Of a stretch of DNA of 64,000 nt, positions 1 through 64,000 are shown one piece after another. A program made the position numbers and the translations under genes. Source of the stretch: Candidatus Nomurabacteria bacterium (GTDB lineage Bacteria > Patescibacteriota > Minisyncoccia > Phycocordibacterales > UBA2100). The number at the start of each line of letters is the position of its first letter. The first letter of the stretch is position 1. Under the pieces are notes generated by a model. That model did no database searches. It was not told the origin of the DNA and saw only the letters and a list, made by a program, of their open reading frames with translations. Location: positions 1,699-65,698 of the forward strand of contig CALRHH010000004.1 of assembly GCA_943359395.1 (NCBI GenBank), written 5' to 3'.

Positions 1-100
1 GAGCTCCGTCTTGGGGACCGGATATGCTTTTTTCAGGTAGGAAACGAGTTTCAATGCGCGCTCACGACGCTGCCTTTGCTTGACTCTTTTCACGGCCATA
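1..100 (-). CDS. nth: Endonuclease III (Nth)-like protein, N-terminal fragment only; the gene continues beyond the window start.
   Basis: Translating the reverse complement of 1..100 gives MAVKRVKQRQRRERALKLVSYLKKAYPVPKTEL, which resembles an EndoIII N-terminus. The ATG at 100..98 sits directly after the TAA stop of the upstream gene. Confidence 0.4.
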
Positions 101-463
101 TTACTCTTCGTCAACCACTCCCTCAGCTTCGGCGAGAGCCATAGACAAACGGTACGCCGACGCTTTTGCAAACCCGAACACTTCTAGAGAATACGGCTGT
201 CCCTCGGCGGCGTTAAAAGCGTTTTCAGTCTCCGCAAGTGCCGTTTCAAGAGCACTGAGTGCAGCGTGAATTTCTTCTCTGCGCGCGCTCGAAATCTCCC
301 CTAGGTCCGACGCAACGAGGTTGTTTTCATTCCGCCTCCGTTTTATCCAATCTCTAACCTCTCTGATGATTGCACTGGAGTTTTCTAACTCCCTCCTTCT
401 CTGTTGCAAACGGTCTCCCGGAGAAAAATTATCGTTGGCGGCTTTCCGAACCTCAAATGCCAT
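101..463 (-). CDS. Hypothetical protein, 120 aa.
   Basis: ORF in the supplied track with no recognisable motif; it is translationally coupled to the downstream nth-like gene. Confidence 0.4.
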   Translation of the reverse strand: MAFEVRKAANDNFSPGDRLQQRRRELENSSAIIREVRDWIKRRRNENNLVASDLGEISSARREEIHAALSALETALAETENAFNAAEGQPYSLEVFGFAKASAYRLSMALAEAEGVVDEE

Positions 464-467
464 ACGT

Positions 468-932
468 CTATTGAACCACTATCGGCACCGAAATAGAATC
501 GTCGTTTTCCGGCATGCCGGACGGATTGTCTCTCAAGAGAACTATTGTTGCCGGACCCGTGTAACCCGTCACCGTGACGGTAGCGATGAAATCGACTGAA
601 TCCACCGTCATCCAGTCACCCTGCGCTTGGGCGATACCTTGCCCTATGAAATTGTTGTCTGCATCAACCACCTTAATGGGAAATGACGCCTCAAAGTACC
701 ACGGTCCCGGGGCACTGCCGGCAACCGTGAAGACCTTGGGAACTGCACTACCGGAGATGGGTAACTTCACAATCACGCGACCGGAAAGCGGTTGAGTTGA
801 GGTCGCGGCAGGAGACGTAAAGGTCCCGGTGACTGGAGAAGCCGGCGCAGGTATTGCAATAAGTGCCCACGAAAGCCCTAAAATCACGAGGAAAAGTAAT
901 ACTAGTACGATAACCCACGTCCGCGTACCCAT
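468..932 (-). CDS. Secreted Gmad2/GerM-like immunoglobulin-fold protein with an N-terminal membrane anchor.
   Basis: N-terminal hydrophobic helix, then PAPAS linker and a WYFEASFPIKVVDADNNFIGQGIAQAQGDWMT beta-rich domain typical of Gmad2 Ig-like domains. Confidence 0.5.
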   Translation of the reverse strand: MGTRTWVIVLVLLFLVILGLSWALIAIPAPASPVTGTFTSPAATSTQPLSGRVIVKLPISGSAVPKVFTVAGSAPGPWYFEASFPIKVVDADNNFIGQGIAQAQGDWMTVDSVDFIATVTVTGYTGPATIVLLRDNPSGMPENDDSISVPIVVQ

Positions 933-973
933 GCACCCAGTATATGACGTTTCGATGCACTAAACCATTACAC

Positions 974-1924
974 TCAGAGTCCGGAGATTACACGGGCAAT
1001 TTTTCCAGAGTCGTGTCGAGCGATATCGGCCTCGGAGAAGAAATCCCCTCGGATTACCTTCGTCGCATAGGTATCAAGTTTTTCGTCACAAAGTATCGGA
1101 TATTTTTTCTCGTTTTCGTATGCGGTCACGAGGGCCGTATCCATCGGTTCGGTGTTGCAAATGGCATAATCAAATTTCTCAAGACCGCTGTAAGCGAGCA
1201 GTTCACGCGCCATATCTGATGCCGCAAAACCGTGCGTCTCTCCCCACTTACTCATAAGGTTTGTGACCATTATTTTCTTCCCTTTGCTTTCCCGGAGAGC
1301 TTCGGACATTCCTCCGACGAGGAGATTCGGAATGACCGACGTGTACGGGTCCCCCGGACCGATAACGATGAGGTTGGCTTCTTGTATTGCCCGCTTAGCC
1401 TCTTCAAACAAGGACGCGGGCGGGCTGAGAAAAACTTCTTGTATTCGAACCGAGCCGTCATGCTTTGGAATATCGATATTGGTCTCTCCGGTTATCTCTT
1501 CCCCATTTTCAAGAATCGCGTGCAAGTCCGACTTATCGACCGAAACGGGAAGAACTTTCCCCTTGAGGTCGAGGAGCTCGGAAGCTTTTCGTATAGCCTC
1601 AATATCACTTCCGTAGATTGAGGAAAGTGCAACAAGAAAAAGGTTGCCAAAGCTGTGGCCGGAGAGTCCCGTGCCTCCATTGAAACGATAGTTGAATAGC
1701 TCGCGCAATATCTCCGCCCGTTTTCCATCCGAAAGTGCGAGAAGACATCGCCGGACATCGCCGGGCGGTAAGACTCCGAACTCATCGCGAAGAATGCCCG
1801 ATGAGCTGCCAGAATCAAACATCGACACGACGGCGGTAATATCGAGTGGAAATTCTTTCAATCCGCGCAATACAACGTAGCTCCCTGTTCCTCCACCTAT
1901 GGTGACAACTTTCTTCATGCTCAT
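974..1924 (-). CDS. yvcK: YvcK/CofD-family protein (gluconeogenesis factor, UPF0052).
   Basis: KKVVTIGGGTGSYVVLRGLK N-terminal motif, SMFDSGSSSGILRDEFGVLPPGDVRRCL, and NLIVIGPGDPYTSVIPNLLV. Confidence 0.8.
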   Translation of the reverse strand: MSMKKVVTIGGGTGSYVVLRGLKEFPLDITAVVSMFDSGSSSGILRDEFGVLPPGDVRRCLLALSDGKRAEILRELFNYRFNGGTGLSGHSFGNLFLVALSSIYGSDIEAIRKASELLDLKGKVLPVSVDKSDLHAILENGEEITGETNIDIPKHDGSVRIQEVFLSPPASLFEEAKRAIQEANLIVIGPGDPYTSVIPNLLVGGMSEALRESKGKKIMVTNLMSKWGETHGFAASDMARELLAYSGLEKFDYAICNTEPMDTALVTAYENEKKYPILCDEKLDTYATKVIRGDFFSEADIARHDSGKIARVISGL

Positions 1925-1936
1925 GATTGAGAAACT

Positions 1937-2530
1937 CTATACTGCTACGCCGAATTTTACCAGCTCTTCGAGCAGCACCTGAAGAGGGAGCCCGACGACG
2001 TTGTCCATATCTCCTTCAATCTTTTCGACAAACCGTGCGCCCCCGCCTTGGATAGCATAACCGCCCGCCTTCCCTAGGGACTCACCCGTTGCTATATACA
2101 AGATTATTGCTTCTTCGGTCAAAGCACGAAAACTCACTTTAGTTTCGACTGTGCGCGCGATTTTTTCCCCAGTCTTTGTATCAATAATGGCAAACCCCGT
2201 AAGGATGCTATGCGTTTTTCCGCTCAACACGCGAAGCATCTCGCGCGCCTGCTCGAGAGTTACTGGTTTTCCAATTACCCTGCCATCGCATACGACAACT
2301 GTGTCAGCTCCGACGATGAGCGCGTCTGGATGTCGAGCGGCAATCGCCGACGCTTTGCCTTCTGCCAAGTGCTGGACTAAGTCATTCGGCGCAAACGGGA
2401 GCGTCAAATCTTCTTCATATCCGCTGTCCTCCACCGCGAACGGGATTCCAGCCCTTTTCAGGATTTCATAACGCTGTTTTGAGGTGGAGGCGAGAATTAC
2501 CTGCTTCATGTGATGTTGTAAAATTACCAA
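1937..2530 (-). CDS. maf: Maf-family nucleoside triphosphate pyrophosphatase (septum formation protein).
   Basis: VILASTSKQRYEILKRAGIPF, GADTVVVCDGRVIGKP, GKAGGYAIQG. Confidence 0.85.
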   Translation of the reverse strand: MVILQHHMKQVILASTSKQRYEILKRAGIPFAVEDSGYEEDLTLPFAPNDLVQHLAEGKASAIAARHPDALIVGADTVVVCDGRVIGKPVTLEQAREMLRVLSGKTHSILTGFAIIDTKTGEKIARTVETKVSFRALTEEAIILYIATGESLGKAGGYAIQGGGARFVEKIEGDMDNVVGLPLQVLLEELVKFGVAV

Positions 2531-2689
2531 GTCTCGAATCTGCTGATTCGCATGTCGCGTGATCGATTCTGCAGATGATTCAGCAGAATCACCTACGTGG
2601 CTCGTGTCGCGTACTGTCCATTATAACGCGACCTTCAACGCGATCTATTGCATATCTCAAATAAGGCTGCTACTATGCACGCACACACC

Positions 2690-2829
2690 CCATACGTATC
2701 AAGAGCGTGGCGAGAGTTCCGGCTCAACGAACCACCAGCAGCGTGCTCGAAAGAGTAACGTGCTCCATCCGGCCCTTTACGGGAAGATGCTTCATCGAAT
2801 GTAGTCTCCCGACAGGGAGACGTTTTGTT
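2690..2829 (+). promoter_or_regulatory. Candidate riboswitch-like 5' leader of metK with an intrinsic terminator.
   Basis: A GTATCAAGAG segment resembling the SAM-I P1/J1-2 motif, a structured GC-rich core, and a terminator GTCTCCC-GACA-GGGAGAC + TTTTGTT at 2804..2829, which lies 33 nt upstream of the metK ATG. Confidence 0.4.
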
Positions 2830-2862
2830 ACTAACCAACAACTAGCAACTAATACTTAGTTT

Positions 2863-3918
2863 ATGTTCCACTCACTTGAGCGATACACGACAGAGAGCGT
2901 TACCTCAGGACATCCCGATAAAGTGTGTGACCAAATATCAGACGCTATTCTCGATGCGTGCCTCGCGCAGGACCCTTCGAGCCGCGTCGCTGTAGAATCT
3001 TTCGGCAGCCACGGTACGCTCATGCTCGGCGGAGAAGTAAAAACGAAGGCAAAAGTAAATTTTGAAAAAATCGCACGCAAGGTATACCGCGAAATTGGAT
3101 ACACGGATACCCTCAAGGTACTCAACACAATCGCCGTACAATCCCCCGACATCGCGATGGGAGTTGATACGGGCGGCGCGGGAGACCAAGGCATCATGTA
3201 CGGCTATGCGACGAACGAAACGAAAGAGATGCTTCCGCTCGGCGTCGTTCTCTCACATGCACTTGCCCATCGACTCGAGAAGCTCCGCCGTGACGGCACA
3301 CTGAAGTGGCTCAAACCTGACGGTAAAACACAGGTAACGATAAGCAATGGCAAGGTCATCACTGCGCTTTGCTCGACGCAGCACGACAAGAAAGTCTCAC
3401 AAGAAGAAATACGGAAGCAGCTCATCAAACACCTTTTCACTCCCGTACTCGGTTCTGTGAAAAACATCGAAATACTCGTGAATCCGACAGGACAATTTAT
3501 CATCGGTGGATTTACTGCCGATGCAGGTCTCACCGGCCGCAAGATAATGGTGGATACGTATGGCGGTGTCATGCCGCACGGAGGCGGGGCGTTCTCAGGA
3601 AAAGATTCAACAAAAGTAGACCGATCAGCCGCCTACATGTGCCGCTTCGTTGCCAAGAATCTTGTTGCAAATGGATATGCAAAGAAAGCTCTCGTCTCTG
3701 TCGCCTATGCTATCGGACGCATCGAGCCGGTCATGATTGAGGCATTTGATGAGAAAGGAAAGAACCTCACGAAGGTTGTGAACGAAAACTTCGATTTCCG
3801 TCCGCAGGCAATTATCGAACGCCTCGGCCTCCGTAAGCCAATATTCCGCGAAACAGCTGCATACGGACACTTCGGAGTAAGCGGCCGCCCGTGGGAAAAA
3901 ATAATCAAACTGAAGTAG
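2863..3918 (+). CDS. metK: S-adenosylmethionine synthetase.
   Basis: GHPDKVCDQISDAILDA, GGGAFSGKDSTKVDRSAAY, and a C-terminal ETAAYGHFG motif. Confidence 0.9.
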   Translation: MFHSLERYTTESVTSGHPDKVCDQISDAILDACLAQDPSSRVAVESFGSHGTLMLGGEVKTKAKVNFEKIARKVYREIGYTDTLKVLNTIAVQSPDIAMGVDTGGAGDQGIMYGYATNETKEMLPLGVVLSHALAHRLEKLRRDGTLKWLKPDGKTQVTISNGKVITALCSTQHDKKVSQEEIRKQLIKHLFTPVLGSVKNIEILVNPTGQFIIGGFTADAGLTGRKIMVDTYGGVMPHGGGAFSGKDSTKVDRSAAYMCRFVAKNLVANGYAKKALVSVAYAIGRIEPVMIEAFDEKGKNLTKVVNENFDFRPQAIIERLGLRKPIFRETAAYGHFGVSGRPWEKIIKLK

Positions 3919-3927
3919 AATGCTGGG

Positions 3928-4578
3928 ATGAATAAGGCTTTCATCTTTGACATGGATGGTGTCCTCGTTGATAGCGAGCGTATCTGGGCTGCGGAAGAGT
4001 ACGATTTCATGGCCGATTTTTTTGGAAAAAACATCGCGGATAAAATGGGCAGCACGATGGGAGTCAGCGTTAATGAGGTCTATCAAAGAGCCGTCAGCTT
4101 CGGGACGTCAATAAAAAAGGAAACGTATGTGAAAACGTTCGACGAAAAGGCACGCTCAATCTATTCACGCGCGTCCTTGATAGAAGGGACGGATGAGTTG
4201 GTTACATATCTAGTATCCCAAGGATTCAAACTTGCCCTCGTCTCGGCGTCCCGACTTAACGGAATTGAACAAGTTTTGCAACAACTCTCGTTCAAAGAAA
4301 AATTTGAGACTGTTATATCAATCAATGATGCCCGTCTTCCTTCGAAACCTGCACCTGATGGTTTTCTTGAGGCACTTCGACGGCTCGACGCCGAGCCGAA
4401 AGAATCTATCGTCCTCGAAGATTCCAATAGAGGCATCGCTTCAGGCAAAGCGGCAGGTTGTTATGTCATAGGCTACAACGGACACCTCACCGAGGGCTAC
4501 GAACAAATCGGAGCCGATGCATATGCCGACACAATGGATGATGTAATCAAGCTCGTTGGGTCATTCGACGGTAACTGA
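3928..4578 (+). CDS. HAD-superfamily hydrolase (beta-phosphoglucomutase-like).
   Basis: FIFDMDGVLVDSE motif I and a later EDSNRGIASGKAAG motif. Confidence 0.75.
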   Translation: MNKAFIFDMDGVLVDSERIWAAEEYDFMADFFGKNIADKMGSTMGVSVNEVYQRAVSFGTSIKKETYVKTFDEKARSIYSRASLIEGTDELVTYLVSQGFKLALVSASRLNGIEQVLQQLSFKEKFETVISINDARLPSKPAPDGFLEALRRLDAEPKESIVLEDSNRGIASGKAAGCYVIGYNGHLTEGYEQIGADAYADTMDDVIKLVGSFDGN

Positions 4579-6387
4579 CTTCGCAAGATTTCTCGGCCTG
4601 TCGGGGTTGTACCCATTCGCTTTCGAGAAGTAGTACGAGAAGAGATGGAGGGGTACAGCGTTCAAAATCGGGGAGAGCATTTCGCTCGTTTCTGGTACAA
4701 AAAATACATCACCTGCTACGCTTGCAACTTCTGTGTCTCCCTCTGTTGTAAGCGCAATCACTGGTCCTTTCCGCGCTTTTATCTGCTGAATGTTGGAGAG
4801 CATTTTCTCATACACGCTGTCCTTCGGTACAATCGCAAATGTGGGAAATTCCTCATCAATCATCGCGATGGGGCCGTGCTTCATCTCACCTGCTCCACAT
4901 CCCTCCGCATGAATGTAAGAGAGTTCTTTGAGCTTAAGTGCTCCTTCGTACGCGATAGGTAGATTATATTTCCTTCCAATGTAAAGAAAGTCTCGAACGG
5001 AGGCATACTTCTTCGCGAGCTCCTCGATCTCCCCTTTACGGTCGAGAATACTCTGGATCTTTTGTGGAAGCGACTTCAGCTCTTGGGCAATTTTCTCGCC
5101 CTCTGATTGAGACATCCCACGCTGCCGACCGAGAAAAACCGTGAGGAGGGCGAGTGCGACGAGTTGGGACACAAATGCTTTCGTAGAGGCAACACCGATT
5201 TCTGGGCCTGCGTGGTTGTAAACACCAGCGTCTGTTTCGCGCGCAATAGTGCTCCCCACCGTATTCACAATGCCGAGAGTAAGAGCACCATGTCGCTTTC
5301 CCTCTCTAAGAGCTTCAAGCGTGTCGGCTGTTTCGCCTGACTGAGAGATGCCGAGAACGATGGTGCGCTCGTTAATAACGGGTTTTCTGTATCGAAACTC
5401 TGAACCAAGCTCTACTTCAACGGGAATACCCGCGTACTCCTCAAGCATGTATTCTCCCACGAGCCCCGCGTAGTAGGCGGTGCCGCAGGCGACGATAATA
5501 ATCCTATCAATCTTCTCAAGCTGCTCCGCAACACTTTCGAGCCCCCCTAACTTTGCAAGACCTTTCTCAGGAATAAGTCTTCCACGTAAAGTATTCACAA
5601 CAACCTCGGGTGCCTCTAATATTTCTTTTATCATGAAATGCTCGTGCCCCCCTTTTTGCGCGGCCTCAGCGCTCCAGTCAATATCCGTAGTGGCCCGATG
5701 TACGTTTGACGCGTCGAGTTTGAAGATTTTATGACCATCAGAAGAAATCACCGCCACATCCCCGTCTTCGAGAAAGACGACCTTACGAGTGTGCGGCAAG
5801 ATAGGTGACGGGTCTGACGCAACGAAGTGCTCGCCGTCCCCAAGCCCGAGCACGATGGGTGAGCCCATGCGCGCAGCAATTATTTTGTCTGGTTCCATTT
5901 TGTACTGAAGCGCAATACCGTACGTACCTCGTACCTCGTTGAGTGCTGCAAGCGCGGCCTTTTCAAAACTCTTTTCCGTCTTCAAGTGCTCTTCTACGAG
6001 ATGCGCCAGTACTTCAGTATCGGTTGCAGACTTGAACTCATGTCCGGCCACCTCAAGCTTCTTTTTCAATTCCTTAAAGTTCTCGATGATGCCATTGTGC
6101 ACAACCCATATTTCCCCGCTCCCATCACTGTGCGGGTGTGCGTTTTGCTCAGTAGGTTCTCCATGTGTCGCCCAGCGTAAATGCGCGATACCGCTCTTCC
6201 CTTTAAAATCTTTTGGTATCTTTTTTCGTAACTCCGCGACAGCGCCTGGGGCTCGTACAACACCTGCTTCTGGCATGAAGATACCAGCCGAATCGTACCC
6301 TCGGTATTCGAGAGAAAGAAGCCCGTCGAGCAGGACTCCGCCAGCTTCTTTTCCCTTCTTACCCGTATAAGCAAAAATCCCACACAT
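4561..6387 (-). CDS. glmS: Glutamine--fructose-6-phosphate aminotransferase.
   Basis: MCGIFAY N-terminal nucleophile, two SIS domains, and a C-terminal DRPRNLAKSVTVE. Confidence 0.95.
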   Translation of the reverse strand: MCGIFAYTGKKGKEAGGVLLDGLLSLEYRGYDSAGIFMPEAGVVRAPGAVAELRKKIPKDFKGKSGIAHLRWATHGEPTEQNAHPHSDGSGEIWVVHNGIIENFKELKKKLEVAGHEFKSATDTEVLAHLVEEHLKTEKSFEKAALAALNEVRGTYGIALQYKMEPDKIIAARMGSPIVLGLGDGEHFVASDPSPILPHTRKVVFLEDGDVAVISSDGHKIFKLDASNVHRATTDIDWSAEAAQKGGHEHFMIKEILEAPEVVVNTLRGRLIPEKGLAKLGGLESVAEQLEKIDRIIIVACGTAYYAGLVGEYMLEEYAGIPVEVELGSEFRYRKPVINERTIVLGISQSGETADTLEALREGKRHGALTLGIVNTVGSTIARETDAGVYNHAGPEIGVASTKAFVSQLVALALLTVFLGRQRGMSQSEGEKIAQELKSLPQKIQSILDRKGEIEELAKKYASVRDFLYIGRKYNLPIAYEGALKLKELSYIHAEGCGAGEMKHGPIAMIDEEFPTFAIVPKDSVYEKMLSNIQQIKARKGPVIALTTEGDTEVASVAGDVFFVPETSEMLSPILNAVPLHLFSYYFSKANGYNPDRPRNLAKSVTVE

Positions 6388-6493
6388 CGCGCCACTCTAT
6401 CACGCCAAGTGAGGATTCGAAATTCAAGCTTGCTTGGATTTCGTCCGAGCGATGGCGGGTTACGCTATCTAGTACCATGTTTGGCATTAAAAA

Positions 6494-7477
6494 TTAACGC
6501 AGAATGAGGTCAGCAGTATCCGCTCGAAAATTATTGATGGCTGAGTGTATTGAGGCGGCATCTGCTGGACGTTGAGGATACGTACGGTTGGATAGGATGA
6601 CGAGCGCGATACCACGACGAAAATCGACAGCCACAGAGGTGCCTGTAAAACCTGTTTTCCCAAATGCCCCCTCGCTCCAACGTTCTCCCATGAACCACGC
6701 TTCTGCCTTTTGCCAGCCCAAGCCCCTTTGTCCCCCTTCGACGATAGCGGGGTGCACCCCTTGCAACAAACTCTCTAAAAAATGCAGGATGTCGGGAGCG
6801 GTGCTGAAAAGTCCTGCGTGGCCGACAGTTCGGCGCGCGCGCGAGAATACGCGCGCACTTTCATCGTGGACCACTCCGCAAATCTCTTCCCCTTCGATTA
6901 TTTCGGTCGGTGCACAATCAGAAGGCGACGGAAAGAAAGTCGTGCTTTCCATCTTAAGTGGTTCAAAAAAGTATCGGTGAGAAAGCTCCGCAAGAGAGCC
7001 GCCTCCTACTCGCTCCAGAACGAGGCCAAGAACATACGCCGGTAGATTCGTGTAGACTCTTTCTCCGGCAGGTCCGTCAAAACCATGCTCGAGGATATGC
7101 ATTCGTACCTCCTCACATGTTCGGTGCGACAATTCAGAGAGCCGTGTCCCACGGACTCGGTAAGTCAGGATGTCCTGGATAGTCGCTCCGTAGTCGTTTT
7201 GTAGTTCAGGTATGTAGTTCGTCACCTTGTCGGTAAGTTGCAACTTTTCTTCGGCAATGAAAGTCAGTGCAAGCGAGGCGACAGGAATGGATTTCGTGAC
7301 AGATGCAAGGTCGTAGACAGTATCTCCCACAACCTTCGGTGAATCCGGCTCGTAGGTAAGCTTTCCAAACGGAAACATCTCTCGGTCACCACTTTTCTTG
7401 ACGAAACCAATGACGCAACCTGGAAACACTTTTTCTCGTATCGCCTGCTCCGTACGACTTTGAATCTCGTTACGCAT
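6494..7477 (-). CDS. Serine hydrolase of the beta-lactamase / penicillin-binding-protein family.
   Basis: SVTKS (SxxK) motif and a YDLASVTK context typical of class C/DD-peptidase fold. Confidence 0.7.
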   Translation of the reverse strand: MRNEIQSRTEQAIREKVFPGCVIGFVKKSGDREMFPFGKLTYEPDSPKVVGDTVYDLASVTKSIPVASLALTFIAEEKLQLTDKVTNYIPELQNDYGATIQDILTYRVRGTRLSELSHRTCEEVRMHILEHGFDGPAGERVYTNLPAYVLGLVLERVGGGSLAELSHRYFFEPLKMESTTFFPSPSDCAPTEIIEGEEICGVVHDESARVFSRARRTVGHAGLFSTAPDILHFLESLLQGVHPAIVEGGQRGLGWQKAEAWFMGERWSEGAFGKTGFTGTSVAVDFRRGIALVILSNRTYPQRPADAASIHSAINNFRADTADLILR

Positions 7478-8594
7478 TCGGATACATCGCCTTTATTTCT
7501 TTTGCGAGATAGGGGTTCCACATTGCTCCCGTTGCGGTCATGACAACATCTGCCCCCGCTTCGCGGTATTCCTTGAAGTCCTGCGGAACGGTAACTCCGC
7601 CGCATCCGACTATCGCAAACTTCCCGCCCATCTTTTCGCGCGCTGCTTTCAGACGATGCGTCATGTCGAGACCTGCCCACTTTATCGCCGCACCACACAC
7701 GCCGCTCCGCTCGCGTTTCGGTCCCGGAAGCGCTTGATTTCCCTTCTCATCTAGGATGACCGCGGAAATCGTATTAATAGCGGATATCGCGTGTCCATAT
7801 TTTTCGGCGATGTGTGCGAGTCGTTCAATATCCGCATCGTCCTTGTAGTAGCCAACTTTTAGTATGAGGGGAAGCTTCTTTATCTTGGCGCGTACAGCCT
7901 CGCACACACGCTCGGTCATGTACAGATTGTAACAAACTAAACCTTCATTGCCGATATTTGGGCATGAAAGGTTTGCCTCCAGTATCGGGGCACTCGTCCG
8001 AGCGGCGAGCGCGGCTGCCTGTGCAAAGTCCGCAACGAATTCATCTTCTGTCTGCTTCTCTTTCACCGTGCCCATAAAACTCATGACCATGACTTGCCAC
8101 TTGTGAGCGTACACCACCGCCTTCTTCGCGTCTTCAAGCCATGTCTCGGAGGGACGTGATGGAACTCCGAAAGAATTTGTAATCGAGAGCGGTTCTGAAT
8201 ACACGGGAACAGCGGTAACGGGCCTGCTTGCTTTCTCGAGAGGCAAATCACCTTCGACCTTGACGCCGAGTACGTTTGGAAAAGGGTGGCACGGGAATTC
8301 ATTTGCACGGACCGTCTTGTACACCGCGATATCGAATCCTTTATCGAACGCTCCTTTCACGTAGCCGCTGTTCAATAGAGGGCCAGCGGGAATGCCGAGT
8401 GGATACGCGATTTTCTGACCGAGAAAATCGAAGCGCGGTCTACCGTCTGGCACCACCACCCCATCGGCAAAGCCGCCGAAGGGACCTTGCTTATAGTTGT
8501 CTTCATAGGACTTGAGAGGGTCGTAGAAAGGAGTCTGCAACATAGCTTCAGAATACCACAATCTCATTTTCCGGCACTTGGTATTTTCTTCCAC
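7470..8594 (-). CDS. Dihydroorotate dehydrogenase / dihydropyrimidine dehydrogenase family FMN TIM-barrel oxidoreductase.
   Basis: FAIVGCGGVTVPQDFKEYREAGADVVMTATG C-terminus and a LKVGYY flavin-binding region. Confidence 0.6.
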   Translation of the reverse strand: MEENTKCRKMRLWYSEAMLQTPFYDPLKSYEDNYKQGPFGGFADGVVVPDGRPRFDFLGQKIAYPLGIPAGPLLNSGYVKGAFDKGFDIAVYKTVRANEFPCHPFPNVLGVKVEGDLPLEKASRPVTAVPVYSEPLSITNSFGVPSRPSETWLEDAKKAVVYAHKWQVMVMSFMGTVKEKQTEDEFVADFAQAAALAARTSAPILEANLSCPNIGNEGLVCYNLYMTERVCEAVRAKIKKLPLILKVGYYKDDADIERLAHIAEKYGHAISAINTISAVILDEKGNQALPGPKRERSGVCGAAIKWAGLDMTHRLKAAREKMGGKFAIVGCGGVTVPQDFKEYREAGADVVMTATGAMWNPYLAKEIKAMYPNA

Positions 8595-9169
8595 TTATTC
8601 GCGTCCATATGCCATTGCGCTACATTTGCCTTCTGCAGCCTGTCCCAGAGCGTCTTCGCGGTCTTAGTATACAATTTCTCATCACGCACGAATTTCCGCA
8701 TTTTTCTCCATTTTTTTGGGAGTTTGTGCCCTTGCTCCTCAAACTCCTTGAGCTCGAGGTCAATATCAAGGTTGTCGGCATCTTTCACTATCTTTGCTTC
8801 TATCGTGTCTCGCCTCTCGTACTGAGCATGGATATCTTCAAAGTCGGGAAACGAAGTACCTACAAAAAGGTCACGTGCTGCGTGAGCGTCATCTGTATTC
8901 GAATATACCTTGTGCACATATGCGAGGTCGGCGGTGCGCGTTTCGGGGAGGTCGTGCGCGAGCGCCATCTTGATGATGATAGCCTCGTCTCCTTTCTTTT
9001 CTTTACGCGCAATAAGAAGAGCGAGAAAAATGACGCGCATCGTGTGCTCAAGGTTACTTGCGCAGGAAACCCCCAAGTGCTGAATCCAGGCACGCGGGAT
9101 ATTTCGGAGCGAGCCTATCTCAAAGAGGAATTCGGTGTCCCTATCCTTCATGTGATTTTGCGAAATCAT
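8564..9169 (-). CDS. HD-domain phosphohydrolase (YfbR-like 5'-deoxynucleotidase).
   Basis: HTMRV...HDLPE...DADNLD HD motifs. Confidence 0.7.
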   Translation of the reverse strand: MISQNHMKDRDTEFLFEIGSLRNIPRAWIQHLGVSCASNLEHTMRVIFLALLIARKEKKGDEAIIIKMALAHDLPETRTADLAYVHKVYSNTDDAHAARDLFVGTSFPDFEDIHAQYERRDTIEAKIVKDADNLDIDLELKEFEEQGHKLPKKWRKMRKFVRDEKLYTKTAKTLWDRLQKANVAQWHMDANKWKKIPSAGK

Positions 9170-9233
9170 GCCGCGTAATCGTCAATTTAGACGCGGCTCA
9201 GTATACCCCCACAGCTCGTTGAGCGCGAAGCGA

Positions 9234-9650
9234 TTACCGCGACACCTTTTTCAAGACCGCCTTTCCTCTCTTGCTGGCCTTTTTTGCTTGTTTGACTACG
9301 GACGCACCACCCCTCCTCAATTCGACGGCTATCTTCTTCCAGTTGCTCTTGAGTTCCTTAGCAGCGCGTTCTATTTCCCCACGGTCAAGGTTGCGAACGC
9401 CCTTGTAAGCACGCGTGGATTGCTCAACGATAGCAGCGACTGCAGTGCGGTCGATTTTCTTGAGCGCCTTCGCACGCTTCACCACATCCTTCTTTAACTC
9501 TCTTGCCCACCGTGCCGCTATCCGACGATTTTTCTTTGCGTCTTTGCTTGCGTAGAAGTAGTACCCTGCGGCAGCCAACGCGGCTGCTGCAATCACCCCT
9601 GATCCCACCTTTCCAACCTTGCCCGATTTTTTCTTTTTTGTAGTAGCCAT
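9234..9650 (-). CDS. Lysine-rich, membrane-anchored hypothetical protein.
   Basis: MATTKKKKSGKVGK, then one transmembrane helix and a highly basic K/R-rich tail. Confidence 0.4.
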   Translation of the reverse strand: MATTKKKKSGKVGKVGSGVIAAAALAAAGYYFYASKDAKKNRRIAARWARELKKDVVKRAKALKKIDRTAVAAIVEQSTRAYKGVRNLDRGEIERAAKELKSNWKKIAVELRRGGASVVKQAKKASKRGKAVLKKVSR

Positions 9651-9680
9651 ATATTTTTTAAAGCCTATAAATTGCCCACT

Positions 9681-9968
9681 CTACTTGCCTTTCCCCCTCT
9701 CTTTTTTCTCCCAAAAGCGAGCAACCCTGCTCGAGAAGAGACTCGCGATGTGGGCAAATTTGAAACCCTCGCTTTTGATGCGCGCACGCATGAGGGCAAC
9801 ATCATTTCGGAATAAAGTGCTCTCTTCCGAAAACTCACGCGATATATCTTCAACGTGCCCAAGAATGCGCCAGACGCGAAAAAGAATGAGTGTAACAAAT
9901 ATTCCAAGCGCCAAGACTACTAGCGTGGTTACGACGAAGAATATATCCATTTTGAGAAAATCGTTCAT
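9681..9968 (-). CDS. Small hypothetical membrane protein.
   Basis: One predicted TM helix (FFVVTTLVVLALGIFVTLILF). Confidence 0.35.
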   Translation of the reverse strand: MNDFLKMDIFFVVTTLVVLALGIFVTLILFRVWRILGHVEDISREFSEESTLFRNDVALMRARIKSEGFKFAHIASLFSSRVARFWEKKERGKGK

Positions 9969-10061
9969 ACTAACGGCAATTGCCTATGCACTTCGTAAGC
10001 GCACACCCCCCAGGAGCATCCTATTTGTATTGTACTCGAAAATAACCTCTTCGCACACTTA

Positions 10062-10229
10062 CTTCATTTTGACACCCTTGAACGCCCGGCCTTTCTTTGC
10101 CATCTGGTCGATGAAACGTCCCGTTTTTACATCTACCTTGGTCCAGCGTTGGTTACGTCCGCTCAATACCTGTGAGCGTTTTTTTACGACCCCTTTGCGA
10201 CCATGCCCCTTAGGCCCGTTCTTTGCCAT
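10062..10229 (-). CDS. Small basic protein of 56 aa, possibly a ribosomal-protein-like gene; it is below the ORF-track length cutoff.
   Basis: Manual translation of the minus strand gives MAKNGPKGHGRKGVVKKRSQVLSGRNQRWTKVDVKTGRFIDQMAKKGRAFKGVKMK, which is very basic and compact. Confidence 0.3.
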
Positions 10230-10266
10230 GCCTCAATTGTACAATTCCAGAAAGAAAAGCAACAAG

Positions 10267-10827
10267 CTATCCCCCTTCTTGCCATGTGGCTATAGACGGA
10301 AACTGATGAATGAGGTTTAGCACGTTGAGCACAAGGTTGTCCCGAATCATGTAGAGGACGAAGAGTTCGAGTGTGAGGCCACACAAGATAACCATCCACA
10401 CGGGGAGCCTCCGCGCGAGGAAAAAACCAAGTACCATCGCGACCGTATCCGAGATGGAGTTAACGATGCTATCCCCCGTATATCCTTGCGCGAGTGCTTG
10501 CTCGCGATAGTGATTAATCACCGTTGGTGTATTTTCGACGATCTCCCAAGCGGCTTCTATACCAACCGCGAAAAGGAGGCGTTTCCACACCGACGTGCGG
10601 GGAAAGAAATACCAAAGACCTAAGTAAAAAAGGAAGCCGTGGATAAGGTGCGAAAAAGTATACCAATCGGTCAAGTGTTGGGAATTTCCACTGCTCAAGA
10701 CCACTCCTTCCCAAAGTTTTACATCCCCACACACACAAAGAGGAGGCTGACCGAATAGATACAAAACTACACCCTGAATCACTATCAATCCAAACACAAG
10801 AAAGATATATTTCCGCGGCTCCGTCAT
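10267..10827 (-). CDS. Membrane protein, DUF2585/UPF0314-like.
   Basis: Multi-TM protein with a conserved AWEIVENTP motif. Confidence 0.5.
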   Translation of the reverse strand: MTEPRKYIFLVFGLIVIQGVVLYLFGQPPLCVCGDVKLWEGVVLSSGNSQHLTDWYTFSHLIHGFLFYLGLWYFFPRTSVWKRLLFAVGIEAAWEIVENTPTVINHYREQALAQGYTGDSIVNSISDTVAMVLGFFLARRLPVWMVILCGLTLELFVLYMIRDNLVLNVLNLIHQFPSIATWQEGG

Positions 10828-10839
10828 ATTCCCATGGTA

Positions 10840-11373
10840 TCAGGAAAAAGAAACGATTATATTACGTAATTCTTTACGAACTCTTTTGTGGTCTGGAACC
10901 GCTCTCGCGACAAGCGTCCAGAATCTTCCCGAGTGATTCATTTCGGCAAGATGACAGAGCTCGTGGACAACGACATAATCTGCAATCTGCGGCGGGAGTA
11001 CTGCTATTCTGTAATTGAAACTTAAATTGCCCGCGCTTGAGCAACTACCCCAGCGCAACTTTTGTGCGCGGATGCTTATTCTATTGTATGAGAATCCATA
11101 GTACTTTGCAAAATGCATGCAACGTCCCTGCGCAAGCGCTAGCGCATTCCTTTTGAGGCGTGTAATGTCGTTTCTTGGTATTCGTATCACACTCTTACTC
11201 ATCGTTCGGCGGAGGTGTTTATGTATCCACGCGGTGTGCCTTTCTACAAAATTCTCAACGGCGCCCGTGCCAAGAAATATGGGCGCTGTCACAATAACTC
11301 TTGAGTCGGGAAAAACCGAGAGCCGCATTGCCCGCGCCCGTGCGCTTCGTTTGAGCATGTAGGAGATAGCCAT
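10840..11373 (-). CDS. YgjP/DUF45 (M48-like) zinc metallohydrolase.
   Basis: HELCHLAEMNHS HExxH motif in the YgjP context. Confidence 0.75.
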   Translation of the reverse strand: MAISYMLKRSARARAMRLSVFPDSRVIVTAPIFLGTGAVENFVERHTAWIHKHLRRTMSKSVIRIPRNDITRLKRNALALAQGRCMHFAKYYGFSYNRISIRAQKLRWGSCSSAGNLSFNYRIAVLPPQIADYVVVHELCHLAEMNHSGRFWTLVARAVPDHKRVRKELRNIIVSFS

Positions 11374-11376
11374 GTG

Positions 11377-12330
11377 TTAAAAAAGACTCGAAGCGCAACG
11401 CGCATTTAACGCGACCGAATCATCCTTCGTAAGAGAAAGTCTCTTCCCTTGATTGACTTTATACATGATTGCTTCCACATCCTCGACATGTCCCAAGCCC
11501 AGCGCGTGCCCAAGCTCATGCGCAAGGACACGCACAAGCTCCGTGCGGTTTGAGTACTCAAAGATATCAATACGCTGAGAGCCACCCTCACTCACATACT
11601 CACCCTCTTCAAATTCTCTCCCCGTCGAGGCACCGGCCTGATTATATCTCTCGACGTTGAGATTGAGTTCCACTATGAGCTTGTTGAGTGATGTTCCCAC
11701 CGCGTTTAGAATTTCGATATCGGCATTTAATGCACTTTCCGCTGTTTTAATCCCCTCGGCCTCTACACTAAGCGCAGCCTTCTCAGTCTGCAAACGGTCA
11801 TATTCGGGCGGTGGAGCTCCTCCCTGCCGATTCCATTTCGCAACCTGCATATTGTATGTTTTTTGTCTCGATTCGTATGCGGCGACGCCCGCATCGAGAG
11901 CCTTCTTCGCAGAGGCAATGCGTGCAGCACGGCTGTCATATTGAGATTTCAGGGCATCGAAAGAAGATGTACTCTTGTCAATCTGTATTCCAGAGGCCGC
12001 CATTGTATCACTCGCCTTTTGGCGATAATCGTAGACAAAATTAATCACAACATCTCCCCCTTCGTCCTTATACTCGAAAAGGTCGTTGCCCGGTGACGTC
12101 TCCCAGATTGACTCCGCCTCTTTAAGGTCGGCCACGGCTATTGTTTTCGATATGCCAAATCGTGTATCCACAGAGCCGAGCGAATAGGTAATCGGGCTTC
12201 GGCACGGCAGAAATCGTGCTTCTACCTGTCTCGTTACCTGCATCACCTCATCGCGATGCGCGAAAACAGCGTAAGTGACACTTCCTATTATCCCAATCAA
12301 GACAAGAACATCGAATGTGCGTCGTATCAT
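11377..12330 (-). CDS. Membrane-anchored metzincin-type zinc metalloprotease with a coiled-coil region.
   Basis: N-terminal TM helix, then LAHELGHALGLGHVED (HExxHxxGxxH). Confidence 0.65.
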   Translation of the reverse strand: MIRRTFDVLVLIGIIGSVTYAVFAHRDEVMQVTRQVEARFLPCRSPITYSLGSVDTRFGISKTIAVADLKEAESIWETSPGNDLFEYKDEGGDVVINFVYDYRQKASDTMAASGIQIDKSTSSFDALKSQYDSRAARIASAKKALDAGVAAYESRQKTYNMQVAKWNRQGGAPPPEYDRLQTEKAALSVEAEGIKTAESALNADIEILNAVGTSLNKLIVELNLNVERYNQAGASTGREFEEGEYVSEGGSQRIDIFEYSNRTELVRVLAHELGHALGLGHVEDVEAIMYKVNQGKRLSLTKDDSVALNARCASSLF

Positions 12331-12403
12331 TACATCACTATATCAAATGAAGCCTTTTGCTTCGGTGTGATTGTGCGAATGTGCTTTGATGGCACACCCC
12401 CTC

Positions 12404-12664
12404 TTAGCGTACGAGCACAGCTCCCGCATCAAATGCCGAACGAACCCAGGAAATCTTTGCGAACCACGGCCCGAGTACACCAAGCGCAATCGTGGCGATT
12501 ATGGCAGACCCTACAAAAAATCCAATTCCATAAAAGATGCCTACCACAAACATGCGTCCGAGTGAATTTTGCCGAGCGATCTGCCTATTAAGCAGGTCTA
12601 AATGTTCGACTATTTTATCGCTCTGATTTTCCATGGTTAGATACTTACTACTCCAGTGTACCAC
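12404..12664 (-). CDS. Small hypothetical membrane protein.
   Basis: Hydrophobic core VVGIFYGIGFFVGSAIIATIALGVLGPWF. Confidence 0.35.
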   Translation of the reverse strand: MVHWSSKYLTMENQSDKIVEHLDLLNRQIARQNSLGRMFVVGIFYGIGFFVGSAIIATIALGVLGPWFAKISWVRSAFDAGAVLVR

Positions 12665-12749
12665 TTTTTCTGTCCGACGACCTCATCATAAAGCGGTTAA
12701 AAATCCCTCAGACGAGGTCTCGGATTCAAACATCGTTTAGCGCACAGAA

Positions 12750-13463
12750 CTAGGCTATTTGAGGAAAGTCCAGCGGAATCGGAGCGGTGAACGTCGTTTT
12801 CGTACTTTTGAGATTAAGGGAGATGCTGTAGGCGTGTAGCGCTGGCCTTTGGAATCCCAATAACAGTTCCTTATCGGAAGCATACAGGTGGTCCGCTACG
12901 ATTGGATTCCCAATAGAGGCAAAATGAACACGTATTTGGTGCGTACGTCCTGTCTTCGGGTATATCTCGATGTACGAGGCCGCCTCACCCGTAACTGGAT
13001 CCGAGAAGCTTCGTAAGAGCTTCCATTCAGTGATAGCCGCTCTTTTTTCATCCTCTTCGCAAGGTCGTGCAAACCAGCGTTTAGGAGGTACAGAGCTACG
13101 CACTATTTCCGCGACGATCTCGCCTTTTTCTGATTCCATGTGTCCGTATACAAAAGCCCGATACACCTTCGCAATCCGCCGTTCTTTAAATTCATTCTTC
13201 AGGAATGCATAAGCACTCTGAGTCTTCGCTATGAGCATGACACCACTCGTTGTCCTGTCGAGCCGATGCACAATACCGGGCAAGAGCACACGCTCCCCCT
13301 GCGGAGAAATCCACGGCTCTCCCACGAACTCAAGTGCGGGAAATTCTTTCAGTATCCAATCGGCGAGCGTGGGCTCCTGGGTGCGGCCATCACTGTGCAC
13401 GACGAGCCCCTCTGGCTTATCGATAGCGAGAACTTCTTCTGTCTCTGCGATTACTTTTGGCAC
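12750..13463 (-). CDS. RluA-family pseudouridine synthase.
   Basis: GIVHRLDRTTSGVMLIAK catalytic-aspartate motif. Confidence 0.85.
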   Translation of the reverse strand: MPKVIAETEEVLAIDKPEGLVVHSDGRTQEPTLADWILKEFPALEFVGEPWISPQGERVLLPGIVHRLDRTTSGVMLIAKTQSAYAFLKNEFKERRIAKVYRAFVYGHMESEKGEIVAEIVRSSVPPKRWFARPCEEDEKRAAITEWKLLRSFSDPVTGEAASYIEIYPKTGRTHQIRVHFASIGNPIVADHLYASDKELLLGFQRPALHAYSISLNLKSTKTTFTAPIPLDFPQIA

Positions 13464-13469
13464 ACGTGT

Positions 13470-13763
13470 CTACTTAAGCATTTGCTGGCTTTGCTCCGTA
13501 ATCATTTTCTCGATTTTTCGTTCAAACATCCGCATCATAAGCGGCAGCTTAGCGTTGAGCTCGTATTCCCTATCTTTGACCTCAAGCCGCCCTGAGATGT
13601 TTTGGCCCTGCATCATGAATGCGAAATGGAGCACATCACCCTCCCAGCGCTCTTCTCCCACTGTCACCTTGTCTGCAAATTTGGGCTTGGCTTCGATGAG
13701 TAATCTCTGGGCTCTCGCGACCGCTTCATGCCGCGAAAACGAATGCGGAATCTTCAACTGCAT
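13470..13763 (-). CDS. Small hypothetical protein, possibly of the polyhydroxyalkanoate-granule-associated (PHA_gran_rgn) family.
   Basis: 97-aa ORF with only weak resemblance, so the call is tentative. Confidence 0.35.
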   Translation of the reverse strand: MQLKIPHSFSRHEAVARAQRLLIEAKPKFADKVTVGEERWEGDVLHFAFMMQGQNISGRLEVKDREYELNAKLPLMMRMFERKIEKMITEQSQQMLK

Positions 13764-13765
13764 AC

Positions 13766-14032
13766 TTATGTCTTTCCGTTCTCACCCATGATGTCCTTGG
13801 TCTGTATAGGGCTCTGAATACCCGGCTTCCACTCCGCATGTATTTCGCCGAATTGCTTTTCGTAATCAGCTATCTGGTGCGCGAGATACTGCGCGAGGCG
13901 CTTCATGTGCTGCGGCGAGAGCGCGTACGCAATACCATTCTCTCCCGTTATCATTCCCATAACGAAAAACTCCTGCGAGAAGGCGGCTGAAATATTTTCG
14001 CAAAATTGTTTTGGTACTTTGCTGAGGTCCAT
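13766..14032 (-). CDS. Small hypothetical protein.
   Basis: 88-aa ORF coupled to the downstream gene with a 2-nt gap. Confidence 0.35.
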   Translation of the reverse strand: MDLSKVPKQFCENISAAFSQEFFVMGMITGENGIAYALSPQHMKRLAQYLAHQIADYEKQFGEIHAEWKPGIQSPIQTKDIMGENGKT

Positions 14033-14086
14033 TTGGCAATTATATCACTTCTCTTTCCCTTGGGCTTCGCTCAGGGCAAGCAACCG

Positions 14087-14527
14087 TTATTTTTCTTCCA
14101 AATCTAAACACACAGAGTTAATACAGTAGCGTTTGCCGGTCGGCGTCGGGCCGTCATCAAAGACGTGGCCGAGATGCGAACCGCAACGCGCACATGTAAT
14201 TTCCGTCCTCTCCACATCCAACGTCCCATCGCGATGCGTCTCTATCGCCCCCGGCAGTGCGGTATCAAAAGACGGCCAGCCAGTGCCGGAATCGAATTTT
14301 GCGTCGGACGAGAACAGCTGATTGCCGCATGCTTTGCACTCATAAACTCCTTGCGCGTTTGCATGAACATACTCGCCCGAAAAGGGCGCCTCTGTTCCCT
14401 TCTCCCGCAACACCGCATACTCTTCGGGCGAGAGCATCTCTTTAAATCCTTCTTCGTTTTCTGGCATATGCGACCTGCTGGCCTTAGTACTGCCTCGCTT
14501 GTCGCTCGGGAACATTGGTTTCTTCAC
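14087..14527 (-). CDS. msrB: Peptide-methionine (R)-S-oxide reductase.
   Basis: CARCGSHLGHVFDDGP and CxxC zinc motifs. Confidence 0.85.
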   Translation of the reverse strand: MKKPMFPSDKRGSTKASRSHMPENEEGFKEMLSPEEYAVLREKGTEAPFSGEYVHANAQGVYECKACGNQLFSSDAKFDSGTGWPSFDTALPGAIETHRDGTLDVERTEITCARCGSHLGHVFDDGPTPTGKRYCINSVCLDLEEK

Positions 14528-14544
14528 CCACCCAGTATACCAAA

Positions 14545-16335
14545 TTACGCTTGTCGACGAGAGCGGGAACGGTCTATTTCAGAAAGGGCTTGCTTCCGGA
14601 GACGCACAGAGGTTGGTGCAATCTCCAAATATTCATCTTCCGTCATCACTTCAAGTCCGCGTTCAATAGTAAGTTCGAACGGAGGAATAAGATTAATCGC
14701 TTCATCAGCACCGCTCGAACGCATATTGCTGAGTTGCTTTCCTTTTGTTGGATTTACCATCATTTCCTCCCCCTTTGAAGTATTCCCGATAACCATCCCC
14801 TCATACACCAGGGCGGCGGGGCCGATGTACAAAACTCCACGATCCTGCAAATTCCAAAGTGAGAAGCCGAGAGCTTTCCCGCTTGCCATCGATATCATCG
14901 AGCCCACTTGGCGGCTCTTGATTTCACCCGCATAAGGCTTAAATGCGACAAAACGGGAAGAGAGGATGCCCTCGCCCTTAGTATCGAGAATGAATTGGCT
15001 GCGATATCCGAGAAGCCCGCGCGTTGGGCCTTCAAATGTGAGACGCACCTGATTCTCGTGAATCTTGAGATCGCTCATAACGAACTTGCGCGTGCCGAGG
15101 CGTTCGATGACGGCTCCCTGGTACACGCTCGGCGTATCAATGATGACCTCTTCGAATGGCTCAAATTTCTTCCCGCCTTCTTCGTGAAAGATAACCTGCG
15201 GCTGGGAAACCTGCATCTCGAAACCCTCGCGACGCATGTTCTCAAGCAAAATCGCGATGTGAAGCTCCCCTCGACCGGAGACCTTGAAGAGATCGCCTGA
15301 CGGAAACTCCACGCGGAGACCAACGTTTACCTCAAGCTCTCGCTCAAGTCTGTCGCGTATTTGGCGCGAGGTGACAAACTTTCCCTCACGCCCGGCGAAA
15401 GGAGAATTATTGACAAGAAAGTTGAGTGTAATGGTCGGCTCGTCGATTGCAATTGCCGGAAGCGGCTCTGCACTGGCATCGATTGTAATCGTCTCCCCGA
15501 TGAAAATCTCGGGAATTCCCGCAATCATGGCGATATCGCCTGCTACGACCTCGGTTGACTCTACCTTCTTCAGCCCGCGAAACGTAAACATCTTGGTTAT
15601 TTTTCCGGTATGTGTCTCCCCGCCGACTTTTTTCACAAACACAGCATCGCCCGTCTTCAGTACTCCCTCATACGCACGCACAATCGCCAAACGGCCCAAG
15701 AAATTATCGTAGCCGAGGTTGAACGGTTGAAGTCGCGCCGTCTTTTCCAGAGCTTCCGGACTCGAAGCGGGCGGAACATGCGAAAGGATTGTTTCCAGGA
15801 GAGGCGTGAGGTCGGTGGACTCGTCCTCCAATTTCAGTTTTGCGACTCCCTGTTTTCCGATAGCGTACACGACGGGAAAATCCGCCTGCGCATCGGATGC
15901 CCCGAGCTCTAGAAAAAGCTCGAGAACTTGCTCCTCGCAACGCGCAGGGTCTGCGGCGGATTTGTCTATCTTGTTTATGATAACGATTGGTTTGAGACCG
16001 AGCTCGAGCGACTTTTTGAGAACGAAGCGCGTCTGAGGCATTGGTCCTTCTTGTGCGTCGACGACCAGCAAAACCGAATCAATGCTGCGCAATACGCGCT
16101 CGACCTCGGATCCAAAATCGGCGTGCCCAGGAGTATCAACAATATTTATCTTGGTATCCTTGTAAAAGACTGCCGCGTTTTTGGAATAAATCGTGATGCC
16201 CCGCTCAAGCTCAAGCGCATTGCTATCCATCGAAACTCCCTCTTCAGCAACACCCGTTTGCCGTAGAAGAGCATCGGTCAAAGTAGTCTTGCCGTGGTCC
16301 ACATGCGCGATTATGGCTATATTTCTTATCTCCAT
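14545..16335 (-). CDS. typA: Translational GTPase TypA/BipA.
   Basis: [16 protein letters not shown]1 motif, [13 protein letters not shown]. Confidence 0.95.
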
Positions 16336-16420
16336 ATTGTCTTTGTTGACTACTTAGCGATGCCTGCCCCGTAGCCAATGCGAAGCATTGTGGTACTGGG
16401 GTTTCGAGTTTCCATACTGT

Positions 16421-16448
16421 TTAAAGCAAAATGCCTCGTTGCCGAGGC
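16421..16448 (-). terminator. Intrinsic terminator downstream of the dsbA-like gene.
   Basis: GCCTCG-TTGC-CGAGGC hairpin followed on the minus strand by ATTTTGCTTTAAAC. Confidence 0.5.
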
Positions 16449-16498
16449 ACCGAGGCTCCATTGTGCCTTATTTCAAGCTTCACGTCAAGAAACCGAGA

Positions 16499-17221
16499 TT
16501 ATAATTGAGGATCAATCGCGCTCCTGAAGCTTGCTATTTCAGCGGCGCCCGGGATTGAAGTTTTTCCTGTGATAAATCCGGGCGTTCCGTTGATGCCAAA
16601 TTTCCCGCCCTCAGCGCGGTCAGCATCTATGGCGCTCTGGTACTTCTCGCGATTCGCCGCAACGTTTGCCTTCACCTTCGCAGCGTCCATTCCGGAGATT
16701 CTTTTTATAAGTGCGACTATACTGGTCTCGTCACCGAACCCTCCATTCTCTTCGTCCTGAGACTTGAACATCTCCTCTCGCCACTCATAGTATTTGTCGG
16801 GATAAAGTGCCCATACAGCCCGACCATAGAGCGCCGCGGTAGTCGAATCTTCGCCCAAAAATGCGAAATCTTTGAAAATGACTCTTATCTTGCCCGTATT
16901 CACATAGTCTTTGATAAGAACGGGAAACGCTGGTTCGATTGGTATTTGTGGTATGCCGCCTATGTCGACGGCTTTACAGAATGGACATTGAAAATCAGAC
17001 CAATATGCAAGCACGACCTTCGCATTTGCGTTGCCGATATATGGCGAGCCATCGGTTTTCACGTCTTTGATATCTACGGCCACGGTTGGCTGCGTACCGC
17101 CCTGTGCTGCGGAGCCGCTCTTGGAAAGTCCATAATAAAGCCCTCCACCAATGAGGACTCCCGCAATAACAATAGCCGCTGGAAGGAAAAGAGCGGAATT
17201 GTCTTTTGGTGTTGTAGGCAT
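16499..17221 (-). CDS. DsbA-like thiol:disulfide oxidoreductase, membrane-anchored.
   Basis: N-terminal TM helix and WSDFQCPFCK (CPFC thioredoxin motif). Confidence 0.75.
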   Translation of the reverse strand: MPTTPKDNSALFLPAAIVIAGVLIGGGLYYGLSKSGSAAQGGTQPTVAVDIKDVKTDGSPYIGNANAKVVLAYWSDFQCPFCKAVDIGGIPQIPIEPAFPVLIKDYVNTGKIRVIFKDFAFLGEDSTTAALYGRAVWALYPDKYYEWREEMFKSQDEENGGFGDETSIVALIKRISGMDAAKVKANVAANREKYQSAIDADRAEGGKFGINGTPGFITGKTSIPGAAEIASFRSAIDPQL

Positions 17222-17373
17222 AATCCGTACATTCTACACTATTATAGAAGTTTGCAAGTGCGGATCCACAGATTCTACATATTGAATCTGTGGATTCGCG
17301 GACGAATGAGAACATTCGTGTCTTGGACCATCCGTTTCCAAAGCGCTCTCCGTAACGATTACTTTCCTTATCC

Positions 17374-18888
17374 CTAGAGTCCTCCGAGCAACGCGTTCAG
17401 CTTCGCTCGTGTATTCGGACCAACGTAGCCGTATCCCGAGTCTCCTTTTTTCGCGATGCTGTATTTCACTTGGAATTTCTGTACGGCACGCGCAGTCGCC
17501 GGCCCGAAGTAGATCGTCTCACGTCCCAGAGAACCTACGCCGCTTGCCGCGACTTGCGTGCCCGCATCGGAATTGAGGATTTTCTGGAGCACCCGGACAT
17601 CTTCGCCGATTGTTCCCAAAGTAAGACCCCGTGCGAGCGGACGAGAAGAAAATTCCGACTCTACAATCGTTCCTTGCTCAGCCACCTTTTTGAGTACGTC
17701 CCAGATGGCGGGGTCCTGTCCGCCGTCGAGCTTGAATATCGAGACGCCGCGCACCCCGAGCTTCTTCGCGAGATCAATCTTCTGCTGGACCGATTGCGCA
17801 TCTGGCCAATCAAGGAGACGAAACCCGAGATGCGAATTGTACGTATCAGCGTACGCCGTGGCAGCAAGGGCAGCGAAAAGTGCCGATGTAGGACCGAGAG
17901 AGACGGGCGTGGTGCTCGTTGCAGCATTTGCAACATACGTGAAGTACATTTCCCCTGCCGTGTTACGTTGCGGTGTAATACCATACTGTGCGGCGATATC
18001 TGTCGCATACCGAGGATTGAATACCCAGAGGATACCGTACGAATATTCTTTGCCTTCATACGCCGTGACGTCATATTCGTAACCGTATGTCGGAACGCCG
18101 ATAAGTATTTTGCTTTTAGAAATATCTTTCATCATAAACCGGATGCTTTTTTCTACCCAAGCGGGGTCAGCAACCGGGGCGTAGAGTTGCGTAGAAGAAG
18201 CCGCTGTGGCCACAAGCTTGCGGTCGATGCCTTGCTGGTCGTAGGTCATAATACGTACTCTGTCACAGTACTTGTTGATTTCTTTCAGATCATTGGCGTA
18301 AACACCGGCATTCTCCGGAAGAGATGTCCCCCAATACTGATCTTCGAGCGGTGTACGAGACTCGACGGAACACATAATCATTTTGGAGCCCATGCGCATA
18401 TCCAGGCCCTTCAAAAAAGTGGAGAAGTGATCCTTGTCTTTTGCATACTTGCCCTCAAAGTCGATATCGATACCATCGTAGCCGCCCTCCTTCACAAGTG
18501 CGACGATACGGTCCTCAAGTGCAATACGTGACTTCTGATTGCTCAATAATTGGTGTAGGGTTTCTCCCCCACTCGACATAACGGTTGGAATGACACGAAC
18601 ATTTTTTGCCCTGGCAGTGGCGATAAACGAGAGCCAAGGCTCAGCCTCAAGCGCACCGTTGTCACGCAAGGTCCCGTCGTTGCGAATTGTGTAGACGAAC
18701 GGATTCACTTCTGTGAGCGTATCTAAATGGGGCAAGGTATCAGCCGTCCCCGTAGCGACGCGCCAGTATGGTATCCAGCCTGTCACTTCGAACGGTGCTT
18801 CCGTCGCGGCTGACGCCGTCAGAGGAACGGTAAAAACGAGTGCGCACAGAAAAACAAAAGAATTTCTCATACCCCGTGAGAGAAACAC
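17374..18888 (-). CDS. Secreted glycoside hydrolase family 18 (chitinase / peptidoglycan-hydrolase-like) with a C-terminal peptidoglycan-binding domain.
   Basis: GGYDGIDIDFE (DxxDxDxE) GH18 catalytic motif and a C-terminal VRVLQKILNSDAGTQV..ARAVQKFQ PG_binding_1-like repeat. The true start is more likely the ATG at 18871, which gives the signal peptide MRNSFVFLCALVFTVPLTASAA. A repeat element overlaps the region just upstream. Confidence 0.8.
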   Translation of the reverse strand: MFLSRGMRNSFVFLCALVFTVPLTASAATEAPFEVTGWIPYWRVATGTADTLPHLDTLTEVNPFVYTIRNDGTLRDNGALEAEPWLSFIATARAKNVRVIPTVMSSGGETLHQLLSNQKSRIALEDRIVALVKEGGYDGIDIDFEGKYAKDKDHFSTFLKGLDMRMGSKMIMCSVESRTPLEDQYWGTSLPENAGVYANDLKEINKYCDRVRIMTYDQQGIDRKLVATAASSTQLYAPVADPAWVEKSIRFMMKDISKSKILIGVPTYGYEYDVTAYEGKEYSYGILWVFNPRYATDIAAQYGITPQRNTAGEMYFTYVANAATSTTPVSLGPTSALFAALAATAYADTYNSHLGFRLLDWPDAQSVQQKIDLAKKLGVRGVSIFKLDGGQDPAIWDVLKKVAEQGTIVESEFSSRPLARGLTLGTIGEDVRVLQKILNSDAGTQVAASGVGSLGRETIYFGPATARAVQKFQVKYSIAKKGDSGYGYVGPNTRAKLNALLGGL

Positions 18889-18970
18889 GCCGAACGATTC
18901 AGCCGAAAACTTGGTGTATTCAACAGTATATGTGTATCAAGCATATAAATTTGATTCTCTCATGGGGTCA
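18870..18970. repeat. Inverted pair of the family-1 motif at and upstream of the GH18 start.
   Basis: ATACCCCGTGAGAGA at 18870..18884 and TCTCTCATGGGGT at 18956..18968. Confidence 0.7.
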
Positions 18971-19113
18971 CACCCCTTTGACGTATCAGTGTAACAAAAG
19001 TTACGGGCAACGTAGAACGGACGAGGTGAGAGTGCGAAGTATTTGTACTTCCGGACCGGAGAGCACGCGGAAATCGAAGATTCTTTGCCGGCTATGAAGA
19101 AATATTCCGGTCT

Positions 19114-19785
19114 TCAGTACCACGTCTCTTCGCCGTTCCCTGAGAGCGGGAGTGCGGGCCCGAGATATTTCGGCTGTCGGTGCGTGAATACATTGAAAAT
19201 CGCTTTTATGGATGCGGGTATCTCGCGCAAGTAATCATACGGGGAACGCTCTCCTCCTTTTGCGACAATGCCGTACGCGTCGATACCAAGATTCTGCGCT
19301 ATCCAGAGCGCACGAGGCATATGAAAGTCCTGCGTGACGATAGTGAGAGAGTGCACGAGGAAGACTTCGCGCGCGCGATACATACTGCTGTAAGTATCAA
19401 ATCCCGCGTGGTCGAGAAATATATCTTGCGGAGCGACTCCCGCGTCAACGAGGTACTTGCGCACGGGAGTTACCTCATCGTGCGTGAGTGCGCTGTTGTC
19501 CCCCGTCACAAGTATTTTGGAAACCTTGCCCGACTTGTACAACACTATCGCCGCATTTGCCCGCTCCGCTAGTATCGGCGAGGGACTACCGCGGAAGACC
19601 GATGCGCCCAGGACAAGCGCAGCTTCCGTGACCGGCACATCGTCGATACTGGAAGCAATGTGCGAATCAACTGCAACGCGCACGAATATTGGTACCATCA
19701 TCGCAAGAGCAATACCACCCAAAACTATGATTAGGGCGATGCGGCCAAAACGGAGGATGGGAGGCATAGAGAGTACAGTATGCAC
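19114..19785 (-). CDS. SanA/YdcF (DUF218) family membrane protein.
   Basis: N-terminal TM helix and the AALVLGASVFRGSPSPILAERANAAIVLYKSGKVSKILVTGDN DUF218 core. Confidence 0.7.
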   Translation of the reverse strand: MHTVLSMPPILRFGRIALIIVLGGIALAMMVPIFVRVAVDSHIASSIDDVPVTEAALVLGASVFRGSPSPILAERANAAIVLYKSGKVSKILVTGDNSALTHDEVTPVRKYLVDAGVAPQDIFLDHAGFDTYSSMYRAREVFLVHSLTIVTQDFHMPRALWIAQNLGIDAYGIVAKGGERSPYDYLREIPASIKAIFNVFTHRQPKYLGPALPLSGNGEETWY

Positions 19786-19815
19786 TCTTTCTGGGTTTTG
19801 GGTTGGGAGGGATTA

Positions 19816-21564
19816 TTACTGCACTTGGAACATCAGTGTCTGGCTTGTGCCTTGACCGTTTGTTACGTAGAGCGGATACGAACCCGGTGTAACCTGCTGC
19901 GCGACGAGGGTGCAGTACGTGCCTGGCATCGTGTCACACGGAGAACTATACGCGGGAATGGTGTAGTACATGGTTGTGCCATTGTTGAAGGAAGGCACAT
20001 GGAGTGTGCCGCCCTGACCGAAGTGTACGGTGTTGTCGAGTGCGTTGAATCCTGTTCCCTGTAACATCACCTGTGTGCCGACACGACCTGATGTTGGCGT
20101 GAGATACGAGAGCGAGACGTTGCCGTAAGTACCCGAGCCCGAAACAAAAACGGTGGCGCTCGAAGTATTCTGCTGGCCCGCGCTGTTAGCCACCCTGAAT
20201 GTCACCGTATAGGTGCCCGCCGCATTGTACGTGTGGGTGAAGGTTAATGTGTTTGTGCCTTGCGCGTATGTGGTTTGCGGAGCAGATAGTCCCAAGTACC
20301 CCTCGTCGCCCCACGTCACGGATGTCGTCATGTACGCGTTGCCCTGGTTGTTGACCGTGATGGTCCAAGTGCCGAGAGTGCCGAGAGTGAGAGATGTCGG
20401 ACCATTCACGCTCGTGATAGTCGGAGCTCCGTAGGAACCTATAGATGTCACGTTGAACGGAACAGCATTACTTGTCTGGCCGCTGAACGACGAGACCGAT
20501 ACGTTGTATGAACCGATTGTGACGACCTGAGAAGAATACCCGGAGAGTGACGACGGGACGATGAATGACAAGGTACGACCGTCGGTAGAGTTCAAACCAG
20601 TGATAACACCGCCACCGAAGTGGACGGTATTGCCGGTCGGGCTGAATCCGGAACCATACACCGTTACCATAGAACCAACTGCGCCAGAAGTAGGATTGAG
20701 ATACGCGATGTACGGAGCATTTACGTTTGGCGGGCAATACGAAGTCGCGTTGTACGTGCCATAGGTGTACGGGTAGTTACATGCCGAGTAGCTTGCAATG
20801 ACAGTGAACGTAAGTGTGTTGCTCGTACCGCGCGAATTGGTGACGTAGACGCCAACTCCACCGGGGAGAACGCCTCCTGGGATTGTGACGGTGAGCGACG
20901 ATCCGTTGGATGATGGAACGCTCGCCACTGGTTGGCTACCGAAGTACACCGTGTTGTTTAAATAATCGAGATTCGTTCCGTAAATGGTGATGTTTGTACC
21001 CGGCTCACCGGAGACTGGGGAAATAGAGCTCAGCGAAACGCCATACCCGTAGTTGTACGTGTTACAGGTGTACGGATACGTGTTGTAACAATTTGAGTTG
21101 CCGTAGTTGTTATAATTATAATTATTTCCGTAGGCGTACGCTGGGAGAGCCGAGTACGTGAACGGATTGGTGTTGTAATTGTAGTTGTTGTACCCGATAG
21201 AACCACCGCATGTCACCCGCGAAATAGCGGCACGAGTCGCGGCATCAACAACCCCGGTAACCGGGAGGTTTTGCTCTGTCTGGAAATTCCTAACAGCCGT
21301 AAGGGTTGCCGTTCTGTAATTTCCCGTAATCATCCAACTGCCGCCACCTGGGTAATTGCGGCTGACGAGGAAGGTCTGAAGCTGACGCACTTGACTTCCA
21401 TTTGAACCATACAAGAGGTCACTCAGGAGGTTAACGCAGGCACCCACGTAGGGCTGTGTGTAAGTTGAGCCATATGAATAGGTCGGATAATAGCTCTGAG
21501 CAGAGGCTACATTGGCCCCAAGGGCTACGACGGCCACGAGTGAGGAAACAATGACTTTGTTCAT
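19816..21564 (-). CDS. Secreted surface protein with an N-terminal peptidoglycan-binding domain, an N/Y-rich linker and at least four IPT/TIG-like Ig-fold repeats.
   Basis: Signal peptide; QVRQLQTFLVSRNYPGG...TGNYRTATLTAVRNFQ (PG_binding_1); an NYNYN low-complexity stretch; and repeated SISPVSGEPGTNITIYGTNL / LNPTSGAVGSMVTVYGSGF / LTPTSGRVGTQVMLQGTGFN motifs. Confidence 0.6.
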   Translation of the reverse strand: MNKVIVSSLVAVVALGANVASAQSYYPTYSYGSTYTQPYVGACVNLLSDLLYGSNGSQVRQLQTFLVSRNYPGGGSWMITGNYRTATLTAVRNFQTEQNLPVTGVVDAATRAAISRVTCGGSIGYNNYNYNTNPFTYSALPAYAYGNNYNYNNYGNSNCYNTYPYTCNTYNYGYGVSLSSISPVSGEPGTNITIYGTNLDYLNNTVYFGSQPVASVPSSNGSSLTVTIPGGVLPGGVGVYVTNSRGTSNTLTFTVIASYSACNYPYTYGTYNATSYCPPNVNAPYIAYLNPTSGAVGSMVTVYGSGFSPTGNTVHFGGGVITGLNSTDGRTLSFIVPSSLSGYSSQVVTIGSYNVSVSSFSGQTSNAVPFNVTSIGSYGAPTITSVNGPTSLTLGTLGTWTITVNNQGNAYMTTSVTWGDEGYLGLSAPQTTYAQGTNTLTFTHTYNAAGTYTVTFRVANSAGQQNTSSATVFVSGSGTYGNVSLSYLTPTSGRVGTQVMLQGTGFNALDNTVHFGQGGTLHVPSFNNGTTMYYTIPAYSSPCDTMPGTYCTLVAQQVTPGSYPLYVTNGQGTSQTLMFQVQ

Positions 21565-21779
21565 AAATATGTTAAAAATATGGCTTAAAGCCTTGACTAT
21601 CTACTAATATCAGGGGCTAATACAGCCACTATGCAACAAGATGCTTTTTTATGCAAGCTCCCGCTTTTCTTACGGTTTTACTGTTAGAAATAGCGCAGTC
21701 CCTTGGGGATTCCCTGTTTGTCCGCGTGTTGCGCGGTTACAAACAGCAATCCTGTATGGGCTCTCTTCTTTTTCGAGTT

Positions 21780-22664
21780 TTATGACCGAGAAAGCTTCGA
21801 ATTATCGGTCAGGAGCAAAACGCCAAGAAGAAACGGGGGCAGAGAGGCAAGCTGCCAAATGTTTGGAAGCTGATGTAGGATAATCCATGCCAGTACCAAG
21901 GTCACTAGAGGCGTAATGCTCACGAGTGCGCTCGCTTTTGTCACAGATACTCGGTGAATGCCCTCAATCCAGAGCATCTTTTCAAATCCAAGAAAAACTA
22001 CCCCGTTCAAGAGAAGGAGCGGCAACGCCGCCGATACACCACCCACCGTACCACTGACGTTAAAAAAATACAAAAATGCAAATAAAACTATCGCGGACAG
22101 CGCGCTGCGTAAAAACATGATGCTATCGCTTGAAGCAATTTTGCGAGCCTTCTGTTGGAAATAATTCCCGAACGGTGCGATAAAGGTCGCACAAAGAATA
22201 AATACATCTCCCGCGTTTATACCTCCGAAGTCACGTCCGAGAATGATGAGAGCGCCGGCAATCATGAGAGCGGCCCCCAGTATATGTGCCGGTAAGATGC
22301 CCTCCTTGCGATAGATATTAAAAAAGACGAAGGATGTGCATATTTGAAAGAGAATAATGATGGAAACATTGCCCGGCGTCGAATATTTGAGACCGGAAAA
22401 ATAGAGGCCGTAAAAGAGTATCCCGATAAAAAAAGTGATGAGGGCACCGTATTTCCACAAGAGTGGATTCCGAAGCTCCATCCAGTGTTTACGATATGTG
22501 ATCAAGCATGCGAAAAAGGTAGCCGCAAACAACGTACTCCACGCAAGTGAAACGAAATTAGAGACCTGCGTATAGGTAAGGGTAACCCCGATGGGGAGAA
22601 AACCTCCGAGTGTCGCGGCTGAAAGTACGTAGAGATCCCCCTTCCGCGTCTCGGACCAGGTCAT
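21780..22664 (-). CDS. EamA/DMT-family transporter.
   Basis: About ten TM helices with two-lobed EamA-like organisation. Confidence 0.55.
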   Translation of the reverse strand: MTWSETRKGDLYVLSAATLGGFLPIGVTLTYTQVSNFVSLAWSTLFAATFFACLITYRKHWMELRNPLLWKYGALITFFIGILFYGLYFSGLKYSTPGNVSIIILFQICTSFVFFNIYRKEGILPAHILGAALMIAGALIILGRDFGGINAGDVFILCATFIAPFGNYFQQKARKIASSDSIMFLRSALSAIVLFAFLYFFNVSGTVGGVSAALPLLLLNGVVFLGFEKMLWIEGIHRVSVTKASALVSITPLVTLVLAWIILHQLPNIWQLASLPPFLLGVLLLTDNSKLSRS

Positions 22665-22671
22665 CGGGCAA

Positions 22672-22775
22672 GTATACCCCGTGAGATATGGACGATTTCA
22701 CGGCGAGGGAACCATGAACGCTCTGCAATTCAAGAAAGTCTACCAAAAGATAGCGTGTCTATCTCATGGGGTATA
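22672..22775. repeat. Inverted pair of the family-1 motif upstream of the EamA transporter start.
   Basis: GTATACCCCGTGAGATA at 22672..22688 and TATCTCATGGGGTATA at 22760..22775. Confidence 0.8.
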
Positions 22776-22781
22776 TCAACG

Positions 22782-24101
22782 CTAACGTGAGAAGCGGCGT
22801 GGGCCTCGTGATGGGCCGCGAGACGATGGACGCGATGATGAAGAGCGGCGTGGGCGACTTCCGAAGCCGGAACCTCCTCTTGGAGTAAAACCTCCCGGTT
22901 GCGGACGAGAAAATCTTCGTGGTCGGTCGTCATTGACATACGGCTGAGCTGCGCGAGCAGGCGGAAGTGCGGGCAGTACTGAGATGGGAACGGTTTTCCG
23001 GATAAGGTATTCAATATCGCGTATCTCGCGTTTCTGATGCGGTTCGGCAAAGGATATTGCGTGGCCTTCGGCACCTGCGCGCGCGGTGCGGCCGATACGG
23101 TGGACGTAATCGGAGGTGTCCATCGGCAGGTCGTAATTGATGACAAGTTCTATTCCCTTCACGTCGATACCGCGCGAAGCGATATCGGTCGCGACCAGCA
23201 CACGATATTTTCCATTCTTAAATCCTTCCAATGCTTCGCGCCGCTGCGAGAGAGAGCGATTTCCGTGAATCTCTGCGGCAGTGTGCCCCATCGATGCGAC
23301 AGTGCGCATGATGCGCTTCGCGCCGTGCTTGGTTCGGGAGAAGACGAGCGTCGAACCCGCGTAATCGCCGAGAACCTTTTCTAACAAACGTGCCTTGTCT
23401 TCCTTGCGCACGATGAAAAATTCCTGAGTGACTTTTGCCACCGTCGTGCCCGCAGGTGCGACCTCGATGCGCAACGGCAGCGTCATGTGCTGCGTCGCGA
23501 GTTGCATAATTTCTTTTGAGAGCGTTGCCGAGAATAGCATCGTCTGGCGCTTTGTGGGGGCTGCCGCGATTATTTTCTTCACTTGCGGCCAGAAGCCCAT
23601 GTCGAGCATACGGTCTGCTTCGTCGAGAATGAGGACCTCTACCATGTCGAGCTTAAGAGTCTTTTGGGCAAGGTGGTCGAGCAAACGGCCGGGAGTTGCA
23701 ATAATGACGTGTGGGTCACGACGGAGCGAAGAAATCTGCATACCCATTGAAGCGCCTCCGATGAATACGGTGGTGCGAAGACCGAGCGGTCGCGCAAGTT
23801 TTGAGAGTGTCTCATCTACTTGCAGTGCAAGCTCGCGCGTAGGCACGAGAATGAGTCCCCGACCGGTTCCTGCCGCCAGTCGCTGGAGGAGCGGGATGCC
23901 AAACGCAAGTGTTTTGCCCGTACCTGTCTGGGCAACGCCGACAACATCCTTACCTGCGACTCCCTCGGGAATGGCACGGTATTGGATGGGTGTCGGTGTA
24001 GTGAAATTGAGCTTCCCGAGTATATCTAAAATGTTCGGTGAAATGCCGAGACCATTGAACGTATGCTCCGACATAGGCGGAGTGGAAGGTGTTGGAGTCA
24101 T
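22782..24101 (-). CDS. DEAD-box ATP-dependent RNA helicase with a C-terminal RGG/S-rich tail.
   Basis: Q-motif, AQTGTGKT, DEAD, SAT and HRIGRTARAG motifs. Confidence 0.9.
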   Translation of the reverse strand: MTPTPSTPPMSEHTFNGLGISPNILDILGKLNFTTPTPIQYRAIPEGVAGKDVVGVAQTGTGKTLAFGIPLLQRLAAGTGRGLILVPTRELALQVDETLSKLARPLGLRTTVFIGGASMGMQISSLRRDPHVIIATPGRLLDHLAQKTLKLDMVEVLILDEADRMLDMGFWPQVKKIIAAAPTKRQTMLFSATLSKEIMQLATQHMTLPLRIEVAPAGTTVAKVTQEFFIVRKEDKARLLEKVLGDYAGSTLVFSRTKHGAKRIMRTVASMGHTAAEIHGNRSLSQRREALEGFKNGKYRVLVATDIASRGIDVKGIELVINYDLPMDTSDYVHRIGRTARAGAEGHAISFAEPHQKREIRDIEYLIRKTVPISVLPALPPARAAQPYVNDDRPRRFSRPQPGGFTPRGGSGFGSRPRRSSSSRPSSRGPSRGPRRFSR

Positions 24102-24210
24102 TGAAATATAGCTAGAAACGTGAACTAATGTCTGATGGTACCATGAAAATCACATAAACGCAAACCTGCCTTGGGACGAGGAGACACACTTAAAGAAAAG
24201 CTCATTCTCT

Positions 24211-24420
24211 CTATCTATTGTGCCTCATATTGTCGAGCGCCCATGTGTACTCAATAATCAGCACCGCTATCCACTGCGGTTCATTGTGGAGAAGAAAGAA
24301 AATCGCCCCAAAGATAACTGCCGAGGTATTGACAATAAAAAAGGCAATATCAAAAACTTCTTCGTGTCGAGATATCTTCTCATTATTGGTAACGTACAGC
24401 AGCCATTCTTTTAGATTCAT
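24211..24420 (-). CDS. Small hypothetical membrane protein in an AT-rich stretch.
   Basis: ORF 24211..24510 trimmed to the internal Met (MNLKEW) so it does not overlap the cupin gene. One TM helix. Confidence 0.3.
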   Translation of the reverse strand: MNLKEWLLYVTNNEKISRHEEVFDIAFFIVNTSAVIFGAIFFLLHNEPQWIAVLIIEYTWALDNMRHNR

Positions 24421-24436
24421 ATCGTAGTTAGGGACG

Positions 24437-24832
24437 CTACTCGGTAGTTTTTCCATCGAATTCTTCTTCATCACCTTCTGCCTCCGCCTTAGTCGCGTGA
24501 ATGATTCCATCGCGGTGATTAGGCGGAGAATAGACCGTATAAAGCTTCATCGCCCTATCCGAGGATGTATTGACGATGTTGTGGAGCGCTCCCGCGGGAA
24601 CGACGATTGAAAACCCGTCGCCGATAGAGTGCTCAACGCCGTCCAAAATTGCCTTCCCCTCGCCCACTTCGCAACGGATAAACTGATCAAGCTGGTGAAC
24701 CTCTTCACCGATGTCCTCACCTGGTCGGAGACTCATCAATACAAGCTGACTATTTTTAGCGGTGTAGAGTACCTTACGGAAGTCCTCATTCTCAAGTGAC
24801 GCTTTTTCTATGTTGGCTACGTAACCCTTCAT
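24437..24832 (-). CDS. Cupin-domain protein.
   Basis: GEDIGEEVHQLDQFIRCEVGEGKAILDGVEH...PAGALHNIVN, the cupin two-motif pattern. Confidence 0.6.
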   Translation of the reverse strand: MKGYVANIEKASLENEDFRKVLYTAKNSQLVLMSLRPGEDIGEEVHQLDQFIRCEVGEGKAILDGVEHSIGDGFSIVVPAGALHNIVNTSSDRAMKLYTVYSPPNHRDGIIHATKAEAEGDEEEFDGKTTE

Positions 24833-25005
24833 ATCCGCTTCGGCTTTTTTACCTTTTTTATTCCGAGATTCTTAACCTTTCCCTCAAGCCGGTGCGCCTG
24901 CCAACGCTTCGTGGTTTCTCCCTTCATTACCTTATGATGCGGTTTTTTCATAGCACTGCAATTAGGAGCACGCGAATAATATCTTCAGTATACGCCTGAA
25001 AGAGA

Positions 25006-25386
25006 CTACTGGAACTCTATGCGAAAATTGTACATCCCCATCGAGCACAGGCCTTGCATCGTGCCCTGTGCCTGCTCGCTTGAGATACTGATTTCTTCCG
25101 TACCCGACGATTGCAGGAATTTTTGATATGAAAGCTTCGGAATGACCAAACTGGACGAACAATCGAATGTCCCACTCGTCTTGACACGCAGTACAGTCGG
25201 CATGCCTGCCGTCGCGATAATGATACGCGGCTTATATCCGCCCTTAGCGGTAATATCGACGAACTGTGTTCCACCCACGACGGTTGCGACACCAGACGCA
25301 CCTGTGAAGGATTGGCTCCCCAGCCAGAGGCCTCCTCCGATAACGAGGAGACTGATGCCGACAGAGAGAATAATTGATTTGTTCAT
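25006..25386 (-). CDS. Secreted, membrane-anchored cupredoxin-like putative copper-binding protein.
   Basis: Signal/TM anchor; a C-terminal ...DCSSS...GLCSMGMYNF motif resembling blue-copper ligands; last gene of the copper operon. Confidence 0.45.
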   Translation of the reverse strand: MNKSIILSVGISLLVIGGGLWLGSQSFTGASGVATVVGGTQFVDITAKGGYKPRIIIATAGMPTVLRVKTSGTFDCSSSLVIPKLSYQKFLQSSGTEEISISSEQAQGTMQGLCSMGMYNFRIEFQ

Positions 25387-25391
25387 ATTGA

Positions 25392-26414
25392 TTAGACGTT
25401 CAAAACCGGACTAATAATCCCCGCCGTAGCAAGGGCATTTGTAAGATTGAGAAGCGCCAACATAATAACGATGATTCCTGCCGTCTTGAAAAATATCCCC
25501 TTCCACGGCTTGTGCGCGATATTGAGTGAGCCGAATGAAAGGAGCGCGAGCATCGGAAATGTGCCGAGTGCAAAAACAGACATCGTCATGGCACCTTGCA
25601 TGAAGCTTCCTGTCGAGAGTGCGTAGAGTTGCATGGATTGGGTAAATCCGCAGGGGAGGAAGAACGTCCCGATGCCGACGAGAACTGGTGCGAGGTAATG
25701 GTCGTGCCTGCTCCCCCGCACGACGTGTCGCGAGAGCCCTGCGGGCATCGTAATTTGGAGTCGTTTTGTGAAATGAAATATATCGAGCAGATTGATGCCG
25801 AGAACGAACATTACGAGAGCGACTACGATGCCGAGTACCACATTGGCGGTGAGCCCGAGATGGAAGGAGCTTCCAATCAATCCAATAACACCGCCGAGTA
25901 CGAAGAAACCACCGAGTCTGCCCACATGGAAGAGCGTCTGCGTCCGCCACGTACCCCCTTCTTTTGCAGAGCTTGCAGAGAGTGACAACACAAGTCCGCC
26001 AACGATGGCGAGACACGAGGAAACCGAGGCAATGAGTCCGATGACGAATGCCGTCCCATAGCTCACATTCGAACTCGTAATGAGATTCGCGAGCCCCGCT
26101 TTTTGCAGCGCGATAAATCCCGCAATAAGTACGAGCGCGATAGGAAGCGCATACACGAAATCCCCCCATCCGGCATTTTTTTGCTGTTTTTCAACAGAGA
26201 TAGTGTACCCGTGACTTTTAACAAGCGCCGTCAGCTGTTCGGCTATTGCCTCGGGTGCGTCAGCCAAATCTCCCGTAATGCTCACCTGGTGGTTCGCGAG
26301 AGACGCTCTCACATCGGAGACGTGCGGCAACTCTTTGAATGTTTCTTCTATAAGAAGGGTGCACGCTTTGCAGTGCATGCCGCTCACGTGGAACATGTAT
26401 CTCTCATTGTTCAT
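25392..26414 (-). CDS. Heavy-metal-associated (HMA) domain fused to a DsbD_2/CcdA-like polytopic membrane domain.
   Basis: MFHVSGMHCKACTLLIEE (GMxCxxC), then TM helices containing SVSSCLAIVGG and FFLPCGFTQS cysteine motifs. Confidence 0.6.
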   Translation of the reverse strand: MNNERYMFHVSGMHCKACTLLIEETFKELPHVSDVRASLANHQVSITGDLADAPEAIAEQLTALVKSHGYTISVEKQQKNAGWGDFVYALPIALVLIAGFIALQKAGLANLITSSNVSYGTAFVIGLIASVSSCLAIVGGLVLSLSASSAKEGGTWRTQTLFHVGRLGGFFVLGGVIGLIGSSFHLGLTANVVLGIVVALVMFVLGINLLDIFHFTKRLQITMPAGLSRHVVRGSRHDHYLAPVLVGIGTFFLPCGFTQSMQLYALSTGSFMQGAMTMSVFALGTFPMLALLSFGSLNIAHKPWKGIFFKTAGIIVIMLALLNLTNALATAGIISPVLNV

Positions 26415-28705
26415 ATCTTTTTTGTTTTAATCCGTAATGAGTTTCCGACGACTGACACGCTTGAAAACGCCATGGCAAATCCCGCGAATACCGGCGAGAG
26501 AAGCCAGCCGACGACGGGAAAGAAAATCCCACTGGCAAGCGGAATGCCGACGATATTGTAGAAGAATGCCCAGAAGAGGTTCTGTTTGATGCCGCGCATC
26601 GTCATTTTTGACAAACGCACAGCCATGACCAGTTTTGAAATATCGCCGTGCAATAAGGTAATACCTGCAGTTTCTATTGCCACATCGGTGCCCGTCGCCA
26701 TCGCAATGCCCACGTCTGCTTGTGCGAGCGCGGGGGCATCGTTCACGCCGTCGCCCGCCATTGCAACCACACTGCCTGCCGCTTGGAGATCCTTAATCTT
26801 ATTGAGTTTGTCCTCGGGCAATACTTCGGCGACGACTTCGTCAATGCCGACCGAGTCAGCAATAAATCGCGCCGTATTTTTATCGTCACCCGTAAGCATA
26901 ACGACCGAGATACCGAGCGCGTGCAAATCCCTCACGGCAACAACTGCTTCAGGCTTCACCTGATCGGCAACCATGATGACAGCGAGCGCTTTCCCGCTCG
27001 CGGCAAGAATGACGGGCGTCTTGCCTTCGGACGTGTCTTTTTCGAGTGAAGCGAATTCTGCTCCCAGCTCCCGCGCGAGCTTCTCGCTCCCGACGCGATA
27101 TTCCACACCGCCCACCTTACCGCCGAGCCCTTTTCCTTTTATTATCTCAAATTGTTCCACGGGCAGGAGCGCGACACTTTTCTCTTTCGCATAATTCACG
27201 ACCGCGTGCGCTATTGGGTGTTCGGACTTACTTTCCAGAGATGCGAGTATCGCAATAATGTCTGAGTCACGCTTGTCGGACAGGTTCTGTATGGATACGA
27301 GTTCCGGCTTGCCCCGCGTGATGGTGCCTGTCTTATCAACGAGAATGATGTTCACTTTGTGCAATTTTTCCAGTGTCGCCGCGTCTTTGACGAGGATTCC
27401 CTCTTTCGCTCCTTTGCCAACTCCTACGATTATCGCGGTTGGTGTCGCGAGCCCGAGCGCGCACGGGCACGCAATGACGAGCACGCCGACGAATGAGGTG
27501 AGGCCAAATGCAAACGCCTGCGCGAAGCCGAGATACTGCGAACCGATGACGAGCCACGCACCCAGCGCAAGAAACGCAATAACGAGTACGATGGGTACGA
27601 AAATACCGGAAATTTTGTCCGCAAGCGCCTGAATGGGCGCACGAGAGCCTTGAGCCTCCTCAACCATCTTCACGATGCGCGCGAGCATTGTTTCGGAGCC
27701 GACCTTCGTCGCCTTGAAGGTGAACGAACCGCTTGTATTAATAGTCCCTGCTACTACCGTATCCCCCGCCGACTTTTTTATCGGCATGGGCTCCCCCGTG
27801 ATCATCGATTCATCGACGTACGACGAGCCTTCGGTGAGCACTCCGTCCACTGGAATTCTCCCCGCAGGCTTAACGATGATAAGCTCCCCGTGAACGACCT
27901 TCTCAACGGGAATCTCTACTTCTTTGCCGTCGCGCACGACGAGCGCCGTCTTTGCCTGCAGATTCAAAAGCTTTTCTATCGCGTCGCCGGTCTTCACTTT
28001 TGCCTGCGCCTCGAGGTACTTGCCGAGCGCGATGAACGTAATGACGATAATGGTCACGTCAAAATAGACGCTGTCAACGTTGATGAACGTCCGCAGTGCG
28101 TCTTCAAATGATATAACGACGACGCTGTATATGAATGCCGCGAGCGTACCCATGCCGATAAGCGTGTCCATATTCGCCGCGCCGTAGCGCAAGAACCGGT
28201 AGAATCCGAGCAGATACGGCTTGCCGACGACGAAGAGCATGTAGGTCGCCATCAAGGGAAGCAAATGATGAAAAAATCCCTTCCACACATACGGGACAGT
28301 GGGAAGAATATTGAATTGGGCGAGGATTTCCCAACCCATCACGAATACACTGAAAACCGCCAAGGGAATGGCGGATGCCACCATGCGTTTCATCGCAGCT
28401 ATTTCGGCAAGCTTCTCGTCTTTTGATTGATTGAGGCCGAGGTGCGCCGCGTGTTCGCCCTCACTCATACCCATTGAGGCGGCAGTCGGCTGCGCCAGAG
28501 CCACGAGTGTATATCCAAGCGGTTCTACCTTTTGAGAGAGGTGGTTATGACCTGTCTTTGATTCATCAAAAGTGACCTTGGCGGTTTCCGTCCCGTAGTT
28601 CACCTGAATATCCTGCACGCCATCCACTTTCTTGAGCGTTTTCTCAATAATGCTTGCGCACGACGCACAGTGCATACCTTTTACCCTGTACGTGTGGTGT
28701 GCCAT
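26411..28705 (-). CDS. copA: Copper-translocating P1B-type ATPase.
   Basis: MHCASCASIIE metal-binding domain, CPCALGLATP, DKTGTIT, and GDGVNDAPAL. Confidence 0.95.
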   Translation of the reverse strand: MAHHTYRVKGMHCASCASIIEKTLKKVDGVQDIQVNYGTETAKVTFDESKTGHNHLSQKVEPLGYTLVALAQPTAASMGMSEGEHAAHLGLNQSKDEKLAEIAAMKRMVASAIPLAVFSVFVMGWEILAQFNILPTVPYVWKGFFHHLLPLMATYMLFVVGKPYLLGFYRFLRYGAANMDTLIGMGTLAAFIYSVVVISFEDALRTFINVDSVYFDVTIIVITFIALGKYLEAQAKVKTGDAIEKLLNLQAKTALVVRDGKEVEIPVEKVVHGELIIVKPAGRIPVDGVLTEGSSYVDESMITGEPMPIKKSAGDTVVAGTINTSGSFTFKATKVGSETMLARIVKMVEEAQGSRAPIQALADKISGIFVPIVLVIAFLALGAWLVIGSQYLGFAQAFAFGLTSFVGVLVIACPCALGLATPTAIIVGVGKGAKEGILVKDAATLEKLHKVNIILVDKTGTITRGKPELVSIQNLSDKRDSDIIAILASLESKSEHPIAHAVVNYAKEKSVALLPVEQFEIIKGKGLGGKVGGVEYRVGSEKLARELGAEFASLEKDTSEGKTPVILAASGKALAVIMVADQVKPEAVVAVRDLHALGISVVMLTGDDKNTARFIADSVGIDEVVAEVLPEDKLNKIKDLQAAGSVVAMAGDGVNDAPALAQADVGIAMATGTDVAIETAGITLLHGDISKLVMAVRLSKMTMRGIKQNLFWAFFYNIVGIPLASGIFFPVVGWLLSPVFAGFAMAFSSVSVVGNSLRIKTKKI

Positions 28706-28706
28706 A

Positions 28707-29021
28707 TTACTTGCGCTTGAGCTTGTAGACCGTTAGTACTTCACCGATAGCCTTTTTTGCGTCCCCGCTTTGTATCTGCTTCACGACGCACGTCGAGAGA
28801 TGGTTCTCCAGTATCATATTTTCCACATTTGATAGCCCCTGCTTCACCGCCGACGTTTGTGTAATGACATCCACACAATATGTGTCTTTCGCTATCATGT
28901 CCTGAAGTCCCCGGATCTGCCCTTCGATTATTTTGAGCCGACGGACAATCTTTCCCGTAGCAGCACCATGTGCGTGTCCCATATGCGCAGGAGTATATAC
29001 CCCCCTGGGGGTATCTGTCAA
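28707..29021 (-). CDS. csoR: CsoR/RcnR-family metal-sensing transcriptional repressor.
   Basis: DUF156 fold with a KIVRRLKIIEGQIRGLQDMI helix and conserved C/H/C ligands (YCVDV..H..STC). Confidence 0.8.
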   Translation of the reverse strand: MTDTPRGVYTPAHMGHAHGAATGKIVRRLKIIEGQIRGLQDMIAKDTYCVDVITQTSAVKQGLSNVENMILENHLSTCVVKQIQSGDAKKAIGEVLTVYKLKRK

Positions 29022-29053
29022 ACGGTGTGGAAAACTCCTGCGGCCGGAAACGA

Positions 29054-29569
29054 CTACCGGGTCTTGATGACCGTTGAGGAAGGTAAGCTCGCCCGTATCT
29101 TCGCGAGATCCGCTTCCGAGTACGCGTTGCCCGACAGGTCGAGCAGTTTCAGCTTGGACAAATTACCCAGCTCGTACGGAAGCCCTGTGAGTCGGTTGTT
29201 TGAGAGATTCAAAACTTCCAGATTTTTGAGCTGCCCTATCTCCGCCGGTACTCCGGTAAATTTGTTGTTGCTGAGGTTCAAGATTTTGAGATTTTGCAGA
29301 TGACGGATCTCGGCCTGCAATGAACCATCGAGTTCGTTGTTGGAGAGATTGAGTTCTTCTACATCAGTCCGGGTAAAAATGTAGCCAGGTGCTTTGGTAA
29401 GTCCTTGCCCGCTCAGATTCAATACACCACGCACGGTAGTCGTGGTGGTACCTCCGGGCTCGACACTTATTGTATCTGCCGGCTTGTCGCCGGTACTATT
29501 TTCTTTAACAACGTAGACGGCTGTGGCCACCGCAAGGACGACGAAGATGACAATGAGTATATATTTCAT
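29054..29569 (-). CDS. Secreted leucine-rich-repeat protein.
   Basis: Signal anchor plus LxxLxLxxNxL repeats (LNLSNNELDGSL, LNLSNNKFTGVP, LNLSNNRLTGLP, LDLSGNAY). Confidence 0.7.
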   Translation of the reverse strand: MKYILIVIFVVLAVATAVYVVKENSTGDKPADTISVEPGGTTTTTVRGVLNLSGQGLTKAPGYIFTRTDVEELNLSNNELDGSLQAEIRHLQNLKILNLSNNKFTGVPAEIGQLKNLEVLNLSNNRLTGLPYELGNLSKLKLLDLSGNAYSEADLAKIRASLPSSTVIKTR

Positions 29570-29620
29570 ACCTTAAAGACGTGCAGATACCTCTTCTATT
29601 ACATCTGCGGACGCGGTGCT

Positions 29621-30664
29621 TTAAGCTCCCCGAGAGACATTGGCGTATATCGAGAGCAGCGCAAACAGAAGGCTGAGCGACAGCGGTCCAAGGAAGATAC
29701 CGATGGGACCGAAGAACATGATACCGCCGAGAACCGCGAGGAGAACGAGGAGTGGGTGGAGGTGCATCCCGCTGCCGATGAGTTTGGGCGAAAGAAAGTT
29801 GTCGATGAGACCTACGGCGAGCGTTCCCCACGCGAGGAGTCCGATTGCCTGCGGCGTCGCTCCGGTAAAAAAGAGAAACGCGACTGCAGGAATAAAGACG
29901 AGCGAGGTGCCGACACCTGGAATGAGCGCCGCGAGGGCGGCCACAGTTCCCCACAGAACAGCGCTCGGCACCCTAAAAAGAGTGAGGCCAACTATTGAAA
30001 GGCCCCCCTGCACGAGCGCAATGGTGAGATTCCCCTTGATAACGGAGTTGACCGCGTGCTCAAGCCTGTCGAAAACACCCTCATCGTCCCTATCATTCAG
30101 AGGAGAAAGCTCGATGAGTATTTGTCGCACGCGCTTTCCGTCGCGCAAGAGGTAGTAGAGTGCGATAAAGAAAACAAAGAACGAGAGGAGGAGGGACGAG
30201 ATGCTTGAGAAAATATCGCCGGCATTTCCAGTAATCCACTGCAGTGCTTCCTTTGTATAGGTATCAATATTCGCCGAGACGTCCCGGGAAAATTCCCCGA
30301 TTCCGGGAACAACCCCGCCGAACGAGGCGTCAATTCGAAGGAAGAGTTCTGCGATGGTGCTCCGCCCGCCCGCCTCTTCAAGTGAGAAGTATACTTCACG
30401 CGCTTCATTTCCGACGAGCACTCCAACGAGAGCGAGCGGAAGAAGTATGAGAACGACACTTATGACAACCGTAAGCAGCGCGGCGATGCTTGGCCAACCG
30501 CCAAGAAGCTGGGACATTTTTCTATACAGTCCTTGAAGAACGACGGCAAACACCGCGGCGAGAATGAGAGGCTTCAAAAACGGCGAGAATATCAGCGCTA
30601 CAAGAACAATCGCCACTGCGAGTAGAACCATCAAGAAATACGGTCGCAGGCGCTCACCTTGCAT
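29621..30664 (-). CDS. AI-2E family transporter (PerM/UPF0118).
   Basis: Eight-TM topology with characteristic AI-2E spacing and a conserved G-rich C-terminal region. Confidence 0.8.
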   Translation of the reverse strand: MQGERLRPYFLMVLLAVAIVLVALIFSPFLKPLILAAVFAVVLQGLYRKMSQLLGGWPSIAALLTVVISVVLILLPLALVGVLVGNEAREVYFSLEEAGGRSTIAELFLRIDASFGGVVPGIGEFSRDVSANIDTYTKEALQWITGNAGDIFSSISSLLLSFFVFFIALYYLLRDGKRVRQILIELSPLNDRDDEGVFDRLEHAVNSVIKGNLTIALVQGGLSIVGLTLFRVPSAVLWGTVAALAALIPGVGTSLVFIPAVAFLFFTGATPQAIGLLAWGTLAVGLIDNFLSPKLIGSGMHLHPLLVLLAVLGGIMFFGPIGIFLGPLSLSLLFALLSIYANVSRGA

Positions 30665-30673
30665 ATAGGAGGA

Positions 30674-30741
30674 GTATACCCCGTGAGATAAACACTTCCA
30701 CCTTTTACTGTGGTTCGGACATTCCTATCTCACGGGGTATA
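30674..30741. repeat. Inverted pair of the family-1 motif GTATACCCCGTGAGATA with a 35-nt spacer, upstream of the AI-2E transporter start.
   Basis: GTATACCCCGTGAGATA at 30674..30690 and its exact reverse complement TATCTCACGGGGTATA at 30726..30741. Confidence 0.8.
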
Positions 30742-30780
30742 GCAAAAAGGAGCCCCCTCTGCCTTCCGGGTAATAAACAC

Positions 30781-31191
30781 TTACAAGAAGAAAACGAGAT
30801 AGAGACCAATTGCCGTTATGAGAGCCCCGACGAGCGGCATCGTCGAGACGGGAAACTTCTTCACCATGGCGTGAAGTTGTTCAGGAGCAAAAATGTAGAC
30901 GATTCCCTTGATAAGAATCGCCCAAGACATGACCATCACAAACAGCGACAGATAATCTGTTCCCGTGTTTCCCCGCAGAACGAGGGTTGCCCCACCAAAA
31001 ACAAGCGCTATGCCAGCGAGGAACGAAATAGCTCGATGCTCAAATAAATCCTTGAGCACGAGCATGAGCGTCTTCTTATGCGTAATGACAAATATCCCAC
31101 TTACCGCAAAATACACCCCCAACACCTTTGCAATGAGAACTGTCGTTTCCATAATTATATGACTGATTACGTAATAAACACACGCCACCAC
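30781..31191 (-). CDS. Hypothetical membrane protein; probable start at the internal Met at 31152.
   Basis: Three or four TM helices with no recognisable motif. Confidence 0.4.
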   Translation of the reverse strand: MVACVYYVISHIIMETTVLIAKVLGVYFAVSGIFVITHKKTLMLVLKDLFEHRAISFLAGIALVFGGATLVLRGNTGTDYLSLFVMVMSWAILIKGIVYIFAPEQLHAMVKKFPVSTMPLVGALITAIGLYLVFFL

Positions 31192-31301
31192 CTACTATCA
31201 GTTAAATATACACCCGCCCCGCACGCAGATATTATGAAAAGTGGATAGGTCGAATGGGAGCGATTTTGGAACTTTCTTAAGAGTGATGTATGTAGATAAA
31301 A

Positions 31302-31340
31302 AATTGCCGGCAGTAATGCCGGCAATTTTCTTTATGCAGT
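31302..31340. terminator. Bidirectional intrinsic terminator.
   Basis: Perfect hairpin AAAATTGCCGGCA-GTAA-TGCCGGCAATTTT, with an A-run on one side and a T-run on the other. Confidence 0.7.
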
Positions 31341-31513
31341 TGGATTTTCTGCGGGAGTCGCTGGCTCTGCGGGAGTCGCAGGAGCCGCTGGCGTTTCCGA
31401 CATAGGAGCGGGCGTTGGAACTTCCGCTGCTGGGTTTGTTTCATCAACCATATCAAGGATTTTATCCTAGTAAACGCGAGGCGACGACCTTTAGGTGATC
31501 ATATCATACATTT

Positions 31514-31587
31514 TGGCTGCGGGACTTGGATTCGAACCAAGATACTCTCCTCCAGAGGGAGAAGTCCTACCATTAGACGATCCCGCA
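31514..31587 (-). tRNA. tRNA-Gln (CUG).
   Basis: Manual fold: U1:A72 acceptor, anticodon stem TCTCC/GGAGA with loop CTCTGGA, T-arm CTTGG-TTCGAAT-CCAAG, CCA encoded. Confidence 0.8.
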
Positions 31588-31604
31588 ATGTTCACACTCT
31601 TCGC

Positions 31605-31636
31605 AACTCGCAAAAAGTGTGCGCCGTGAGGCGCAC
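31605..31636 (-). terminator. Intrinsic terminator downstream of the VKOR gene.
   Basis: GTGCGCC-GTGA-GGCGCAC hairpin followed on the minus strand by ACTTTTTGCG. Confidence 0.55.
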
Positions 31637-31668
31637 GCTCATCATACACGATTCTCGTTTCGCCTCAA

Positions 31669-32085
31669 TTATTCGCGGTGAGCCGCAAATGCGATGCTGA
31701 AAATCGCGATGTAGACGAGGAGTCCGTAGGCACACGTCGGGAGTCCGAGAACGTACGAGGAGAAGCCTTCAGCAAAGAGCCGCGGCAACTCTTGAAGCGT
31801 GAAGTATCCTGAAAAGAGGATGCCTGCGCCTGAAACGACCTTCAACGCATTGAGGGCCATCGAACGCGTCAACGCCCCCCAGAAGTACTGAGTAAGGAGT
31901 ATCGTCATGACGGCGTACATCGCGAACCCATAATAGCACGCGGGATAGCCGAGGAAGTACGGGCACGGCTCGTTGAGCGCGCAAACTTCCGAGAAAAGCT
32001 TAACTCCACTCAAGTAGCCTGCAAAGAGAAGCCCCGCGATGGAGAGTGCGAAGAGGAGGCGGAAGCGTCCCGTAATGAGATGCAT
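31669..32085 (-). CDS. Vitamin K epoxide reductase (VKOR)-family membrane protein.
   Basis: Four TM helices with cysteine pairs (CALNEPCPYFLGYPAC), typical of VKOR partners of DsbA. Confidence 0.65.
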   Translation of the reverse strand: MHLITGRFRLLFALSIAGLLFAGYLSGVKLFSEVCALNEPCPYFLGYPACYYGFAMYAVMTILLTQYFWGALTRSMALNALKVVSGAGILFSGYFTLQELPRLFAEGFSSYVLGLPTCAYGLLVYIAIFSIAFAAHRE

Positions 32086-32091
32086 AGTGTT

Positions 32092-33162
32092 TTACCCGGT
32101 GATGCCCGAGAGGGAGTGTGGTTTGCCTTCGGCAATAGCCGCGTGTGTGATGCGGATGAATTGTGCTTTCTTTTCAAATTCTGGAATGGTCTTCGCACCG
32201 ACATAGCCCATGCCTACCTGCACGCCGGATGCGAGTGTCGCAATTATCTCCCCCACTGGTCCTTTGTACGGCACGAGAGCTTCTACCCCCTCAGGCACTG
32301 CCTTGCGTCCGTGAGTGAAGTACCGCTCCGAGCCCGACGCGCTTTTGATGACCGCCTGAGAACCCATGCCACGGTATTCTTTGAACTTTTTGCCGTCTTT
32401 CTCGACGATTTTGCCCGGCGATTCATCGGTGCCTGCGAAGAGATTGCCGAGCATGACCGCCGAGGCTCCTGCAGCGAGCGCCTTGGCGATGTCGCCAGAG
32501 GTGCGAATGCCGCCATCTGCAATGACGGGTACTTTGTACTTGCGAGCAACAGAGACAACATCGAGCACGGCCGAGAGCTGTGGCACGCCTACGCCTGAAA
32601 TAAGTCGTGTCGTACAAATGCTTCCAGGGCCGACGCCGACCTTGACGGCGTCTGCAAATGCGCATACGGCCTTGGCGGCTTCTCCGGTCGCGATGTTGCC
32701 AAATATCATCTTGGAGTGTTTCAGGTTTTTCTTTATTTTGCGTGCGCTCTCTACAACATTCAGATTGTGTCCGTGTGCGCAATCGATAACGACGACGTCA
32801 CATCCCGCTTCATCAAGCGCCTTCGCGCGGTCGGCGGCAAACGGACCGCATGCTGCGGCAACTTTCACCCCAGCCTCTTTTACGTGTTTTACTATCTTGA
32901 CCTGCACCTCTATCGAACAGTTGCGATGAATGACGCCAAGGCCTCCGAGTTTGCCGAGGGCTATCGCCATTTCCTCTTCCGTCACGCGATCCATCGCGGC
33001 GGAGAGGAAGGGCACCGAGAGCTCGATGCCTGCTATTTTTGTTTTGAGAGACGCGTCCGCAGGCTCCATCTGTGAAGCACCCGGTCGGATGAGGACGTCA
33101 TCGAATGTAAAACCCTCCTTGAGAATCTTAGCTGCCACTTGTGGTGAGCTACGTCGAATCAT
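32092..33162 (-). CDS. guaB: IMP dehydrogenase / GMP reductase family protein, a GuaB-like enzyme lacking the CBS pair.
   Basis: FTFDDVLIRPG N-terminus, catalytic GVGPGSICTTRLISGVGVPQLSAV, and ADGGIRTSGDIAKALAAGAS. At 356 aa the CBS subdomain is replaced by a short loop. Confidence 0.8.
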   Translation of the reverse strand: MIRRSSPQVAAKILKEGFTFDDVLIRPGASQMEPADASLKTKIAGIELSVPFLSAAMDRVTEEEMAIALGKLGGLGVIHRNCSIEVQVKIVKHVKEAGVKVAAACGPFAADRAKALDEAGCDVVVIDCAHGHNLNVVESARKIKKNLKHSKMIFGNIATGEAAKAVCAFADAVKVGVGPGSICTTRLISGVGVPQLSAVLDVVSVARKYKVPVIADGGIRTSGDIAKALAAGASAVMLGNLFAGTDESPGKIVEKDGKKFKEYRGMGSQAVIKSASGSERYFTHGRKAVPEGVEALVPYKGPVGEIIATLASGVQVGMGYVGAKTIPEFEKKAQFIRITHAAIAEGKPHSLSGITG

Positions 33163-33191
33163 GGTCCATTATACTCTCTCGCGTCGAAAAG

Positions 33192-34874
33192 TCAATCTCT
33201 TTTTCCTATCGCAGCCTTGATAAACGCGCTAAAGAGCGGGTGCGGTGTAAGAGGTCGAGCCTTGAGTTCAGGATGGAACTGTGTGCCGAGCATAAACGGA
33301 TGCACACTTTTGGGCAGTTCCGCTATTTCCATAAGATGTCCGCTTGGCGATTTACCCGAGAATACGAGCCCCGCTTGTTCTAGACGCTCAATATACTCAG
33401 GATTTACTTCAAAGCGATGGCGATGACGTTCCGAGATGGCGTCTTTTCCGTCCGCCTTCGCCAAGGCTCCGGCGGACAAGTATGCTTCATGTGCAAGCGT
33501 CCCTTTCACAAGGTCGCACGGGTAGGCACCCAAACGCATTGAGCCGCCGTAATTCTTCTTCGCGAGCTTCTCTATCTGCTCGGGCAAAATGGCGATGACG
33601 GGATGCGGACTCTTCGGGTCTATTTCGGTCGTGTGTGCTCCTTCGAGGCCGGCCACGTTGCGTGTATATTCGACAATCATCAATTGCATTCCGTAGCAGA
33701 GGCCGAAGTATGGAATCTTGTTCTCACGCGCAAAACGAATCGCGTTAATTTTTCCTTCGATGCCGGTCTCGCCGAATCCACCGGGCACAATGATGCCATC
33801 ATAATTCTTGAGCTCTGCTACAGACTTTGGGTCGGTCTCGTAATTCTTTGCATTGAGCCATGCGATTTCGGGCTTCACGCCGTGCGCGAAAGCGGAAAAT
33901 TTTATAGCCTCAATGACTGAGATATAGGCATCAGAGAGAACAAACTCCCCTGTATCAAAATACTTACCCACTACCCCAATCTTTACCGTGCCATTGCCGT
34001 TGTGTGCGTGTTCTGCGAACGACTTCCACTCGGAAAAATCAGGCGTCTGCTTCGGACGCTTGCCCAAAAGACTCATGAGAGTCTCTGAGAGTTTGTCACG
34101 TTCGAAATTGAGAGGAACATCGTAAATAGAATCGACGTCGGGTGCGGAGATGATGTGCTCTGCTTGCACATTGCACCAGATTGCGAGTTTTTCTTTTCTC
34201 TTCTTGTCGAGCGTATGCGTAGAACGAGCAATGATGATGTCGGGCTGGACGCCGTACGCGTTGAGCTGACGCACCGCATTTTGTGTCGGCTTTGTTTTCA
34301 TTTCACCGACGGTGCTGGGCACCGGCAAGTAGGAAACCATCACAAAGAGCACGTCGGAAGAATGCTTGAGATGCATGACGCGCGCAGCGTCAATGAAAAG
34401 CGCATTGGAGAAATCGCCAAGCGTGCCCCCAATCTCCACGACAGTCACGTCTGACTTTGCCATGCGAGCGGACTTCTCAAGGCGTCCGACAATTTCATCT
34501 CGCACGTGCGGAATCGCTTCAACGCACTTTCCACCATACGCGAGGTTTCGTTCTTTTTCGATTACTGTCTTATAGACCATGCCGCTCGTCATGTAGTCCT
34601 CCGGTCCAAGGTCACGCCCCAAGAAGCGCTCGTAATTTCCCATGTCTTGGTCGGTCTCCAAGCCACTATCGAGGACAAACACCTCTCCGTGTTCTATCGG
34701 ATTCATCGTTCCCGCGTCCACGTTTAAGTAGGGGTCGATTTTCACAAGGTTGACGCTCAGTCCGCGTGCGGTCAGAAGCTTACCGATAGAGGCTGCGGCG
34801 ATACCCTTGCCGACCGCAGACATAACACCGCCCACGACGAAAATATACTTGTGTCCTGCGCGCGCACGCTTCAT
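33192..34874 (-). CDS. pyrG: CTP synthase.
   Basis: KYIFVVGGVMSAVGKGI N-terminus and a glutamine amidotransferase domain with the GLCYGMQ cysteine. Confidence 0.95.
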   Translation of the reverse strand: MKRARAGHKYIFVVGGVMSAVGKGIAAASIGKLLTARGLSVNLVKIDPYLNVDAGTMNPIEHGEVFVLDSGLETDQDMGNYERFLGRDLGPEDYMTSGMVYKTVIEKERNLAYGGKCVEAIPHVRDEIVGRLEKSARMAKSDVTVVEIGGTLGDFSNALFIDAARVMHLKHSSDVLFVMVSYLPVPSTVGEMKTKPTQNAVRQLNAYGVQPDIIIARSTHTLDKKRKEKLAIWCNVQAEHIISAPDVDSIYDVPLNFERDKLSETLMSLLGKRPKQTPDFSEWKSFAEHAHNGNGTVKIGVVGKYFDTGEFVLSDAYISVIEAIKFSAFAHGVKPEIAWLNAKNYETDPKSVAELKNYDGIIVPGGFGETGIEGKINAIRFARENKIPYFGLCYGMQLMIVEYTRNVAGLEGAHTTEIDPKSPHPVIAILPEQIEKLAKKNYGGSMRLGAYPCDLVKGTLAHEAYLSAGALAKADGKDAISERHRHRFEVNPEYIERLEQAGLVFSGKSPSGHLMEIAELPKSVHPFMLGTQFHPELKARPLTPHPLFSAFIKAAIGKRD

Positions 34875-34887
34875 AGACCTAAGAGTA

Positions 34888-35841
34888 TCACGTCTTGAGA
34901 TACCGTCGGACGGCCAAATAACTGGACAGGGCGCCGAGCGCGATACTTGTACCCATCAAAACTCCGAAGAAGAGTAGGAAATGGGCCGTGTAATACCCAA
35001 AGGAGTTGAAGGAGCCGAATAGAAGCTCGGTTGTCGGGTCGAGACCTATTAAGACAGGATGGTAGAGCAGTATTGGGTAGAGCAGTATGAGGACAACAAC
35101 GCTCGATACGACGCCGTAGAGAACGCCGGCGACCATAAAGGGACCGCGCACGTACCACCTGCTCGCTCCTACCAGATTCATGACACCTATTTCATCGCGA
35201 GATGTATAGATGGCGAGACGTATTGTATTGAGGACAATGAGAAGCGCTGAGATGGCAAGAAATACTGTCTTTGCGACACCGTTCCTTTCGGAGGTGTCGA
35301 TTATCTTGGTCAAACGGTCAATCGCGGTCTTGTTCTGGTAGAAATTTATTTTGTCTATCGCGGCACCTGCACCTGTTTGGGAATCCTGCTGAGCTTGAAG
35401 GTACTTTGCGATGCCTTCGTACTGGCTTGTTTGTTTTGCGCGAACCTCAATCGACGCACCGAGAGGATTCTCCCCAAGCTCATCGAGCGCCTGAATCGTG
35501 AGCTGGTCATTCTTGTGACGTTCGCGGAAATCGGCGAGCGCCTGTTCTCGACTGAGGTACGCGATAGAAGCAACTTCGGGTAGCGCCTGGAGTGATTTTT
35601 GGATTTGCTCAATCTGCTCCTGTGCGGCATTCGTTTGGAAGTAGACAGTAACGTCGACTTTGTTGGTGAGATCCTGGAGCGTCGCCGTCATCGCTGCATT
35701 GGATATCATAATGTTTACAAGCATGAACAGCATGATGGTCATCATGAGTATCGCGGAAAGCGAGACGAACCCGTTGCGAACGAATCCTACGAAGCCGTAT
35801 CGCGCTACTCGCTTCGTTGTGGTCCAAAGTGACATATACAA
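34888..35841 (-). CDS. ftsX: FtsX-like permease.
   Basis: Four-TM FtsX topology with a periplasmic loop; the gene lies downstream of ftsE. Confidence 0.8.
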   Translation of the reverse strand: MYMSLWTTTKRVARYGFVGFVRNGFVSLSAILMMTIMLFMLVNIMISNAAMTATLQDLTNKVDVTVYFQTNAAQEQIEQIQKSLQALPEVASIAYLSREQALADFRERHKNDQLTIQALDELGENPLGASIEVRAKQTSQYEGIAKYLQAQQDSQTGAGAAIDKINFYQNKTAIDRLTKIIDTSERNGVAKTVFLAISALLIVLNTIRLAIYTSRDEIGVMNLVGASRWYVRGPFMVAGVLYGVVSSVVVLILLYPILLYHPVLIGLDPTTELLFGSFNSFGYYTAHFLLFFGVLMGTSIALGALSSYLAVRRYLKT

Positions 35842-35856
35842 TCAAGTGTACTACGT

Positions 35857-36588
35857 TTATAGGGAGTACTTCCCGTCCTTGTCGTCCCGGACGATGCGCC
35901 CTTGATCCATCGTGACGACGCGCCTCCCTATAGAGTCCACGACTGATTTATTGTGTGTCGTAAGCAGAATAGTCGTACCGAGGTCATTTATTTTCTTCAA
36001 GATGCCGACGATGTCGTGCGTGTTGATAGGGTCGAGATTTCCCGTCGGCTCATCCGCAATGAGTACATCGGGTTGATTCACGATAGCCCTCGCGATTGCT
36101 ACGCGCTGTTGTTCACCGCCCGAGAGCTCGTGGGGAAAACTCCAAATCTTGTCCGAAAGACCTACGAGGTCCAATACGTGCGGTACATCCCCTGCAATAT
36201 CTTCATCGCTGCGACCGGCCACTTCGAGGGCAAACGCGATATTCTCATACACATTTTTAGTAGGCAGGAGACGATAATCTTGAAATATGGTCCCGATATT
36301 GCGGCGAAGCTTCAAAAGTTCGCCATTTGAGAGTTTGCTCACTTCCCGCGTACCGAAAAAGACCGTCCCTTCGGTCGGAATGACTTCCGCAAAAAGCATT
36401 TTGAGTAACGTGGTCTTTCCAGCCCCTGAATGACCTACGATGGAGACGAATTCCCCCGGTTCGACACTTAGAGTGATATCTGAGACAGCGGCGGCAGAAC
36501 CATCAAAATAAGTTTTCGTGACCTTGTCGAAAAATATCATAACAACGAGATTCATTATAACGCCTAGCGAGGAAATCGCGAAAGCCAA
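35857..36588 (-). CDS. ftsE: FtsE ABC transporter ATP-binding protein.
   Basis: GHSGAGKTTLLK Walker A, LSGGEQQRVAIARA signature, and ILIADEPTGNLD Walker B. Confidence 0.9.
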   Translation of the reverse strand: MAFAISSLGVIMNLVVMIFFDKVTKTYFDGSAAAVSDITLSVEPGEFVSIVGHSGAGKTTLLKMLFAEVIPTEGTVFFGTREVSKLSNGELLKLRRNIGTIFQDYRLLPTKNVYENIAFALEVAGRSDEDIAGDVPHVLDLVGLSDKIWSFPHELSGGEQQRVAIARAIVNQPDVLIADEPTGNLDPINTHDIVGILKKINDLGTTILLTTHNKSVVDSIGRRVVTMDQGRIVRDDKDGKYSL

Positions 36589-36627
36589 GCTTTCGCGATT
36601 TCCGAGTGACGGCGGTATATGCTTCGC

Positions 36628-37527
36628 CTATACCTTCTCTCCGAGACTATCCAAATTCCTCTCCGCGTCGACAAAGGGTTGGATGTCTCCCGCAAGTACT
36701 TTCTCGACATTCCGCTCCTCGTGCCCGGTGCGGTGATCCTTTACGAGCTGGTACGGGTGCAGAACGTACGAGCGAATCTGACTCCCCCACTCTATTTTTG
36801 TCGAAGCTCCCGCAGAAAGCCCTCGCGATTCCTGCATCTGCGCGGCTTCGCGCAACTGGTAGAGTTTACCGCGCAACATTTCAAGTGCCTTCTCTCTGTT
36901 TTGTAGTTGGCTGCGTTCAGAAGTGACCTGCACACTCATGCCCGTCGGGATATGCGTCATGCGTACCGCCGTGTCGCGCTTGTTTACGTTCTGCCCGCCG
37001 GGACCGCCCGAGCGCGCGACCGATATATCGAGATCTTTTTCTGGAATGTGTGTCTCGGGCACATCTTCGAGCTTAGGGAGTACCTCAACGAGCGAAAATG
37101 AAGTTTGTCGCTTCCCTGCGGAATTGAACGGCGACATACGTATGAGACGATGTACGCCCGCTTCGTGCTTGAGTGCGCCGTACGCACCCGAGCCGTCGAC
37201 CTCAAATGAGATACTTCGAAAACCTCCCATTGAATTTTCGTTGGATGAGAGTAGTCCTGTGTTCCAACCTTTCGTTGCTGAATATTTTTTGTACATCTCA
37301 AAAAGAATACGCGAGAAGTCTTCGGCATCGTCGCCGCCCGCCCCAGACACGATTGAGACTATTGCGTCACTTTTATCGTACTCACCTCCACCAGCGAGCT
37401 TTGCCTTCAAATCTTGGTATTCCTTGAGGACTGCCTGCGCTTTCACTTTGTCAGTCCAAAAATCCGCTGCTCCCATCGCGGTTTCTATCTCAACAATTTT
37501 GGCTTCTATAATCTCTTTAGATTGCAT
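36628..37527 (-). CDS. prfB: Peptide chain release factor 2, a short form.
   Basis: SPF tripeptide (RMSPFNS) and a GGQ motif (SGGPGGQNVNK). At 299 aa the N-terminus is truncated relative to canonical RF2, and a tRNA gene sits directly upstream. Confidence 0.85.
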   Translation of the reverse strand: MQSKEIIEAKIVEIETAMGAADFWTDKVKAQAVLKEYQDLKAKLAGGGEYDKSDAIVSIVSGAGGDDAEDFSRILFEMYKKYSATKGWNTGLLSSNENSMGGFRSISFEVDGSGAYGALKHEAGVHRLIRMSPFNSAGKRQTSFSLVEVLPKLEDVPETHIPEKDLDISVARSGGPGGQNVNKRDTAVRMTHIPTGMSVQVTSERSQLQNREKALEMLRGKLYQLREAAQMQESRGLSAGASTKIEWGSQIRSYVLHPYQLVKDHRTGHEERNVEKVLAGDIQPFVDAERNLDSLGEKV

Positions 37528-37549
37528 CCGAGCAGTATAACAATTTCGG

Positions 37550-37622
37550 AGCCGCCTCGCGGGATCGAACCGCGGACCTTATCTTTACGAAAGATATGCT
37601 CTACCAACTGAGCTAAGGCGGC
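37550..37622 (-). tRNA. tRNA-Thr (CGU).
   Basis: Manual fold of GCCGCCTTAGCTCAGTTGGTAGAGCATATCTTTCGTAAAGATAAGGTCCGCGGTTCGATCCCGCGAGGCGGCT with anticodon loop TTCGTAA. Confidence 0.85.
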
Positions 37623-37784
37623 ACTACTGCGCTCCGGCTACACCGGAGCTTCGAAGTGCAAGTCGTAGTGAAAAGTACTACTGCTTGCCCTGCGAAGCTC
37701 ATGCACTGCTTGAGCGAAGAAGGCAGCTGAGGCGGCAAACAGGGATATCCTACGCTAAAAATGCTCGATTTCCAATTTATTTTG

Positions 37785-37856
37785 AGCCAGAGGAGAGAAT
37801 CGGACTCTCGACCTCCATCTTACCAAGATGGCGTTCTACCACTGAACTACTCTGGC
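37785..37856 (-). tRNA. tRNA-Thr (GGU) with an unusual T-loop.
   Basis: GCCAGAGTAGTTCAGTGGTAGAACGCCATCTTGGTAAGATGGAGGTCGAGAGTCCGATTCTCTCCTCTGGCT has anticodon loop TTGGTAA. The T-loop reads UCCGAUU rather than UUCRANY. Confidence 0.7.
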
Positions 37857-37872
37857 AATACGAGCGATACTA

Positions 37873-38538
37873 TCACGCGAGAGGATACTCCCACAATTCT
37901 TCAACGAGCGGGGCGACTGATGCATCATGTATGTCATTCGAGGTAATGGAAGTTTCGGAGAGAATCTTCCGCTCTATCTCAAGACCTATTTTTTTATATC
38001 CTGCGTACGCGGCACTCGCGTCTTCCACAGTTTGGTATCGATGGGTATAACGACCAATTGCCTCATCAAATCGATCCTCGAGACTGACGACGCCATGTGT
38101 AGCCACTCGGCAATCGGCGTACGCAACAACCTGCAACTCTCGTGAATCTCCTTGCGCGGTCCGCTCCATCTCAGAAAAACCGACTCGGTCGATAATTGAA
38201 ACAACGGAATCCGAAAGCCCAATTTCCTGCGCAATCGCGACACTTGCCGCATGAGCACTCGTTCCGTACTTTTGAACAAACTCCCTCTGCTTTCCCCTCC
38301 AATACTCCAAGCCCTCGGGCTCCAGCAAGTCTGGGTACAGGGTGAGGTCAAATTTTACAATGTTGCCCATGTCATGAAAGAGACACGCAAGGATGACGTC
38401 GTGCGCGTTGACAGGATTCTCAAAATTATCACAAATCAATTTTCCTACCGCAGCGACGCGCAGCTGATGCAGCTGCAAGCTCGGCATGATGGTATATGCC
38501 GCATAGACTTCGCGAGGAGTCTTCATGAGAGATGACAC
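37873..38538 (-). CDS. HD-domain phosphohydrolase.
   Basis: H..LFHDMGNIVKF HD motif and a later conserved D. Confidence 0.6.
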   Translation of the reverse strand: MSSLMKTPREVYAAYTIMPSLQLHQLRVAAVGKLICDNFENPVNAHDVILACLFHDMGNIVKFDLTLYPDLLEPEGLEYWRGKQREFVQKYGTSAHAASVAIAQEIGLSDSVVSIIDRVGFSEMERTAQGDSRELQVVAYADCRVATHGVVSLEDRFDEAIGRYTHRYQTVEDASAAYAGYKKIGLEIERKILSETSITSNDIHDASVAPLVEELWEYPLA

Positions 38539-39152
38539 TACGCCGCTTTCTCCATGTTGTGACGAAGAGGCTTCTCAGGTGAATTGTCGTTGGACGCCGC
38601 AGACGGGGCAGCATCTTTAATTCGTACAAAATTATACGTGGGATTCCCGGCCAAATGCTTGAAATGCTTCGTAAGCTCCGATCCCTCGACATCTAGGTGA
38701 GGATACCGCTCATCGGGCAAGTCTTTCTTTGCTGCATCAAGAAACGTCCGTATCATCTCGAGCTGGGAATTCTCTGGTACCGACGACCATGCCTCCTTGA
38801 GACGTGCCTGACGACCACCCGGATCTAGCTCGATGTACATAAACCCAACCACTTTATCGTTCTTTTTTGCAAGATAAATTGCTTCACGCTCGGCACCACC
38901 GCGCAGCTCCGCATGAATCGGGCTCAGAGCCCCCCTTCGCTCCGTCGCGGTATTCTTTTCATAAAGATTGTCGTTCGCGGCGCCCTGCACGTTGTACCGT
39001 AGCTGCCTAATTTGCGACTGGTGCTCAAGGAACTCAGCAAGCTCCACCCGCTCGACTGTAATCCCTGACATCGGCTCAGCACTCTCCGTCTTTTCCGCCT
39101 TCTTAAGCGGCCCTTCCATATCACCCCCCCTGTTGCGCAAAGACATATACAT
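38538..39152 (-). CDS. Hypothetical protein, possibly a GNAT-like fold.
   Basis: 204-aa ORF whose start overlaps the stop of the HD gene; motifs are weak. Confidence 0.35.
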   Translation of the reverse strand: MYMSLRNRGGDMEGPLKKAEKTESAEPMSGITVERVELAEFLEHQSQIRQLRYNVQGAANDNLYEKNTATERRGALSPIHAELRGGAEREAIYLAKKNDKVVGFMYIELDPGGRQARLKEAWSSVPENSQLEMIRTFLDAAKKDLPDERYPHLDVEGSELTKHFKHLAGNPTYNFVRIKDAAPSAASNDNSPEKPLRHNMEKAA

Positions 39153-39232
39153 TCATGGTATCACGCAAATTCTGGCGTAATGTGGATAAGATGGAAGGCT
39201 GTTGCCCCACAGCGCTATTGTGCGTATAAATA

Positions 39233-40174
39233 ATGAATATGGCTGTCTCCAAGCGCTATTTTCAGAATTACATAGCTCTATTCCCTGCAAAATTCCGTCC
39301 TTCACTCACGGCAAAGCTTGACTACAAAAAGGTGCTGGACGCCGAGAAACGACTAAAGATTCCGACCCAGGTCTGGCTGGCGTTCCTGACACCGCCGGTT
39401 CAGGAAGCTGAGGAATATGTGCCGGAAAAATATAAACGCGTCTGGAAACTAAAAACAGAAATGCTAAGCAAACTTCCTCACCCGAAGGAGTTCTTGGACG
39501 TGCGCAACCCCCTCCACCACTCGAGTGAATGTGTGACACTTGCCCTTCTGGAAACCCTCTACGACCTTAATGAGAAAAAAGTATTGCTCGCCGAGGCTCG
39601 CTATCATGAGTGGCTTGACGTCGCCAATCATTTTGGCCTCTGGGCACTTCGATACATGCTCGAAGACGCAATCTTCAAGACATTCGACTCTGATAATTTC
39701 TCTCTTTTTGAGAGCGTCGTCGATAAGCAAATGTTTATTGAACAACATCTCGTCCTCGCTATCAGCGGAATTGTCAAAGACGCACTTGCTCAAGCGGGCC
39801 TCGATAATTTCTCACTGGAGAATAGACGCAAGAATATATACGGTGTCTACAAAAAGGTCGCACTCAAACAAAAAAATATAAATGAAATCTACGATATTCA
39901 CGGCTTTCGCATACTCACCTCATCAGAAAGTGACTGCCGAAAAGCCATAGAGGTCTTGCACCAACTATGGCGGCACTTCCCCGAGCGGTACAAAGACTAC
40001 ATCGCGGAGCCGAAGGCAAACGGATACCGCAGTATTCACACCGTTCTCTATAGCCTCGAAGGCAAACTTGTGGAATTCCAGGTGAGAACTCATGAAATGG
40101 ACCACATCGCCGCCTCAGGTCCCGCCAACCACGCGGAGTACAAGAAAAATCTCGGCAAAACTATTTCTTCTTAG
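39233..40174 (+). CDS. RelA/SpoT-family (p)ppGpp synthetase-like protein lacking the C-terminal regulatory domains and carrying a degenerate HD region.
   Basis: NRRKNIYGVYKKV, EIYDIHGFRILT, YKDYIAEPKANGYRSIHTVL and EFQVRTHEMDHIAASGPANHAEYK match the Rel synthetase core. There are no TGS or ACT domains (313 aa), and the HD motif is not conserved. Confidence 0.8.
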   Translation: MNMAVSKRYFQNYIALFPAKFRPSLTAKLDYKKVLDAEKRLKIPTQVWLAFLTPPVQEAEEYVPEKYKRVWKLKTEMLSKLPHPKEFLDVRNPLHHSSECVTLALLETLYDLNEKKVLLAEARYHEWLDVANHFGLWALRYMLEDAIFKTFDSDNFSLFESVVDKQMFIEQHLVLAISGIVKDALAQAGLDNFSLENRRKNIYGVYKKVALKQKNINEIYDIHGFRILTSSESDCRKAIEVLHQLWRHFPERYKDYIAEPKANGYRSIHTVLYSLEGKLVEFQVRTHEMDHIAASGPANHAEYKKNLGKTISS

Positions 40175-40955
40175 CTTTCCGTGTTTTGTTTACTTTGATT
40201 TCTTCGGAAGAGTACGCGTCCGCCATCTTCCAGCACAAGCCGAACATCTCGCGCATACTCGCAGCTATAAGTTTGCTCTTTACGATAATCGCAAGCTTCT
40301 CCGGAATCGAGAAGTACGCGACCTTGTCATCATAGACATTTATCTCAATCTCTATATTCAGTACCGATTTCGGCAACAGACGGCTCTCACGCAACTCTTC
40401 GAAATCCTTCTTCTGACGTGCGCGCGCCATCTTGGTATCAGGAAAAATCGCTCTAATCGGAATCTTCGCCGCTTTCCGGCGCTTGTAGTATTTCGATACA
40501 TACTCCGGCAAAATCGACTCGGTGTCGTCGATAGAGGCGAGGGCGAGGATTTCCGTCTTGCTGGAAAGCGTATCTTCGTATGCGGCGACTATTCCCTCCG
40601 CCCCTTCGTAAAACGCAATTTCCGGCTTCGTGAAAGAGGGATTCATGTAGTCCTCGAAGTGCTTCAGGTGCTTCTTGAAATTCGAGATATTGGACTCAAG
40701 CTTCATCTTGCCGTTCTCGAGGATGTTGACGAGGGTTCCAGGCTCTTGAGGCGTGAAAAAATCCTTCTCACGGGAGAATTTGCTCACGAATCCCCGGTCG
40801 AGGAGGTTGGTCAAAACGATGCTCACATCGAAAGCAGGAAGCTTTGTGTCCTTGCTTAAAGTGGCAATATCCTGCGTCCCCAGCTTAAGACAAGCCAAGT
40901 AGACCTCTGCCTCTTTGACATTGAGCCCTATATCCTGCAGTAACTTGCGAAGCAT
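40161..40955 (-). CDS. TrmB-family transcriptional regulator.
   Basis: N-terminal wHTH (IGLNVKEAEVYLACLKLG) plus a TrmB C-terminal domain. Confidence 0.7.
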   Translation of the reverse strand: MLRKLLQDIGLNVKEAEVYLACLKLGTQDIATLSKDTKLPAFDVSIVLTNLLDRGFVSKFSREKDFFTPQEPGTLVNILENGKMKLESNISNFKKHLKHFEDYMNPSFTKPEIAFYEGAEGIVAAYEDTLSSKTEILALASIDDTESILPEYVSKYYKRRKAAKIPIRAIFPDTKMARARQKKDFEELRESRLLPKSVLNIEIEINVYDDKVAYFSIPEKLAIIVKSKLIAASMREMFGLCWKMADAYSSEEIKVNKTRKAKKK

Positions 40956-40995
40956 GGGATTACTCTACGCCTCCCATAAAAAAACGCAAAATTCA

Positions 40996-43900
40996 TTAGC
41001 TTTCCATCCACGTGTCGGGGGTATTAGGCGTGCGCTCCACCACGCGCGAGAAACTGTCTATACTCGGATTTTTCTGTATCTCTTTTTTAAGAAATGCGAT
41101 GTGTATTTTTGCAATTGCCTCAAAAAGTTCATCAATATCCCTCTCTTCGTGCAGATAGTGGAAGGAAATGCGTACGGCGTTCTTACCTGGAAGGCATTGC
41201 TCAACAAGATATCCTTCCCGCTGGAGTGCGGTTTTGATGTACTCATCACGGATGATACCCGCTTTCACCCCTTCTTTATGTCGGACAATGCCGAGATTGG
41301 GAAATGTGACAGTGAGAATCCCGTTATAATCAAAACCTTTTCTGTGAACAGGGTAAACCACCTGGCATCCGAATTGTTTCTGAATCACGGGCTCATGGAT
41401 TACTGAATCCGTTATTTGTGTCCCAAATGGAAATTCAGGATTCGTGAGGAGTATTTCTGGATATTCATTTGTCTTCGAAATGGCATACCTGGTTAACTCT
41501 TGCATGCGATTCGCAATGCGTTCCCGTTGCGTCTGTACCTGCTCTCCGTCGTAAGGATTCCAGCTATCCACGCGGGAATTCTGAATCTGGAAAGCAATCG
41601 CAAGTGCAGCGACACGGCGGATGTCGACCGAGCTTTTGCCGGGGCTCAATTTTGCAATTGGATTATTGAGTATCTCGGAGTCAGTAATGTGCGCCAGCCA
41701 GTGATCCGGCCTACCGCTGATTCCCTGTACGTCGTGAACAGCGAACTGGCCATCAATGTATTCTGGGGGATATTCATCCTGTGCCGGGGTCGGGTCGAGT
41801 GACTTGCGCATCGCGAGCATCGCCACATTTTCTATACCGAGAGCTTTGGCCCCACTATTCAGATATATATCACAACCGAGTCGCGCTAGGTCGTTCTCCC
41901 CTCGGTCATTTCTACCAGCGCTTTGGCACCCATCGACAATAACCGGTACTCCGGGATAGCGTTCCTTGAACTTGTCGATGAGATCTCCCAATCCGTAGAT
42001 GCTCGGTGTCTTATTGCCCTCAATGACTCCCAGCGCATCTCCGAAACGGGTCTTACTACTCAACAACACTGCAGCGGGAAAACGTTGTTTTGCCTCAATA
42101 CGCTCTACCATCTCTCTGAAAATGGTGTCGACGTCTTTTGCTTTTCCGCGCCTCCTATCGTTACAATAAACGGCCTCGACTCCCGCCCCATGATTTGTGA
42201 AGGCGTCCGTCATTCCGTCAAACTCCTGATTAGAGACGAGAATGTAGTCTTCTTTTGAGATACGCGGGAAAAGTCGACTTACCACGTCGTTCATCGCCGA
42301 CGTCGCGCTCGGATAGAATACGAAACCATATTTGCCCTGCGTGCTGTAAAGTCTCTCGGCCTGCCGGAGAGCAAATTTGGTGATTGTGCTGTAGCTATTG
42401 GGGATACCATTCCAAATTGCGCACGCGCGGGATATCCATTCTCTTTTGGAATTCGTATCGACACCCGCGGCTGTATCAAAATTCTTCTTCAAGTTCTGTA
42501 TCTGTTCTTTTGACATATCGGACAGATCACGCGGCTTTATGAGGGGTTCGTTGGGATGCTTCCGCTTATCTTGCATATATGTATACGGGCCATTCTCGAG
42601 TACCTCTTCGTCGAACCACGTTTGACGTGATCGTGCAGTCAGCAACATTCTTATTGACTGATCCTCGAGCCCGAGGAGCGGTATGTCCATGTGTGGGTCG
42701 GTGTTGTCTAAAAACTCCTTAACGGAAGAAGCTATGATAGCGACTTTCTTTGGAAAGCTTTCATCCACCTTCTCCAGTTTATCCTCGGAAACTTGCATGC
42801 TGGGCATGTAAGACAGAAAAGAATAGAACTCCTGCCTGAGTGCGTCTTGCGTCACAACTCTTTTCGCGTCCACCGTACGGAGCAACACTGTAAAAGGATG
42901 AATGCCCCCCCTGTCTTCAGAGTGGACGAGGTTGTCTGTGACAAAGTCAGAAAGTCTTTCAATGGACGATCGAGTCTTCTTGGGATCGTCCTCTTTTCGT
43001 GTGCCCAAGCGTTCACTATTCGTAATTGCATCCTGAACTTTTTTAGCAATACTTTCGGGGAGTGTGCCGTCAGGACTCTTCGTACTTTTCTGTACAGATT
43101 TCAGCAACTCATCTACCCGTTCGGCATACAGTGCAGCATGATGGTTATTGAGAAACTGGGCGGCCTCAGCGACAAGTCCCCTCGGGACATCTTCGGACAT
43201 GAGGAGACCAAATTTGCCGACATCAAAGGGCGTATCGCTGCAATCATTCGTGAGCCATGCGTTCGTACCCCCTTCCTCCAAGAGCATCTGACGAAATACT
43301 CCAAATGGACTTGGGGGATCTTGCTCTGTATCCCATTGAGGTCTCTGGAATTCTTCCCGTTGTAAAAAGCGCGAAAGGGCTTTCTTCGACGCTTTGTCGA
43401 TTTGAGTCTTGGTTTCGCTATTGCCGGCTTTTCTCATTACGTTTGCTGTAATATCCGCGTACACGCCGAAGAAGCGGGACATGCTCTTGAAGAAATTACT
43501 TTCTGAGCCATCTTTCGTCTGACTCTCGATATTACGTGCTGTCACGAGTCTTCCCAATTTTGCATCCGTGTCGAGGGGGCGGCTAGTAGAGGCTCCTTCG
43601 GTACTAGCCGTGCTACACATGAACATGAGACGGATAATTGCCGCTGCCTCCTGACCGTACTTTAGGGCAGTCTCGCGAGCGAGCAACTGTACTCGGTGTG
43701 CTGTATTGATATTAAAGTTCTTTCGTGAGACCTGTTCACTCACAAAATCACTGAGCCACTCCTTTCCACCCTTCTCCCCTTCCTTCTTGACCTCTTCCTT
43801 AAATCCCAAGTCAACCTCTGACACAACTTCTTCCCCGAAAAACCTCCCTTTTATGTAAGACTCCAGGCCTTGGTTGGGGAGGCTCAGATTCAATGCGCCG

Positions 43901-44259
43901 CCCAGTCGTTCGATTACTCCGGGAGAAACCCCTTCCTGAAATAAGACATCGTATAGACCCGCAACATTTCTCACACTCGACAGGTGTTCCTGCACGTTCC
44001 GCAATATTCTTGAATAGTCAAACCCTTTTTCTCCCGTCCGCCTTTCTTTATGCGCTTCCATTTCATGCAGCTCGGTCAAAACCCTGAGAGCCTCCCTTTT
44101 TGCATCTTCAATATTCCCTTCCGAGGACGAAATCCTTTCCTTCGGCTTTATGCTATTTCTCCGTGGCTCCAACCCTTTCACCATACGTTGGATGGTACCA
44201 TCCACATGGTTGAGCCCTCTTCCTCCCTGTGCGTATTTCAGCCTGTATACGCAAACCAA
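40996..44259 (-). CDS. Large cytoplasmic protein (1087 aa). The N-terminal ~600 aa have no recognised domain; the C-terminal ~450 aa form an aminotransferase class-V-fold PLP-dependent enzyme-like domain.
   Basis: C-terminal VPVIVDGCQSAGRND (D/Q PLP-pyridine pair) and DIYLNSGAKALG (Schiff-base lysine context), matching cysteine desulfurase / class-V fold architecture. No TM helices and no known N-terminal motifs. Confidence 0.6.
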   Translation of the reverse strand: MVCVYRLKYAQGGRGLNHVDGTIQRMVKGLEPRRNSIKPKERISSSEGNIEDAKREALRVLTELHEMEAHKERRTGEKGFDYSRILRNVQEHLSSVRNVAGLYDVLFQEGVSPGVIERLGGALNLSLPNQGLESYIKGRFFGEEVVSEVDLGFKEEVKKEGEKGGKEWLSDFVSEQVSRKNFNINTAHRVQLLARETALKYGQEAAAIIRLMFMCSTASTEGASTSRPLDTDAKLGRLVTARNIESQTKDGSESNFFKSMSRFFGVYADITANVMRKAGNSETKTQIDKASKKALSRFLQREEFQRPQWDTEQDPPSPFGVFRQMLLEEGGTNAWLTNDCSDTPFDVGKFGLLMSEDVPRGLVAEAAQFLNNHHAALYAERVDELLKSVQKSTKSPDGTLPESIAKKVQDAITNSERLGTRKEDDPKKTRSSIERLSDFVTDNLVHSEDRGGIHPFTVLLRTVDAKRVVTQDALRQEFYSFLSYMPSMQVSEDKLEKVDESFPKKVAIIASSVKEFLDNTDPHMDIPLLGLEDQSIRMLLTARSRQTWFDEEVLENGPYTYMQDKRKHPNEPLIKPRDLSDMSKEQIQNLKKNFDTAAGVDTNSKREWISRACAIWNGIPNSYSTITKFALRQAERLYSTQGKYGFVFYPSATSAMNDVVSRLFPRISKEDYILVSNQEFDGMTDAFTNHGAGVEAVYCNDRRRGKAKDVDTIFREMVERIEAKQRFPAAVLLSSKTRFGDALGVIEGNKTPSIYGLGDLIDKFKERYPGVPVIVDGCQSAGRNDRGENDLARLGCDIYLNSGAKALGIENVAMLAMRKSLDPTPAQDEYPPEYIDGQFAVHDVQGISGRPDHWLAHITDSEILNNPIAKLSPGKSSVDIRRVAALAIAFQIQNSRVDSWNPYDGEQVQTQRERIANRMQELTRYAISKTNEYPEILLTNPEFPFGTQITDSVIHEPVIQKQFGCQVVYPVHRKGFDYNGILTVTFPNLGIVRHKEGVKAGIIRDEYIKTALQREGYLVEQCLPGKNAVRISFHYLHEERDIDELFEAIAKIHIAFLKKEIQKNPSIDSFSRVVERTPNTPDTWMES

Positions 44260-44295
44260 AAAGCCACCTTAACGGGTGACTTTTTGGTTCGCTAG

Positions 44296-44369
44296 CGCGA
44301 GTGACGGGGCTCGAACCCGCAGCCTCTCCCGTGACAGGGGAGTGCTCTAACCAATTGAGCTACACCCGC
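44296..44369 (-). tRNA. tRNA-Asp (GUC).
   Basis: GCGGGTGTAGCTCAATTGGTTAGAGCACTCCCCTGTCACGGGAGAGGCTGCGGGTTCGAGCCCCGTCACTCGCG with anticodon loop CTGTCAC and discriminator G73. Confidence 0.8.
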
Positions 44370-44411
44370 ATTCGACGCGTCATTCTAGCAGAAACTTATG
44401 ACTGCGTCGTG

Positions 44412-44485
44412 TGTCGGGGGAGAGACTCGAACTCTCGACCTAGCGCTTATGAAACGCTCGCTCTAACCGGCTGAGCTACCCCGAC
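44412..44485 (-). tRNA. tRNA-Met (CAU), elongator type or tRNA-Ile2-like.
   Basis: GTCGGGGTAGCTCAGCCGGTTAGAGCGAGCGTTTCATAAGCGCTAGGTCGAGAGTTCGAGTCTCTCCCCCGACA with a fully paired 1:72. Confidence 0.8.
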
Positions 44486-44705
44486 CTGATGTGCAAAATG
44501 AGAATATCGCATATTTCCCTTTCATGCTATACCTACGAATATGTGGAACACAATCTTACAGGTAAACTCCGTACTGTGGGTTTTGTCAGCTTTTTTCCTC
44601 GTCTATTCTTTCGGTACTGCCATTCTCCACTGGTCATGGAAACAATTCTGGCTTGCACTTCTGCTCTTCGTCTTCCTATCGGTAATTGAAATAGTTATCG
44701 CCGCA

Positions 44706-45119
44706 CTACAAGAGCCCTAAATTCAGGCTCCTCCAAAATTCCTTATCTTTCGGATGCGTGAGCATCTCACCCACGAGTTCCGGCACTACCCACCGCGCTT
44801 CAGGGTTCGACGAATCTTTTGGCGCGAGTTTCTCCTCCTCCGTCCGGAAAAGAAACATGTGTATGGTTTTGTGTTCGCTCGTATCGTCCCCTCCCAAGGG
44901 TGTCCCCTTGTATCGCCCGTACGAACCGAGCTCTTTCACCAACGTGATATTTTGCAATCCTGTTTCCTCTTCTATTTCACGCTTCGCCGCTCCGAGCGCA
45001 TCCTCGCCCTCATCGATGTGCCCTTTGGGGAACCCCCAAAAATCCGGACCATTGCGCACGAGCGCCACTCCCCCGCTCGAGTTGGTGATAATCCCTCCAG
45101 CGACTTCTGTCTTTTCCAT
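44706..45119 (-). CDS. NUDIX hydrolase.
   Basis: GHIDEGEDALGAAKREIEEETGL Nudix box. Confidence 0.8.
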   Translation of the reverse strand: MEKTEVAGGIITNSSGGVALVRNGPDFWGFPKGHIDEGEDALGAAKREIEEETGLQNITLVKELGSYGRYKGTPLGGDDTSEHKTIHMFLFRTEEEKLAPKDSSNPEARWVVPELVGEMLTHPKDKEFWRSLNLGLL

Positions 45120-45317
45120 CGCATAGTTTTAGCACGAGGGTGTGAATTGGTCACGGATGATTTTATGTTTAATTGTTTCGTTACTTAGGGAATTGGCCAC
45201 GAATATATCCCCGCCGTCGCTCGGAAATTTCGCGACCCCGCCTCGCGGTCGCACAAGCTTGTGCGACATCGCTGCGGCCTGCAATTCCCGGCACGAAGTG
45301 TGCAGACACTTCGCTCC

Positions 45318-45350
45318 CCAACGCAAAAGCACAAAACCAAAACGCCCCGT
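45318..45350 (-). terminator. Intrinsic terminator downstream of the initiator-like tRNA.
   Basis: CGCCCC-GTG-GGGGCG hairpin followed on the minus strand by TTTTGGTTTTGTGCTTTTG. Confidence 0.6.
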
Positions 45351-45374
45351 GGGGGCGCTTTGGTTTCTGGCTTG

Positions 45375-45446
45375 TTGCGGGGGCGGGAATTGCACCCGCG
45401 ACCTCAAGGTTATGAGCCTTGCGAGCTACTACTGCTCCACCCCGCT
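45375..45446 (-). tRNA. tRNA-Met (CAU), initiator-like, with an atypical T-loop.
   Basis: GCGGGGTGGAGCAGTAGTAGCTCGCAAGGCTCATAACCTTGAGGTCGCGGGTGCAATTCCCGCCCCCGCA: anticodon stem CAAGG/CCTTG with loop CTCATAA, an A11:U24 pair, and an unpaired 1:72, all initiator features. The T-loop TGCAATT is non-canonical, so this could be a pseudo-tRNA. Confidence 0.45.
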
Positions 45447-45497
45447 TTCGTCAATGTACTACAAGCGAGATAAGGAAGCAATAAATTCGAGAAATAT

Positions 45498-46241
45498 TTA
45501 TTCGATGTAGCGCGCGTCTTTCAGGACTTTCTCATAAAGCGTGACGACGCGGCGGGCTTCGCGCAGCGTTAGCTGGTGCGCACTTCCATCATGTGCGATT
45601 TTGTTGCGAATCTTGTGCGCCTCCCATGCAAGGTCTATAGAATTAAAACTTGCACGGTCGATAGTGCGCATTTTATCCGCCATGGTTTCCCCTTTGTAGC
45701 CCATGACATCAAGCAGCTCGTTGAGCATGATGTCGGCCTCGAGGATTGCGAGTCGCCATGATTGTTCGGAGTCCGAGCCTATTTGGTCGAGTATCCTATT
45801 CCAACGCAATTGTGTCTTCGGGATATCTTGCGCGATGACAGAGTGCCGAGCTTGATAAAATCTTCGCCGCTCTGTTTGACGTATCTGAAATACACGAATC
45901 GAACAGTAAATGACGAGAGCGCTCAGACACAATGTGACGAGGAGCGAGAACGCTACAAACGTACTCCACTGCTGGAAGAACTTGTCATACGTGCCTGGCG
46001 CTGACGCCAGTTGTAGATACTGAACGACCTGTGGAGCCGATACGGCGGTCGTAATAGGAGTGGCAAGCGGCGACACAGGCTCCCCTGCCGCGGTTGGAAC
46101 ACCCGTTCCTGCGACAGTCATCACTGTTCCAGGAATCCACTTAAAAGCAACCTCGCTGAGAAACCATAGAGCCGAACCGAGGGTACTTCCGGACGAAGGA
46201 TCTGGATTCATGGACAGATTATAACTCACCGTTAGAAGCAC
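45498..46241 (-). CDS. Membrane-anchored protein with a C-terminal HEPN-like (DUF4145-like) domain.
   Basis: One TM helix (FVAFSLLVTLCLSALVIYC), then a C-terminal DLAWEAHKIRNKIAHDG region with an R-x4-H HEPN-type motif. Confidence 0.45.
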   Translation of the reverse strand: MLLTVSYNLSMNPDPSSGSTLGSALWFLSEVAFKWIPGTVMTVAGTGVPTAAGEPVSPLATPITTAVSAPQVVQYLQLASAPGTYDKFFQQWSTFVAFSLLVTLCLSALVIYCSIRVFQIRQTERRRFYQARHSVIAQDIPKTQLRWNRILDQIGSDSEQSWRLAILEADIMLNELLDVMGYKGETMADKMRTIDRASFNSIDLAWEAHKIRNKIAHDGSAHQLTLREARRVVTLYEKVLKDARYIE

Positions 46242-46281
46242 TATCGGCCCGCACCTGCTGGCGCGTGCCCGAAACTCCTCA

Positions 46282-46330
46282 TGTCGACATTAGCCGACAT
46301 TCGGCCCCTTCGGGCGCCTCACGGCGGTTT
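46282..46330. repeat. Family-2 small repeat element, intergenic, downstream of gatA.
   Basis: TAGCCGACATTCGGCCCCTTCGGGCGCCTCACGGCGG. Near-identical copies lie at 54978..55025 and, inverted, at 52505..52550. Confidence 0.7.
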
Positions 46331-46346
46331 CGCCTTTGGGCGGGGA

Positions 46347-47750
46347 TCAGACATCTTTGCCGATGGCAAAGAGCGTCTGTTCCCCGCCCCACGCGCCGAT
46401 TATCTGGAAACCTACCGGCAACTTTTTTCCATCACGCTCGACAGTGCCCCCTGGCACCGATATGGCCGGTACTCCCGCAAGATTCACTGGAACCGTGAAA
46501 ATATCTTCAAGGTAGAGCGCCACTGGATCGGAGTTCTTTTCTCCCAACTTAAACGCGGGCGAAGGAGTTGTCGGCATAACAATAGCATCGACCGTCTCGA
46601 ATGCTTTTGCAAAATCCGCTCGGATGAGCTCACGCACCGAACGCGCTTTTCGGTAGTACGCATCGGCGTAGCCTGAGGAGAGTACGAATGTACCTACGAG
46701 AATTCTGCGCCGTGTTTCCTTACCAAATCCTGCAGCCCGAGACTTTGAGTAAACCTCACCGATGTCGTCGGCGGAAACCGAGAGCCCGTATCGGATACCA
46801 TCGAGACGCGCGAGATTGGTCGAGACCTCCGCCGGATTAATGATGTAGTACACGGCAAGTGCGTACCGCAAAGAGGGTAACGCGACATCAACAATCGAGT
46901 ATCCAGCATTTTTCAATGTCTCCAACGTGTTTTCAAATTGTGTATGAATCTCAGGACTAAGGTCTTTCAAAAATTCTCTCGGCACTCCTATCACCTTCCG
47001 TTCAGCCACGGGCAAATCTTTTGTGTCGGGCAGAGATGTACTATCCATCGGGTCATGACCACGAATTGCATCAAAAAGGATTTTTGCATCACCGACACTC
47101 TTTCCGAGCGTCCCTATTTGGTCGAGAGAGGATGCCGCAGCGATGAGACCTGAGCGAGAAACAGCGCCGTACGTAGGCTTCATTCCTGCGATACCGCAGA
47201 AAGCTGCAGGCTGACGAATAGAACCACCTGTGTCGCTTCCAAGAGCGGCAAGCGCCATTCCCGCAGCCACGGCTGCGGCAGAGCCGCCCGAAGTACCACC
47301 AGGAACGCGTGAGGTATCGTGAGGGTTTTTCGTCGGTCCGTATGCCGAATTCTCCGTCGAGCTGCCAAGTGCGAACTCATCCATATTTGTCCGACCGAGA
47401 AATACCACACCCTGTGCTTTGAGTTTTGAAATAACAGTAGCGTCATACGAAGCCTTATAGTTTTCCAACATTTTCGACGCCGCGCTCGTAATGCGCCCCT
47501 CTATCAGGATGTTATCTTTGACCGCGATAGGAATTCCTGTAAGCGGCTGTGACTCCGCTCGCGCAATTATCGCATCCGCCGCCCTTGCCTCTTCCCGCGC
47601 AGAATCCGCCCATACTTCGAGGTATGCATGGATCTCTCCATCTTTTTTCTCTATCGCATCAAGATACGCATTCGTGAGGTCGAGCGCAGAATATTCCTTG
47701 GCATCCAATGCCCGCCGCGCCTCTGTGATGGTGAGTGTCGAGAGGTCCAT
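46347..47750 (-). CDS. gatA: Glu-tRNA(Gln)/Asp-tRNA(Asn) amidotransferase subunit A.
   Basis: Amidase signature GGSSGGSAAAVAAG and the Ser-cisSer-Lys triad context. Confidence 0.95.
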   Translation of the reverse strand: MDLSTLTITEARRALDAKEYSALDLTNAYLDAIEKKDGEIHAYLEVWADSAREEARAADAIIARAESQPLTGIPIAVKDNILIEGRITSAASKMLENYKASYDATVISKLKAQGVVFLGRTNMDEFALGSSTENSAYGPTKNPHDTSRVPGGTSGGSAAAVAAGMALAALGSDTGGSIRQPAAFCGIAGMKPTYGAVSRSGLIAAASSLDQIGTLGKSVGDAKILFDAIRGHDPMDSTSLPDTKDLPVAERKVIGVPREFLKDLSPEIHTQFENTLETLKNAGYSIVDVALPSLRYALAVYYIINPAEVSTNLARLDGIRYGLSVSADDIGEVYSKSRAAGFGKETRRRILVGTFVLSSGYADAYYRKARSVRELIRADFAKAFETVDAIVMPTTPSPAFKLGEKNSDPVALYLEDIFTVPVNLAGVPAISVPGGTVERDGKKLPVGFQIIGAWGGEQTLFAIGKDV

Positions 47751-47751
47751 G

Positions 47752-48036
47752 CTATTTTTTGCGCGAGATTACTTGCTTTACGGCAATTCTGTCCCCCTCT
47801 CGTGCGGGTGCAGCATCTAAAAGGGCTTTTGTATGCTTGCCGCTTTCGATAGGGTTTTCGTCCTTGCGCATGATGTTGCGATGCGCAGGTGACTTCTCTT
47901 CCTCCGGAGCGTTTGCACTCTGCATCGTCTCCACAAAATGCAAAATCGCTGGAATTTCTTTTTCCAACTGGACCATCTCATCCGTCTGAATCTCCAACCG
48001 CGCAAGCTTGGCAAGTGCGGCAATGTCTACAGTCAT
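47752..48036 (-). CDS. gatC: Amidotransferase subunit C, placed at the internal Met of ORF 47752..48198.
   Basis: MTVDIAALAKLARLEIQTDE...FVETMQ is a GatC-like 94-aa protein directly upstream of gatA. The upstream ORF extension has no support. Confidence 0.75.
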   Translation of the reverse strand: MTVDIAALAKLARLEIQTDEMVQLEKEIPAILHFVETMQSANAPEEEKSPAHRNIMRKDENPIESGKHTKALLDAAPAREGDRIAVKQVISRKK

Positions 48037-48080
48037 GGCGGAATAATACAAGAAAAAAAGGTATGGAGCGAGGTCACCAT

Positions 48081-48112
48081 AAAAAACTAAGCCGGTGGTT
48101 GCCCACCGGCTT
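48081..48112 (-). terminator. Intrinsic terminator of the GC-rich module.
   Basis: Perfect 10-bp hairpin AAGCCGGTGG-TTGC-CCACCGGCTT followed on the minus strand by AGTTTTTTAT. Confidence 0.7.
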
Positions 48113-48163
48113 GAATGTTGTATGAGCCAGACTGCCGACTCAAATTTTGAACTTGTTGGCGCG

Positions 48164-48481
48164 TCAGTCGCCGCCGGCAGTGGCCTCGGCGGCCGCACAA
48201 GCCTTCAGGTCGGCGATGACCGCATCGGCCTCGGGCGACCAGTGGTGCATCGGCACCTTCTGGGCGGCCGGATTCACGACGCAGGCATTGAACATCAGCA
48301 GATGCAGGAAGGTTCGGGTTTCATCGGTGCCCTGCTTCGCGGTCTCGACAGCTTCGTCGAATTTCGCCCCCGCGACACCGTCAGCCTTGATACCGGCCGG
48401 ATCAATGCCCATCGTGCGCATGCCCCTGATGATGCCGTTAATCGCCGTCCCGTTCGGTCCGTATTTCTTCGCCTTTGCCAT
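48164..48481 (-). CDS. Hypothetical protein (105 aa) encoded in a GC-rich (~63%) stretch.
   Basis: ORF with a GGGAGA Shine-Dalgarno upstream, its own promoter-like and terminator elements, and no recognisable motif. Confidence 0.5.
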   Translation of the reverse strand: MAKAKKYGPNGTAINGIIRGMRTMGIDPAGIKADGVAGAKFDEAVETAKQGTDETRTFLHLLMFNACVVNPAAQKVPMHHWSPEADAVIADLKACAAAEATAGGD

Positions 48482-48556
48482 GATTGATCTCCCGATCGTT
48501 TGGCACGCTTTAGCGCATCGCTTCCCCTACGAGACAACGACCGCAAAGCAGCTGCG

Positions 48557-48584
48557 TTTATAGCACTTTCTATAAAAAAGTCAA
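48557..48584 (-). promoter_or_regulatory. Sigma70-like promoter for the GC-rich ORF.
   Basis: On the minus strand TTGACT, then 16 nt, then TATAAA, about 75 nt upstream of the ATG at 48481. Confidence 0.5.
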
Positions 48585-48600
48585 GAATACCCACAGATGC

Positions 48601-50625
<2,025 letters not shown>

Positions 50626-50631
50626 CTAGAC

Positions 50632-51291
50632 CTAGTAGTGAAGTTCCACGGAACGCTGCAATGCCCGCGCACTCGTCAATATTGACGCGCAATTCGTACT
50701 ATACCCGTCCGCACGGATAATGGTGCGTATTGAGTCTGTCGGCGCTCCCGTAACGCACACCCCGTCTGCGTTAAACGTCCCCTGACACTTTGTGACAGAT
50801 ACCTGCGCGCAGAGATTGCCGGAAATCGTAGCGTCCTCAAAAAGATCCATCTTTTGGGACGTCATCGTATACGGATAGTACGGAGGTGCCGTCGGTCGAC
50901 CTTCTGCCGCTAAGAGTTTTGTGTCACACGTTGGGTTGGGGTTATTACACGACGCATTTATCAAATCCGTCGAACTTGCAAAATAGTTGCAGCGGAAATC
51001 CCAATAGAGGGCACACTCAGCTGCGGTGTCAGCAGCATAAAACGCGAATTGCGAGTCCCGTCCGATGGCTGAAAGTAAAACCTGTTTCTGTGCGATGCCG
51101 AAAATCGCAGCACCGACCGCGAGAACAATAGACGAAACGAGCGCGGCCAGAAGCAGCGTAAAGCCTGAATTCGCCGCGCGGCGCCGCCCTAGGCGGTTTG
51201 ACTGTCGGCCTGCGGCCGATGGGAGAAGATTCACGTCGGAACGAACACGTTCCGACGAGATAAGCTGTGTCATCCGGTGTATAAATTTCAT
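50632..51291 (-). CDS. Type IV pilin-like protein (pseudopilin / minor pilin) with a long leader.
   Basis: RRRAANSG|FTLLLAALV prepilin cleavage/methylation motif preceded by a ~40-aa arginine-rich leader. Confidence 0.7.
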   Translation of the reverse strand: MKFIHRMTQLISSERVRSDVNLLPSAAGRQSNRLGRRRAANSGFTLLLAALVSSIVLAVGAAIFGIAQKQVLLSAIGRDSQFAFYAADTAAECALYWDFRCNYFASSTDLINASCNNPNPTCDTKLLAAEGRPTAPPYYPYTMTSQKMDLFEDATISGNLCAQVSVTKCQGTFNADGVCVTGAPTDSIRTIIRADGYSTNCASILTSARALQRSVELHY

Positions 51292-51292
51292 A

Positions 51293-51943
51293 CTATTGCT
51301 GTCCTACGCCGTCATCGACCCAGCGATACATATTCTCCGAAATGGTGAATGAACGCTCTTGAATAGGTCCGGTCTGCCATGTGACGGTCACCGTAACACG
51401 TATCTCGTCCATGCTCCCCGTCACCTGGTAGGCGTGTAGAGTCCGCGTGAAATATGTCGGTGTCCACGCACCCAGGTCATCGCCAAGCCCCGGATAGCCG
51501 TACAGAGTCAGGTTTGTCTGAAGTGGCGGACATGTTCCATTGCACCGAACGATGGCGGTCGACGCGTCTCCCTTGCGACCATCGATTGTAAACGGCTCAT
51601 TGAGTCGAGGAATGAGTCCGAAGATGTCCGGTGCCCCTTCAGCACTTCCCGCGATAACGAGAATTTGGGAATCTCGAATACTGCGCACAGCCTCGATTGC
51701 CTCCTGTGCAAGGTAGAAAGCCGTTATTTGGTCTCGCGCATAGTACGCAGAACCGAGACTTTTCGACGCGAGAGCCATCGGAGACACCACCGCGACAGAC
51801 AAGAGCATCACCGCGACAAGCGTCTCGATGAGAGTAAAACCAGCTTGTAGCTTGTAGCTTGTAGCTGACAGAGGCCAGAATCTTCTGAATTTTTTGCTTA
51901 CTACAAGCTGTAAGCTGTAAGCTGTAAGCTTGAATTCCATCAT
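51293..51943 (-). CDS. Type IV pilin-like protein (pseudopilin) with a long leader.
   Basis: KLQAG|FTLIETLVAV prepilin motif. The leader contains a heptamer inverted repeat. Confidence 0.7.
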   Translation of the reverse strand: MMEFKLTAYSLQLVVSKKFRRFWPLSATSYKLQAGFTLIETLVAVMLLSVAVVSPMALASKSLGSAYYARDQITAFYLAQEAIEAVRSIRDSQILVIAGSAEGAPDIFGLIPRLNEPFTIDGRKGDASTAIVRCNGTCPPLQTNLTLYGYPGLGDDLGAWTPTYFTRTLHAYQVTGSMDEIRVTVTVTWQTGPIQERSFTISENMYRWVDDGVGQQ

Positions 51944-52647
51944 AGATCAAGTACTCGTTGGACTGCCGCGGCTTGAAGATGGAAAGTCGTACGGCTGGAG
52001 GATCCCGGAGCCCCGGCGCTCCCCTTTATAACAATAACGACTTTAGGCTGTACCGTGTCGCCACGCGTCGTACCTACTACGTAAAAAAGCATTTCATCGA
52101 TAGTGACTTCGGGAGCGGTGATGGGTGCGGCACCTGAAATCGAACCGCTCGTTGACCTCTCCAGCCGGTGGGTTACGGTATTGAAATTATATATCCAGTG
52201 CGGGTCTGACGTACTGCCGAAAGACTGGAACTCGAACGTGGTACTCCCTCCCGTGCAATCATTCGGACCGCCCGTATTACCCGTGCATCCAGTTGAGCCG
52301 TCGAAATCATTGCCCATGCGGATAGAGCGCGCCATACCGTCGAGCGCGATGTTGAGGTTATTCATGACGGATTGTAGCGCCTGCGCTTTCCTATTTGCAC
52401 TCACGAGAGCGAGAAGCGCCCCGACACAAACCACCATGACGATTGAGAATAATGCAATCGCCACAACCATTTCAACGAGTGTAAATCCTGAATTCGCCGT
52501 GAGGCGCCTGACCCCGCCGTGAGGCGCCCGAAGGGGTCGCAGGTCAGCTTTGCTGGCCGGAGACGGGTCACGTCGGAATGAGAACATTCCGACGAATCTA
52601 TATTCCGACGTCAAAAATCTTGCGAGCTTGTGTTTGATCTTATCCAT
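51940..52647 (-). CDS. Type IV pilin-like protein (pseudopilin) with a long leader.
   Basis: RRLTANSG|FTLVEMVVAIALFS. The leader MDKIKHKLARFLTSE is homologous to MKFIHRMTQLISSE of the pseudopilin at 50632..51291. Confidence 0.7.
   Translation of the reverse strand: MDKIKHKLARFLTSEYRFVGMFSFRRDPSPASKADLRPLRAPHGGVRRLTANSGFTLVEMVVAIALFSIVMVVCVGALLALVSANRKAQALQSVMNNLNIALDGMARSIRMGNDFDGSTGCTGNTGGPNDCTGGSTTFEFQSFGSTSDPHWIYNFNTVTHRLERSTSGSISGAAPITAPEVTIDEMLFYVVGTTRGDTVQPKVVIVIKGSAGAPGSSSRTTFHLQAAAVQRVLDL
52505..52550. repeat. Family-2 repeat in inverted orientation plus a partial tandem copy, lying in frame inside a pseudopilin leader.
   Basis: CCGCCGTGAGGCGCCTGAC then CCCGCCGTGAGGCGCCCGAAGGGGTC. 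It encodes RPLRAPHGGVRRL of the leader of the pseudopilin at 51940..52647. Confidence 0.65.
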
Positions 52648-52648
52648 A

Positions 52649-53344
52649 CTATTGTGAAGTCTCCCTTTGTACTGATATCTGACCGTTTGCCCCGACTATC
52701 ACACTCATGACATCGCCGCGGGGGGAGAGGAGAATAATTCGAGCGCTTTCAGCGCAAATGCCAGCGCCATAGACACATCCCACTCCGTTTGCACTTATCC
52801 ACGCGTCCGCCTCGGGACGTTTAAAAACAATGTCGAGCTCTGAGGCCGGGCTCACTCCCACGCAGGTAGCGGCGTCAGCTCCCTCAGGAGCGCAGAGACC
52901 GGATATTCTGTAACCATTACGAATAGTATACGGTGACGGAGAAACGTTCTCGTCGGGTGAATCGAAGAAGCCGTCCTTGTCGACATCCGCAAAAAGTTCG
53001 TAATGCAATGGGTCGTCGATATTGAAGTGCATACCGTACCCGGAGGAAAAATTTCCCGCCCCGTATCTCTGAACAGAGATGCCGAATACCTGCGCTTGCC
53101 GGACTGAAAGCGCCACATCGTAGGCCAGATTTTCAAGTTGTACAATTCCACCAAAGCGATTGTTGTTGACCAGCACTACGGACGTCACGACGATAATAAT
53201 CCCCGTCACGACTACGAGCTCGACCAAAGTAAACCCCGTTAGAGAGGCCCTTCGGGGTGCACGAGAAACCAAACCGTTTTTCTCTAACGGGGTAAAAGCC
53301 CGAAGACGTGAGAGGTGTCTATGCCGTAGAGTGATACGAACCAT
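52649..53344 (-). CDS. Type IV pilin-like protein (pseudopilin). The start is uncertain: the ORF extends to 53557, candidate starts are the ATG at 53344 and a TTG at 53252.
   Basis: RRASLTG|FTLVELVVVTG prepilin motif. The long ORF extension overlaps pilD and is unlikely to be translated. Confidence 0.6.
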   Translation of the reverse strand: MVRITLRHRHLSRLRAFTPLEKNGLVSRAPRRASLTGFTLVELVVVTGIIIVVTSVVLVNNNRFGGIVQLENLAYDVALSVRQAQVFGISVQRYGAGNFSSGYGMHFNIDDPLHYELFADVDKDGFFDSPDENVSPSPYTIRNGYRISGLCAPEGADAATCVGVSPASELDIVFKRPEADAWISANGVGCVYGAGICAESARIILLSPRGDVMSVIVGANGQISVQRETSQ

Positions 53345-54189
53345 ATGATGATGCAACTTAGAATGAGAAACGGACCAAATGGAATCTCGCTTTTCATTGT
53401 AAACCCTCCGCGGGGCTTTCCGCGCGAAGTTATCCCAAGTGTGTACAGCGCTTCTGCAATGTGCGGCAAAGGTAGAAGTATGAGTATGGACACGATGGCA
53501 CCCACGACAAATGCTCCGAAGACGGCAAGCAAGCCGAGAGCGGGACCGAGTAACCACCCGATGCCGAGGGCAAGCTTAGCATCCCCCAATCCCATCCATC
53601 TCCCACGGGAGAACAGCCACAAAGCAAAAAGTGGTGCGGCGACAACAGGTCCCGCAAAGATGAACCACAACAATGTGTACTCGTCCGAGAACGGCTGTAA
53701 AAATTGAGAAACGAATGCGAGTCCGGCGAACGCGTACACCCACTCGTCGGGGATTATCGTGTGTAATATATCGTAAGTGGTAATACATACGAAAACGGCA
53801 AGAACGCAAAGGTGTATGAGGATGAGCGCAACTCCGGGCAATGATAGACCGAGGGATGAGGAGCCAACCCAGAAACCCAAGAGTCCGAAAAGGAGTCCTG
53901 TCGCGGCCTCGACAAGCGGATACTGAACAGAGACGCGGCCTCGACACGCCCGGCATCTTCCTCCGAGCTCCAACCACGAGAAAACGGGTATCATGTCGTA
54001 CCATCGAAGTTGCGTGCCACAGCTCATACATCCACTTCGGCCGTTGAGAGAGCGAGCCCCGTGGCGCAGAATGACGACGTTGAGAAAACTCCCGACGATA
54101 AGGCCAAGAAGTCCGAAGAGAAGTCCGAAGCTCATTGGCTCACAGTATACCCCGTGGGATAAACGCATCAGCGAGACGAAGAGAATCAT
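53284..54189 (-). CDS. pilD: Prepilin peptidase (A24 family); the true start is probably the ATG at 54135.
   Basis: CMSCGTQLRWYDMIPVFSWLELGGRCRACRG zinc motif and a polytopic peptidase domain with catalytic aspartates. The N-terminal ORF extension overlaps a repeat element. Confidence 0.85.
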   Translation of the reverse strand: MILFVSLMRLSHGVYCEPMSFGLLFGLLGLIVGSFLNVVILRHGARSLNGRSGCMSCGTQLRWYDMIPVFSWLELGGRCRACRGRVSVQYPLVEAATGLLFGLLGFWVGSSSLGLSLPGVALILIHLCVLAVFVCITTYDILHTIIPDEWVYAFAGLAFVSQFLQPFSDEYTLLWFIFAGPVVAAPLFALWLFSRGRWMGLGDAKLALGIGWLLGPALGLLAVFGAFVVGAIVSILILLPLPHIAEALYTLGITSRGKPRGGFTMKSEIPFGPFLILSCIIIWFVSLYGIDTSHVFGLLPR

Positions 54190-54251
54190 ATCCTCATGAC
54201 GAACCTGGTGCGTCTAAGATACATCCACATTTCCTATCCCATGGGGTATAC
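54145..54251. repeat. Inverted pair of the family-1 motif upstream of pilD.
   Basis: GTATACCCCGTGGGATA at 54145..54161 and TATCCCATGGGGTATAC at 54235..54251. Confidence 0.75.
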
Positions 54252-54303
54252 AAGCAAAACACCGCGTCAGACACGGTGTTTTGCTTTCCGTACAGAAGCT
54301 AGA

Positions 54304-54807
54304 CTACGGTCTTACGTCGTAGACAACACCATCGGCGGACCCGTTGAATCCTCCGTTGACTGCGGTGAAGTCAGCGTTGGTCGTCCATGTACCACCGGTA
54401 CATTGGCTGTTTAGGACCGCATCGTAGTCGATGTCCGAGCTCAAAGCACTGTGACCAACCGTCTCAAGCTTGGCGCCCAAGTGATAGCTTGTGCAATTCG
54501 TGCCGCTCCCGATCGCCTCGTAAGCGTAGCTGAGGAGACTCAAAGGGTCTCTCGGTAGTGCGGAGATGAAACCATCAGCCACCAAGTCTGTTGCATATTG
54601 CGCCGACGTTGGATATTTGCTGTTCGCATCATAATAGAGCTCAAGAGCAAGCTGAATTTGCTTGATGTCGGAAACGCGGCGTGCATCTCGGCCCTTTTTA
54701 CGTGCACTATTCAACGAGGCAAGAACTATTGAGGAAAGGATACCGATAATGGCGATGACCACGAGGAGCTCTATCAAAGTGAAACCCTTCTTATAAGATG
54801 TCTTCAT
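54304..54807 (-). CDS. Type IV major pilin (PilA-like).
   Basis: MKTSYKKG|FTLIELLVVIAIIGILSS, a canonical short leader and N-methyl-Phe site. Confidence 0.85.
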   Translation of the reverse strand: MKTSYKKGFTLIELLVVIAIIGILSSIVLASLNSARKKGRDARRVSDIKQIQLALELYYDANSKYPTSAQYATDLVADGFISALPRDPLSLLSYAYEAIGSGTNCTSYHLGAKLETVGHSALSSDIDYDAVLNSQCTGGTWTTNADFTAVNGGFNGSADGVVYDVRP

Positions 54808-54977
54808 AATATCGTAAAGTTTACTTGCTAAATTACCCTAGTAACGAGGATGACTACCATTGTATACCTATACGCCCCCCATCTAAAGGCGCCTGTGGAT
54901 AATGAATCTTCACCCTTCTAGGGTTTGTGGTTAATTTACGACGCACGAACGTACTCGTTCGTGCGTGACACTCCTCG

Positions 54978-55025
54978 TATCGGCTTTTAGCCGACACTCG
55001 GCCCCCATGGGCGCCTCACGGCGGT
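54978..55025. repeat. Family-2 small repeat element, intergenic, between pilC and the major pilin.
   Basis: TTTTAGCCGACACTCGGCCCCCATGGGCGCCTCACGGCGG. Confidence 0.7.
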
Positions 55026-55026
55026 G

Positions 55027-56235
55027 TCAAAACGCCGAAGCAATATTGTAGATTGGCAACAGTACGGACGCGAGAAGTATCGCGACGCCGAGAGCCAAAA
55101 TCACAATCATCAAAGGCTCAATGAGGCTGACGAGCGTATCCACGGCGTTGTTTACTTCGCGCCGGTAAAACCGCGCCATAGTTTCGAGTATCTTTCCCAT
55201 ATTTCCTGTCTCTTCTCCAATTTTGACCATGGCCACGACGATACCGGGAATTTCTGGATGTTTGCGCAGAGCCTCGGAAAGGGGCATGCCGCCTTTGACG
55301 TCGACGGCCGCATCGGCGAGCACTTTCTCGTAGACCGCATCCCCCACCACGAGTCCCGTGATCTCCAGGCCGCGCAATACCTGAATACCGCTGCGAAGCA
55401 TCGTCGAGAGGTTATCCGCGATGCGCGAAAGAAATATCTTGCGGTAAATATTGCCGATAGCCGGCGTTTCGAGGCGCGCGCGAGAGAGTACTTCTCTTCC
55501 CCGCGCCGTGCGCGAGAACCGATACAGAAAAATACCGCTCACCACGAGAAGTATGAGGACGAGGAAAATGTAGTGGGTAAAGAATTGCGACATCCCTATG
55601 ACCACTTTGGTATAAAGCGGCAGATCTTGCCCGACTTCCGAAAGCATTCCTGCGAGCTGCGGAATGACGAGGGTCATCATGAGGACCATGACCACGACGA
55701 ACGTAAGCATGATGAAAGCCGGATAAACCAAAGCGTTGCGAGCTTTCTGAGTAAGTTCAAAATTCCTGTCCAAATACTCGGCGAGGAAGGAAAATGTTTC
55801 GTCGAGCTTTCCGCTCTCTTCACCCGCGCGGACCATATTTACGTAAAACGAGGAAAAGATTTCCGGATGTCGCGCGAGGGCTGCGGAAATACTGCTTCCG
55901 CTTTGGAGATCGTTGCCGATTATTGTGAGCTTCTCTCCCAAAGCCGGCGTCCGTGCTTCGGCCGCGAGGAGCCTAAAGGCACGGAGAGCAGATACCTGAG
56001 CCTCAAAGAGTGTCGTTATCTGGCGGGAGAGCATCACGACGTCCGCATTCGTCACTCGGTCAAAAAGCGCGAGGCGTTTCGAGAGAAGAGACGCGCCCTC
56101 GGCCGGGTCGATGCCTGATATTACGAGTCCGCGCCGCTGTAAAGCCGCAATTGCGATATCCATGTTGACCGCATCGATAGTGCCTTGCCGCTCATTGCCT
56201 TCCGCATCGAGGGCAGTGTAGGTAAAAATAGCCAT
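55027..56235 (-). CDS. pilC: Type IV pilus assembly platform protein PilC (GspF family).
   Basis: Two T2SS_F repeats. Confidence 0.9.
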   Translation of the reverse strand: MAIFTYTALDAEGNERQGTIDAVNMDIAIAALQRRGLVISGIDPAEGASLLSKRLALFDRVTNADVVMLSRQITTLFEAQVSALRAFRLLAAEARTPALGEKLTIIGNDLQSGSSISAALARHPEIFSSFYVNMVRAGEESGKLDETFSFLAEYLDRNFELTQKARNALVYPAFIMLTFVVVMVLMMTLVIPQLAGMLSEVGQDLPLYTKVVIGMSQFFTHYIFLVLILLVVSGIFLYRFSRTARGREVLSRARLETPAIGNIYRKIFLSRIADNLSTMLRSGIQVLRGLEITGLVVGDAVYEKVLADAAVDVKGGMPLSEALRKHPEIPGIVVAMVKIGEETGNMGKILETMARFYRREVNNAVDTLVSLIEPLMIVILALGVAILLASVLLPIYNIASAF

Positions 56236-56241
56236 ACAAAA

Positions 56242-57306
56242 TCAGAGAAGCTTCTGCAGCACGTTCGGGTTAAGGGAGTGCTGGTACGCGCTTTCGGGAG
56301 TAATCTCGCCGCGAGCAACCAGTTCGGCAAGAGAACGGTTCATATCTATCATGCCTTCGGTCGAGCCGGTTTCTATCACGGTGTTTATTTCGTGAGAGCG
56401 CTTTTCGCGTATGAGGTTCGCAACTGCCTTGTTATTAATGAGCAGCTCATAGCATGGAATGCGGCCACCGGAGATACGTGGTATGAGTCGCTGAGAGAAG
56501 ATTCCGGCGAGACTAGCCGCAAGCTGCAGGCGTATTTGGTCCTGCTGGCCCGGAGGGAATGTATCAATGATGCGGTCAATGGTCTGCGCGGCGTTGTTGG
56601 TATGCAAGGTCGATAGGACGAGGTGCCCAGTTTCTGCGGCTGTTACCGCTGCCGCCATGGTCTCTTGCCCGCGCATTTCACCGACTAAAAGGACATCGAC
56701 ATCTTCGCGAAATGCCGACAGGAGTGCCGAGGCGAAGTCCTTTGTATCGATGCCAACCTCACGCTGGTCTATGAGCGATTGTTTTGGTTCGAAAATGTAT
56801 TCGATAGGGTCCTCAATGGTTATGATGTGCTCCATTCGTTCGCTATTGATGAGTTCAACGAGAGACGCGAGTGTTGTCGTTTTCCCCTGCCCCACGGGAC
56901 CCACAACCAAAAAGAACCCCTGCTCTTTTCGCGCGAAGGAGGTGAGTATGTCGGGCAAGTTGAGGTCTTTGATACTGAGAATCTGTCTCGGTATGAGCCG
57001 GAGTACGACGCCGACTGAACCACGCTGTACGAAAGCATTCCCTCGAAAGCGATACCTGTCAGGGCTTTCGTATGCGAAATCCAACTCCTGATGTTCTTTG
57101 AATTTCGCTTCGAGCCCAGGGGAAACGAGGGCCTGCAGAAGCCCTCTTGTATCCTCTGGAGTTAAAATGGGTTCTTTGAGCATCGGAGAGAGCTCACCCG
57201 ATACGCGTATGGTCGGGTGCGCCCCAGTAGACAAATGCAAGTCAGAGCCCCCCTCGTGCACAAGCACGTTGAAATATTTTTTTAGAAGTCCAGGATAATC
57301 ATTCAT
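56242..57306 (-). CDS. pilT: Twitching-motility retraction ATPase PilT.
   Basis: GPVGQGKTTT Walker A, an Asp box, and the AIRNLIRE-like PilT motif (ANLIRE). Confidence 0.9.
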   Translation of the reverse strand: MNDYPGLLKKYFNVLVHEGGSDLHLSTGAHPTIRVSGELSPMLKEPILTPEDTRGLLQALVSPGLEAKFKEHQELDFAYESPDRYRFRGNAFVQRGSVGVVLRLIPRQILSIKDLNLPDILTSFARKEQGFFLVVGPVGQGKTTTLASLVELINSERMEHIITIEDPIEYIFEPKQSLIDQREVGIDTKDFASALLSAFREDVDVLLVGEMRGQETMAAAVTAAETGHLVLSTLHTNNAAQTIDRIIDTFPPGQQDQIRLQLAASLAGIFSQRLIPRISGGRIPCYELLINNKAVANLIREKRSHEINTVIETGSTEGMIDMNRSLAELVARGEITPESAYQHSLNPNVLQKLL

Positions 57307-57333
57307 AACCGTTATAAAGAAATGATACCAGTA

Positions 57334-57735
57334 CTATGCTCTATGTTTTACGAGCGCGTCACTCACCATGTTGACAACTTCGGACGGAATCATGCTCGCC
57401 TTGACGACGTAGCCCGTAGCACCGAGTTCTGCGGCTTTTGTTCTCTCTGACTCGTCGCTTTGGTTCGTAAGCGTTATCTTGAGAACTCCGTCCGCGAGAT
57501 GTTCGTCGGAGAGCGCCTTCAAAAATGCGAATCCGTCGAGTTCGGGCATCGTGAGGTCAAAGAGGATAACCTCCGGCTTGTACCCTCCCCGCAAAATACC
57601 GAGGGCTTGCTTCGCGGATAGACATGTCTCGACGGTGTAACCGTTTTGAGAAAATTTCATTCCGTACATATCCAAAAGAAATTTGTCGTCGTCGACGAGA
57701 AGTATGGGGCCTTTTTGCACGGGAGTATCGTTCAT
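57334..57735 (-). CDS. Stand-alone CheY-like response regulator receiver domain.
   Basis: LLVDDDKFLL ... ILFDLTMPELDGF ... K. Confidence 0.8.
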   Translation of the reverse strand: MNDTPVQKGPILLVDDDKFLLDMYGMKFSQNGYTVETCLSAKQALGILRGGYKPEVILFDLTMPELDGFAFLKALSDEHLADGVLKITLTNQSDESERTKAAELGATGYVVKASMIPSEVVNMVSDALVKHRA

Positions 57736-59468
57736 ATATGAGTGGCATCAGGTGCCGGTGCTTCGAGCGAAACGTCCGATTGTGTCTGTGGCGTGGGTAC
57801 GTCGTGTTCCCGGTCCCCCGCAAGAAGAAGTGTACTCAAGCTGTTCACTTCAGAAAAGGGAATGTGTTTATCGAACGCTTTAATCATAGCGTCCTCCTGC
57901 ATCGTGAGCATGCCCTCCGCACGCGCGACTGACCAGATTCTTGAGTCTACGGGATTGTCGAGAACGATTCGTTCGATGTCGGGAGACATTTCAAGCACTT
58001 CGAATACCGCCATGCGCCCGCGCAGGCCCGTCGGGCACGTGGGGGTACGCATCGGCTCGTACACCTTCTCGGGGATTTTAAAACGATATTTCTCCGGAAG
58101 AGATTCGAGCTGTTTTTCGATGCTTTTACGCTGCGATGCGCCGAGCGGCGTTTCTTGCGCGGCATCTTCGCAAAAGGTGCGGACCAAACGCTGGGCAATC
58201 GAGAGAATGAGGACGGGCGGGATGAGATACGGGTCGACGCCCATGTCGATGAGGCGCGGGATCGTCCCGACCGCGTCGTTGGTGTGTATCGTCGAGAGCA
58301 CGAGGTGGCCCGTGAGCGCCGCCTGGATAGCGAGCTTCGCCGTTTCGCCGTCGCGGATTTCACCCACCATGATGACGTCGGGGTCTTGCCGCAAGGTCGT
58401 GCGCAGGCCGTTGGCGAACGTGTATCCGATGTCGGGTCGGATTTGTGATTGGATAACGCCCTCGACGTAGTATTCGATTGGGTCTTCGAGAGAAAGCACG
58501 TTTTTGTGTTCGCGGTCGACCTCAGTGAGCATCGAGTAGAGCGTGGTCGACTTTCCCGAACCGGTTGGCCCCGATATGAGAACGAGCCCGTGCGGAGCAT
58601 TGACCGCTTTGCGCATCAACTCGAGGTTGCGTGGGGTGAGGCCGATTTGGTCGAGAGGGATGAATCCCTGCTCGCGGTCGAGAATACGAATAACTACTTT
58701 CTCGCCGTTATACGAAGGGAACGTAGAAACGCGGAAGTCGATCTGGCGCGTGTCGATTGACGCCGAAAAACGGCCGTCTTGCGGCTTGCGCATTTCGTCG
58801 AGTCTCATTGAGGCGAGGACTTTTACTCGCGCGATGAGCGCACGGTGTGTGGAAAGAGGCAATATCACGCTCGTATGGAGTTCCCCGTCGACGCGATACC
58901 GTACGCGTACGCCGGAGGGCTGCGGCTCGATGTGCACGTCAGAAGCCTTGCCGTCCACCGCATACCGCAATATCGTGGAAACTATCTTGATGGTCGGAGC
59001 ATCTTCGCGAATCTTTGCGAGCCCCTCTCCCGGTCCTCGACCAATTGACGGGTCTTCGAGGTCCAACGAGGAATTCTCACGTTCACTCATCTTTCCCTTC
59101 TCAGGAGCCCTCTCCACTGCGAGATCAGATACAGCCCGTTCGACCTCGCCGCCAAGTCCACGATACATGCCCAAGACCTTATCAAAATCTTCGCGATTTA
59201 TCTGAAATATCTTGAATGGCATCCCCGTTGTGCGTGCGATGAAGTTCAAGGCATCGACACCTTCGATATTGTCCGGCTCTATCATGCCCACCTCAAGCAC
59301 ACCTTCTGAGATGCCAAGAGGTACCAGACCGTAGTGACTGGCCGACTCTTCAGGAATATATTTAAGAATCTCGTATGCAACCTTTGCATCTCCAATCGTG
59401 CGTACGGGCACATCACCGACAGACTGGGTGGTGTTTGCAGATGCCGATGTGGTTACCTCTCCCGGCAT
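57732..59468 (-). CDS. pilB: Type IV pilus assembly ATPase PilB (GspE family).
   Basis: N-terminal GSPII_E_N domain, GPTGSGKSTT Walker A, and a tetracysteine motif. Confidence 0.9.
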   Translation of the reverse strand: MPGEVTTSASANTTQSVGDVPVRTIGDAKVAYEILKYIPEESASHYGLVPLGISEGVLEVGMIEPDNIEGVDALNFIARTTGMPFKIFQINREDFDKVLGMYRGLGGEVERAVSDLAVERAPEKGKMSERENSSLDLEDPSIGRGPGEGLAKIREDAPTIKIVSTILRYAVDGKASDVHIEPQPSGVRVRYRVDGELHTSVILPLSTHRALIARVKVLASMRLDEMRKPQDGRFSASIDTRQIDFRVSTFPSYNGEKVVIRILDREQGFIPLDQIGLTPRNLELMRKAVNAPHGLVLISGPTGSGKSTTLYSMLTEVDREHKNVLSLEDPIEYYVEGVIQSQIRPDIGYTFANGLRTTLRQDPDVIMVGEIRDGETAKLAIQAALTGHLVLSTIHTNDAVGTIPRLIDMGVDPYLIPPVLILSIAQRLVRTFCEDAAQETPLGASQRKSIEKQLESLPEKYRFKIPEKVYEPMRTPTCPTGLRGRMAVFEVLEMSPDIERIVLDNPVDSRIWSVARAEGMLTMQEDAMIKAFDKHIPFSEVNSLSTLLLAGDREHDVPTPQTQSDVSLEAPAPDATHI

Positions 59469-59474
59469 AGTATG

Positions 59475-59816
59475 TTAGCGGTTTGCGGGCGTCTGGGTTT
59501 GCGTATTGCTAGTGCTTGGAGAAGTAAGCGGGGCAAAAGGATTCGGGCGGCCGACAGGCTCCGACACGATGTCAGTCGAGAAGTCTTTCAATTGAGTGAA
59601 TGTGGTTTGTGAGAAAATCGTGGCGTCCAATTTGACAGCGCGTAGGGTGAGTAGTGTCGCGACTATTCCCGGGCTTGCCTTACTGCTTCCTTCTGCCGTC
59701 GGCGTCGAGTCGAGATTGGGCAGTTCCGAGGAAGGAGCCAAACCGTACCAAACGAGGCCGGCAACGACGAGGCCAGAGAAGACGAGAAGAAGCTTGTGCC
59801 GAAGGAATGTTTGCAT
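59475..59816 (-). CDS. Hypothetical membrane-anchored protein in the pilus cluster (PilP-like position).
   Basis: One TM helix plus an S/T/P-rich tail. Confidence 0.4.
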   Translation of the reverse strand: MQTFLRHKLLLVFSGLVVAGLVWYGLAPSSELPNLDSTPTAEGSSKASPGIVATLLTLRAVKLDATIFSQTTFTQLKDFSTDIVSEPVGRPNPFAPLTSPSTSNTQTQTPANR

Positions 59817-59817
59817 A

Positions 59818-60495
59818 TTATTTGAGCCAGTACGTTCGAAGAGTCATGTTGTAAGTGTAAAACGGCTCAGACGGTCTCGTTGCGACTGCATTGGCCGTAT
59901 TCGAGGTCGGAAATGCATTCGTTGCGCTTGAGACGACGGCTGCATTTCCTGCGGCAGGAGCGACAGTGAGTGAGACTAAGTCCACGATGCGTAAACTCGA
60001 TTCAAGATTGGAAAGAAATTTCACGAAATCGGCGTACGTAGCGGTTGTACTGAATGTCAGTGTAAGCGAATCAAATTTTTGACTCGAGGCGCCAATAGCG
60101 CCGAGAGCGGTCTGATTTTTTACGGTTTGATTTTGCGCACTTGAAACATCGACATTTTGGAGTGCAATTCCGTGACGCTCCGCGAGTTTGTCTAGGTCGA
60201 GAATGAGACGCACGTTGTCGACATGGTCGGGAAGCAATTTCTGCAAACGATCGAGGTCTGTTGTATTAAACGTATTGAAGCGGGAGAGCAGTGTTTGTCT
60301 TAATTTTTGTAATTCCGCTGCTTTGTCGAGGGCCGCATCATTCTGCGCAATCTCGGCCCGCAGGGTCTGAGAATCATCATACGTCGGCTTTGTGTACCAG
60401 AAGAATACGCCTCCGGCGAGTACTACACCAACAATTGCAAAGATAGGTTTCATATAATTAGTTAGTGGGTTCTGTTGCTCCCTGCTGAGGGGCAT
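59818..60495 (-). CDS. pilO: PilO-like pilus assembly protein.
   Basis: N-terminal TM helix, coiled-coil and periplasmic domain; gene order pilM-pilN-pilO. Confidence 0.5.
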   Translation of the reverse strand: MPLSREQQNPLTNYMKPIFAIVGVVLAGGVFFWYTKPTYDDSQTLRAEIAQNDAALDKAAELQKLRQTLLSRFNTFNTTDLDRLQKLLPDHVDNVRLILDLDKLAERHGIALQNVDVSSAQNQTVKNQTALGAIGASSQKFDSLTLTFSTTATYADFVKFLSNLESSLRIVDLVSLTVAPAAGNAAVVSSATNAFPTSNTANAVATRPSEPFYTYNMTLRTYWLK

Positions 60496-61138
60496 CGAAG
60501 GGTGAAGGGTTCACGGGAGGGGCTGCGGTCTCTTGCACTCTTCCTGCCGCAGAACTGGCCGCTCCCGCATAATTTATTGCCGATGGATTCACGGCTGCAG
60601 AAAGATTGAAATGTACGCCGTCTATTTGCCGGGCAATATTCGAAAAAATCGGACTTGTTATGACTCCGTTCTTGCTAAAGAGGTCTGCCTGAAGAGCTAT
60701 TGAGTTGACACTCTCCGCGACACCGACCAGTTTAATCGTCAAATTCTGATTATCGGCGACTTGGAAATCGAGAGACTGAAACGAAATTGTCTGAAGTGTT
60801 GCTTGTTCAAGTGCTTGAAAAAAGAGCGACGGAGCAATGTGTGCCGAGAGGACACGCTCTGCGGCATGCATACGGTCATCGAGGCGTGTGAGTTGTTGGA
60901 TAAGAGCAGGTTGGAATCCCTCTTGCGCACGTTCGAGCTGAGAGATTTTTGCGGTATTTTCGGTCACGAGATACCGCCCGTACAAAAAAACGCCGGCGGC
61001 AAGTGCAAGAGACGCGACGAAGAGTACGATTGAACAAAGGAGGAGGAGGTCGTTGAGTCCCCCTCCACGACGAGACGCAGAAGGAGAGACCGACGTATCC
61101 CGCGGTATGAATGAGGAGGTTATGCCTGTATCAACCAT
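60458..61138 (-). CDS. pilN: PilN-like pilus assembly protein.
   Basis: N-terminal TM helix, coiled-coil and periplasmic domain directly downstream of pilM. Confidence 0.55.
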   Translation of the reverse strand: MVDTGITSSFIPRDTSVSPSASRRGGGLNDLLLLCSIVLFVASLALAAGVFLYGRYLVTENTAKISQLERAQEGFQPALIQQLTRLDDRMHAAERVLSAHIAPSLFFQALEQATLQTISFQSLDFQVADNQNLTIKLVGVAESVNSIALQADLFSKNGVITSPIFSNIARQIDGVHFNLSAAVNPSAINYAGAASSAAGRVQETAAPPVNPSPFDAPQQGATEPTN

Positions 61139-61141
61139 ACA

Positions 61142-62290
61142 TTAACTTCTTTTGAGCTTTCTCAATGCGACTCCAACGGCGACCACGAACCCTGGGCCTA
61201 TTTCACGCAGCACAGCCTCGAGAAATGCCGGCGCCTCAGTATGCGAAAAAGGATTGGCAATCTCGACTTCCGCAGATAGATTGCTATGCGCCACATCCGC
61301 AAGTCCCGGAAGCGACGCCCCACCGCCTGCGAGGACTACGCGCGATACGTTCTTGTTGTATCGCTGCCCGTAGCTCAATAGTACCCGATTCACTTCCGAA
61401 AACACACGCGTAAGTGTTGATAACAGAGCGTTCTTTATTTTGTCATTCTCGTCGGGACTGTACGCATTCGAATCCAGCAGCCCGCGTTCGCGTTTGATGC
61501 GTTCCGCCTTCTCAAATTCCCACCCAAGTGAACGTGCGAGGTTCTCTGTCATGTGCTGACCGCCCGCGGAGATAAGGTGCGATGACCGTACAACGCCACG
61601 CTCTATGATATATATCTTCGTTGTCGCAGCGCCGAGATCGACAACCAGCACCGGCGCTATCCCATGAGAAACCGCCGAGCGAATCGCGCTAAATATTTCT
61701 ATCTCATAGAAATTGATTTTGAGTGCGGCAGTTGTAGCGACGGTCTGATAATTTTTGAGCACATCGTTATGTATGGCGACGAGGAGGACTTCATCTCCTC
61801 TCGTCTGTGGAGTCTTCTTCGTCTCAAGGCGATCGAACGCGCTGTCCTCCCCTTCTTCGCCGGGGATGACAAACCAGTCGAGCGTCACCTCGGATACAGG
61901 TATCGGGATGTATTTTCGAGCCTCAATGGGTATCATGCGCTTCAGCTGTTCGGGCTGAGTGTGCGGCAGATTTATTACGTTGACGAGGCTTGAGGAAAAT
62001 GGAATGGAGAGTCCGCCCGTGCGAGCGGTCACGTTTGCCTCGCGCATGAGGTCAGTAAGCGCTTCGGCGAGTTTTTCCGGAGAAAGCTTGACGGCTTTCC
62101 CTATCGCCTGTTGCGTATACGGACCGAGAGCGATTTCGCCGTACGTCTCAAGAATTGCGGCACCGCGCGATGTGCGGAGCTGAACAATCTTCGCGCTTGA
62201 TGCACCGATATCAATTCCCAACACGCTTCCATCGGCTGACTTGCCGATTGATGCAAAGGTTTTGAGAACGTTTCCCAGAGAGAACGCCAT
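61142..62290 (-). CDS. pilM: Type IV pilus assembly protein PilM (actin-like ATPase).
   Basis: LGIDIGASSAKIVQL phosphate-1 motif and a VVDLGAATTKIY second ASKHA motif. Confidence 0.85.
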   Translation of the reverse strand: MAFSLGNVLKTFASIGKSADGSVLGIDIGASSAKIVQLRTSRGAAILETYGEIALGPYTQQAIGKAVKLSPEKLAEALTDLMREANVTARTGGLSIPFSSSLVNVINLPHTQPEQLKRMIPIEARKYIPIPVSEVTLDWFVIPGEEGEDSAFDRLETKKTPQTRGDEVLLVAIHNDVLKNYQTVATTAALKINFYEIEIFSAIRSAVSHGIAPVLVVDLGAATTKIYIIERGVVRSSHLISAGGQHMTENLARSLGWEFEKAERIKRERGLLDSNAYSPDENDKIKNALLSTLTRVFSEVNRVLLSYGQRYNKNVSRVVLAGGGASLPGLADVAHSNLSAEVEIANPFSHTEAPAFLEAVLREIGPGFVVAVGVALRKLKRS

Positions 62291-62311
62291 CGCAAAATTA
62301 TATCATGTATA

Positions 62312-62638
62312 TCAAATGATTTTGTCTATCTTTGCCGCCAAAATGAAGTCATTTTCAGATAATCCGCCGATAGCATGTGTGGTGAGTTCGACTTCAATTC
62401 TTCCCCAGCCTAAGGAAAGGTCAGGATGATGCCCTTCCGACTCCGCTATCGGTGTGATTTTGTTTGCAAACGCCATTACCTCCACAAAATTCCTGAATGT
62501 AAATTTCTTCGAGATATTTTTCGCCCCCCTCGCGACGATCCAGCCATCTACATGCTTCGACATTGCTTCTGCCTCCATTGGTGTCATCGGCTGCGCTCCC
62601 CCTTCGCACGCAACACACTTCTTCTGGGCCAAATCCAT
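62312..62638 (-). CDS. Pterin-4a-carbinolamine dehydratase (PCD/DCoH).
   Basis: SEGHHPDLSLGWGRIEV motif. Confidence 0.8.
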   Translation of the reverse strand: MDLAQKKCVACEGGAQPMTPMEAEAMSKHVDGWIVARGAKNISKKFTFRNFVEVMAFANKITPIAESEGHHPDLSLGWGRIEVELTTHAIGGLSENDFILAAKIDKII

Positions 62639-62652
62639 GGGAAAATCATAGC

Positions 62653-63306
62653 ATGCGACACCTACTCGCCGTACTCGAAGTCATCTTCGACACTCTCCTT
62701 CCCCTGCCTGGGCGGGCAACGCGGACGAAATCCCGAACAGCGGAAGACATACCGCTCACCCTGACAGTTCACACGCTTCTTAAGACACAGATAACGACTC
62801 TGACGGATTACCAACAGGGTGCGGTGCAGGACCTCATTCGCTCACTCAAGTATGATGGCTCCGGACACGCCGCACGGCTCGCGGCACAGCTGCTCGCAGA
62901 TTATTTGCGTGAAGAGATTTCCTCGCATCGGACATTTAGCCAACGAAAAATCCTTATTGTGCCCGTGCCGTTGCATAGTTCACGCGCGCGCGAGCGCGGG
63001 TTTAATCAAATCGAGCTTGTGCTGAAAGCGCTTCCCCAAGAATTCCGCGATGGCTCACTCTCGATCTTGATGCCGGGGGCATTGGTCCGTATTCGCGAAA
63101 CACAGCAACAAACCCGTCTCTCCCGTATAGAACGACTAAGCAACATCGCGGGAGCGTTTGCGGTATTCGAGGAGAAGTTTGTAAACAAAACGCACGTATT
63201 TCTTATCGACGACGTCACAACGACAGGAGCAACGCTCGTAAACGCGGCGACGCCGCTGCACCGCGCGGGAGCGGAGGTGACGCTACTCGCGCTCGCGCGT
63301 GCGTGA
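62653..63306 (+). CDS. comF: ComF-family competence protein (phosphoribosyltransferase domain).
   Basis: The ORF is trimmed to the internal Met to avoid overlap with the PCD gene. It has an N-terminal Cys-rich region and a C-terminal PRT motif VFLIDDVTTTGATL. Confidence 0.7.
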   Translation: MRHLLAVLEVIFDTLLPLPGRATRTKSRTAEDIPLTLTVHTLLKTQITTLTDYQQGAVQDLIRSLKYDGSGHAARLAAQLLADYLREEISSHRTFSQRKILIVPVPLHSSRARERGFNQIELVLKALPQEFRDGSLSILMPGALVRIRETQQQTRLSRIERLSNIAGAFAVFEEKFVNKTHVFLIDDVTTTGATLVNAATPLHRAGAEVTLLALARA

Positions 63307-63340
63307 TTCACTTCGCGGGGCGTGGTATGGTAGAGCGCAC

Positions 63341-63431
63341 GGAGAGGTGCCAGAGCGGTCGAATGGAGCACACTGCTAATGTGTTGAGCCTCTAAAGGGT
63401 TCCGAGGGTTCGAATCCCTCCCTCTCCGCCA
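63341..63431 (+). tRNA. tRNA-Ser (GCU).
   Basis: GGAGAGGTGCCAGAGCGGTCGAATGGAGCACACTGCTAATGTGTTGAGCCTCTAAAGGGTTCCGAGGGTTCGAATCCCTCCCTCTCCGCCA with a long variable arm; CCA encoded. Confidence 0.9.
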
Positions 63432-63436
63432 ATCGT

Positions 63437-64000
63437 ATGACCATAACCTGTGCGACATACAATATACTGCACGGCTATCACCGAGAGATGGTGCTCAATA
63501 ACATACGCTTCCTTATAGACGAAGGAGCTGATGTGATATGCCTACAAGAAGCGGAGATACGGTTCAAAGGAGCGCTACGCAAATTCCTCGGCCAGAAGGA
63601 GTTGGTTGGCTGGGACATACATTCGGAACATGGGGGGTTCGGCGGCAATGTCGCGATACTATGGAGAAGCGACAAGCTGAAACTCGCGCGAACAAAGATT
63701 ATCGAACTCCCGAAATTGCGAATTTCCCCCACGCTGCAGCGCTTAAAAGTTCCTCAGTTAAAAAGATTCGATACCAACAGGTTAGCACTTGTCGGTTTTT
63801 TTGAGTTTGGAGGACAGACGGTTCAGGTAACGAGCGCTCACATCGCCTGGGAAGGCGGCAATCGCCATCGCATGCGGCAGATACGGCACTTGCGTGAAGC
63901 TCTCGAAGAAGAGTATGCCGACGTACGCATTCTCGCCGGTGACTTCAATACGCTCGCGCCGCGCGCGCTTCGACGCATCCACGAACGAAGGGTGGAACAA
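63437..64000 (+). CDS. Endonuclease/exonuclease/phosphatase (EEP) family protein, 5' part only; it continues beyond the window end.
   Basis: Manual translation is open to the window end: MTITCATYNILHGYHREMVLNNIRFLIDEGADVICLQEAE... shows the NIL..GADVICLQE EEP signature. It is absent from the ORF track because there is no stop within the window. Confidence 0.55.
   Translation, partial: MTITCATYNILHGYHREMVLNNIRFLIDEGADVICLQEAEIRFKGALRKFLGQKELVGWDIHSEHGGFGGNVAILWRSDKLKLARTKIIELPKLRISPTLQRLKVPQLKRFDTNRLALVGFFEFGGQTVQVTSAHIAWEGGNRHRMRQIRHLREALEEEYADVRILAGDFNTLAPRALRRIHERRVEQ

Follow-up and report, generated by a model that had tools for sequence, protein, structure and literature searches.

Among described repeats, those closest in behaviour to the element analysed here are the Rickettsia palindromic elements, as translated repeats, and the REP/BIME, Correia and ERIC sequences, as structured repeats at gene ends. 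Rickettsia palindromic elements are dispersed palindromic repeats of ~100 nt that lie in frame and are translated within genes, occupy permissive positions and are also found between genes. REP/BIME and REPIN/RAYT sequences are structured repeats at gene 3′ ends or within operons, with covarying stems and with mosaic and tandem clusters, and REP/BIME sequences have been proposed to form a 3′ structural block on mRNA. The Correia elements of Neisseria and the ERIC/IRU sequences (~100–150 nt) lie beside genes, pilin loci among them, are co-transcribed, fold as RNA and can alter the ends of genes or supply stop codons, and the IS200/IS605-derived PATE have strand-specific folded ends.

We analysed 64 kb of the genome of an uncultured groundwater-type bacterium (hereafter the window, the whole stretch of DNA from position 1 to 64000), which holds a repeat sharing these features in part. 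Unlike a Rickettsia palindromic element, which is one long hairpin, it forms a four-way junction plus a hairpin and belongs to an unrelated host lineage, so that the two are likened by behaviour; its coding insertions are confined to the prepilin leader, cleavage of which would leave the mature protein unchanged. As in the Rickettsia case, it is present in frame in conserved ORFs, which are kept open across species and carry frame-restoring indels. REP/BIME sequences are single imperfect palindromes with a 5′ GTAG and a RAYT, whereas here neither was found (for RAYT, in the sampled loci), GTAG being present only as one variant of the third-helix loop. The present repeat also differs from them in its low and clustered copy number in the sampled loci, in a strand-specific fold with GNRA and GNA loops, and in having some copies inside ORFs. 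Correia and ERIC/IRU sequences carry sequence-conserved terminal inverted repeats and a TA duplication, neither of which was found here, and the element likewise lacks the conserved terminal repeats and duplication that define a MITE. With PATE it shares a possible short adjoining target (CCGTAR, at three junctions), but PATE have two subterminal hairpins, while the element has a multi-helix junction, no orientation bias and no TnpA/TnpB in the sampled loci.

Its covarying stems and fixed junction nucleotides resemble those of functional RNAs such as the Rfam families, but a search of Rfam 15 (4227 models, including small ribozymes and riboswitches) gave no family match at the gathering thresholds or at E up to 10. 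In the window only tRNAs reached the gathering thresholds, and the best weak matches were to FinP (E 9.4) and snoZ188 (E 0.39). Plasmid and phage collections searched for the element gave no match, and a limited full-text literature search returned no description of it, nor of such repeats in candidate-phyla-radiation genomes.

Extent and distribution of the repeat

An earlier note on this DNA had claimed a dispersed, REP-like structured repeat of ~40 nt in three copies. The sequences that it described are present where it placed them, and the repeat is indeed dispersed and structured, with 25 copies and covarying stems. The unit is larger, however, at 92–97 nt, and consists of a 10-bp hairpin and a four-way junction (covariance model and alignment). 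The window holds four full copies, the additional one at 51163–51259 on the minus strand. They score 104, 98, 74.5 and 53 bits with the covariance model, and the next best match reaches 18.5 bits. All four lie within 9 kb of the pilus–gatCAB region, and the other 55 kb of the window hold none. About 56 of the 65 long ORFs of the window are on the minus strand, a strong gene-strand bias. The copies, remnants and host genes are as follows.

54940..55032, plus strand in model orientation: copy w2 (covariance model R1, 103.8 bits, E 1e-22); the minus strand folds, with the GNRA loop, and is also the mRNA strand of pilC/pilin
46244..46335, plus strand in model orientation: copy w1 (98.3 bits), extending the coordinates of the earlier note; the folding strand is the minus strand
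52506..52596, minus strand: copy w3 (74.5 bits, E 1e-15); in model orientation it reads in the sense of pseudopilin B
51163..51259, minus strand: copy w4, type II, with a longer third helix (53.1 bits, E 1e-10)
52487..52506, minus strand: 20-nt sequence GGCGCCTCACGGCGAATTCA immediately following w3, left from the 3′ end of an older type-II copy and encoding RRLTANS ahead of G|F
46336..46349, minus strand: possible remnant TGATCCCCGCCCAAAGGCG of an older copy (tentative), supplying the gatA TGA
31619..31636, no strand given: GC hairpin with a GTGA loop, 12 nt of which also occur in the fourth helix; outside the family (10.6 bits, E 1.4)
51940..52647, minus strand: pseudopilin B (N_methyl, PF07963); its leader of 54 aa has the end ...RRLTANSG|FTLVEM
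50632..51291, minus strand: pseudopilin D, leader MKFIHRMTQLISSERVRSDVNLLPSAAGRQSNRLGRRRAANSG|FTLLL
55027..56235, minus strand: pilC (T2SSF), stop codon inside w2
46347..47750, minus strand: gatA (amidase); C-terminal residues and stop codon are element-derived in related species

The exact 14-mer GGCGCCTCACGGCG occurs at four sites, 46313 (+), 55010 (+), 52515 (−) and 52495 (−). Allowing up to two mismatches raises the count to six, against 0.73 expected, and six is reached in 0 of 100 shuffles. The core GCCGTGAGGCGC, also reported from the terminator hairpin at 31619–31636, is literally there, but on its model score that hairpin falls outside the family. The reported partial tandem duplication is real (20-nt units at 52487–52506 and 52507–52526). 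The remnant at 52487..52506 matches the 3′ end of w4 and of the pseudopilin B leader copies in two related loci, L107 and L110, and a full copy followed by a 3′ remnant was also found at L116:7705 and L107:16690. For the tentative remnant at 46336..46349, the comparison is with L116, where GAT GTC TGA CCC CGC CC starts a full copy.

An exact-core scan of 185,579 species genomes gave 95 matches, of which only L017, L038 and L087 are real copies; all three are candidate-phyla-radiation MAGs, and the similarity reaches ~70 nt upstream of the core. The other 92 are chance matches in GC-rich DNA, as are seven core matches in viral contigs, and neither set includes a covariance-model match. The model was correspondingly specific, with 0 matches in 754 kb of chance-match loci holding the same core. 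A core scan of metagenomes returned four contigs representing two distinct loci. Syntenic loci from about ten related species, in pieces of 20 kb, were fetched via homologues of pseudopilin B, several of them named Kaiserbacteria or Parcubacteria by their sources. With the covariance model we found 25 copies in 220 kb of related candidate-phyla-radiation (Kaiserbacteria-like) loci, a sample biased to this locus by the way in which it was drawn.

The fold and its strand

A first alignment of seven sequences over ~92 nt was folded with RNAalifold, and a covariance model was then built. In the seven-sequence fold, a 10-bp hairpin (P0) leads into a four-way junction whose closing helix (P1) surrounds the hairpins P2, P3 and P4; 11 of the 29 pairs of the fold are compensatory. 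In the model-fitted alignment of the 25 copies, 93.3% of pair cells were paired and 19 of 29 pairs changed on both sides, while an independent MAFFT/RNAalifold analysis of the complement strand gave 98.6% of cells paired and 21 of 31 pairs changing on both sides; because the copies are related to each other, these counts are of non-independent events. Pairing on the model strand was matched in 0 of 500 shuffles, and slid controls gave 25–43%. The opening GCCGA-CAY-TCGGC hairpin proposed in the earlier note does not correspond to the conserved pairing; covariation backs a TCGGC-loop-GCCGA pairing one step upstream. L038 offers an example of this P2 pairing, reading TCTGC...GCAGA and then TCGGC.

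Four lines of evidence place the folding strand on the complement of the orientation that the earlier note had called plus. Non-Watson-Crick cells on the model strand comprise 23 A·C against 2 G·T, and the A·C cells are therefore G·U pairs on the complement; they occur in copies of both orientation classes (15 sense, 7 antisense). The complement is the more stable strand in 25 of 25 copies, by a mean of 6.6 kcal/mol with RNA parameters and 2.7 kcal/mol with DNA parameters. Its loops are GYGA, which is GNRA with variation confined to the N position, and C-GNA-G, with a GAAGA pentaloop instead of GNRA in four copies. In the complement alignment P2 reaches 8 bp with a conserved G·U, followed by tandem G·A and two more covarying pairs. 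The junction of the complement fold is nearly devoid of unpaired nucleotides; the stems covary and the junction nucleotides are invariant. Terminal complementarity is limited to the closing helix of 6–7 bp, which both varies and covaries (GACAC, GACCC, GAAAC, GAATC, GAACC), and the 10-bp hairpin lies outside it.

With the fold on the complement, the folding strand of w1 and w2 is the mRNA strand of gatA and pilC, respectively, and that of the two leader copies is antisense to their gene. The minus strand of w2 has an MFE of −51.5 kcal/mol (z −6.2), and that of w1 folds at −49.2 kcal/mol, as against −38.3 kcal/mol for the plus strand.

Other identities were tried and rejected. A tRNA-like cloverleaf would have the wrong arm sizes, and ARAGORN and the tRNA model found only the seven real tRNAs of the window (1–64000). 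A small ORF on the plus strand at 46281 is not conserved in w2. For an independent small-RNA gene there is no consistent promoter upstream. An intrinsic terminator does not fit, as no U-tract follows the terminal hairpin in 11 of the 11 copies at gene 3′ ends, and a consensus terminator scan found none at w1 or w2.

Gene ends, intergenic gaps and prepilin leaders

Altogether, 18 of the 25 copies are extragenic or overlap a stop codon only, and the other seven lie in leader-coding sequence. Eleven copies are at gene 3′ ends with the folding strand in the mRNA, and 10 overlap or lie ≤1 nt from the stop codon. These sites are the 3′ ends of pilC (the window and L119), the major pilin gene (L107, L118 and L119), gatA (the window, L107, L110 and L116), ftsX (L087) and a histidine kinase gene (L038). 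The closing helix usually opens with TGA and supplies the stop codon of pilC, of gatA in L116, of ftsX and of the kinase gene; in w2, the pilC TGA (55027–55029) forms the first three bases of the closing helix on the folding strand. In L110, the element contributes the last 28 nt of the gatA ORF. Orientation of the post-gatA copy is uniform across four species (the window, L107, L110 and L116), and w1 starts 12–16 nt past the gatA stop codon, depending on whether the closing helix or the unpaired flank is taken as reference, and ends ~70 nt ahead of the −10 box of the next gene. Seven intergenic copies have the other orientation, four of them adjoining a GTTATCCACA-type motif that precedes promoters. 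The 25 include copies at a kinase/regulator pair and upstream of a SWIB gene.

The motif itself consists of GTTATCCACA, 27–29 nt and then GG(G)TATACAAT, and is found upstream of the major pilin gene in four species (in the window at 54859–54900, minus strand). A compact form, GTTTATCTCACGGGGTATACT, occurs four to five times in the window (also at 18866, 22671, 30673 and 54144), always in the sense of minus-strand genes. The motif in its two forms is probably a lineage-specific promoter or regulator site, and is likely to be what the earlier note had called its first repeat family. Downstream of gatA, a conserved gene starts 5–6 nt past a GTTATAATCT box in three species (window 46205–46241, minus strand; L107 16790–16830; L110 17225–17245), which suggests that its mRNA is leaderless or near-leaderless.

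All seven leader copies are in the sense orientation, opposite to the folding strand; five belong to pseudopilin B genes and one each to a C and a D gene. Each leader ORF has its ATG 1–4 nt from the stop codon of the upstream gene and is open through the element. As had been reported, the leader of the pseudopilin at 51940–52647 includes the minus-strand copy in frame, encoding RPLRAPHGGVRRL, and no start codon separates that copy from G|FTLVE, since in-frame ATG, GTG or TTG codons are found only at codons 1, 12 and 21. Full-length w3 occupies codons 18–47 of the 54-aa leader, an arrangement shared with L115/P0011, and w4 takes up most of the 43-aa leader of pseudopilin D and is 93% identical to the B-leader copy of L107. 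None of the leader copies has a start codon 3′ of the 40-nt core described earlier. The last in-frame ATG of the window B leader (codon 21) is inside the P0 hairpin, and in type-II leaders an in-frame GTG falls where P0 meets P1; both are within the 5′ portion of the element.

A comparison of homologues, which the earlier note had proposed, found pseudopilins with the segment and others without it. The element is present in the B leader of six other species (P0002, P0003, P0011, P0016, P0020 and P0053). Across 111 homologues with a recognisable cleavage site, leaders have a median of 17 aa (range 3–64) and most are without the element, a common form being the ~10-aa MRRKxTHTAG|F; the L017 orthologues of C and D have leaders of 5 and 19 aa without it. 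A word-indexed search with the leader peptide gave no match and an exhaustive one a single match, to an unrelated 984-aa protein, so that neither was informative.

Two reading frames of one element are in use, SSERARSDVNLLPSAAGRQSNRLGRRLTANSG and FRRDPSPASKADLRPLRAPHGGV. Most leader copies encode SSERARSDVNLLPSAAGRQSNRLGRRLTA(N/D)SG, but in the window and L115 indels of +16 and +20 nt lead to an unrelated peptide, the net change being a multiple of three that keeps the frame. Leader DNA is 95% identical between L107 and L110, compared with 71% for the mature-protein DNA, and the corresponding values for the window and L115 are 91% and 68%. Since the leader DNA is more conserved than the mature-protein DNA, the constraint is on nucleotides rather than on the peptide. 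The proteins have the features of prepilins, with ends of the form ...ANSG|FTLVEM and ...ANSG|FTLLL, a PF07963 domain and a Peptidase_A24 encoded three genes upstream. Judged from these sequences, the leader copies are most likely translated and then discarded.

Leader DNA of other minor pilins contains heptanucleotide tandem repeats (window 51840–51943, minus strand; L107 9323–9420, 10704–10790 and 11329–11440). In the window, (CAGCTTA)x3 and (AGCTACA)x3 encode TAYSLQ...SYKLQAG|F, in L107 (CGCCATA)x4 encodes RHTPYAIRHT, and at least 20 of the 111 homologues show an xRxTxYxxRxT pattern from CTACGAA or ATACGAA units. By analogy with the opa CTCTT repeats of Neisseria, the 7-nt unit suggests slipped-strand on/off switching. 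In L110, a gene called as pseudopilin C (10639–11487) has a whole GIY-YIG nuclease domain (~95 aa, PF01541) in frame directly before ...SGKG|FTLIETL. This fusion may be a gene-calling artefact or a case of overlapping genes, as a normal prepilin could have its start at an internal Met located 19 aa ahead of the cleavage site; as called, it suggests that larger selfish ORFs can occupy the leader too.

Turnover and competing explanations

Sites differ in occupancy from species to species. The copy after the pilin gene is present in L107, L118 and L119, while the window and L110 have ordinary terminators there; L107 has a normal terminator as well, its copy lying ahead of this and behind the pilin stop codon. 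At the site separating pilC from the pilin gene, the window and L119 have an antisense copy and L017, L116 and L117 a sense copy, whereas L107, L110 and L118 have none. One junction, CCCGTAG|GTGA, is common to nested copies, and three junctions read CCGTA(G/A)|GTGA, two of them inside the third-helix loop of an older copy. The earlier suggestion of a mobile or structural element holds for structure, and mobility would follow from same-site presence and absence across species and from the nested copies. No direct repeat that could be a target-site duplication flanks the 25 copies, ACCTA flanking one nested copy only, and none of the 25 has sequence-conserved terminal inverted repeats. We found no transposase or Y1/HUH gene in the window or in ~200 kb of related loci, and a scan of ten odd-oriented or unknown ORFs of the window found no transposase. 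Solo or partial copies (P0 plus the first closing-helix strand) lie beside full copies, in small arrays, at L038 3498–3600 (−), L118 8484–8522 (−) and L116 7646–7732.

A structured repeat of REP/MITE-like character, restricted to its lineage and able to survive only at permissive sites, including a leader removed by a peptidase, is in our view a reasonably probable identity for the element. Candidate-phyla-radiation genomes are tiny and tightly packed, and in so compact a genome copies would last only where extra DNA is tolerated. One strand adopts the compact four-way junction, in which the closing helix surrounds two hairpins, of the GNRA and C-GNA-G types, and a long arm containing G·U and tandem G·A; a 10-bp GC hairpin comes after it. 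Behind or overlapping stop codons, the folded strand would form the mRNA 3′ end and probably serves as a generic 3′ structural block, like REP. The gap ahead of promoters would be another permissive site, and the minor-pilin leader a third; there the element would be translated in frame in the opposite orientation and cut off by prepilin peptidase at G|F, tolerated as a passenger because the leader is discarded. Copies turn over from species to species and recombine with one another, which yields nested, mosaic copies. Against this reading, the confinement of the window copies to 9 kb is more in keeping with a locus-linked role or with local spread than with a genome-wide REP, and the covarying stems, the fixed junctions and the post-gatA copy kept in four species suggest selection on structure in place.

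A structured repeat family would thereby persist in a compact genome by way of a few permissive places, among them a cleaved leader that leaves the mature protein unchanged, providing a concrete case of selfish or structural DNA tolerated within coding sequence. The fold is a new RNA or single-stranded DNA fold, well supported by 21 covarying pairs. There is a caution for annotation, too: where a prepilin leader is unusually long, or an adjacent gene has an odd C-terminus or stop codon, the element can be the source.

Several features of the fold would suit an RNA dedicated to acting in cis on the type IV pilus and gatCAB operons, in which the folded junction in the mRNA, as a processing, stability or protein-binding signal, would set the relative expression of operon segments, and the leader copies and those at other genes would be secondary. 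RNA-type features (GNRA with GAAGA substituting for it, the conserved G·U and the tandem G·A) are found on one strand only, junction nucleotides are fixed while stems covary, in each sampled species the copies concentrate between pilC and gatA, and the post-gatA copy is equally oriented in the window, L107, L110 and L116. We nevertheless regard this as unlikely, since no position is universal: L118 is without the gatA and B-leader copies, L110 is without any copy near the pilin gene, and L017 has one copy only, in the opposite orientation. The folded strand is antisense to local transcription in 14 of the 25 copies, copies are also found at ftsX, at the kinase/regulator pair and before the SWIB gene, and the L107 copy between pilin stop and terminator looks like a passenger. 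The strand specificity of the fold, being independent of local transcription direction (A·C cells in 15 sense and 7 antisense), might instead point to single-stranded DNA. The element would then be a non-autonomous remnant of an IS200/IS605 or REP-RAYT single-strand DNA transposon, served by an HUH/Y1 enzyme encoded elsewhere and inserting 3′ of, for example, CCGTAR. C-GNA-G and G·A are very stable in DNA too, the complement is favoured in 25 of 25 copies with DNA parameters, and three independent junctions read CCGTA(G/A)|GTGA, two of them in the third-helix loop of an older copy. We give this reading little weight, however, because a search of the window and ~200 kb of related loci found no such enzyme, the other junctions share no target, and the equivalence of GNRA and GAAGA is an RNA-type feature. 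Orientation, at ~11 to 14, also lacks the strong bias to the lagging-strand template that this mechanism would predict, given that ~56 of 65 long ORFs in the window lie on one strand.

Opposed copies around the pilin genes, at 54940 (+) against 52506 and 51163 (−) and at 51163 (−) against 46244 (+), raise the idea of a DNA inversion site, at which pilin segments would be flipped as in a shufflon or in fim-like phase variation; an inverted pair also flanks the regulator-kinase operon of L038, and the copy between pilC and the pilin gene is oppositely oriented in the window and L017. Inversion between the leader and gatA copies would, however, destroy pseudopilin B and leave ligA and gatCA separated from their promoter. 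The arrangement is the same across four assemblies of one species, no recombinase gene is present in the locus (the sole integrase is in the variable right flank of L111), and the window and L017 copies lie at different distances from pilC and are therefore separate insertions, all of which makes inversion very improbable. The leader peptide itself could be functional, as a chaperone-like or targeting pro-peptide with the DNA repeat as a by-product, and SSERARSDVNLLPSAAGRQSNRLGRRLTA(N/D)SG is near-identical in five species and two paralogues. Yet the window and L115 read the same DNA in another frame into an unrelated peptide, the leader DNA is almost without synonymous change where the mature part has diverged to ~70%, the same DNA is untranslated at gene ends, and most homologues have 10-aa leaders; we find this the hardest of the readings to credit. 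We also entertain, as a doubtful pairing, that two linked readings hold jointly: a new compact four-way-junction RNA class at candidate-phyla-radiation mRNA 3′ ends, and prepilin leaders as a safe harbour. The RNA, having GNRA and GNA loops, tandem G·A and a terminal hairpin, would be, for example, an exonuclease-resistant or protein-recruiting module, or even a ribozyme, and its DNA would be mobile. Any insert between the start codon and G|F (the element, heptamer arrays or the GIY-YIG ORF) would be translated and then removed by the peptidase, resembling an intein in being removed after translation but differing in that a host protease would do so.

Other features were observed in the course of the analysis. 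In L107, a diversity-generating-retroelement-like pair (bAvd and an RVT_1 reverse transcriptase; 3523–5205) that is absent from the window is inserted between the response-regulator gene and pilT of the pilus cluster of this close relative, and the space separating pilC from the pilin gene is taken up by a long palindrome unlike the element (7610–7740). In the window, the ORF at 36628–37527 encodes a release factor with PCRF and RF-1 domains in only 299 aa.

Follow-up and report, generated by a model that had tools for sequence, protein, structure and literature searches.

The closest described systems to the locus analyzed here are genomic-islet hotspots between core genes, whose islets are exchanged through recombination in conserved flanks. 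Recent acquisition of a genomic island is read from a composition that is atypical of the host, a patchy distribution among relatives, little divergence from a donor or between copies, and signatures of mobility. Our window, a stretch of 64,000 nucleotides of DNA from a Candidatus Kaiserbacteria (Paceibacterota, CPR) genome, contains a 105-aa gene that combines these features unevenly. Its composition is atypical relative to the host. Its distribution is patchy as well, with homologues in 0 of 80 related species representatives and carriers in two LigA subclades. Low divergence was not found: the nearest homologue is 64% identical, and pS among the homologues is 0.57-0.60. Signatures of mobility were not found either.

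A GC-rich gene between ligA and gatC

The first-pass annotation had placed the gene between gatC and ligA. We find the open reading frame (ORF) there, between ligA at 48601..50613 and gatC at 47752..48036. The features of the locus, in the order of transcription on the minus strand, are as follows.

48601..50613, minus strand: ligA, NAD-dependent DNA ligase, the upstream flank (Pfam domains on the identical gene, L001)
48579..48584, minus strand: -35-like hexamer TTGACT, read directly; identical in L004, at the same distance to the -10
48557..48562, minus strand: -10-like hexamer TATAAA, 16 nt past the -35, read directly; TATCAT in L004, with the same spacing
48482..48550, minus strand: predicted 5'UTR of about 69 nt, its start deduced from the -10; about 75% identical to L004
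48488..48493, minus strand: Shine-Dalgarno (SD) sequence GGGAGA, 6 nt ahead of the ATG, read directly
48164..48481, minus strand: 105-aa coding sequence for a predicted soluble, all-helical protein of an orphan family (from dN/dS, frame conservation, AF2, and GC3)
48123..48142, minus strand: small 3'UTR hairpin GAGTCGGCAGTCTGGCTC, predicted by MFE folding; a comparable hairpin occupies the equivalent place in L004
48081..48112, minus strand: intrinsic terminator with a perfect 10-bp stem (48089..48112), 7 G-C pairs, and a 4-nt loop
47752..48036, minus strand: gatC, the downstream flank (Pfam GatC on L001)
46347..47750, minus strand: gatA, after gatC (Pfam Amidase on L001)

The 318-nt ORF (48164..48481, minus strand) has a GC content of 63.2%, compared with 51.5% for the whole window, and the GC maximum of the entire window falls on this gene. 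Only 0.07% of all 318-nt windows (mean, 51.5%; sd, 3.4%) are as GC-rich. The earlier description of a module with ~63% GC therefore suits the ORF but not the whole 48081..48584 interval, which has 57.7% GC. By codon position, GC is 0.62, 0.49, and 0.78 at positions 1, 2, and 3, meaning that the excess lies mostly at third positions. When the same protein was recoded with the window's own codon usage, the expected third-position GC (GC3) was 0.569±0.046, against 0.79 observed (z=4.8), and 0 of 20000 simulations reached the observed value. The gene also ranks highest for GC3 among the 72 ORFs of the window, which contains no paralogue of it. The GC deviation claimed at first thus survives a comparison of both GC and codon usage. 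Expression-driven codon bias was considered as the cause of the high GC3 and dropped: a probable highly expressed gene, the pilin gene at 54304..54807, has a GC3 of 0.58, and the window is without ribosomal protein genes.

Elsewhere in the window, a single other stretch (58091..58471) reaches at least 62% GC. This stretch is part of a T2SSE/MshEN pilus ATPase gene (57732..59468) and seems no more than the usual variation within a gene. The next-highest GC3 values belong to an ORF at 63782..64000 (0.74), whose N-terminal part runs past the window end (64000), and to 31669..32085 (0.70), a VKOR-like membrane protein by a sub-threshold Pfam match.

An abrupt local GC peak in metagenome-assembled sequence is also what would be seen if the assembly were chimeric or contaminated by a high-GC organism. 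However, three additional contigs (two ENA assemblies, one Logan assembly) are 100% identical to the window sequence over 1.5-20 kb, and the cassette is thus not an assembly artefact or chimera. In independent samples, homologues are found among the same neighbouring genes, and the promoter and UTR beside the gene are conserved in L004. A chimeric or contaminant origin is scarcely credible in light of these findings.

Coding status and family of the 105-aa protein

The 105-aa ORF is a real protein-coding gene. Among its homologues, dN/dS is 0.26-0.46, and both the SD and the ATG are retained. Cross-species BLOSUM scores are highest for the sense frame (318/208/243, compared with 233/155/151 or less for the other frames), which is free of stops in all three homologues with DNA. 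Furthermore, AF2 models built on a 4-sequence alignment gave the same helical topology for the window protein (pLDDT, 88.6; pTM, 0.82) and a second family member (pLDDT, 90.5; pTM, 0.81). An argument can be made that the ORF is instead a chance frame in GC-rich DNA, or that the working product is an antisense ORF or a structured RNA. The opposite strand is open for 138 and 130 aa, as expected in high-GC3 sequence, and one antisense frame is stop-free in all three homologues. Nevertheless, the sense-frame BLOSUM scores are far the highest, dN/dS stays below 0.5, and the conserved start signals and two agreeing, confident models point the same way. Rfam gave no match across 47900..48700, 5'UTR included, and the fold z-scores are unremarkable. 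We consider it very unlikely that this is not a protein gene. A structured RNA as the product was dropped, given that neither the mRNA (fold z-score, -1.9) nor the antisense strand (-0.85) is unusually structured.

The public gene call for the homologue at L004:5836-6246 (136 aa) is probably 16 codons too long at its start. An ATG at 5884, behind a conserved AAGGAG, aligns with the window start and gives 120 aa; we place the L004 start there because the SD and ATG are conserved.

The family is small, with 4 members among about 15 billion proteins searched. When 5.8 billion protein clusters were searched by word index, the 105-aa protein matched only itself. An exhaustive phmmer search of 1.8 billion representatives recovered two relatives at 48% identity, along with a weak multi-repeat match to PG_binding_1. 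Profile searches added one further relative at 64% identity and none beyond, even at E up to 10. Family scans found no relatives in JGI metagenome contigs or IMG/VR. The first-pass annotation had recognized no motif in the protein, and our homology searches likewise found no known family: Pfam, NCBIfam, PHROG, and PADLOC scans gave no significant match (best PHROG E=0.21). Foldseek searches against the PDB (two models) and BFVD returned no neighbour (best E=0.67; TM-score, 0.39 or less), and literature searches found no relevant report.

In the AF2 models, the protein is a bundle of 4-5 helices, predicted to be cytoplasmic, with a Lys-rich N-terminal tail and without a signal peptide. All family members share the loop G-x-K-A-D-G-x-x-G-x-K-F-D and the residues R56, H60, M63, M78, H79, W81, and S82; the invariant polar residues also include K32, D34, K40, and D42. 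On the basis of the conserved loop and the His/Met cluster, we tentatively suggest that this may be a small cytoplasmic protein that binds a ligand, nucleic acid, or partner, or has a regulatory role, although we hold this assignment to be doubtful.

Two known families offer partial likenesses. The first is PG_binding_1 (PF01471). The loop of our family, G-I-K-A-D-G-x-x-G-x-K-F-D-x-x-V, resembles a segment of the PG_binding_1 repeats in protein P0004, G-I-K-A-D-G-I-F-G-P-K-T-D-R-A-V (phmmer E=2e-5, summed over 5 repeats), and the predicted helix-loop-helix has the same order of elements. An hhalign comparison with the family gave a probability of 67% over 22 of 60 columns, which is only half a repeat. 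In contrast, the 105-aa protein has no signal peptide, and Foldseek returned no PG-binding structure. The Pfam PG_binding_1 model had no match at E up to 10 in any of the four family members. The likeness falls short of family membership, and the Pfam gathering score is not reached in the four members. The second is the KorA/TrfB helix-turn-helix (HTH) repressor, which is similar in size and in its basic N-terminus. KorA was the best PDB profile-search match, over residues 7-62, at a nonsignificant E=0.095-0.36. In the HMMER alignment, the usual glycine is missing from the turn position of the 105-aa protein, and Foldseek with either AF2 model did not retrieve KorA structures at E up to 10. 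With an E of about 0.1 and no Foldseek support, this lead falls short of membership as well.

Expression signals

The SD, the TTGACT-N16-TATAAA pair, and the 10-bp terminator reported in the first-pass annotation are all in place on the minus strand. TTGACT-N16-TATAAA agrees with the sigma-70-type consensus at 10 of 12 positions and is a predicted promoter. A strict consensus promoter scan did not call it because the -10 hexamer in that scan must end in T (position 6). From the -35 to the ATG, 77 of 103 nt are identical between the window and L004, where the same -35, the 16-nt spacer, and the TA start of the -10 are kept. At the other end, the hairpin has the G+C-rich stem-loop and following U-run of an intrinsic terminator; its T-run occupies 48081..48088, and the letters after the stem on the minus strand are AGTTTTTTAT. 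Downstream of the homologue in both L004 and L005 there is a strong hairpin with a T6 run, and the stem sequences differ. RNAalifold placed a stem-loop in the 5'UTR (L004 counterpart, 5805-5883), with a few compensatory pairs and weak support from 3 sequences.

With these signals present and similarly arranged at L004, the locus would be consistent with the self-contained expression module described earlier. Transcription probably begins at the cassette's own promoter and terminates before gatC. A strong terminator at the end of the cassette would mean that gatCA is no longer simply co-transcribed with ligA, unlike in relatives with a 5-nt gap. A consensus scan found no canonical promoter in the 52 nt between the cassette terminator and gatC (48037..48088). 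A TATTAT lies 6 nt upstream of the gatC ATG and might yield a leaderless gatC transcript.

The ligA-gatC junction as a variable site

Related loci were drawn from 80 GTDB species representatives whose LigA is 60-86% identical to that of the window. Their labels are Candidatus Kaiserbacteria, Paceibacterota, or Parcubacteria, with some auto-labelled Saccharibacteria. The order ligA-gatC-gatA is kept in 72 of the 80. At most 24 nt separate ligA from gatC in 36 of the 72 species, and at most 101 nt in 46; this near-abutment is the ancestral-looking state. In 26 of the 72, the gap is filled with cargo of 275-3423 nt. This cargo comprises several unrelated families, including asparaginase-family genes, PaaX/Cas2-like genes, and DGR cassettes, as well as orphans or singletons. 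Because the junction is empty in most relatives and holds unrelated cargo in about a third, it behaves as a variable recombination or insertion hotspot, and ligA-gatC is a newly recognised variable junction.

Genes of the asparaginase family occur in at least ten junction loci. They match PF00710, alone or together with PF17763, and some comprise just the N-terminal half. Many close relatives have one immediately upstream of gatC. At this position the window genome has no such gene. Their position beside gatC may reflect a functional link to the GatCAB amidotransferase. Loci with such genes include the following.

L004:6436-7509, asparaginase-family gene
L006:8353-9384, asparaginase-family gene
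L007:6023-7330, asparaginase-family gene
L008:7175-8272, asparaginase-family gene
L010:6029-6538, asparaginase-family gene
L012:6027-6533, asparaginase-family gene
L014:6218-7294, asparaginase-family gene
L017:6097-7194, asparaginase-family gene
L039:4241-5476, asparaginase-family gene

Other cargo was also seen. DGR-like cassettes at L069:6169-8684 and L078:6027-8580 each have an RVT_1 reverse transcriptase and a bAvd-like four-helix protein; both also contain an ORF of 231-233 aa with a GC3 of 0.75, which may be the variable target. A second small-protein family of 96-119 aa, with no Pfam match, sits immediately upstream of gatC in several loci (L005:1819-2127, L033:7291-7635, L036:7333-7623, and L039:5560-5919) and occurs together with the 105-aa family in L005 only.

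Relative to flanking ligA and gatA, the GC3 of the cargo deviates in both directions, from -0.36 to +0.22. Pieces of the flanking genes are found within some of it. The C-terminal tail of ligA is duplicated at 71-73% aa identity in L033:6693-6815 and L039:4042-4146, and L024:4312-4359 matches the beginning of gatC over a short stretch of 16 aa. These flank fragments suggest that cargo may be inserted by recombination anchored in the conserved flanks, and such flank-anchored recombination probably serves the junction.

Distribution and age of the cassette

Whether the gene is present at this junction in related genomes had been raised as a check on the first-pass annotation. The gene is not universal, as 0/80 representatives carry a homologue, and tblastn and nhmmer searches of the 80 loci turned up no pseudogene traces of the cassette. 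With no carriers among the 80 and ligA abutting gatC in many of them, the cassette is an accessory insert in a variable junction. In L004, the gene order is pilus genes, ligA, homologue, and asparaginase-like gene; in L005, it is ligA, homologue, 102-aa gene, gatC, and gatA. The homologue thus directly follows ligA wherever neighbours are identifiable (L004 and L005). The contig of the third relative, P0002, has a compatible gene order, which is a predicted order only, the contig being unannotated.

Synonymous sites are saturated among the window, L004, and L005, with a pS of 0.69-0.73 for ligA and 0.57-0.60 for the 105-aa gene. That the promoter and UTR have been kept at the same site despite this saturation indicates that the whole module has long been under constraint. 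Over such divergence, amelioration is predicted to bring acquired DNA to the composition of its host. Yet the GC3 of the homologue exceeds that of its ligA and gatA flanks in the window (0.78 versus 0.56, or +0.22), L004 (0.72 versus 0.55, or +0.17), and L005 (0.78 versus 0.67, or +0.11). The asparaginase-like gene next to the homologue in L004 has a GC3 below its flanks. An excess that recurs in all three homologues, at saturated sites, points to a maintained family trait and not to the trace of an import that has yet to ameliorate. The earlier reading of composition as a sign of recency is not supported, given this recurrence.

A recent horizontal acquisition from a higher-GC donor, with GC3 not yet drifted to the host value, would account for several of our observations. 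It would explain a GC3 of 0.79 where 0.57 is expected, the absence of the gene from 80 of 80 related representatives and its patchy carriers on the LigA tree, and its location in a demonstrated exchange hotspot with compositionally heterogeneous cargo. Other observations run against it. Synonymous divergence is saturated, the window and L004 share a promoter and UTR at the same site, and the GC3 excess appears in all three hosts. Moreover, no donor lineage for the cassette was found in 1.8 billion representative proteins; only three relatives are known, of which two follow ligA directly, in contigs of Kaiserbacteria type, and the third (P0002) has the compatible order. The borders of the cassette also speak against a recent event: it is a single ORF with no integrase or transposase, direct or inverted repeats around it are limited to chance-level matches of 10-16 nt, the nearest tRNA is 2.6 kb away and so no tRNA target adjoins it, and no duplicate of a ligA or gatC fragment borders it. 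We therefore judge recent import to be improbable. What stands of the original proposal is an accessory, compositionally deviant gene that is not universal, so that a horizontally acquired accessory module is partly right; what lacks support is the word "recent," in view of the saturated sites, the shared site, and the lack of a donor. A transposon- or MITE-like element was also considered and dropped, since flanking repeats are absent.

A second alternative is repeated transfer among Kaiserbacteria, in which an old family would have moved by homologous recombination in the ligA and gatC flanks, out of a pool of higher-GC lineages. In a neighbor-joining tree of LigA, the window groups with L004, L005 belongs to a different subclade, and non-carriers lie between the two subclades. 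The protein and LigA identities are discordant: L005 is closer to the window in the 105-aa protein (60-64%, versus 48% for L004), and L004 is closer in LigA (83%, versus 76.5% for L005). Other junction cargo contains duplicated fragments of the ligA tail or gatC head, related genomes range from 41 to 60% GC, and the family GC3 is nearly constant (0.72-0.78) whatever the host. However, no higher-GC carrier has been sampled, and representatives with 58-60% GC are without the gene near ligA. The discordance between trees is weak, coming from three DNA sequences only, and no ligA or gatC duplicate borders the 105-aa cassette itself. Repeated transfer from such a pool is possible, if on balance unlikely. 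Some horizontal exchange within Kaiserbacteria is nonetheless plausible, given the patchy carriers and discordant identities. The three DNA sequences would allow either of two histories: an old cassette inherited vertically and lost many times, or one passed among Kaiserbacteria via the hotspot.

Discussion

Our results point to a monocistronic accessory cassette that consists of a sigma-70-like promoter, a conserved 5'UTR with an SD, a 318-nt coding sequence, a 3' hairpin, and a terminator. It sits at the variable ligA-gatC junction of a Kaiserbacteria genome, as one rare cargo type there, with four sequences in total. The cassette would have been at this site at least since the lineages of the window and L004 split, time enough to saturate synonymous sites. 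Likewise, its high GC3 (0.72-0.78, whatever the GC3 of the host) would be maintained and not left from recent transfer. We regard this reading, in which anatomy, accessory status, and long residence are taken jointly, as probable.

A bolder interpretation, which we consider a long shot, is that the 105-aa protein founds a helical fold family not seen before and confined to a few Kaiserbacteria, with GC3 held ~0.1-0.2 above that of the host by a gene-specific force. If true, this would mean that a force such as GC-biased conversion at a hotspot of recombination, or selection on the DNA or RNA itself, acts in reduced CPR genomes. On its own, the 105-aa gene is a modest finding, one more lineage-restricted orphan gene. 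More generally, the cassette is a clean counterexample to the practice of taking a GC or GC3 anomaly for evidence of recent transfer, in that the anomaly is conserved across homologues at saturated divergence. The junction itself offers a concrete place for studying gene flux in the reduced CPR genomes of Kaiserbacteria and other Paceibacterota.

Compared with genomic-islet hotspots between core genes, the ligA-gatC junction is similar in that most relatives have nothing there and others have unrelated cargo. The likeness extends to cargo whose GC3 deviates both ways and to the fragments of flanking genes that are duplicated in some of it. The 105-aa cassette differs in that it is only 564 nt long and comes without an integrase, tRNA target, or repeats. 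It differs, too, in its apparent age, being seemingly a resident of long standing and not a recent gain.

Follow-up and report, generated by a model that had tools for sequence, protein, structure and literature searches.

In-frame hairpin-forming repeat DNA as the probable source of long minor-pilin leaders in a Candidatus Nomurabacteria pilus operon

The pilus operon of this Candidatus Nomurabacteria bacterium raises the question of why four consecutive minor pilins carry leaders of 37, 54, 35, and 43 codons when the major pilin, which served as the internal control, has a leader of 8. The window analyzed here is the whole 64,000-nucleotide stretch of DNA. Within it, the four genes follow one another on the minus strand at 50632-53344, in a CPR pilus operon that also contains the assembly machinery (PilD, two copies of T2SSE, T2SSF, and the major pilin). 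Leader length was measured from the ATG at the junction with the previous gene, which touches or overlaps that gene's stop codon. The genes are listed below; a slash in a motif marks the predicted cleavage site.

54304..54807, minus strand: major pilin (ORF list and Pfam N_methyl/T2SSG); canonical 8-residue leader, MKTSYKKG/FTLIEL
53284..54135, minus strand: PilD, an A24 prepilin peptidase (Pfam A24_N_bact and Peptidase_A24)
52649..53344, minus strand: minor pilin p1, G/FTLVEL; leader 53344..53234, 37 codons
51940..52647, minus strand: minor pilin p2, G/FTLVEM; leader 52647..52486, 54 codons; TIGR02532 at residues 53-73
51293..51943, minus strand: minor pilin p3, G/FTLIET; leader 51943..51839, 35 codons; TIGR02532 at residues 33-53
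50632..51291, minus strand: minor pilin p4, G/FTLLLAAL, lacking Glu5; leader 51291..51163, 43 codons

The minor pilins p1, p2, and p3 have the prepilin hallmarks, G/FTLVE or G/FTLIE followed by a hydrophobic stretch, and p2 and p3 scored above the cut-offs for Pfam N_methyl and TIGR02532. The net charge of all four long leaders is positive, but at 35 to 54 residues from conserved ATGs they exceed the short, positively charged leader of 5 to 30 residues. An earlier note on this DNA had described the leaders as arginine-rich, which is true of three of them, with 8 Arg each, but not of p3, which has just 2. It had also reported a strong palindrome in each leader. Palindromes were indeed located in p1 to p4 at 51234-53293, at the positions given for p2, p3, and p4; the start given for p1, 53221, was about 12 nt off, the stem beginning at 53233.

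The leader hairpins exceed chance expectation. Of 15 perfect inverted-repeat pairs in the 64 kb (at least 10 bp, loop of 3 to 70), 5 pairs, belonging to 4 elements, fall within the ∼0.5 kb of leader DNA. Each hairpin begins 1 to 5 codons past the ATG that overlaps or abuts the prior stop codon and ends just before G/F, and this one leader position is occupied by hairpins of three unrelated sequence types. Folding predictions agree with the earlier suggestion that the hairpins would form in mRNA: the z values for p3 (−4.2) and p4 (−2.3) are clearly nonrandom, and those over the whole leader are weaker for p2 and p1 (about −1.4). Among related loci, the excess of predicted structure was confined to long leaders (n = 43, Wilcoxon p = 4e-5), which are also predicted to be more structured than control coding windows of the same genes; short leaders and major pilins showed no excess up to the cleavage site.

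We consider it probable that the long leaders are canonical short prepilin leaders lengthened by hairpin-forming repeat DNA, and that they are unusually long because this DNA sits in frame there. Three unrelated repeat types are involved: a terminal-inverted-repeat element in p1, a 96-nt multihairpin module in p2 and p4, and a heptamer inverted repeat in p3. For each type, more copies lie outside the leaders, in this genome or in its relatives. A direct comparison is provided by the close relative L105, whose leaders span only ∼10 to 17 codons from identical start codons, those of p2, p3, and p4 being ∼25 to 44 codons shorter than in the window. The window thus has extra DNA in all four leaders, amounting to 63 nt in p1 and, relative to L105, to 132, 75, and 78 nt in p2, p3, and p4, respectively, all of which keep the frame. 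The inserts and their further copies in the window are as follows.

53234..53296, minus strand: palindromic insert in the p1 leader, 63 nt, in frame
52486..52611, minus strand: repeat module in the p2 leader, with a 10-bp-stem hairpin at 52571-52594 and a GACCCC...GGGGTC hairpin
51841..51930, minus strand: tandem-heptamer inverted repeat in the p3 leader, with arrays at 51842-51866 and 51905-51930
51163..51258, minus strand: "module X" in the p4 leader, 96 nt, with a hairpin at 51234-51257
55003..55030, plus strand: module X core GGCGCCTCACGGCGG, intergenic between pilC and the major pilin gene, in the opposite orientation
46292-46330: second intergenic copy of the GGCGCCTCACGGCGG core, downstream of gatA
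54149..54247, no strand assigned: p1-type inverted-repeat copy, intergenic between the major pilin gene and pilD
18871-18968, 22676-22772, and 30678-30738: further p1-family copies, intergenic

The p1 insert carries a 59-nt element with perfect terminal inverted repeats of 12 to 13 bp, which form a 13-bp stem (ACCCCGTTAGAGA/TCTCTAACGGGGT at 53233-53245 and 53281-53293) around a 35-nt loop. A TTTAC direct repeat stands on both sides as a target-site duplication of 4 to 5 bp, and the empty site, with a single TTTAC, was found in L096, L097, and L105. Conservation of the palindromes in related genomes, whose absence the earlier note had named as a refutation of its stem-loops, does not hold, this empty site being one example. 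Among the four inserts, a clear target-site duplication was seen for p1 only. Its arms belong to a family, ACCCCGTKRGAKA, that has 10 matches in the window compared to 0.4 expected and makes up 5 inverted pairs in the 64 kb; the four copies besides p1 are all intergenic. The 3′ end of pilD overlaps the p1 leader by ∼60 nt, and comparison of the PilD C terminus with that of L096 places the pilD stop codon, TAG, inside the left arm of the insert. No transposase or other mobilizing enzyme was identified for any of these elements in the 64 kb of genome at hand, which, like the single clear duplication, counts against repeat insertion.

The second repeat type is shared by two leaders. The p4 stem is CGTCGGAACG/CGTTCCGACG, at 51234-51243 and 51248-51257, and the p2 stem is CGTCGGAATG/CATTCCGACG, at 52571-52580 and 52585-52594; in the p2 module the 5′ arm recurs at 52602-52611, and GGCGCCTCACGGCG is present twice, at 52495-52508 and 52515-52528. 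The earlier note had called two of the leaders clearly homologous. For the first 14 residues of p2 and p4 that similarity is weak; it is real from the hairpin to the cleavage site. Module X of p4 shares 94% identity with the module in the p2 leader of L093, a different species, and identity is 94 to 99% among the copies in window p4, L093 p2, L100 p2, and L006 p2, whereas between L093 and L006 the DNA for mature p2 is just 44 to 85% identical in 48-nt windows. Such identity could reflect selection on the nucleotide sequence instead of recent transfer. The peptide is not what is conserved, since the same hairpin DNA is read as SERARSDV in one and FVGMFSFRRD in the other of the 54- and 44-residue p2 variants. 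The module or its core is also present between genes in reverse orientation, in L093, L096, and the window, and the L093 copy (16693-16785) is 86 to 87% identical to the L093 p2 leader module over ∼90 nt. Outside pilin leaders only such more diverged intergenic copies were found, which counts against repeat insertion. A metagenome scan with the 19-nt core gave 2 true matches, both in p2 leaders of relatives, and 5 chance matches, and so gave no sign that this exact sequence is widely dispersed.

The p3 insert is of a different kind. Its two arrays, read on the coding strand as (CAGCTTA)x3.7 in the 5′ arm and (CTACAAG)x3.6 in the 3′ arm, form a 24-nt inverted repeat that is 83% complementary, with a predicted fold of 5-bp helices parted by 2x2 internal loops. 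At a threshold of 3.6 copies, the window has no other heptamer array, none being found in the remaining ∼63 kb, and the inverted repeat, single-copy here, is multicopy in relatives. The same architecture built from other heptamers was present in 15 of 65 related species loci. Across 69 loci of Paceibacteria and relatives, period-7 arrays occurred at 0.94/kb in leader regions compared to 0.04/kb elsewhere, a 24-fold difference; periods of 5 to 6 and 8 to 12 were rare or absent, and period 4 showed no leader enrichment.

Heptamer arrays outside leaders are found in frame within LigA loops and PilD, and others lie between operon genes. For instance, L064 has one heptamer family in its p3 leader and in three LigA inserts; LigA inserts also occur in L058 and L042 and PilD arrays in L007, L024, L034, L057, L065, and L093. 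Sharing of a heptamer family among unrelated genes was seen in the relatives and not in the window. Arrays are concentrated in the pilus operon, from pilT to ligA, with none in ∼14 kb of L093 outside it; this lack of spread over the flanks counts against repeat insertion and fits both local spread and an operon-specific role. The PilD arrays were considered as hairpin inserts and rejected, as their z is about 0 and protein length is barely altered. The matches to a synthetic 56-residue p3-leader query in a protein search were all short, spurious ORFs of other bacteria, derived from unrelated heptamer repeats.

Leader type varies even within pilin clusters of 90% identity. Leader length ranges from 3 to 64 residues among orthologues. 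Within the p2 cluster defined at 90% identity, leaders of 10, 23, 44, and 54 residues occur, and two members, P0246 and P0247, have identical mature sequences; P0249, in the p3 90% cluster, has a leader of 10 residues. Another example is the p4 leader, which is replaced between strains by an unrelated 116-nt cassette with flanks that are 99.7% identical, the two cassettes having predicted folding energies of −68 and −21 kcal/mol. L085 and L086 seem to have lost p3 and p4, but this was discarded as a product of chimeric assembly, which breaks in a heptamer array and runs into AT-rich foreign DNA.

The process that we envisage makes the segment from the start codon to G/F a permissive site, because the putative processing by PilD would remove it. 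Stop-free, in-frame inserts would be tolerated there, especially in weakly expressed minor pilins, and would be expressed as part of the pilin, through transcription and translation, before being discarded. Of 48 heptamer-bearing leaders, 46 have an open pilin frame throughout, compared to 20 and 27 of 48 for the other two frames, and 45 have a start codon ahead of the array, so the inserts are probably translated and then cut off by PilD, as judged from the reading frames. Arginine richness would follow from the GC-rich, CGN-containing palindromes added to the usual positive charge of a leader. The RNA hairpins would be a consequence of the inserts and not the reason for their presence. By dampening independent initiation, they may strengthen translational coupling where stop and start codons overlap, and they may have a secondary effect on the operon mRNA.

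The foremost alternative, which we judge unlikely, is that the hairpins are functional mRNA structures, either enforcing strict translational coupling with 1:1 stoichiometry or acting as REP-like barriers to RNA decay within the operon. A hairpin that starts a few codons past the start codon would block independent binding of the 30S subunit, so that a minor pilin would be made solely by ribosomes arriving from the upstream cistron. The fixed position between junction ATG and G/F, its occupation by three unrelated hairpin types, and the excess structure over same-gene control windows are all as such a role would have it. Within the operon, other junctions between cistrons also have heptamer hairpins; that of pilT-pilC in L093 has a z of −3.4. 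In addition, pairing of the module X stem is kept through changes on both sides (CGTCGGAACG, CGTCGGAATG, and CATCGGAACG, each with a matching partner arm), but hairpin-templated repair can make symmetrical palindrome changes without RNA selection. The distribution of the hairpins is harder to reconcile with function, as they are missing from about three-quarters of related species. The earlier note proposed stem-loops serving segmental stability or translation control; that these evolved for such a role and are conserved is not supported, given the 10-residue leaders within the same 90% clusters, and a regulatory role is further disfavored by the unrelated 116-nt cassettes of near-identical strains, whose predicted stabilities lie 47 kcal/mol apart, and by the recurrence of the same elements outside leaders, inside LigA coding sequence, as PilD arrays, and reversed between genes. 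Moreover, Rfam covariance models gave no match at E ≤ 1 in 50000-55200. Terminator-like sites, with a GC-rich stem and a U tract, were not enriched (14, compared to 10.9 ± 3.7 expected from shuffled sequence), and the leader hairpins were not called as terminators on the coding strand save for a weak 5-bp site in the p1 loop. A promoter scan likewise showed no enrichment.

A somewhat more doubtful idea is that the minor-pilin leader of Paceibacteria and relatives is a dedicated landing site for a new class of hairpin cassette that tunes or switches the tip-complex pilins. The cassette would be an inverted repeat of 3 to 5 tandem heptamers, with 5-bp helices and regularly spaced 2-nt internal loops, that spreads inside the pilus operon and passes whole from strain to strain. 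Tuning would come from changed mRNA structure or from frameshifting one unit at a time, and the tip-complex pilins probably serve these episymbionts in host attachment and DNA uptake.

It is very improbable that the heptamer arrays are contingency loci that switch the minor pilins, with cassette exchange between strains as a second layer of variation. As 7 does not divide by 3, gaining or losing one unit through slippage would turn a minor pilin on or off. The 7-nt unit is strongly enriched at the 5′ end of the coding region in genes for a surface structure. This suits the idea, as do the replacement of a whole cassette between strains 99.7% identical in the flanks and the 2 to 3 of 48 array-bearing leaders that are not in frame or have no start codon. 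However, the arrays have just 3 to 5 units, 46 of 48 leaders are in frame, and slippage does not require a paired inverted-repeat architecture. Array copy number showed no indels among four near-identical contig sets (the window compared with L001 to L003; seven L085-L092 contigs of one population; L093 to L095 with L099; and L096 with L097), which are consensus assemblies in which minority length variants would be missed. The 5′ arm of p3 has CTTACAG in place of the perfect complement CTTGTAG, which in tandem would bring in an in-frame TAG; avoidance of stop codons as the cause of the hairpin mismatches holds for p3 of the window but was rejected as a general rule (e.g., by L014).

That the long leaders are an annotation artifact, in which translation would begin close to the cleavage site, at a codon other than ATG, and the palindromes would lie untranslated between cistrons, is scarcely credible: p1 has an in-frame TTG 13 codons and p4 an in-frame GTG 24 codons ahead of F, and a short-leader ATG lies downstream of a palindromic repeat in L064 p2 and L047 p1, but p3 has no in-frame ATG, GTG, or TTG between hairpin and G/F or anywhere after codon 2, so that the shortest leaders with any such start are 13, 34, 34, and 24 codons for p1 to p4. 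The earlier note was right to reject over-extended ORFs, given that the upstream ATGs of p2 to p4 are the stop/start junction codons that give leaders of 10 to 17 residues in L105, that the p1 start and first residues (HHHMVRITLR) are kept in L096 and L006, that the pilin frame is preferentially open, and that p3 avoids the in-frame TAG.

If the long leaders are repeat insertions, palindromic selfish DNA in a compact CPR genome can find shelter in a signal peptide that is cleaved off. Stop and start codons overlap in these operons and hardly any intergenic space is left, so that the disposable leader is among the few sites where such DNA fits. For annotation, long CPR pilin leaders (up to 64 residues here) should neither be trimmed nor be taken as a new pilin class. 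For assembly, these repeats break or misjoin metagenome contigs. If the leaders really are processed, the known tolerance of A24 prepilin peptidases would be extended. Finally, heptamer cassettes and their strain-level replacement offer a marker, and possibly a mechanism, for pilus-gene microdiversity in uncultured episymbionts.

Nothing of this kind was described in the literature found for CPR pilin leaders, heptanucleotide repeats in pilins, or MITEs in Patescibacteria, and the comparison is with partial parallels. Type IVb prepilins have long leaders, such as the ∼25 residues of TcpA. The leaders described here resemble them as class III signal peptides well above the 5 to 10 residues of type IVa, with a predicted cleavage site of G followed by a hydrophobic residue for an A24 peptidase. 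However, leader length in type IVb is a stable family trait, whereas here it ranges from 10 to 54 within a 90% cluster, derives from repeat DNA, and accompanies type IVa-like machinery (PilB, PilT, and PilC, with PilM/PilO in relatives). The opa genes of Neisseria carry CTCTT repeats in the signal-peptide coding region and undergo phase variation. They share with the present genes tandem repeats, not a multiple of 3 in length, in the leader-coding part of surface-protein genes, but here there are 3 to 5 units in an inverted-repeat arrangement, with no copy-number polymorphism seen in consensus assemblies. For pil1 of Streptococcus gallolyticus, a terminator and a leader peptide with GCAGA repeats are reported (PMC3894217). 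It is similar in having a repeat-bearing translated leader and a stem-loop upstream of pilus genes. The repeat here belongs to the prepilin itself and no terminator signature was found; the pil1 leader, in contrast, is reportedly a separate small ORF that controls a transcription terminator.

REPs are known to stabilize upstream mRNA segments. Together with BIMEs and bacterial MITEs (Correia, ERIC, BOX, and RUP), they resemble the present elements in being small, nonautonomous, hairpin forming, multicopy, mostly intergenic, and cotranscribed with operons, and the p1 element is MITE-like in its terminal inverted repeats and 4- to 5-bp target duplication. The copies of interest here differ in lying within coding sequence, and a partner transposase or RAYT was not identified in the 64 kb of genome at hand. 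Rickettsia palindromic elements (RPEs) are short palindromic repeats of several families that lie in frame in unrelated protein-coding genes and are translated at tolerated positions (PMC10969869). Compared to RPEs of about 150 bp, the present elements are shorter (59 to 110 nt), one type is built from tandem heptamers, and no element-encoded peptide is conserved because the same DNA is read in different frames. They are also found in a CPR lineage, are concentrated in one operon, and lie mainly in a segment predicted to be removed after translation. What they have in common with the RPEs of Rickettsia is that palindromic repeats lie in frame, and here are probably translated, within host genes, which in this case are the pilin leaders, LigA loops, and PilD.

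The four long pilin leaders lie in a type IV pilus operon on the minus strand (50.6-57.3 kb), which the names of its homologues place in Candidatus Kaiserbacteria (CPR/Patescibacteria). The operon encodes an MshEN/T2SSE ATPase, a receiver-domain protein, a PilT-like ATPase, PilC, the major pilin, the prepilin peptidase PilD, and the pilin-like genes p1 to p4, arranged as follows in the part of interest here:

54304-54807, minus strand: major pilin
between the major pilin and the pilin-like genes, minus strand: pilD, A24 prepilin peptidase
52649-53344, minus strand: p1, pilin-like
51940-52647, minus strand: p2, pilin-like
51293-51943, minus strand: p3, pilin-like
50632-51291, minus strand: p4, pilin-like
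next after p1 to p4: ligA

The presence of PilT in the window and of PilM/PilO in one relative indicates that p1 to p4 are type IV pilus minor pilins and not pseudopilins of a type II secretion system. In p4 and its orthologues throughout the clade, the cleavage site reads G|FTLLLAAL and the conserved Glu5 is missing (window 51150-51165); some minor (pseudo)pilins of other systems similarly lack Glu5. The gene caller and the ORF list over-extend the 5′ end of pilD, whose likely start is MSFGLLF at 54135 and not 54189. The operon of the closest relative (L093) contains, between the receiver-domain gene and pilT, a diversity-generating retroelement (2681-5205) that is absent from the window operon. 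It includes bAvd and a reverse transcriptase (RVT_1), along with two 125-nt repeats (3190-3314 and 3633-3757; 84.8% identical). One of the repeats is located at the 3′ end of a gene encoding 212 residues, the arrangement that a template/variable repeat pair would have.

The observation of unusually long, hairpin-encoding leaders was confirmed as a whole. With the ATG adjacent to or overlapping the preceding stop codon taken as the start, the leaders of p1 to p4 have 37, 54, 35, and 43 codons, respectively, compared to 8 for the major pilin; the shortest leaders obtainable with any ATG, GTG, or TTG start have 13, 34, 34, and 24 codons. Palindromes are present in all four. The 64-kb window has 15 perfect inverted-repeat pairs of ≥10 bp, and 5 of them fall within this ∼0.5 kb of leader DNA, as do the only two long heptamer arrays of the window, both in p3. 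The p1 stem is real, with 13 bp at 53233-53245 and 53281-53293, although its start had been placed ∼12 nt off. RNAfold z-scores were −4.2 for p3, −2.3 for p4, and about −1.4 for p1 and p2. Excess predicted structure was confined to long leaders (Wilcoxon P = 4e-5, n = 43), and none was seen for short leaders or major pilins in the same comparison. Of the leaders described as arginine-rich, three have 8 Arg each and that of p3 has 2.

The leaders are probably translated. First, in a close relative (contigs L105 to L107), p2, p3, and p4 begin at the same junctions as in the window (TAA..ATG, ATGA, and TAGTATG) with leaders of only ∼10 to 17 codons, and its p2 falls into one 90%-identity cluster with the window p2. 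This means that the window ATGs are the ancestral starts and that the extra window DNA sits between the ATG and the G|F cleavage site. Second, the inserts of 63, 132, 75, and 78 nt in p1 to p4, respectively, are all multiples of three. Third, among 48 pilin N-termini with an upstream heptamer array in related loci, the pilin frame is open through the array in 46, compared to 20 and 27 for the other two frames, and 45 of the open ones have a start codon ahead of the array. Finally, the 5′ arm in p3 is built from CTTACAG; tandem copies of CTTGTAG would pair perfectly but would introduce a TAG in frame.

Three kinds of inserted repeat DNA make up the leader hairpins, the first of them in p1. Compared to L096, L097, and L105, the p1 leader carries an exact 63-nt insertion: a 59-nt element in which 12- to 13-bp terminal inverted repeats enclose a 35-nt loop. 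TTTAC stands on both sides of it as a direct repeat but occurs just once at these empty sites. The arms match the pattern ACCCCGTKRGAKA, which has 10 hits in the window against 0.4 expected; these form five inverted pairs, and the four besides p1 are intergenic. The intergenic inverted-repeat family, GTATACCCCGTGAGATA ... TATCTCAYGGGGTATAC, was found at:

18871-18968: intergenic copy
22676-22772: intergenic copy
30678-30738: intergenic copy
54149-54247: intergenic copy

In the last three of these, the right arm leads into GGGGTATACT, and the next gene's ATG lies 6 to 10 nt farther on; GGGGTATACT looks like the −10 element of leaderless or near-leaderless mRNAs. The GGGTATACAAT motif is also present ahead of the major pilin genes of several relatives. 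pilD, which overlaps p1, takes its stop codon from the p1 insert, and PilD is thereby 7 residues shorter than that of L096. The two genes overlap by ∼60 nt in different frames (53284-53344), and the p1 start is kept within the 3′ end of pilD throughout the clade. Without the element, p1 of L096 (position 9412) has Ala at −1 (LRA|FTLVEL), and the window insert recreates Gly there (LTG|FTLVEL).

The second kind is a 96-nt module, common to the p2 and p4 leaders, that contains several small hairpins. The homology of these two leaders, proposed earlier, is weak at the N terminus, but they can be aligned from the hairpin onward. In p4, the module matches the p2 leader of a different species, L093, at 94% identity. 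The L093 leader is in turn 99% identical to the p2 leader of L100 and 97% identical to that of L006, whereas in 48-nt windows the DNA encoding mature p2 shows only 44 to 85% identity between L093 and L006. The module is unusually conserved. It also occurs outside pilins: in L093, a reverse-oriented intergenic copy lies downstream of gatA (86 to 87% identity over ∼90 nt), and in L096, a 33-nt hairpin copy, likewise reverse-oriented and intergenic, lies upstream of pilD. In the window, the GGCGCCTCACGGCGG core was found at:

46292-46330, reverse-oriented, intergenic: downstream of gatA
55003-55030, reverse-oriented, intergenic: between pilC and the major pilin

The p2 leaders of 54 and 44 residues are variants that translate the same hairpin DNA in different frames (SERARSDV versus FVGMFSFRRD). 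P0246 and P0247, whose mature proteins are identical, have one leader of each type. This means that the nucleotide sequence, and not the peptide, is conserved.

The third kind, in the p3 leader, is an inverted repeat of tandem heptamers, predicted to fold into 5-bp helices separated by 2×2 internal loops. Of 65 species representatives (Paceibacteria and relatives), 15 have pilin leaders with this architecture but with other heptamers, and the heptamers are often common to paralogues of one genome (all four genes in L014; p1 and p3 in L010; p1, p3, and p4 in L093; p2 and p3 in L096). In 580 kb of loci, period-7 arrays occurred at 0.94 per kb in leader regions compared to 0.04 per kb elsewhere; arrays with periods of 5 to 6 and 8 to 12 were rare or absent, and those with a period of 4 showed no leader enrichment. 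Some arrays outside recognized leaders are pilin leaders overlooked by the search pattern, and others lie in frame in a variable PilD segment and form no hairpin. In-frame heptamer hairpin inserts occupy three interdomain sites of LigA (L064, L058, and L042; one with a z-score of −5.3), and in L064 one heptamer family is common to the p3 leader and three LigA inserts. The remainder are intergenic hairpins within the operon. The arrays are clustered in the pilus operon, not spread evenly over the flanks examined, and this inverted repeat is apparently an undescribed element type.

Leader turnover is fast. Called leaders of p2 orthologues span 3 to 64 residues, with 10, 23, 44, and 54 residues in a single 90%-identity cluster, and one p3 cluster member has a 10-residue leader. 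In one population, contigs L087 and L089 have unrelated 116-nt cassettes at the p4 leader within flanks that are 99.7% identical; both cassettes encode 36-residue leaders with heptamer periodicity (predicted folding energies, −68 versus −21 kcal/mol). A third contig, L092, combines the second cassette with downstream DNA that is 92% identical, which points to recombination between coexisting lineages. In comparisons of near-identical contigs, no difference in the number of heptamers was found.

Other sequences were also noted at pilin junctions. In a Kaiserbacteria genome (L006:4640-4924), an ORF segment, YIGFTHNLRKRLVEHNQG..., GIY-YIG nuclease-like by eye, lies directly upstream of the p3 leader and in frame with it; this segment is a putative further kind of insertion at the p3 junction. 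In more distant relatives, a long palindromic repeat (translations IPAFAGMT and DSRLRGND), also known from other environmental genomes, lies just upstream of pilin genes, with a short-leader ATG downstream of it (L047:3250-3330 and L064:3880-3960). Contigs L085 (3752-6711) and L086 are chimeric metagenome contigs that match the Kaiserbacteria operon at 100% up to the p3 heptamer array and then continue into unrelated AT-rich DNA; evidently, the repeats mislead assemblers.

The best-supported reading is that these are in-frame palindromic repeats in a leader predicted to be cleavable. Repeats that are normally intergenic in these genomes would also have settled in frame in the leader-coding segment, and they may persist there because PilD is predicted to cut the leader off and because minor pilins would be made in small amounts. 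Insertion fits the leader lengths, their nonconservation and presence/absence polymorphism, the leaders common to paralogues, the copies outside pilins, and the Arg richness, since CGN-rich palindromes give Arg-rich leaders. The earlier note had suggested that the hairpins could act in segmental stability or translation control, and this is only partly supported: they do start just past start codons whose translation is coupled to that of the preceding gene, but they are not conserved, and their presence is polymorphic in relatives. Clustering of the arrays in the operon and the conservation of the p2/p4 module would be consistent with a role in coupling or stability, or in variation; however, no Rfam family match or terminator signature was found, and we consider a secondary role in coupling or mRNA stability unlikely. 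A secondary role in phase or cassette variation, to which the same clustering and conservation could be ascribed, is highly improbable.

No description of palindromic repeats in such pilin leaders was found in the searchable literature. More broadly, the p1 to p4 repeats belong with REP elements and MITEs; no enzyme that would mobilize them was identified. The closest known parallel is the Rickettsia palindromic elements, which likewise insert in frame (PMC10969869). In-frame insertion of palindromic repeats is already known, and what is new here is its location in a prepilin leader and in a CPR bacterium.

Follow-up and report, generated by a model that had tools for sequence, protein, structure and literature searches.

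A probable gene-less copy of a small mobile element in the -10 box of a leaderless pilD gene

The inverted pair upstream of the prepilin peptidase gene pilD, in the 64-kb stretch of DNA analysed here (the window), most likely bounds a 99-bp copy, devoid of genes, of a small mobile element. Insertion would have occurred within the -10 hexamer of leaderless pilD, at a T-NN-A target whose central AT was duplicated.

The pilD promoter region and the start of pilD

Direct reading of the sequence confirmed the two arms of the original prediction, GTATACCCCGTGGGATA at 54145-54161 and TATCCCATGGGGTATAC at 54235-54251. An inverted-repeat search describes the pair (I11) as 17-nt arms that are 94% complementary and lie 73 nt apart, with a single non-complementary position that reads as G·T on the plus strand and as A·C on the strand of the gene. 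The features of the locus are as follows.

53284-54135, minus strand: pilD (prepilin peptidase), proposed corrected coordinates, 283 aa
54136-54189, minus strand: 18 apparently spurious codons that lengthen the annotated 301-aa ORF at its N-terminus; they consist of element DNA plus promoter spacer
54144-54149, minus strand: -10-like hexamer TATACT, made up of the element's last base T, the duplicated AT and the flanking ACT
54145-54161, plus strand: gene-proximal arm as originally defined, comprising the target T, the duplicated AT and the 13-nt arm
54147-54148, no strand: one copy of the 2-bp AT target duplication; the other copy is at 54248-54249, and the flanks are T 54146 and A 54250 (target T-NN-A)
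54149-54247, no strand: element proper, copy 3 (99 bp), reading ACCCCGTGGGATA, a 73-nt unconserved interior and TATCCCATGGGGT on the plus strand; not in the orthologous L199 site, whose flanks are identical
54235-54251, plus strand: distal arm as originally defined
54252-54286, minus strand: terminator-like hairpin (pair I10) of the upstream pilin gene (54304-54807), directly abutting the distal arm

With 54149-54247 and one AT removed, the locus reads TTTTGCTTGTATACTGTGAGCCAATG, which is identical at 26/26 nt to the pilin-pilD spacer of the relative L199; this empty site carries AT once (...GCTTGT-AT-ACTGTGAGCCAATG). The element is likewise absent from L200, L001, L003 and L205, where the terminator is followed by TATACT, 6 nt and the ATG, with the hexamer in the (T)TATACT form in relatives. 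The same order of hairpin and then TATACT is thus found in these four and in L199. In the window, TATACT of pilD is followed by an 8-nt spacer (54136-54143) and the ATG. The element begins with A and ends with T, and insertion would thus have remade T-NN-A at both junctions, so that TATACT, 8 nt and the ATG survive. Judging from this arrangement, expression of pilD from Met 54135 probably persists. The insertion would also have parted the pilD promoter from the pilin terminator and supplied an in-frame ATG, which gene callers take as the start.

The listed pilD ORF does start at 54189 and run through the proximal arm (..SHGVYCEP..), as had been pointed out, and the proposal that this start is an artefact is borne out by Pfam: position 1 of the A24_N_bact profile aligns to residue 27 of the long, 301-aa ORF. 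The alternative start, ATG 54135, lies 9 nt from the 17-nt arm, also as claimed. It was further said to give a canonical PilD N-terminus, and most of the 60 homologue N-termini compared, from Kaiserbacteria and other Patescibacteria, begin M-x(3-7)-FGLFGLIVGSFLNV, as does the product read from Met 54135. That product carries A24_N_bact and Peptidase_A24 domains, its N-terminus lying 4-8 residues before FGLIVGSFLNV. Alignment of PilD homologues turned up few longer annotated N-termini, and these bear no likeness to the window other than VYCEP in P0006, which is a translated -10 box plus spacer. None of the homologues compared shares the 18-codon extension, and the original prediction, which had staked the shorter protein on this point, therefore stands. 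Moreover, these 18 codons derive from the interior and the proximal arm of the inserted element, which L199, L200, L001, L003 and L205 all lack. These comparisons support a pilD start at Met 54135. The protein resembles other members of the PilD (peptidase A24) family in having both domains, a place in a type IV pilus cluster and, from Met 54135, the canonical N-terminus. It differs in that its public annotation, P0001 (301 aa), appears to be 18 residues too long N-terminally, and we correct that gene model here.

The repeat family in the window and beyond

The original prediction assigned the pilD locus to one repeat family together with loci at 22672-22776 and 30674-30742. A search with the arm 17-mer and the inverted-repeat search agree on this, and all three loci are real; the count of three, however, was too low, as the window has five copies. 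The two additional ones lie at 18871-18968 and, with an arm variant, at 53233-53293, at the 3' end of pilD. Allowing up to 3 mismatches, the arm 17-mer matches the window 6 times, compared to 0.04 expected from shuffles (0/100 shuffles reached 6), and the paired-arm pattern matches 3 times, compared to 0.00 expected. Along with copy 3, the copies and one gene that they affect are the following.

22676-22772, no strand: copy 1 (97 bp), T-AT-element-AT-A; 7 nt plus a -10 box before the ATG of an EamA transporter gene (21780-22664, minus)
30678-30738, no strand: copy 2 (61 bp), T-AT-element-AT-A; before the ATG of an AI-2E transporter gene (29621-30664, minus)
18871-18968, no strand: copy 4 (98 bp, GAGAGA arm variant), lacking a clean duplication; abuts the ATG of a GH18/PG-binding gene (17374-18870, minus)
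53233-53293, minus strand: copy 5 (61 bp), arms ACCCCGTTAGAGA and TCTCTAACGGGGT, with TT (AA on the plus strand) duplicated; site empty in L001 and L200, filled at the same position in L205
52649-53344, minus strand: prepilin-like gene, leader with copy 5, MVRITLRHRHLSRLRA-FTPLEKNGLVSRAPRRASLTG-FTLVELVV

Copy 5 contributes to two genes at once. It supplies the stop codon of pilD, whose last residues (PR*) derive from the inserted repeat, and together with its duplication it lengthens the leader of the overlapping prepilin-like gene by 63 nt, in frame. Insertions of repeats can thus leave Patescibacteria genes with false starts, with false C-termini or with longer leader peptides. Between the window and L205, the arms at this orthologous site are kept at 26/26 bases and the interior at ~57%, as counted by eye. 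Such conservation of the arms while the interior drifted suggests some constraint on the arms in situ, which plain selfish mobility does not explain. The interiors of the five window copies are mutually unrelated, which counts against a recent burst from one master copy.

In 17/63 window ORFs, a TAnnnT hexamer ends 5-9 nt before the start, a -10-only context; a scan with the sigma-70 consensus misses this type of promoter. GC skew is too weak for any inference on strand bias relative to replication. No arm-type GIY-YIG gene lies within the 64 kb.

Beyond the window, 13-nt arms with the consensus ACCCCRTGAGATA were found in >115 loci from Patescibacteria, Planctomycetota, Verrucomicrobiota and others. 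Total lengths peak at 95-102 bp in a genome scan whose spacer setting, N{50,80}, biases the result toward total lengths of 72-102 bp. ORF-less copies fall into size classes of ~33, 61 and 97 bp, and short hairpin forms of 32-40 nt with the same arms are present in L074, L040, L177, L031 and L077. Arms are conserved and interiors vary between genomes, with interiors common to several copies within some of them (L010/L028/L071, L029/L034, L057 and L015/L068). An origin of the interiors as copies of nearby host DNA was rejected, the only matches being to other copies of the element. The arms themselves co-vary: position 9 is G/G in 9 cases and mixed in 1, and position 12 is G/G in 10, A/A in 3 and mixed in 3. 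ORF starts peak 11-13 nt after GGGGT, a leaderless context. A rule by which CACGGGG arms face the gene and CATGGGG arms face away was rejected, with 36% versus 38% of arms facing an ORF start. A viral scan gave only 3 matches, indicating that the element is essentially cellular.

Evidence for insertion extends to these other copies. Flanking dinucleotides are identical in 59/86 copies with Patescibacteria-type flanks, and among non-palindromic dinucleotides direct matches outnumber inverted ones by 31 to 9. A T occupies position -3 in 91% of arms, even though the search pattern left it free. Nine tandem copies are joined by exactly 2 nt. Copies with flanks of the Planctomycetota/Verrucomicrobiota type (TTC..AAA or TTT..GAA) show no duplication. 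Filled and empty sites were compared by aligning reconstructed empty sites (MAFFT misplaced the large gap), and the empty site holds the dinucleotide once in each pair: GT in L018 versus L076 and in L026 versus L106, and AA/TT in copy 5 versus L001 and L200. In short, several hallmarks of a MITE were observed: inverted repeats at the ends, no ORF, a length <300 bp, a duplicated target, and relatives in which the site is empty.

The ORF-less copies have a partner whose ends match theirs; its product is a GIY-YIG nuclease, an enzyme type not known among transposases. When the GIY-YIG protein alone served as seed for a metagenome scan, 80 loci were returned. In 69 of these, one arm lies upstream of the ORF, at a distance of ≤250 nt, and a second is located at its 3' end or just beyond. 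In most of these bracketed loci, the left arm lies 15-45 nt before the ATG and the right arm covers the last 4 codons; the latter encodes the final residues YLTG, and its last T begins the stop codon. Arms and gene together measure 271-288 bp. The ORF, of ~86 aa (83-89 aa), consists of a single domain (Pfam GIY-YIG, E about 1e-17). The nearest solved structures are the UPF0213 proteins 1YWL and 1ZG2 (E about 1e-6), a tblastn search against plasmids gave only distant UPF0213/YazA homologues and thereby no link to Ssn, and NCBIfam has no model specific to the nuclease. Among 54 distinct units, 15 double changes in the arms are Watson-Crick-compensated versus 1 uncompensated double change. ORF-bearing units interrupt tyrosine-recombinase genes, intact paralogues of which show the empty site. 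Given that the same arms bracket the GIY-YIG gene in other genomes, the window copies would be ORF-less derivatives, related to the units as MITEs are to an insertion sequence.

Alternative readings and a candidate mechanism

Several other readings of the pair were weighed. The arms might serve as operators, with the pilD promoter looped or wrapped by a transcription factor bound to them and the family marking a regulon of envelope genes. All window copies adjoin start codons of genes for membrane or secreted proteins (EamA, AI-2E, PilD, GH18, prepilin), arm spacing is fairly constant at ~86 bp, arms but not interiors are conserved, and the arms of copy 5 are intact at the orthologous L205 site despite long divergence. 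We nevertheless consider operators very unlikely. The pair is either there or missing as one precise 99+2-bp block with a duplicated dinucleotide, and a symmetric operator pair predicts inverted flanks, while direct ones are seen. Arms also occur inside coding sequences, in tandem with 2-nt junctions, in unrelated phyla and bracketing a nuclease gene. Co-variation of the arms would suit an RNA hairpin in the pilin-pilD transcript, such as an RNase III site, an attenuator or a 5'-UTR structure, and a 17-bp stem can indeed form on either strand (-40.4 and -41.5 kcal/mol). This reading is highly improbable, however. The -10 box lies downstream of the element, so a leaderless pilD mRNA would lack it, and it is the strand of the gene that bears the A·C mismatch, the other strand having G·T. 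An A-T pair at arm position 6, which pairing by itself would permit, was seen 0 times versus ~16 expected. Rfam gave no match to the element at gathering scores, where tRNAs alone were found, and only noise up to E 10. A structured-RNA interior was rejected, as interiors have no excess structure (mean z = -0.15 over 120).

Two further alternatives were considered. In one, the pair is the miniature derivative of an IS30-like or IS630-like element, one of the classical DDE insertion sequences that make 2-bp duplications, with the GIY-YIG gene as a passenger. Traits typical of a MITE are indeed present: inverted repeats at the ends, the duplicated dinucleotide, a palindromic target and insertion beside existing ends. 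A long autonomous element with a classical transposase between its arms was sought and none was found: in ~1 Mb around the copies, no transposase lies between an arm pair, and the only long arm pairs are one 270-bp GIY-YIG unit and one poor match of 2,980 bp. The regular bracketing of the GIY-YIG ORF (69/80), with its last four codons forming an arm, also speaks against a passenger, and a DDE origin seems to us very unlikely. In the other, inverted repeats that flank a short segment before a pilus-biogenesis gene would let a promoter invert and thereby switch pilus genes in phase variation. We regard this as extremely improbable. The segments measure 35-73 bp, very short for recombinase-mediated inversion, their interiors are unrelated and have no conserved promoter, the flanking dinucleotides are direct repeats, and a casual rather than systematic look beside the copies noticed no recombinase.

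These data leave the gene-less mobile element as the preferred reading, for which the nuclease units suggest a mechanism. The two arms would pair into a stem on single-stranded DNA, and the cognate GIY-YIG nuclease, which may resemble the Ssn ssDNA nucleases, might recognise this stem and cut where it begins. A duplication of 2 bp would be in keeping with the 2-nt 3' overhangs that enzymes of the GIY-YIG type typically leave, and host repair would complete the insertion. On this model, the nuclease would drive movement of the element. Against it stands that these enzymes hydrolyse DNA and form no covalent intermediates, so that the nuclease alone cannot perform strand transfer. Tentatively, and giving the idea slightly less than an even chance, we propose that the ~280-bp unit of arms and ORF transposes autonomously by a mechanism of a new class, which would place it among the smallest transposable elements known. 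The sole protein of the unit, an ~86-aa Ssn-like GIY-YIG nuclease, would recognise the stem that the element's own ends form on ssDNA and cut at T-NN-A, with host repair to follow; copies of 33, 61 and 97 bp, including the window's five, would be non-autonomous derivatives.

If this is true, the primary role of the Ssn family would be that of the engine of a selfish element, which would account for the multiplication of its repeats. Mobility can be tested directly with the present family, which offers clean filled and empty sites, the T-NN-A target, the 2-bp duplication and the ORF-less derivatives. A mobile element of this kind could have the -10 box of leaderless genes as its target and restore it, and such rebuilding may explain the persistence of these repeats in genomes that are very small and densely packed with genes. 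The 13-nt arms and their nucleases are also candidates for new ssDNA-cutting specificities.

Comparison with known systems

A literature search covering the arm sequences, MITEs in Patescibacteria, and GIY-YIG proteins linked to inverted repeats or to target duplications gave no account of the element. Rickettsia palindromic elements (RPE) are palindromic repeats that can sit in-frame in protein-coding genes, as copy 5 does in the prepilin leader, but they differ in sequence, size (100-150 bp) and lineage. Correia elements of Neisseria are ~100-150 bp long, with terminal inverted repeats and a 2-bp (TA) duplication; they lie beside genes, and their ends can form -10 boxes. Their sequence and host range are unrelated, however, and they are not known to encode, or to be associated with, a nuclease that has the same ends.

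REPINs (REP doublets that form hairpins) with their RAYT transposases, and IS200/IS605 with its ORF-less derivatives, also resemble the present family. In each case, inverted short repeats with a less conserved spacer form a hairpin, and the copies are non-autonomous and tied to a nuclease gene flanked by repeats. Single-stranded DNA hairpins are thought to be the substrate in the REPIN and IS200/IS605 systems. The enzyme here, in contrast, is a GIY-YIG hydrolase and not an HUH Y1 transposase: the ORFs found between arms are GIY-YIG, with no associated HUH Y1 (RAYT) transposase among them. A GTAG/CTAC motif is absent, and IS200/IS605 makes no target duplication.

The closest known system is that of the Ssn GIY-YIG nucleases, site-specific ssDNA nucleases tied to hairpin repeats (NTS/SRM) (Chenal 2025, Nat Commun, PMC11893778); their clade (cd10448) may also include our nuclease. 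That study left the spread of the repeats open and did not show mobility, and its authors note that NTS-ssnA-NTS resembles an insertion sequence (PMC11893778). Both systems have a single-domain GIY-YIG protein of ~90 aa whose gene is flanked 5' and 3' by inverted-repeat sequences, and in both the repeats are dispersed in the genome, mostly intergenic and near membrane-protein genes. They differ in the repeats themselves. The SRM consensus HGTCWYN(0-2)YYVSBRHN(0-5)WNVSBRGN(0-2)RNCYNB is not fitted by the 13-nt arms, and its regular expression, which recognises an NTS example, matched nowhere in the window and only twice in related loci totalling 1.04 Mb. The Ssn gene lies between two self-contained hairpins of 20-50 nt, whereas here the ORF is inside one long-range hairpin with a coding right arm, and the ORF-less copies form the ~33-, 61- and 97-bp classes. 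Window copies measure 61-99 bp with loops of 35-73 nt, and the family also has the hairpin forms of 32-40 nt. Hosts in the present case are Patescibacteria and Planctomycetota/Verrucomicrobiota. Finally, insertion polymorphism and a 2-bp duplication, neither of them reported in that study, are shown for the family described here.

The inverted pair at the pilD promoter

Two 17-mers lie upstream of pilD at 54145-54161 and 54235-54251, exactly where the original prediction placed them. They are 94% complementary and separated by 73 nt, the sole non-complementary position being a G·T on the plus strand (A·C on the gene strand). This pair had also been assigned, as third locus, to one family with 22672-22776 and 30674-30742. 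Match counts bear out the grouping: the 17-mer with up to three mismatches is found 6 times in the window (0.04 expected), and the paired-arm pattern 3 times (0.00 expected). Two further copies (4 and 5) were found.

Copies of the element in the window
22676-22772: copy 1
30678-30738: copy 2
54149-54247: copy 3, upstream of pilD
18871-18968: copy 4, arms ending in GAGAGA
53233-53293: copy 5, at the pilD 3' end, arms ACCCCGTTAGAGA and TCTCTAACGGGGT

Copies 1-4 sit between co-directional minus-strand genes, with a start codon 0-9 nt from one arm, and copy 5 overlaps both the pilD 3' end and the beginning of the gene that follows. The neighbors code for a GH18/peptidoglycan-binding protein, an EamA transporter, an AI-2E transporter, PilD and a prepilin-like protein.

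The pair is absent from four syntenic relatives (L001, L003, L200 and L205; PilD 71-77% identical), in which the order is pilin terminator hairpin, (T)TATACT, 6 nt, ATG. The nearest flank match, locus L199, reads ...GCGGGGTTTTTGCTTGTATACTGTGAGCCAATG; the window minus 54149-54247 and one AT reads ...GCGGTGTTTTGCTTGTATACTGTGAGCCAATG, with the last 26 nt identical to L199. From the relatives without the pair and the 26-nt match to L199, we conclude that the pair forms both termini of a 99-bp insertion and that 2 bp (AT) were duplicated at T-AT-A. Insertion took place within the hexamer TATACT, which is rebuilt as T + AT + ACT (54144-54149 on the minus strand, 8 nt from the ATG) because the element terminates in T. 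Of the 63 window ORFs, 17 have a TAnnnT that ends 5-9 nt ahead of the start codon, and most of these follow an intergenic gap. As this pattern is a signature of leaderless transcription, the pilD promoter core most likely survived the insertion. Copy 4 has no duplicated bases at its flanks, and GGGGT runs straight into the ATG of the GH18 gene, so this gene cannot use the rebuilt -10 arrangement of the other copies; the interior of copy 4 holds a TATACT of its own. Elsewhere, GGGGGTATACT at ~9198-9210 (minus strand) precedes the ATG of ORF 8564-9169 by ~30 nt; a full arm is not recognisable there, and the sequence may be either the decayed end of an element or just a promoter native to the site.

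Copy 3 supplies the false ATG (54189) with which the 301-aa pilD ORF begins. Met 54135 had been proposed instead as giving a canonical PilD N-terminus, and alignment with homologues favors it: position 1 of Pfam A24_N_bact corresponds to residue 27 of the long ORF, and MSFGLLFGLLGLIVGSFLNV, read from ATG 54135, matches the M-x(3-7)-FGLFGLIVGSFLNV of most of the 60 homologue N-termini listed. None of the homologues listed shares the extension, and the few longer annotated N-termini are mutually unrelated. These observations support the proposed start. The one piece common to the extension and a longer N-terminus, VYCEP in homologue P0006, results from translating GTATACTGTGAGCCA (-10 box plus spacer). 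The public 301-aa model P0001 bears the false-start artefact.

Copy 5 (61 bp) provides the pilD stop codon, such that PilD ends in ..VFGLLPR, compared to ..VFELLLWSSS in L001. With its duplication it adds 63 nt, or 21 codons, in-frame to the leader of the overlapping prepilin-like gene, changing RLRA/FTLVEL to RLRAFTPLEKNGLVSRAPRRASLTG/FTLVEL. Because LTG is encoded by the right arm, a canonical G/F prepilin cleavage site is predicted to stand before FTLVEL. The flanks are T-AA-[element]-AA-A, and the sequence is uninterrupted in L001 and L200. L205 (PilD 75% identical) carries copy 5 at the identical site; both arms match the window's at 13/13 positions, compared to ~57% of the 35-nt interior by our own count, and this sequence contrast argues for in-situ constraint on the arms. 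At the same TTTT/A site, L199 (1548-1600) has a different sequence (ACCCAGTCAGTGAAATG...) replacing the empty site or copy 5, which may be another or a decayed insertion. A minor-pilin-like gene (ORF 51293-51943, minus strand) has a short repeat block, CAGCTTGTAGCTTGTAGCTTGTAG / CTACAAGCTGTAAGCTGTAAGCTG, at 51841-51924 in its unusually long leader, which reads MMEFKLTAYSLQLVVSKKFRRFWPLSATSYKLQAG/FTLIETL; its counterpart in L002 and L003 has a GIY-YIG domain fused in-frame before the prepilin cleavage site (..ASKSGKG/FTLIETL).

Distribution and arm co-variation

We scanned one genome per species with the pattern ACCCCRTGRGA-N50-80-TCYCAYGGGGT and obtained at least 115 stretches. Among the matches listed, most belong to Patescibacteria (Kaiser-, Sacchari-, Parcu-, Pacei-, Nomura-, Campbell-, Harrison- and Peregrinibacteria), and other hosts are Planctomycetota, Verrucomicrobiota, Bacteroidota, KSB1 and Nitrospirota; a few GC-rich matches from other phyla may be due to chance. 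Start-to-start arm spacing in the listed matches peaks sharply at 84-91 nt (total 95-102 bp), with a minor class at ~61 bp, and nine tandem copies among them are each joined by exactly 2 nt. Three separate loci of one Saccharibacteria genome (L010, L028, L071) each hold a head-to-tail dimer of the same 99-bp copy with a 2-nt join; either the dimer moves as a unit or insertion beside an existing end is favored.

Some positions left free in the search pattern are conserved, namely T at -3 in 91% and TA at arm positions 12 and 13 in ~90% of arms. Beyond arm position 13, no sequence conservation of the interior was seen across copies, and 120 interiors showed no folding excess (mean z = -0.15). 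Common interiors occur only between copies in some genomes or at orthologous sites. The two arms co-vary at position 9 (A/A 129, G/G 9, mixed 1) and position 12 (T/T 123, G/G 10, A/A 3, mixed 3). At position 6, A replaces G in at most one arm (49 + 45 asymmetric, 45 G/G, and no A/A versus ~16 expected); in the flank class of Planctomycetota and Verrucomicrobiota, the asymmetry is at position -1 instead (TTC vs TTT). The elements therefore have a built-in polarity.

In Planctomycetota-type genomes, ORF-less copies are situated within or next to short 5' pieces of Ser/Thr kinase genes. At L034 (3362-3462 and 6616-6716), L029, L090, L097 and L112, these fragments are decoy-like (MIGKTISHY..GGMGVV) and just upstream of full-length kinase genes, and at loci of this type the fragment, element and kinase are duplicated as one block.

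Nuclease-bearing units and insertion sites

In the KSB1 contig L066, an arm pair 270 nt apart encloses an 86-aa ORF. Phmmer relatives of this ORF lie beside arms at L057, L043, L100 (Peregrinibacteria) and L103, the last with the GTTAGAGA arm variant of window copy 5, and all of these proteins are GIY-YIG domains (E ~1e-16 to 1e-18). Their nearest solved structures are UPF0213 proteins (E ~1e-6). In L066 (3,115 bp), at least five copies, one of them the GIY-YIG unit, have inserted into an IS91-type transposase gene and a tyrosine-recombinase gene, splitting both.

A metagenome contig search seeded with an alignment of the GIY-YIG proteins alone gave 600 candidates, of which 590 were confirmed; 80 loci were kept. 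An arm lies ≤250 nt upstream of the ORF and a second at or just after its 3' end in 69 of these 80; in most of the 69, the left arm is 15-45 nt before the ATG and the right arm begins 11 nt before the match end. There, the right arm reads TAT CTC ACG GGG T, which specifies YLTG at the protein's C-terminus and begins the stop codon with its last base. Arm-to-arm length is 271-288 bp, most commonly 280-282. Across 54 distinct units, 15 double deviations from the arm consensus, at five positions, are Watson-Crick-compensated and one breaks pairing; for several of the compensated ones, a third-position substitution in a right-arm codon is silent and is mirrored by a change in the non-coding left arm. 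No nuclease gene of this type was found in the 64-kb window.

Empty sites document insertion. Filled L018 (AAAGT-GT-[element]-GT-AGCAGG) corresponds to syntenic empty L076 (AAAGTGTAACAG), and filled L026 (GAGT-GT-[element]-GT-AGCAAAG) to empty L106 (GAGTTTAGTTGAA). For several ORF-bearing units in tyrosine-recombinase genes, GGC CAT TC[unit]AAA GAC GTG AGC compares to GGG CAC AAA GAC GTG AGC in intact paralogues; units in L187, L189 and L192 share the same box II position, where the downstream sequence AAAGACGTGAGC is arm-like. With Patescibacteria-type flanks, 59 of 86 copies have an identical dinucleotide on both sides, and non-palindromic dinucleotides are direct in 31 and inverted in 9. 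The nearest ORF start peaks 11-13 nt past GGGGT for both arm variants. In Patescibacteria, the family therefore shows a general tendency to insert in leaderless -10 boxes, which arises either from target preference or from survival of tolerated insertions. Target duplication was not seen in the flank class TTC..AAA (30) / TTT..GAA (9), in which a further two bases per side appear to move with the element, the two on the right completing the nuclease stop codon as TAA or TGA.

Proposed mechanism and relation to known systems

Collectively, these data show that the pilD pair is an insertion whose ends are defined, whose target is T-NN-A and which carries a 2-bp duplication, that its ends are kept complementary, and that they are the ends of the nuclease-bearing unit found elsewhere. 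We consider it highly probable that the feature is both an insertion and an ORF-less derivative of that unit. In a plausible mechanism, the arms would pair on single-stranded DNA, and the cognate GIY-YIG nuclease would recognize the stem and cut at its base. Enzymes of the GIY-YIG type, I-TevI among them, typically leave 2-nt 3' overhangs. A staggered cut, T^NN^A, followed by fill-in would yield the 2-bp duplication; the TTC..AAA class would be the case in which the overhangs travel with the element instead. The host would supply ligation and repair. That the nuclease itself drives mobility strikes us as about evenly balanced.

REPINs with their RAYT transposases, Correia elements and Rickettsia palindromic elements resemble this repeat family. 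Our literature search found no description of these arms, nor of a GIY-YIG element that combines terminal inverted repeats with target duplications. Among described systems, the Ssn family comes closest. SsnA of N. meningitidis, a 94-aa single-domain GIY-YIG protein (CDD cd10448), binds the hairpin repeat NTS on single-stranded DNA only and cleaves just upstream of it (Chenal et al. 2025, PMC11893778). Genes of Ssn homologues in many phyla are flanked on both sides by 20-50-nt repeats, SRM, which reach up to hundreds of copies per genome, often near membrane-protein genes (PMC11893778). Chenal et al. likened NTS-ssnA-NTS to an insertion sequence, although mobility was not demonstrated there (PMC11893778). 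By analogy with Neisseria, the arms bracketing pilD (54149-54247 and 53233-53293) could, as a speculation, mark the locus for cleavage of incoming single-stranded DNA.

The pilD feature belongs, as an ORF-less member, to a widespread family of small mobile repeats linked to a miniature GIY-YIG nuclease. This family differs from Ssn in four ways. The published SRM consensus misses the arms (0 matches in the window, 2 in 1.04 Mb); the ORF lies within one long-range stem here, whereas the Ssn gene lies between two self-contained hairpins; the right arm forms part of the coding sequence; and ORF-less copies have 35-75-nt loops, although 32-40-nt hairpin forms with the same arms exist too. In the respects testable here the family otherwise works as Ssn does, and we classify it as a putative variant of the Ssn/hairpin-repeat kind.
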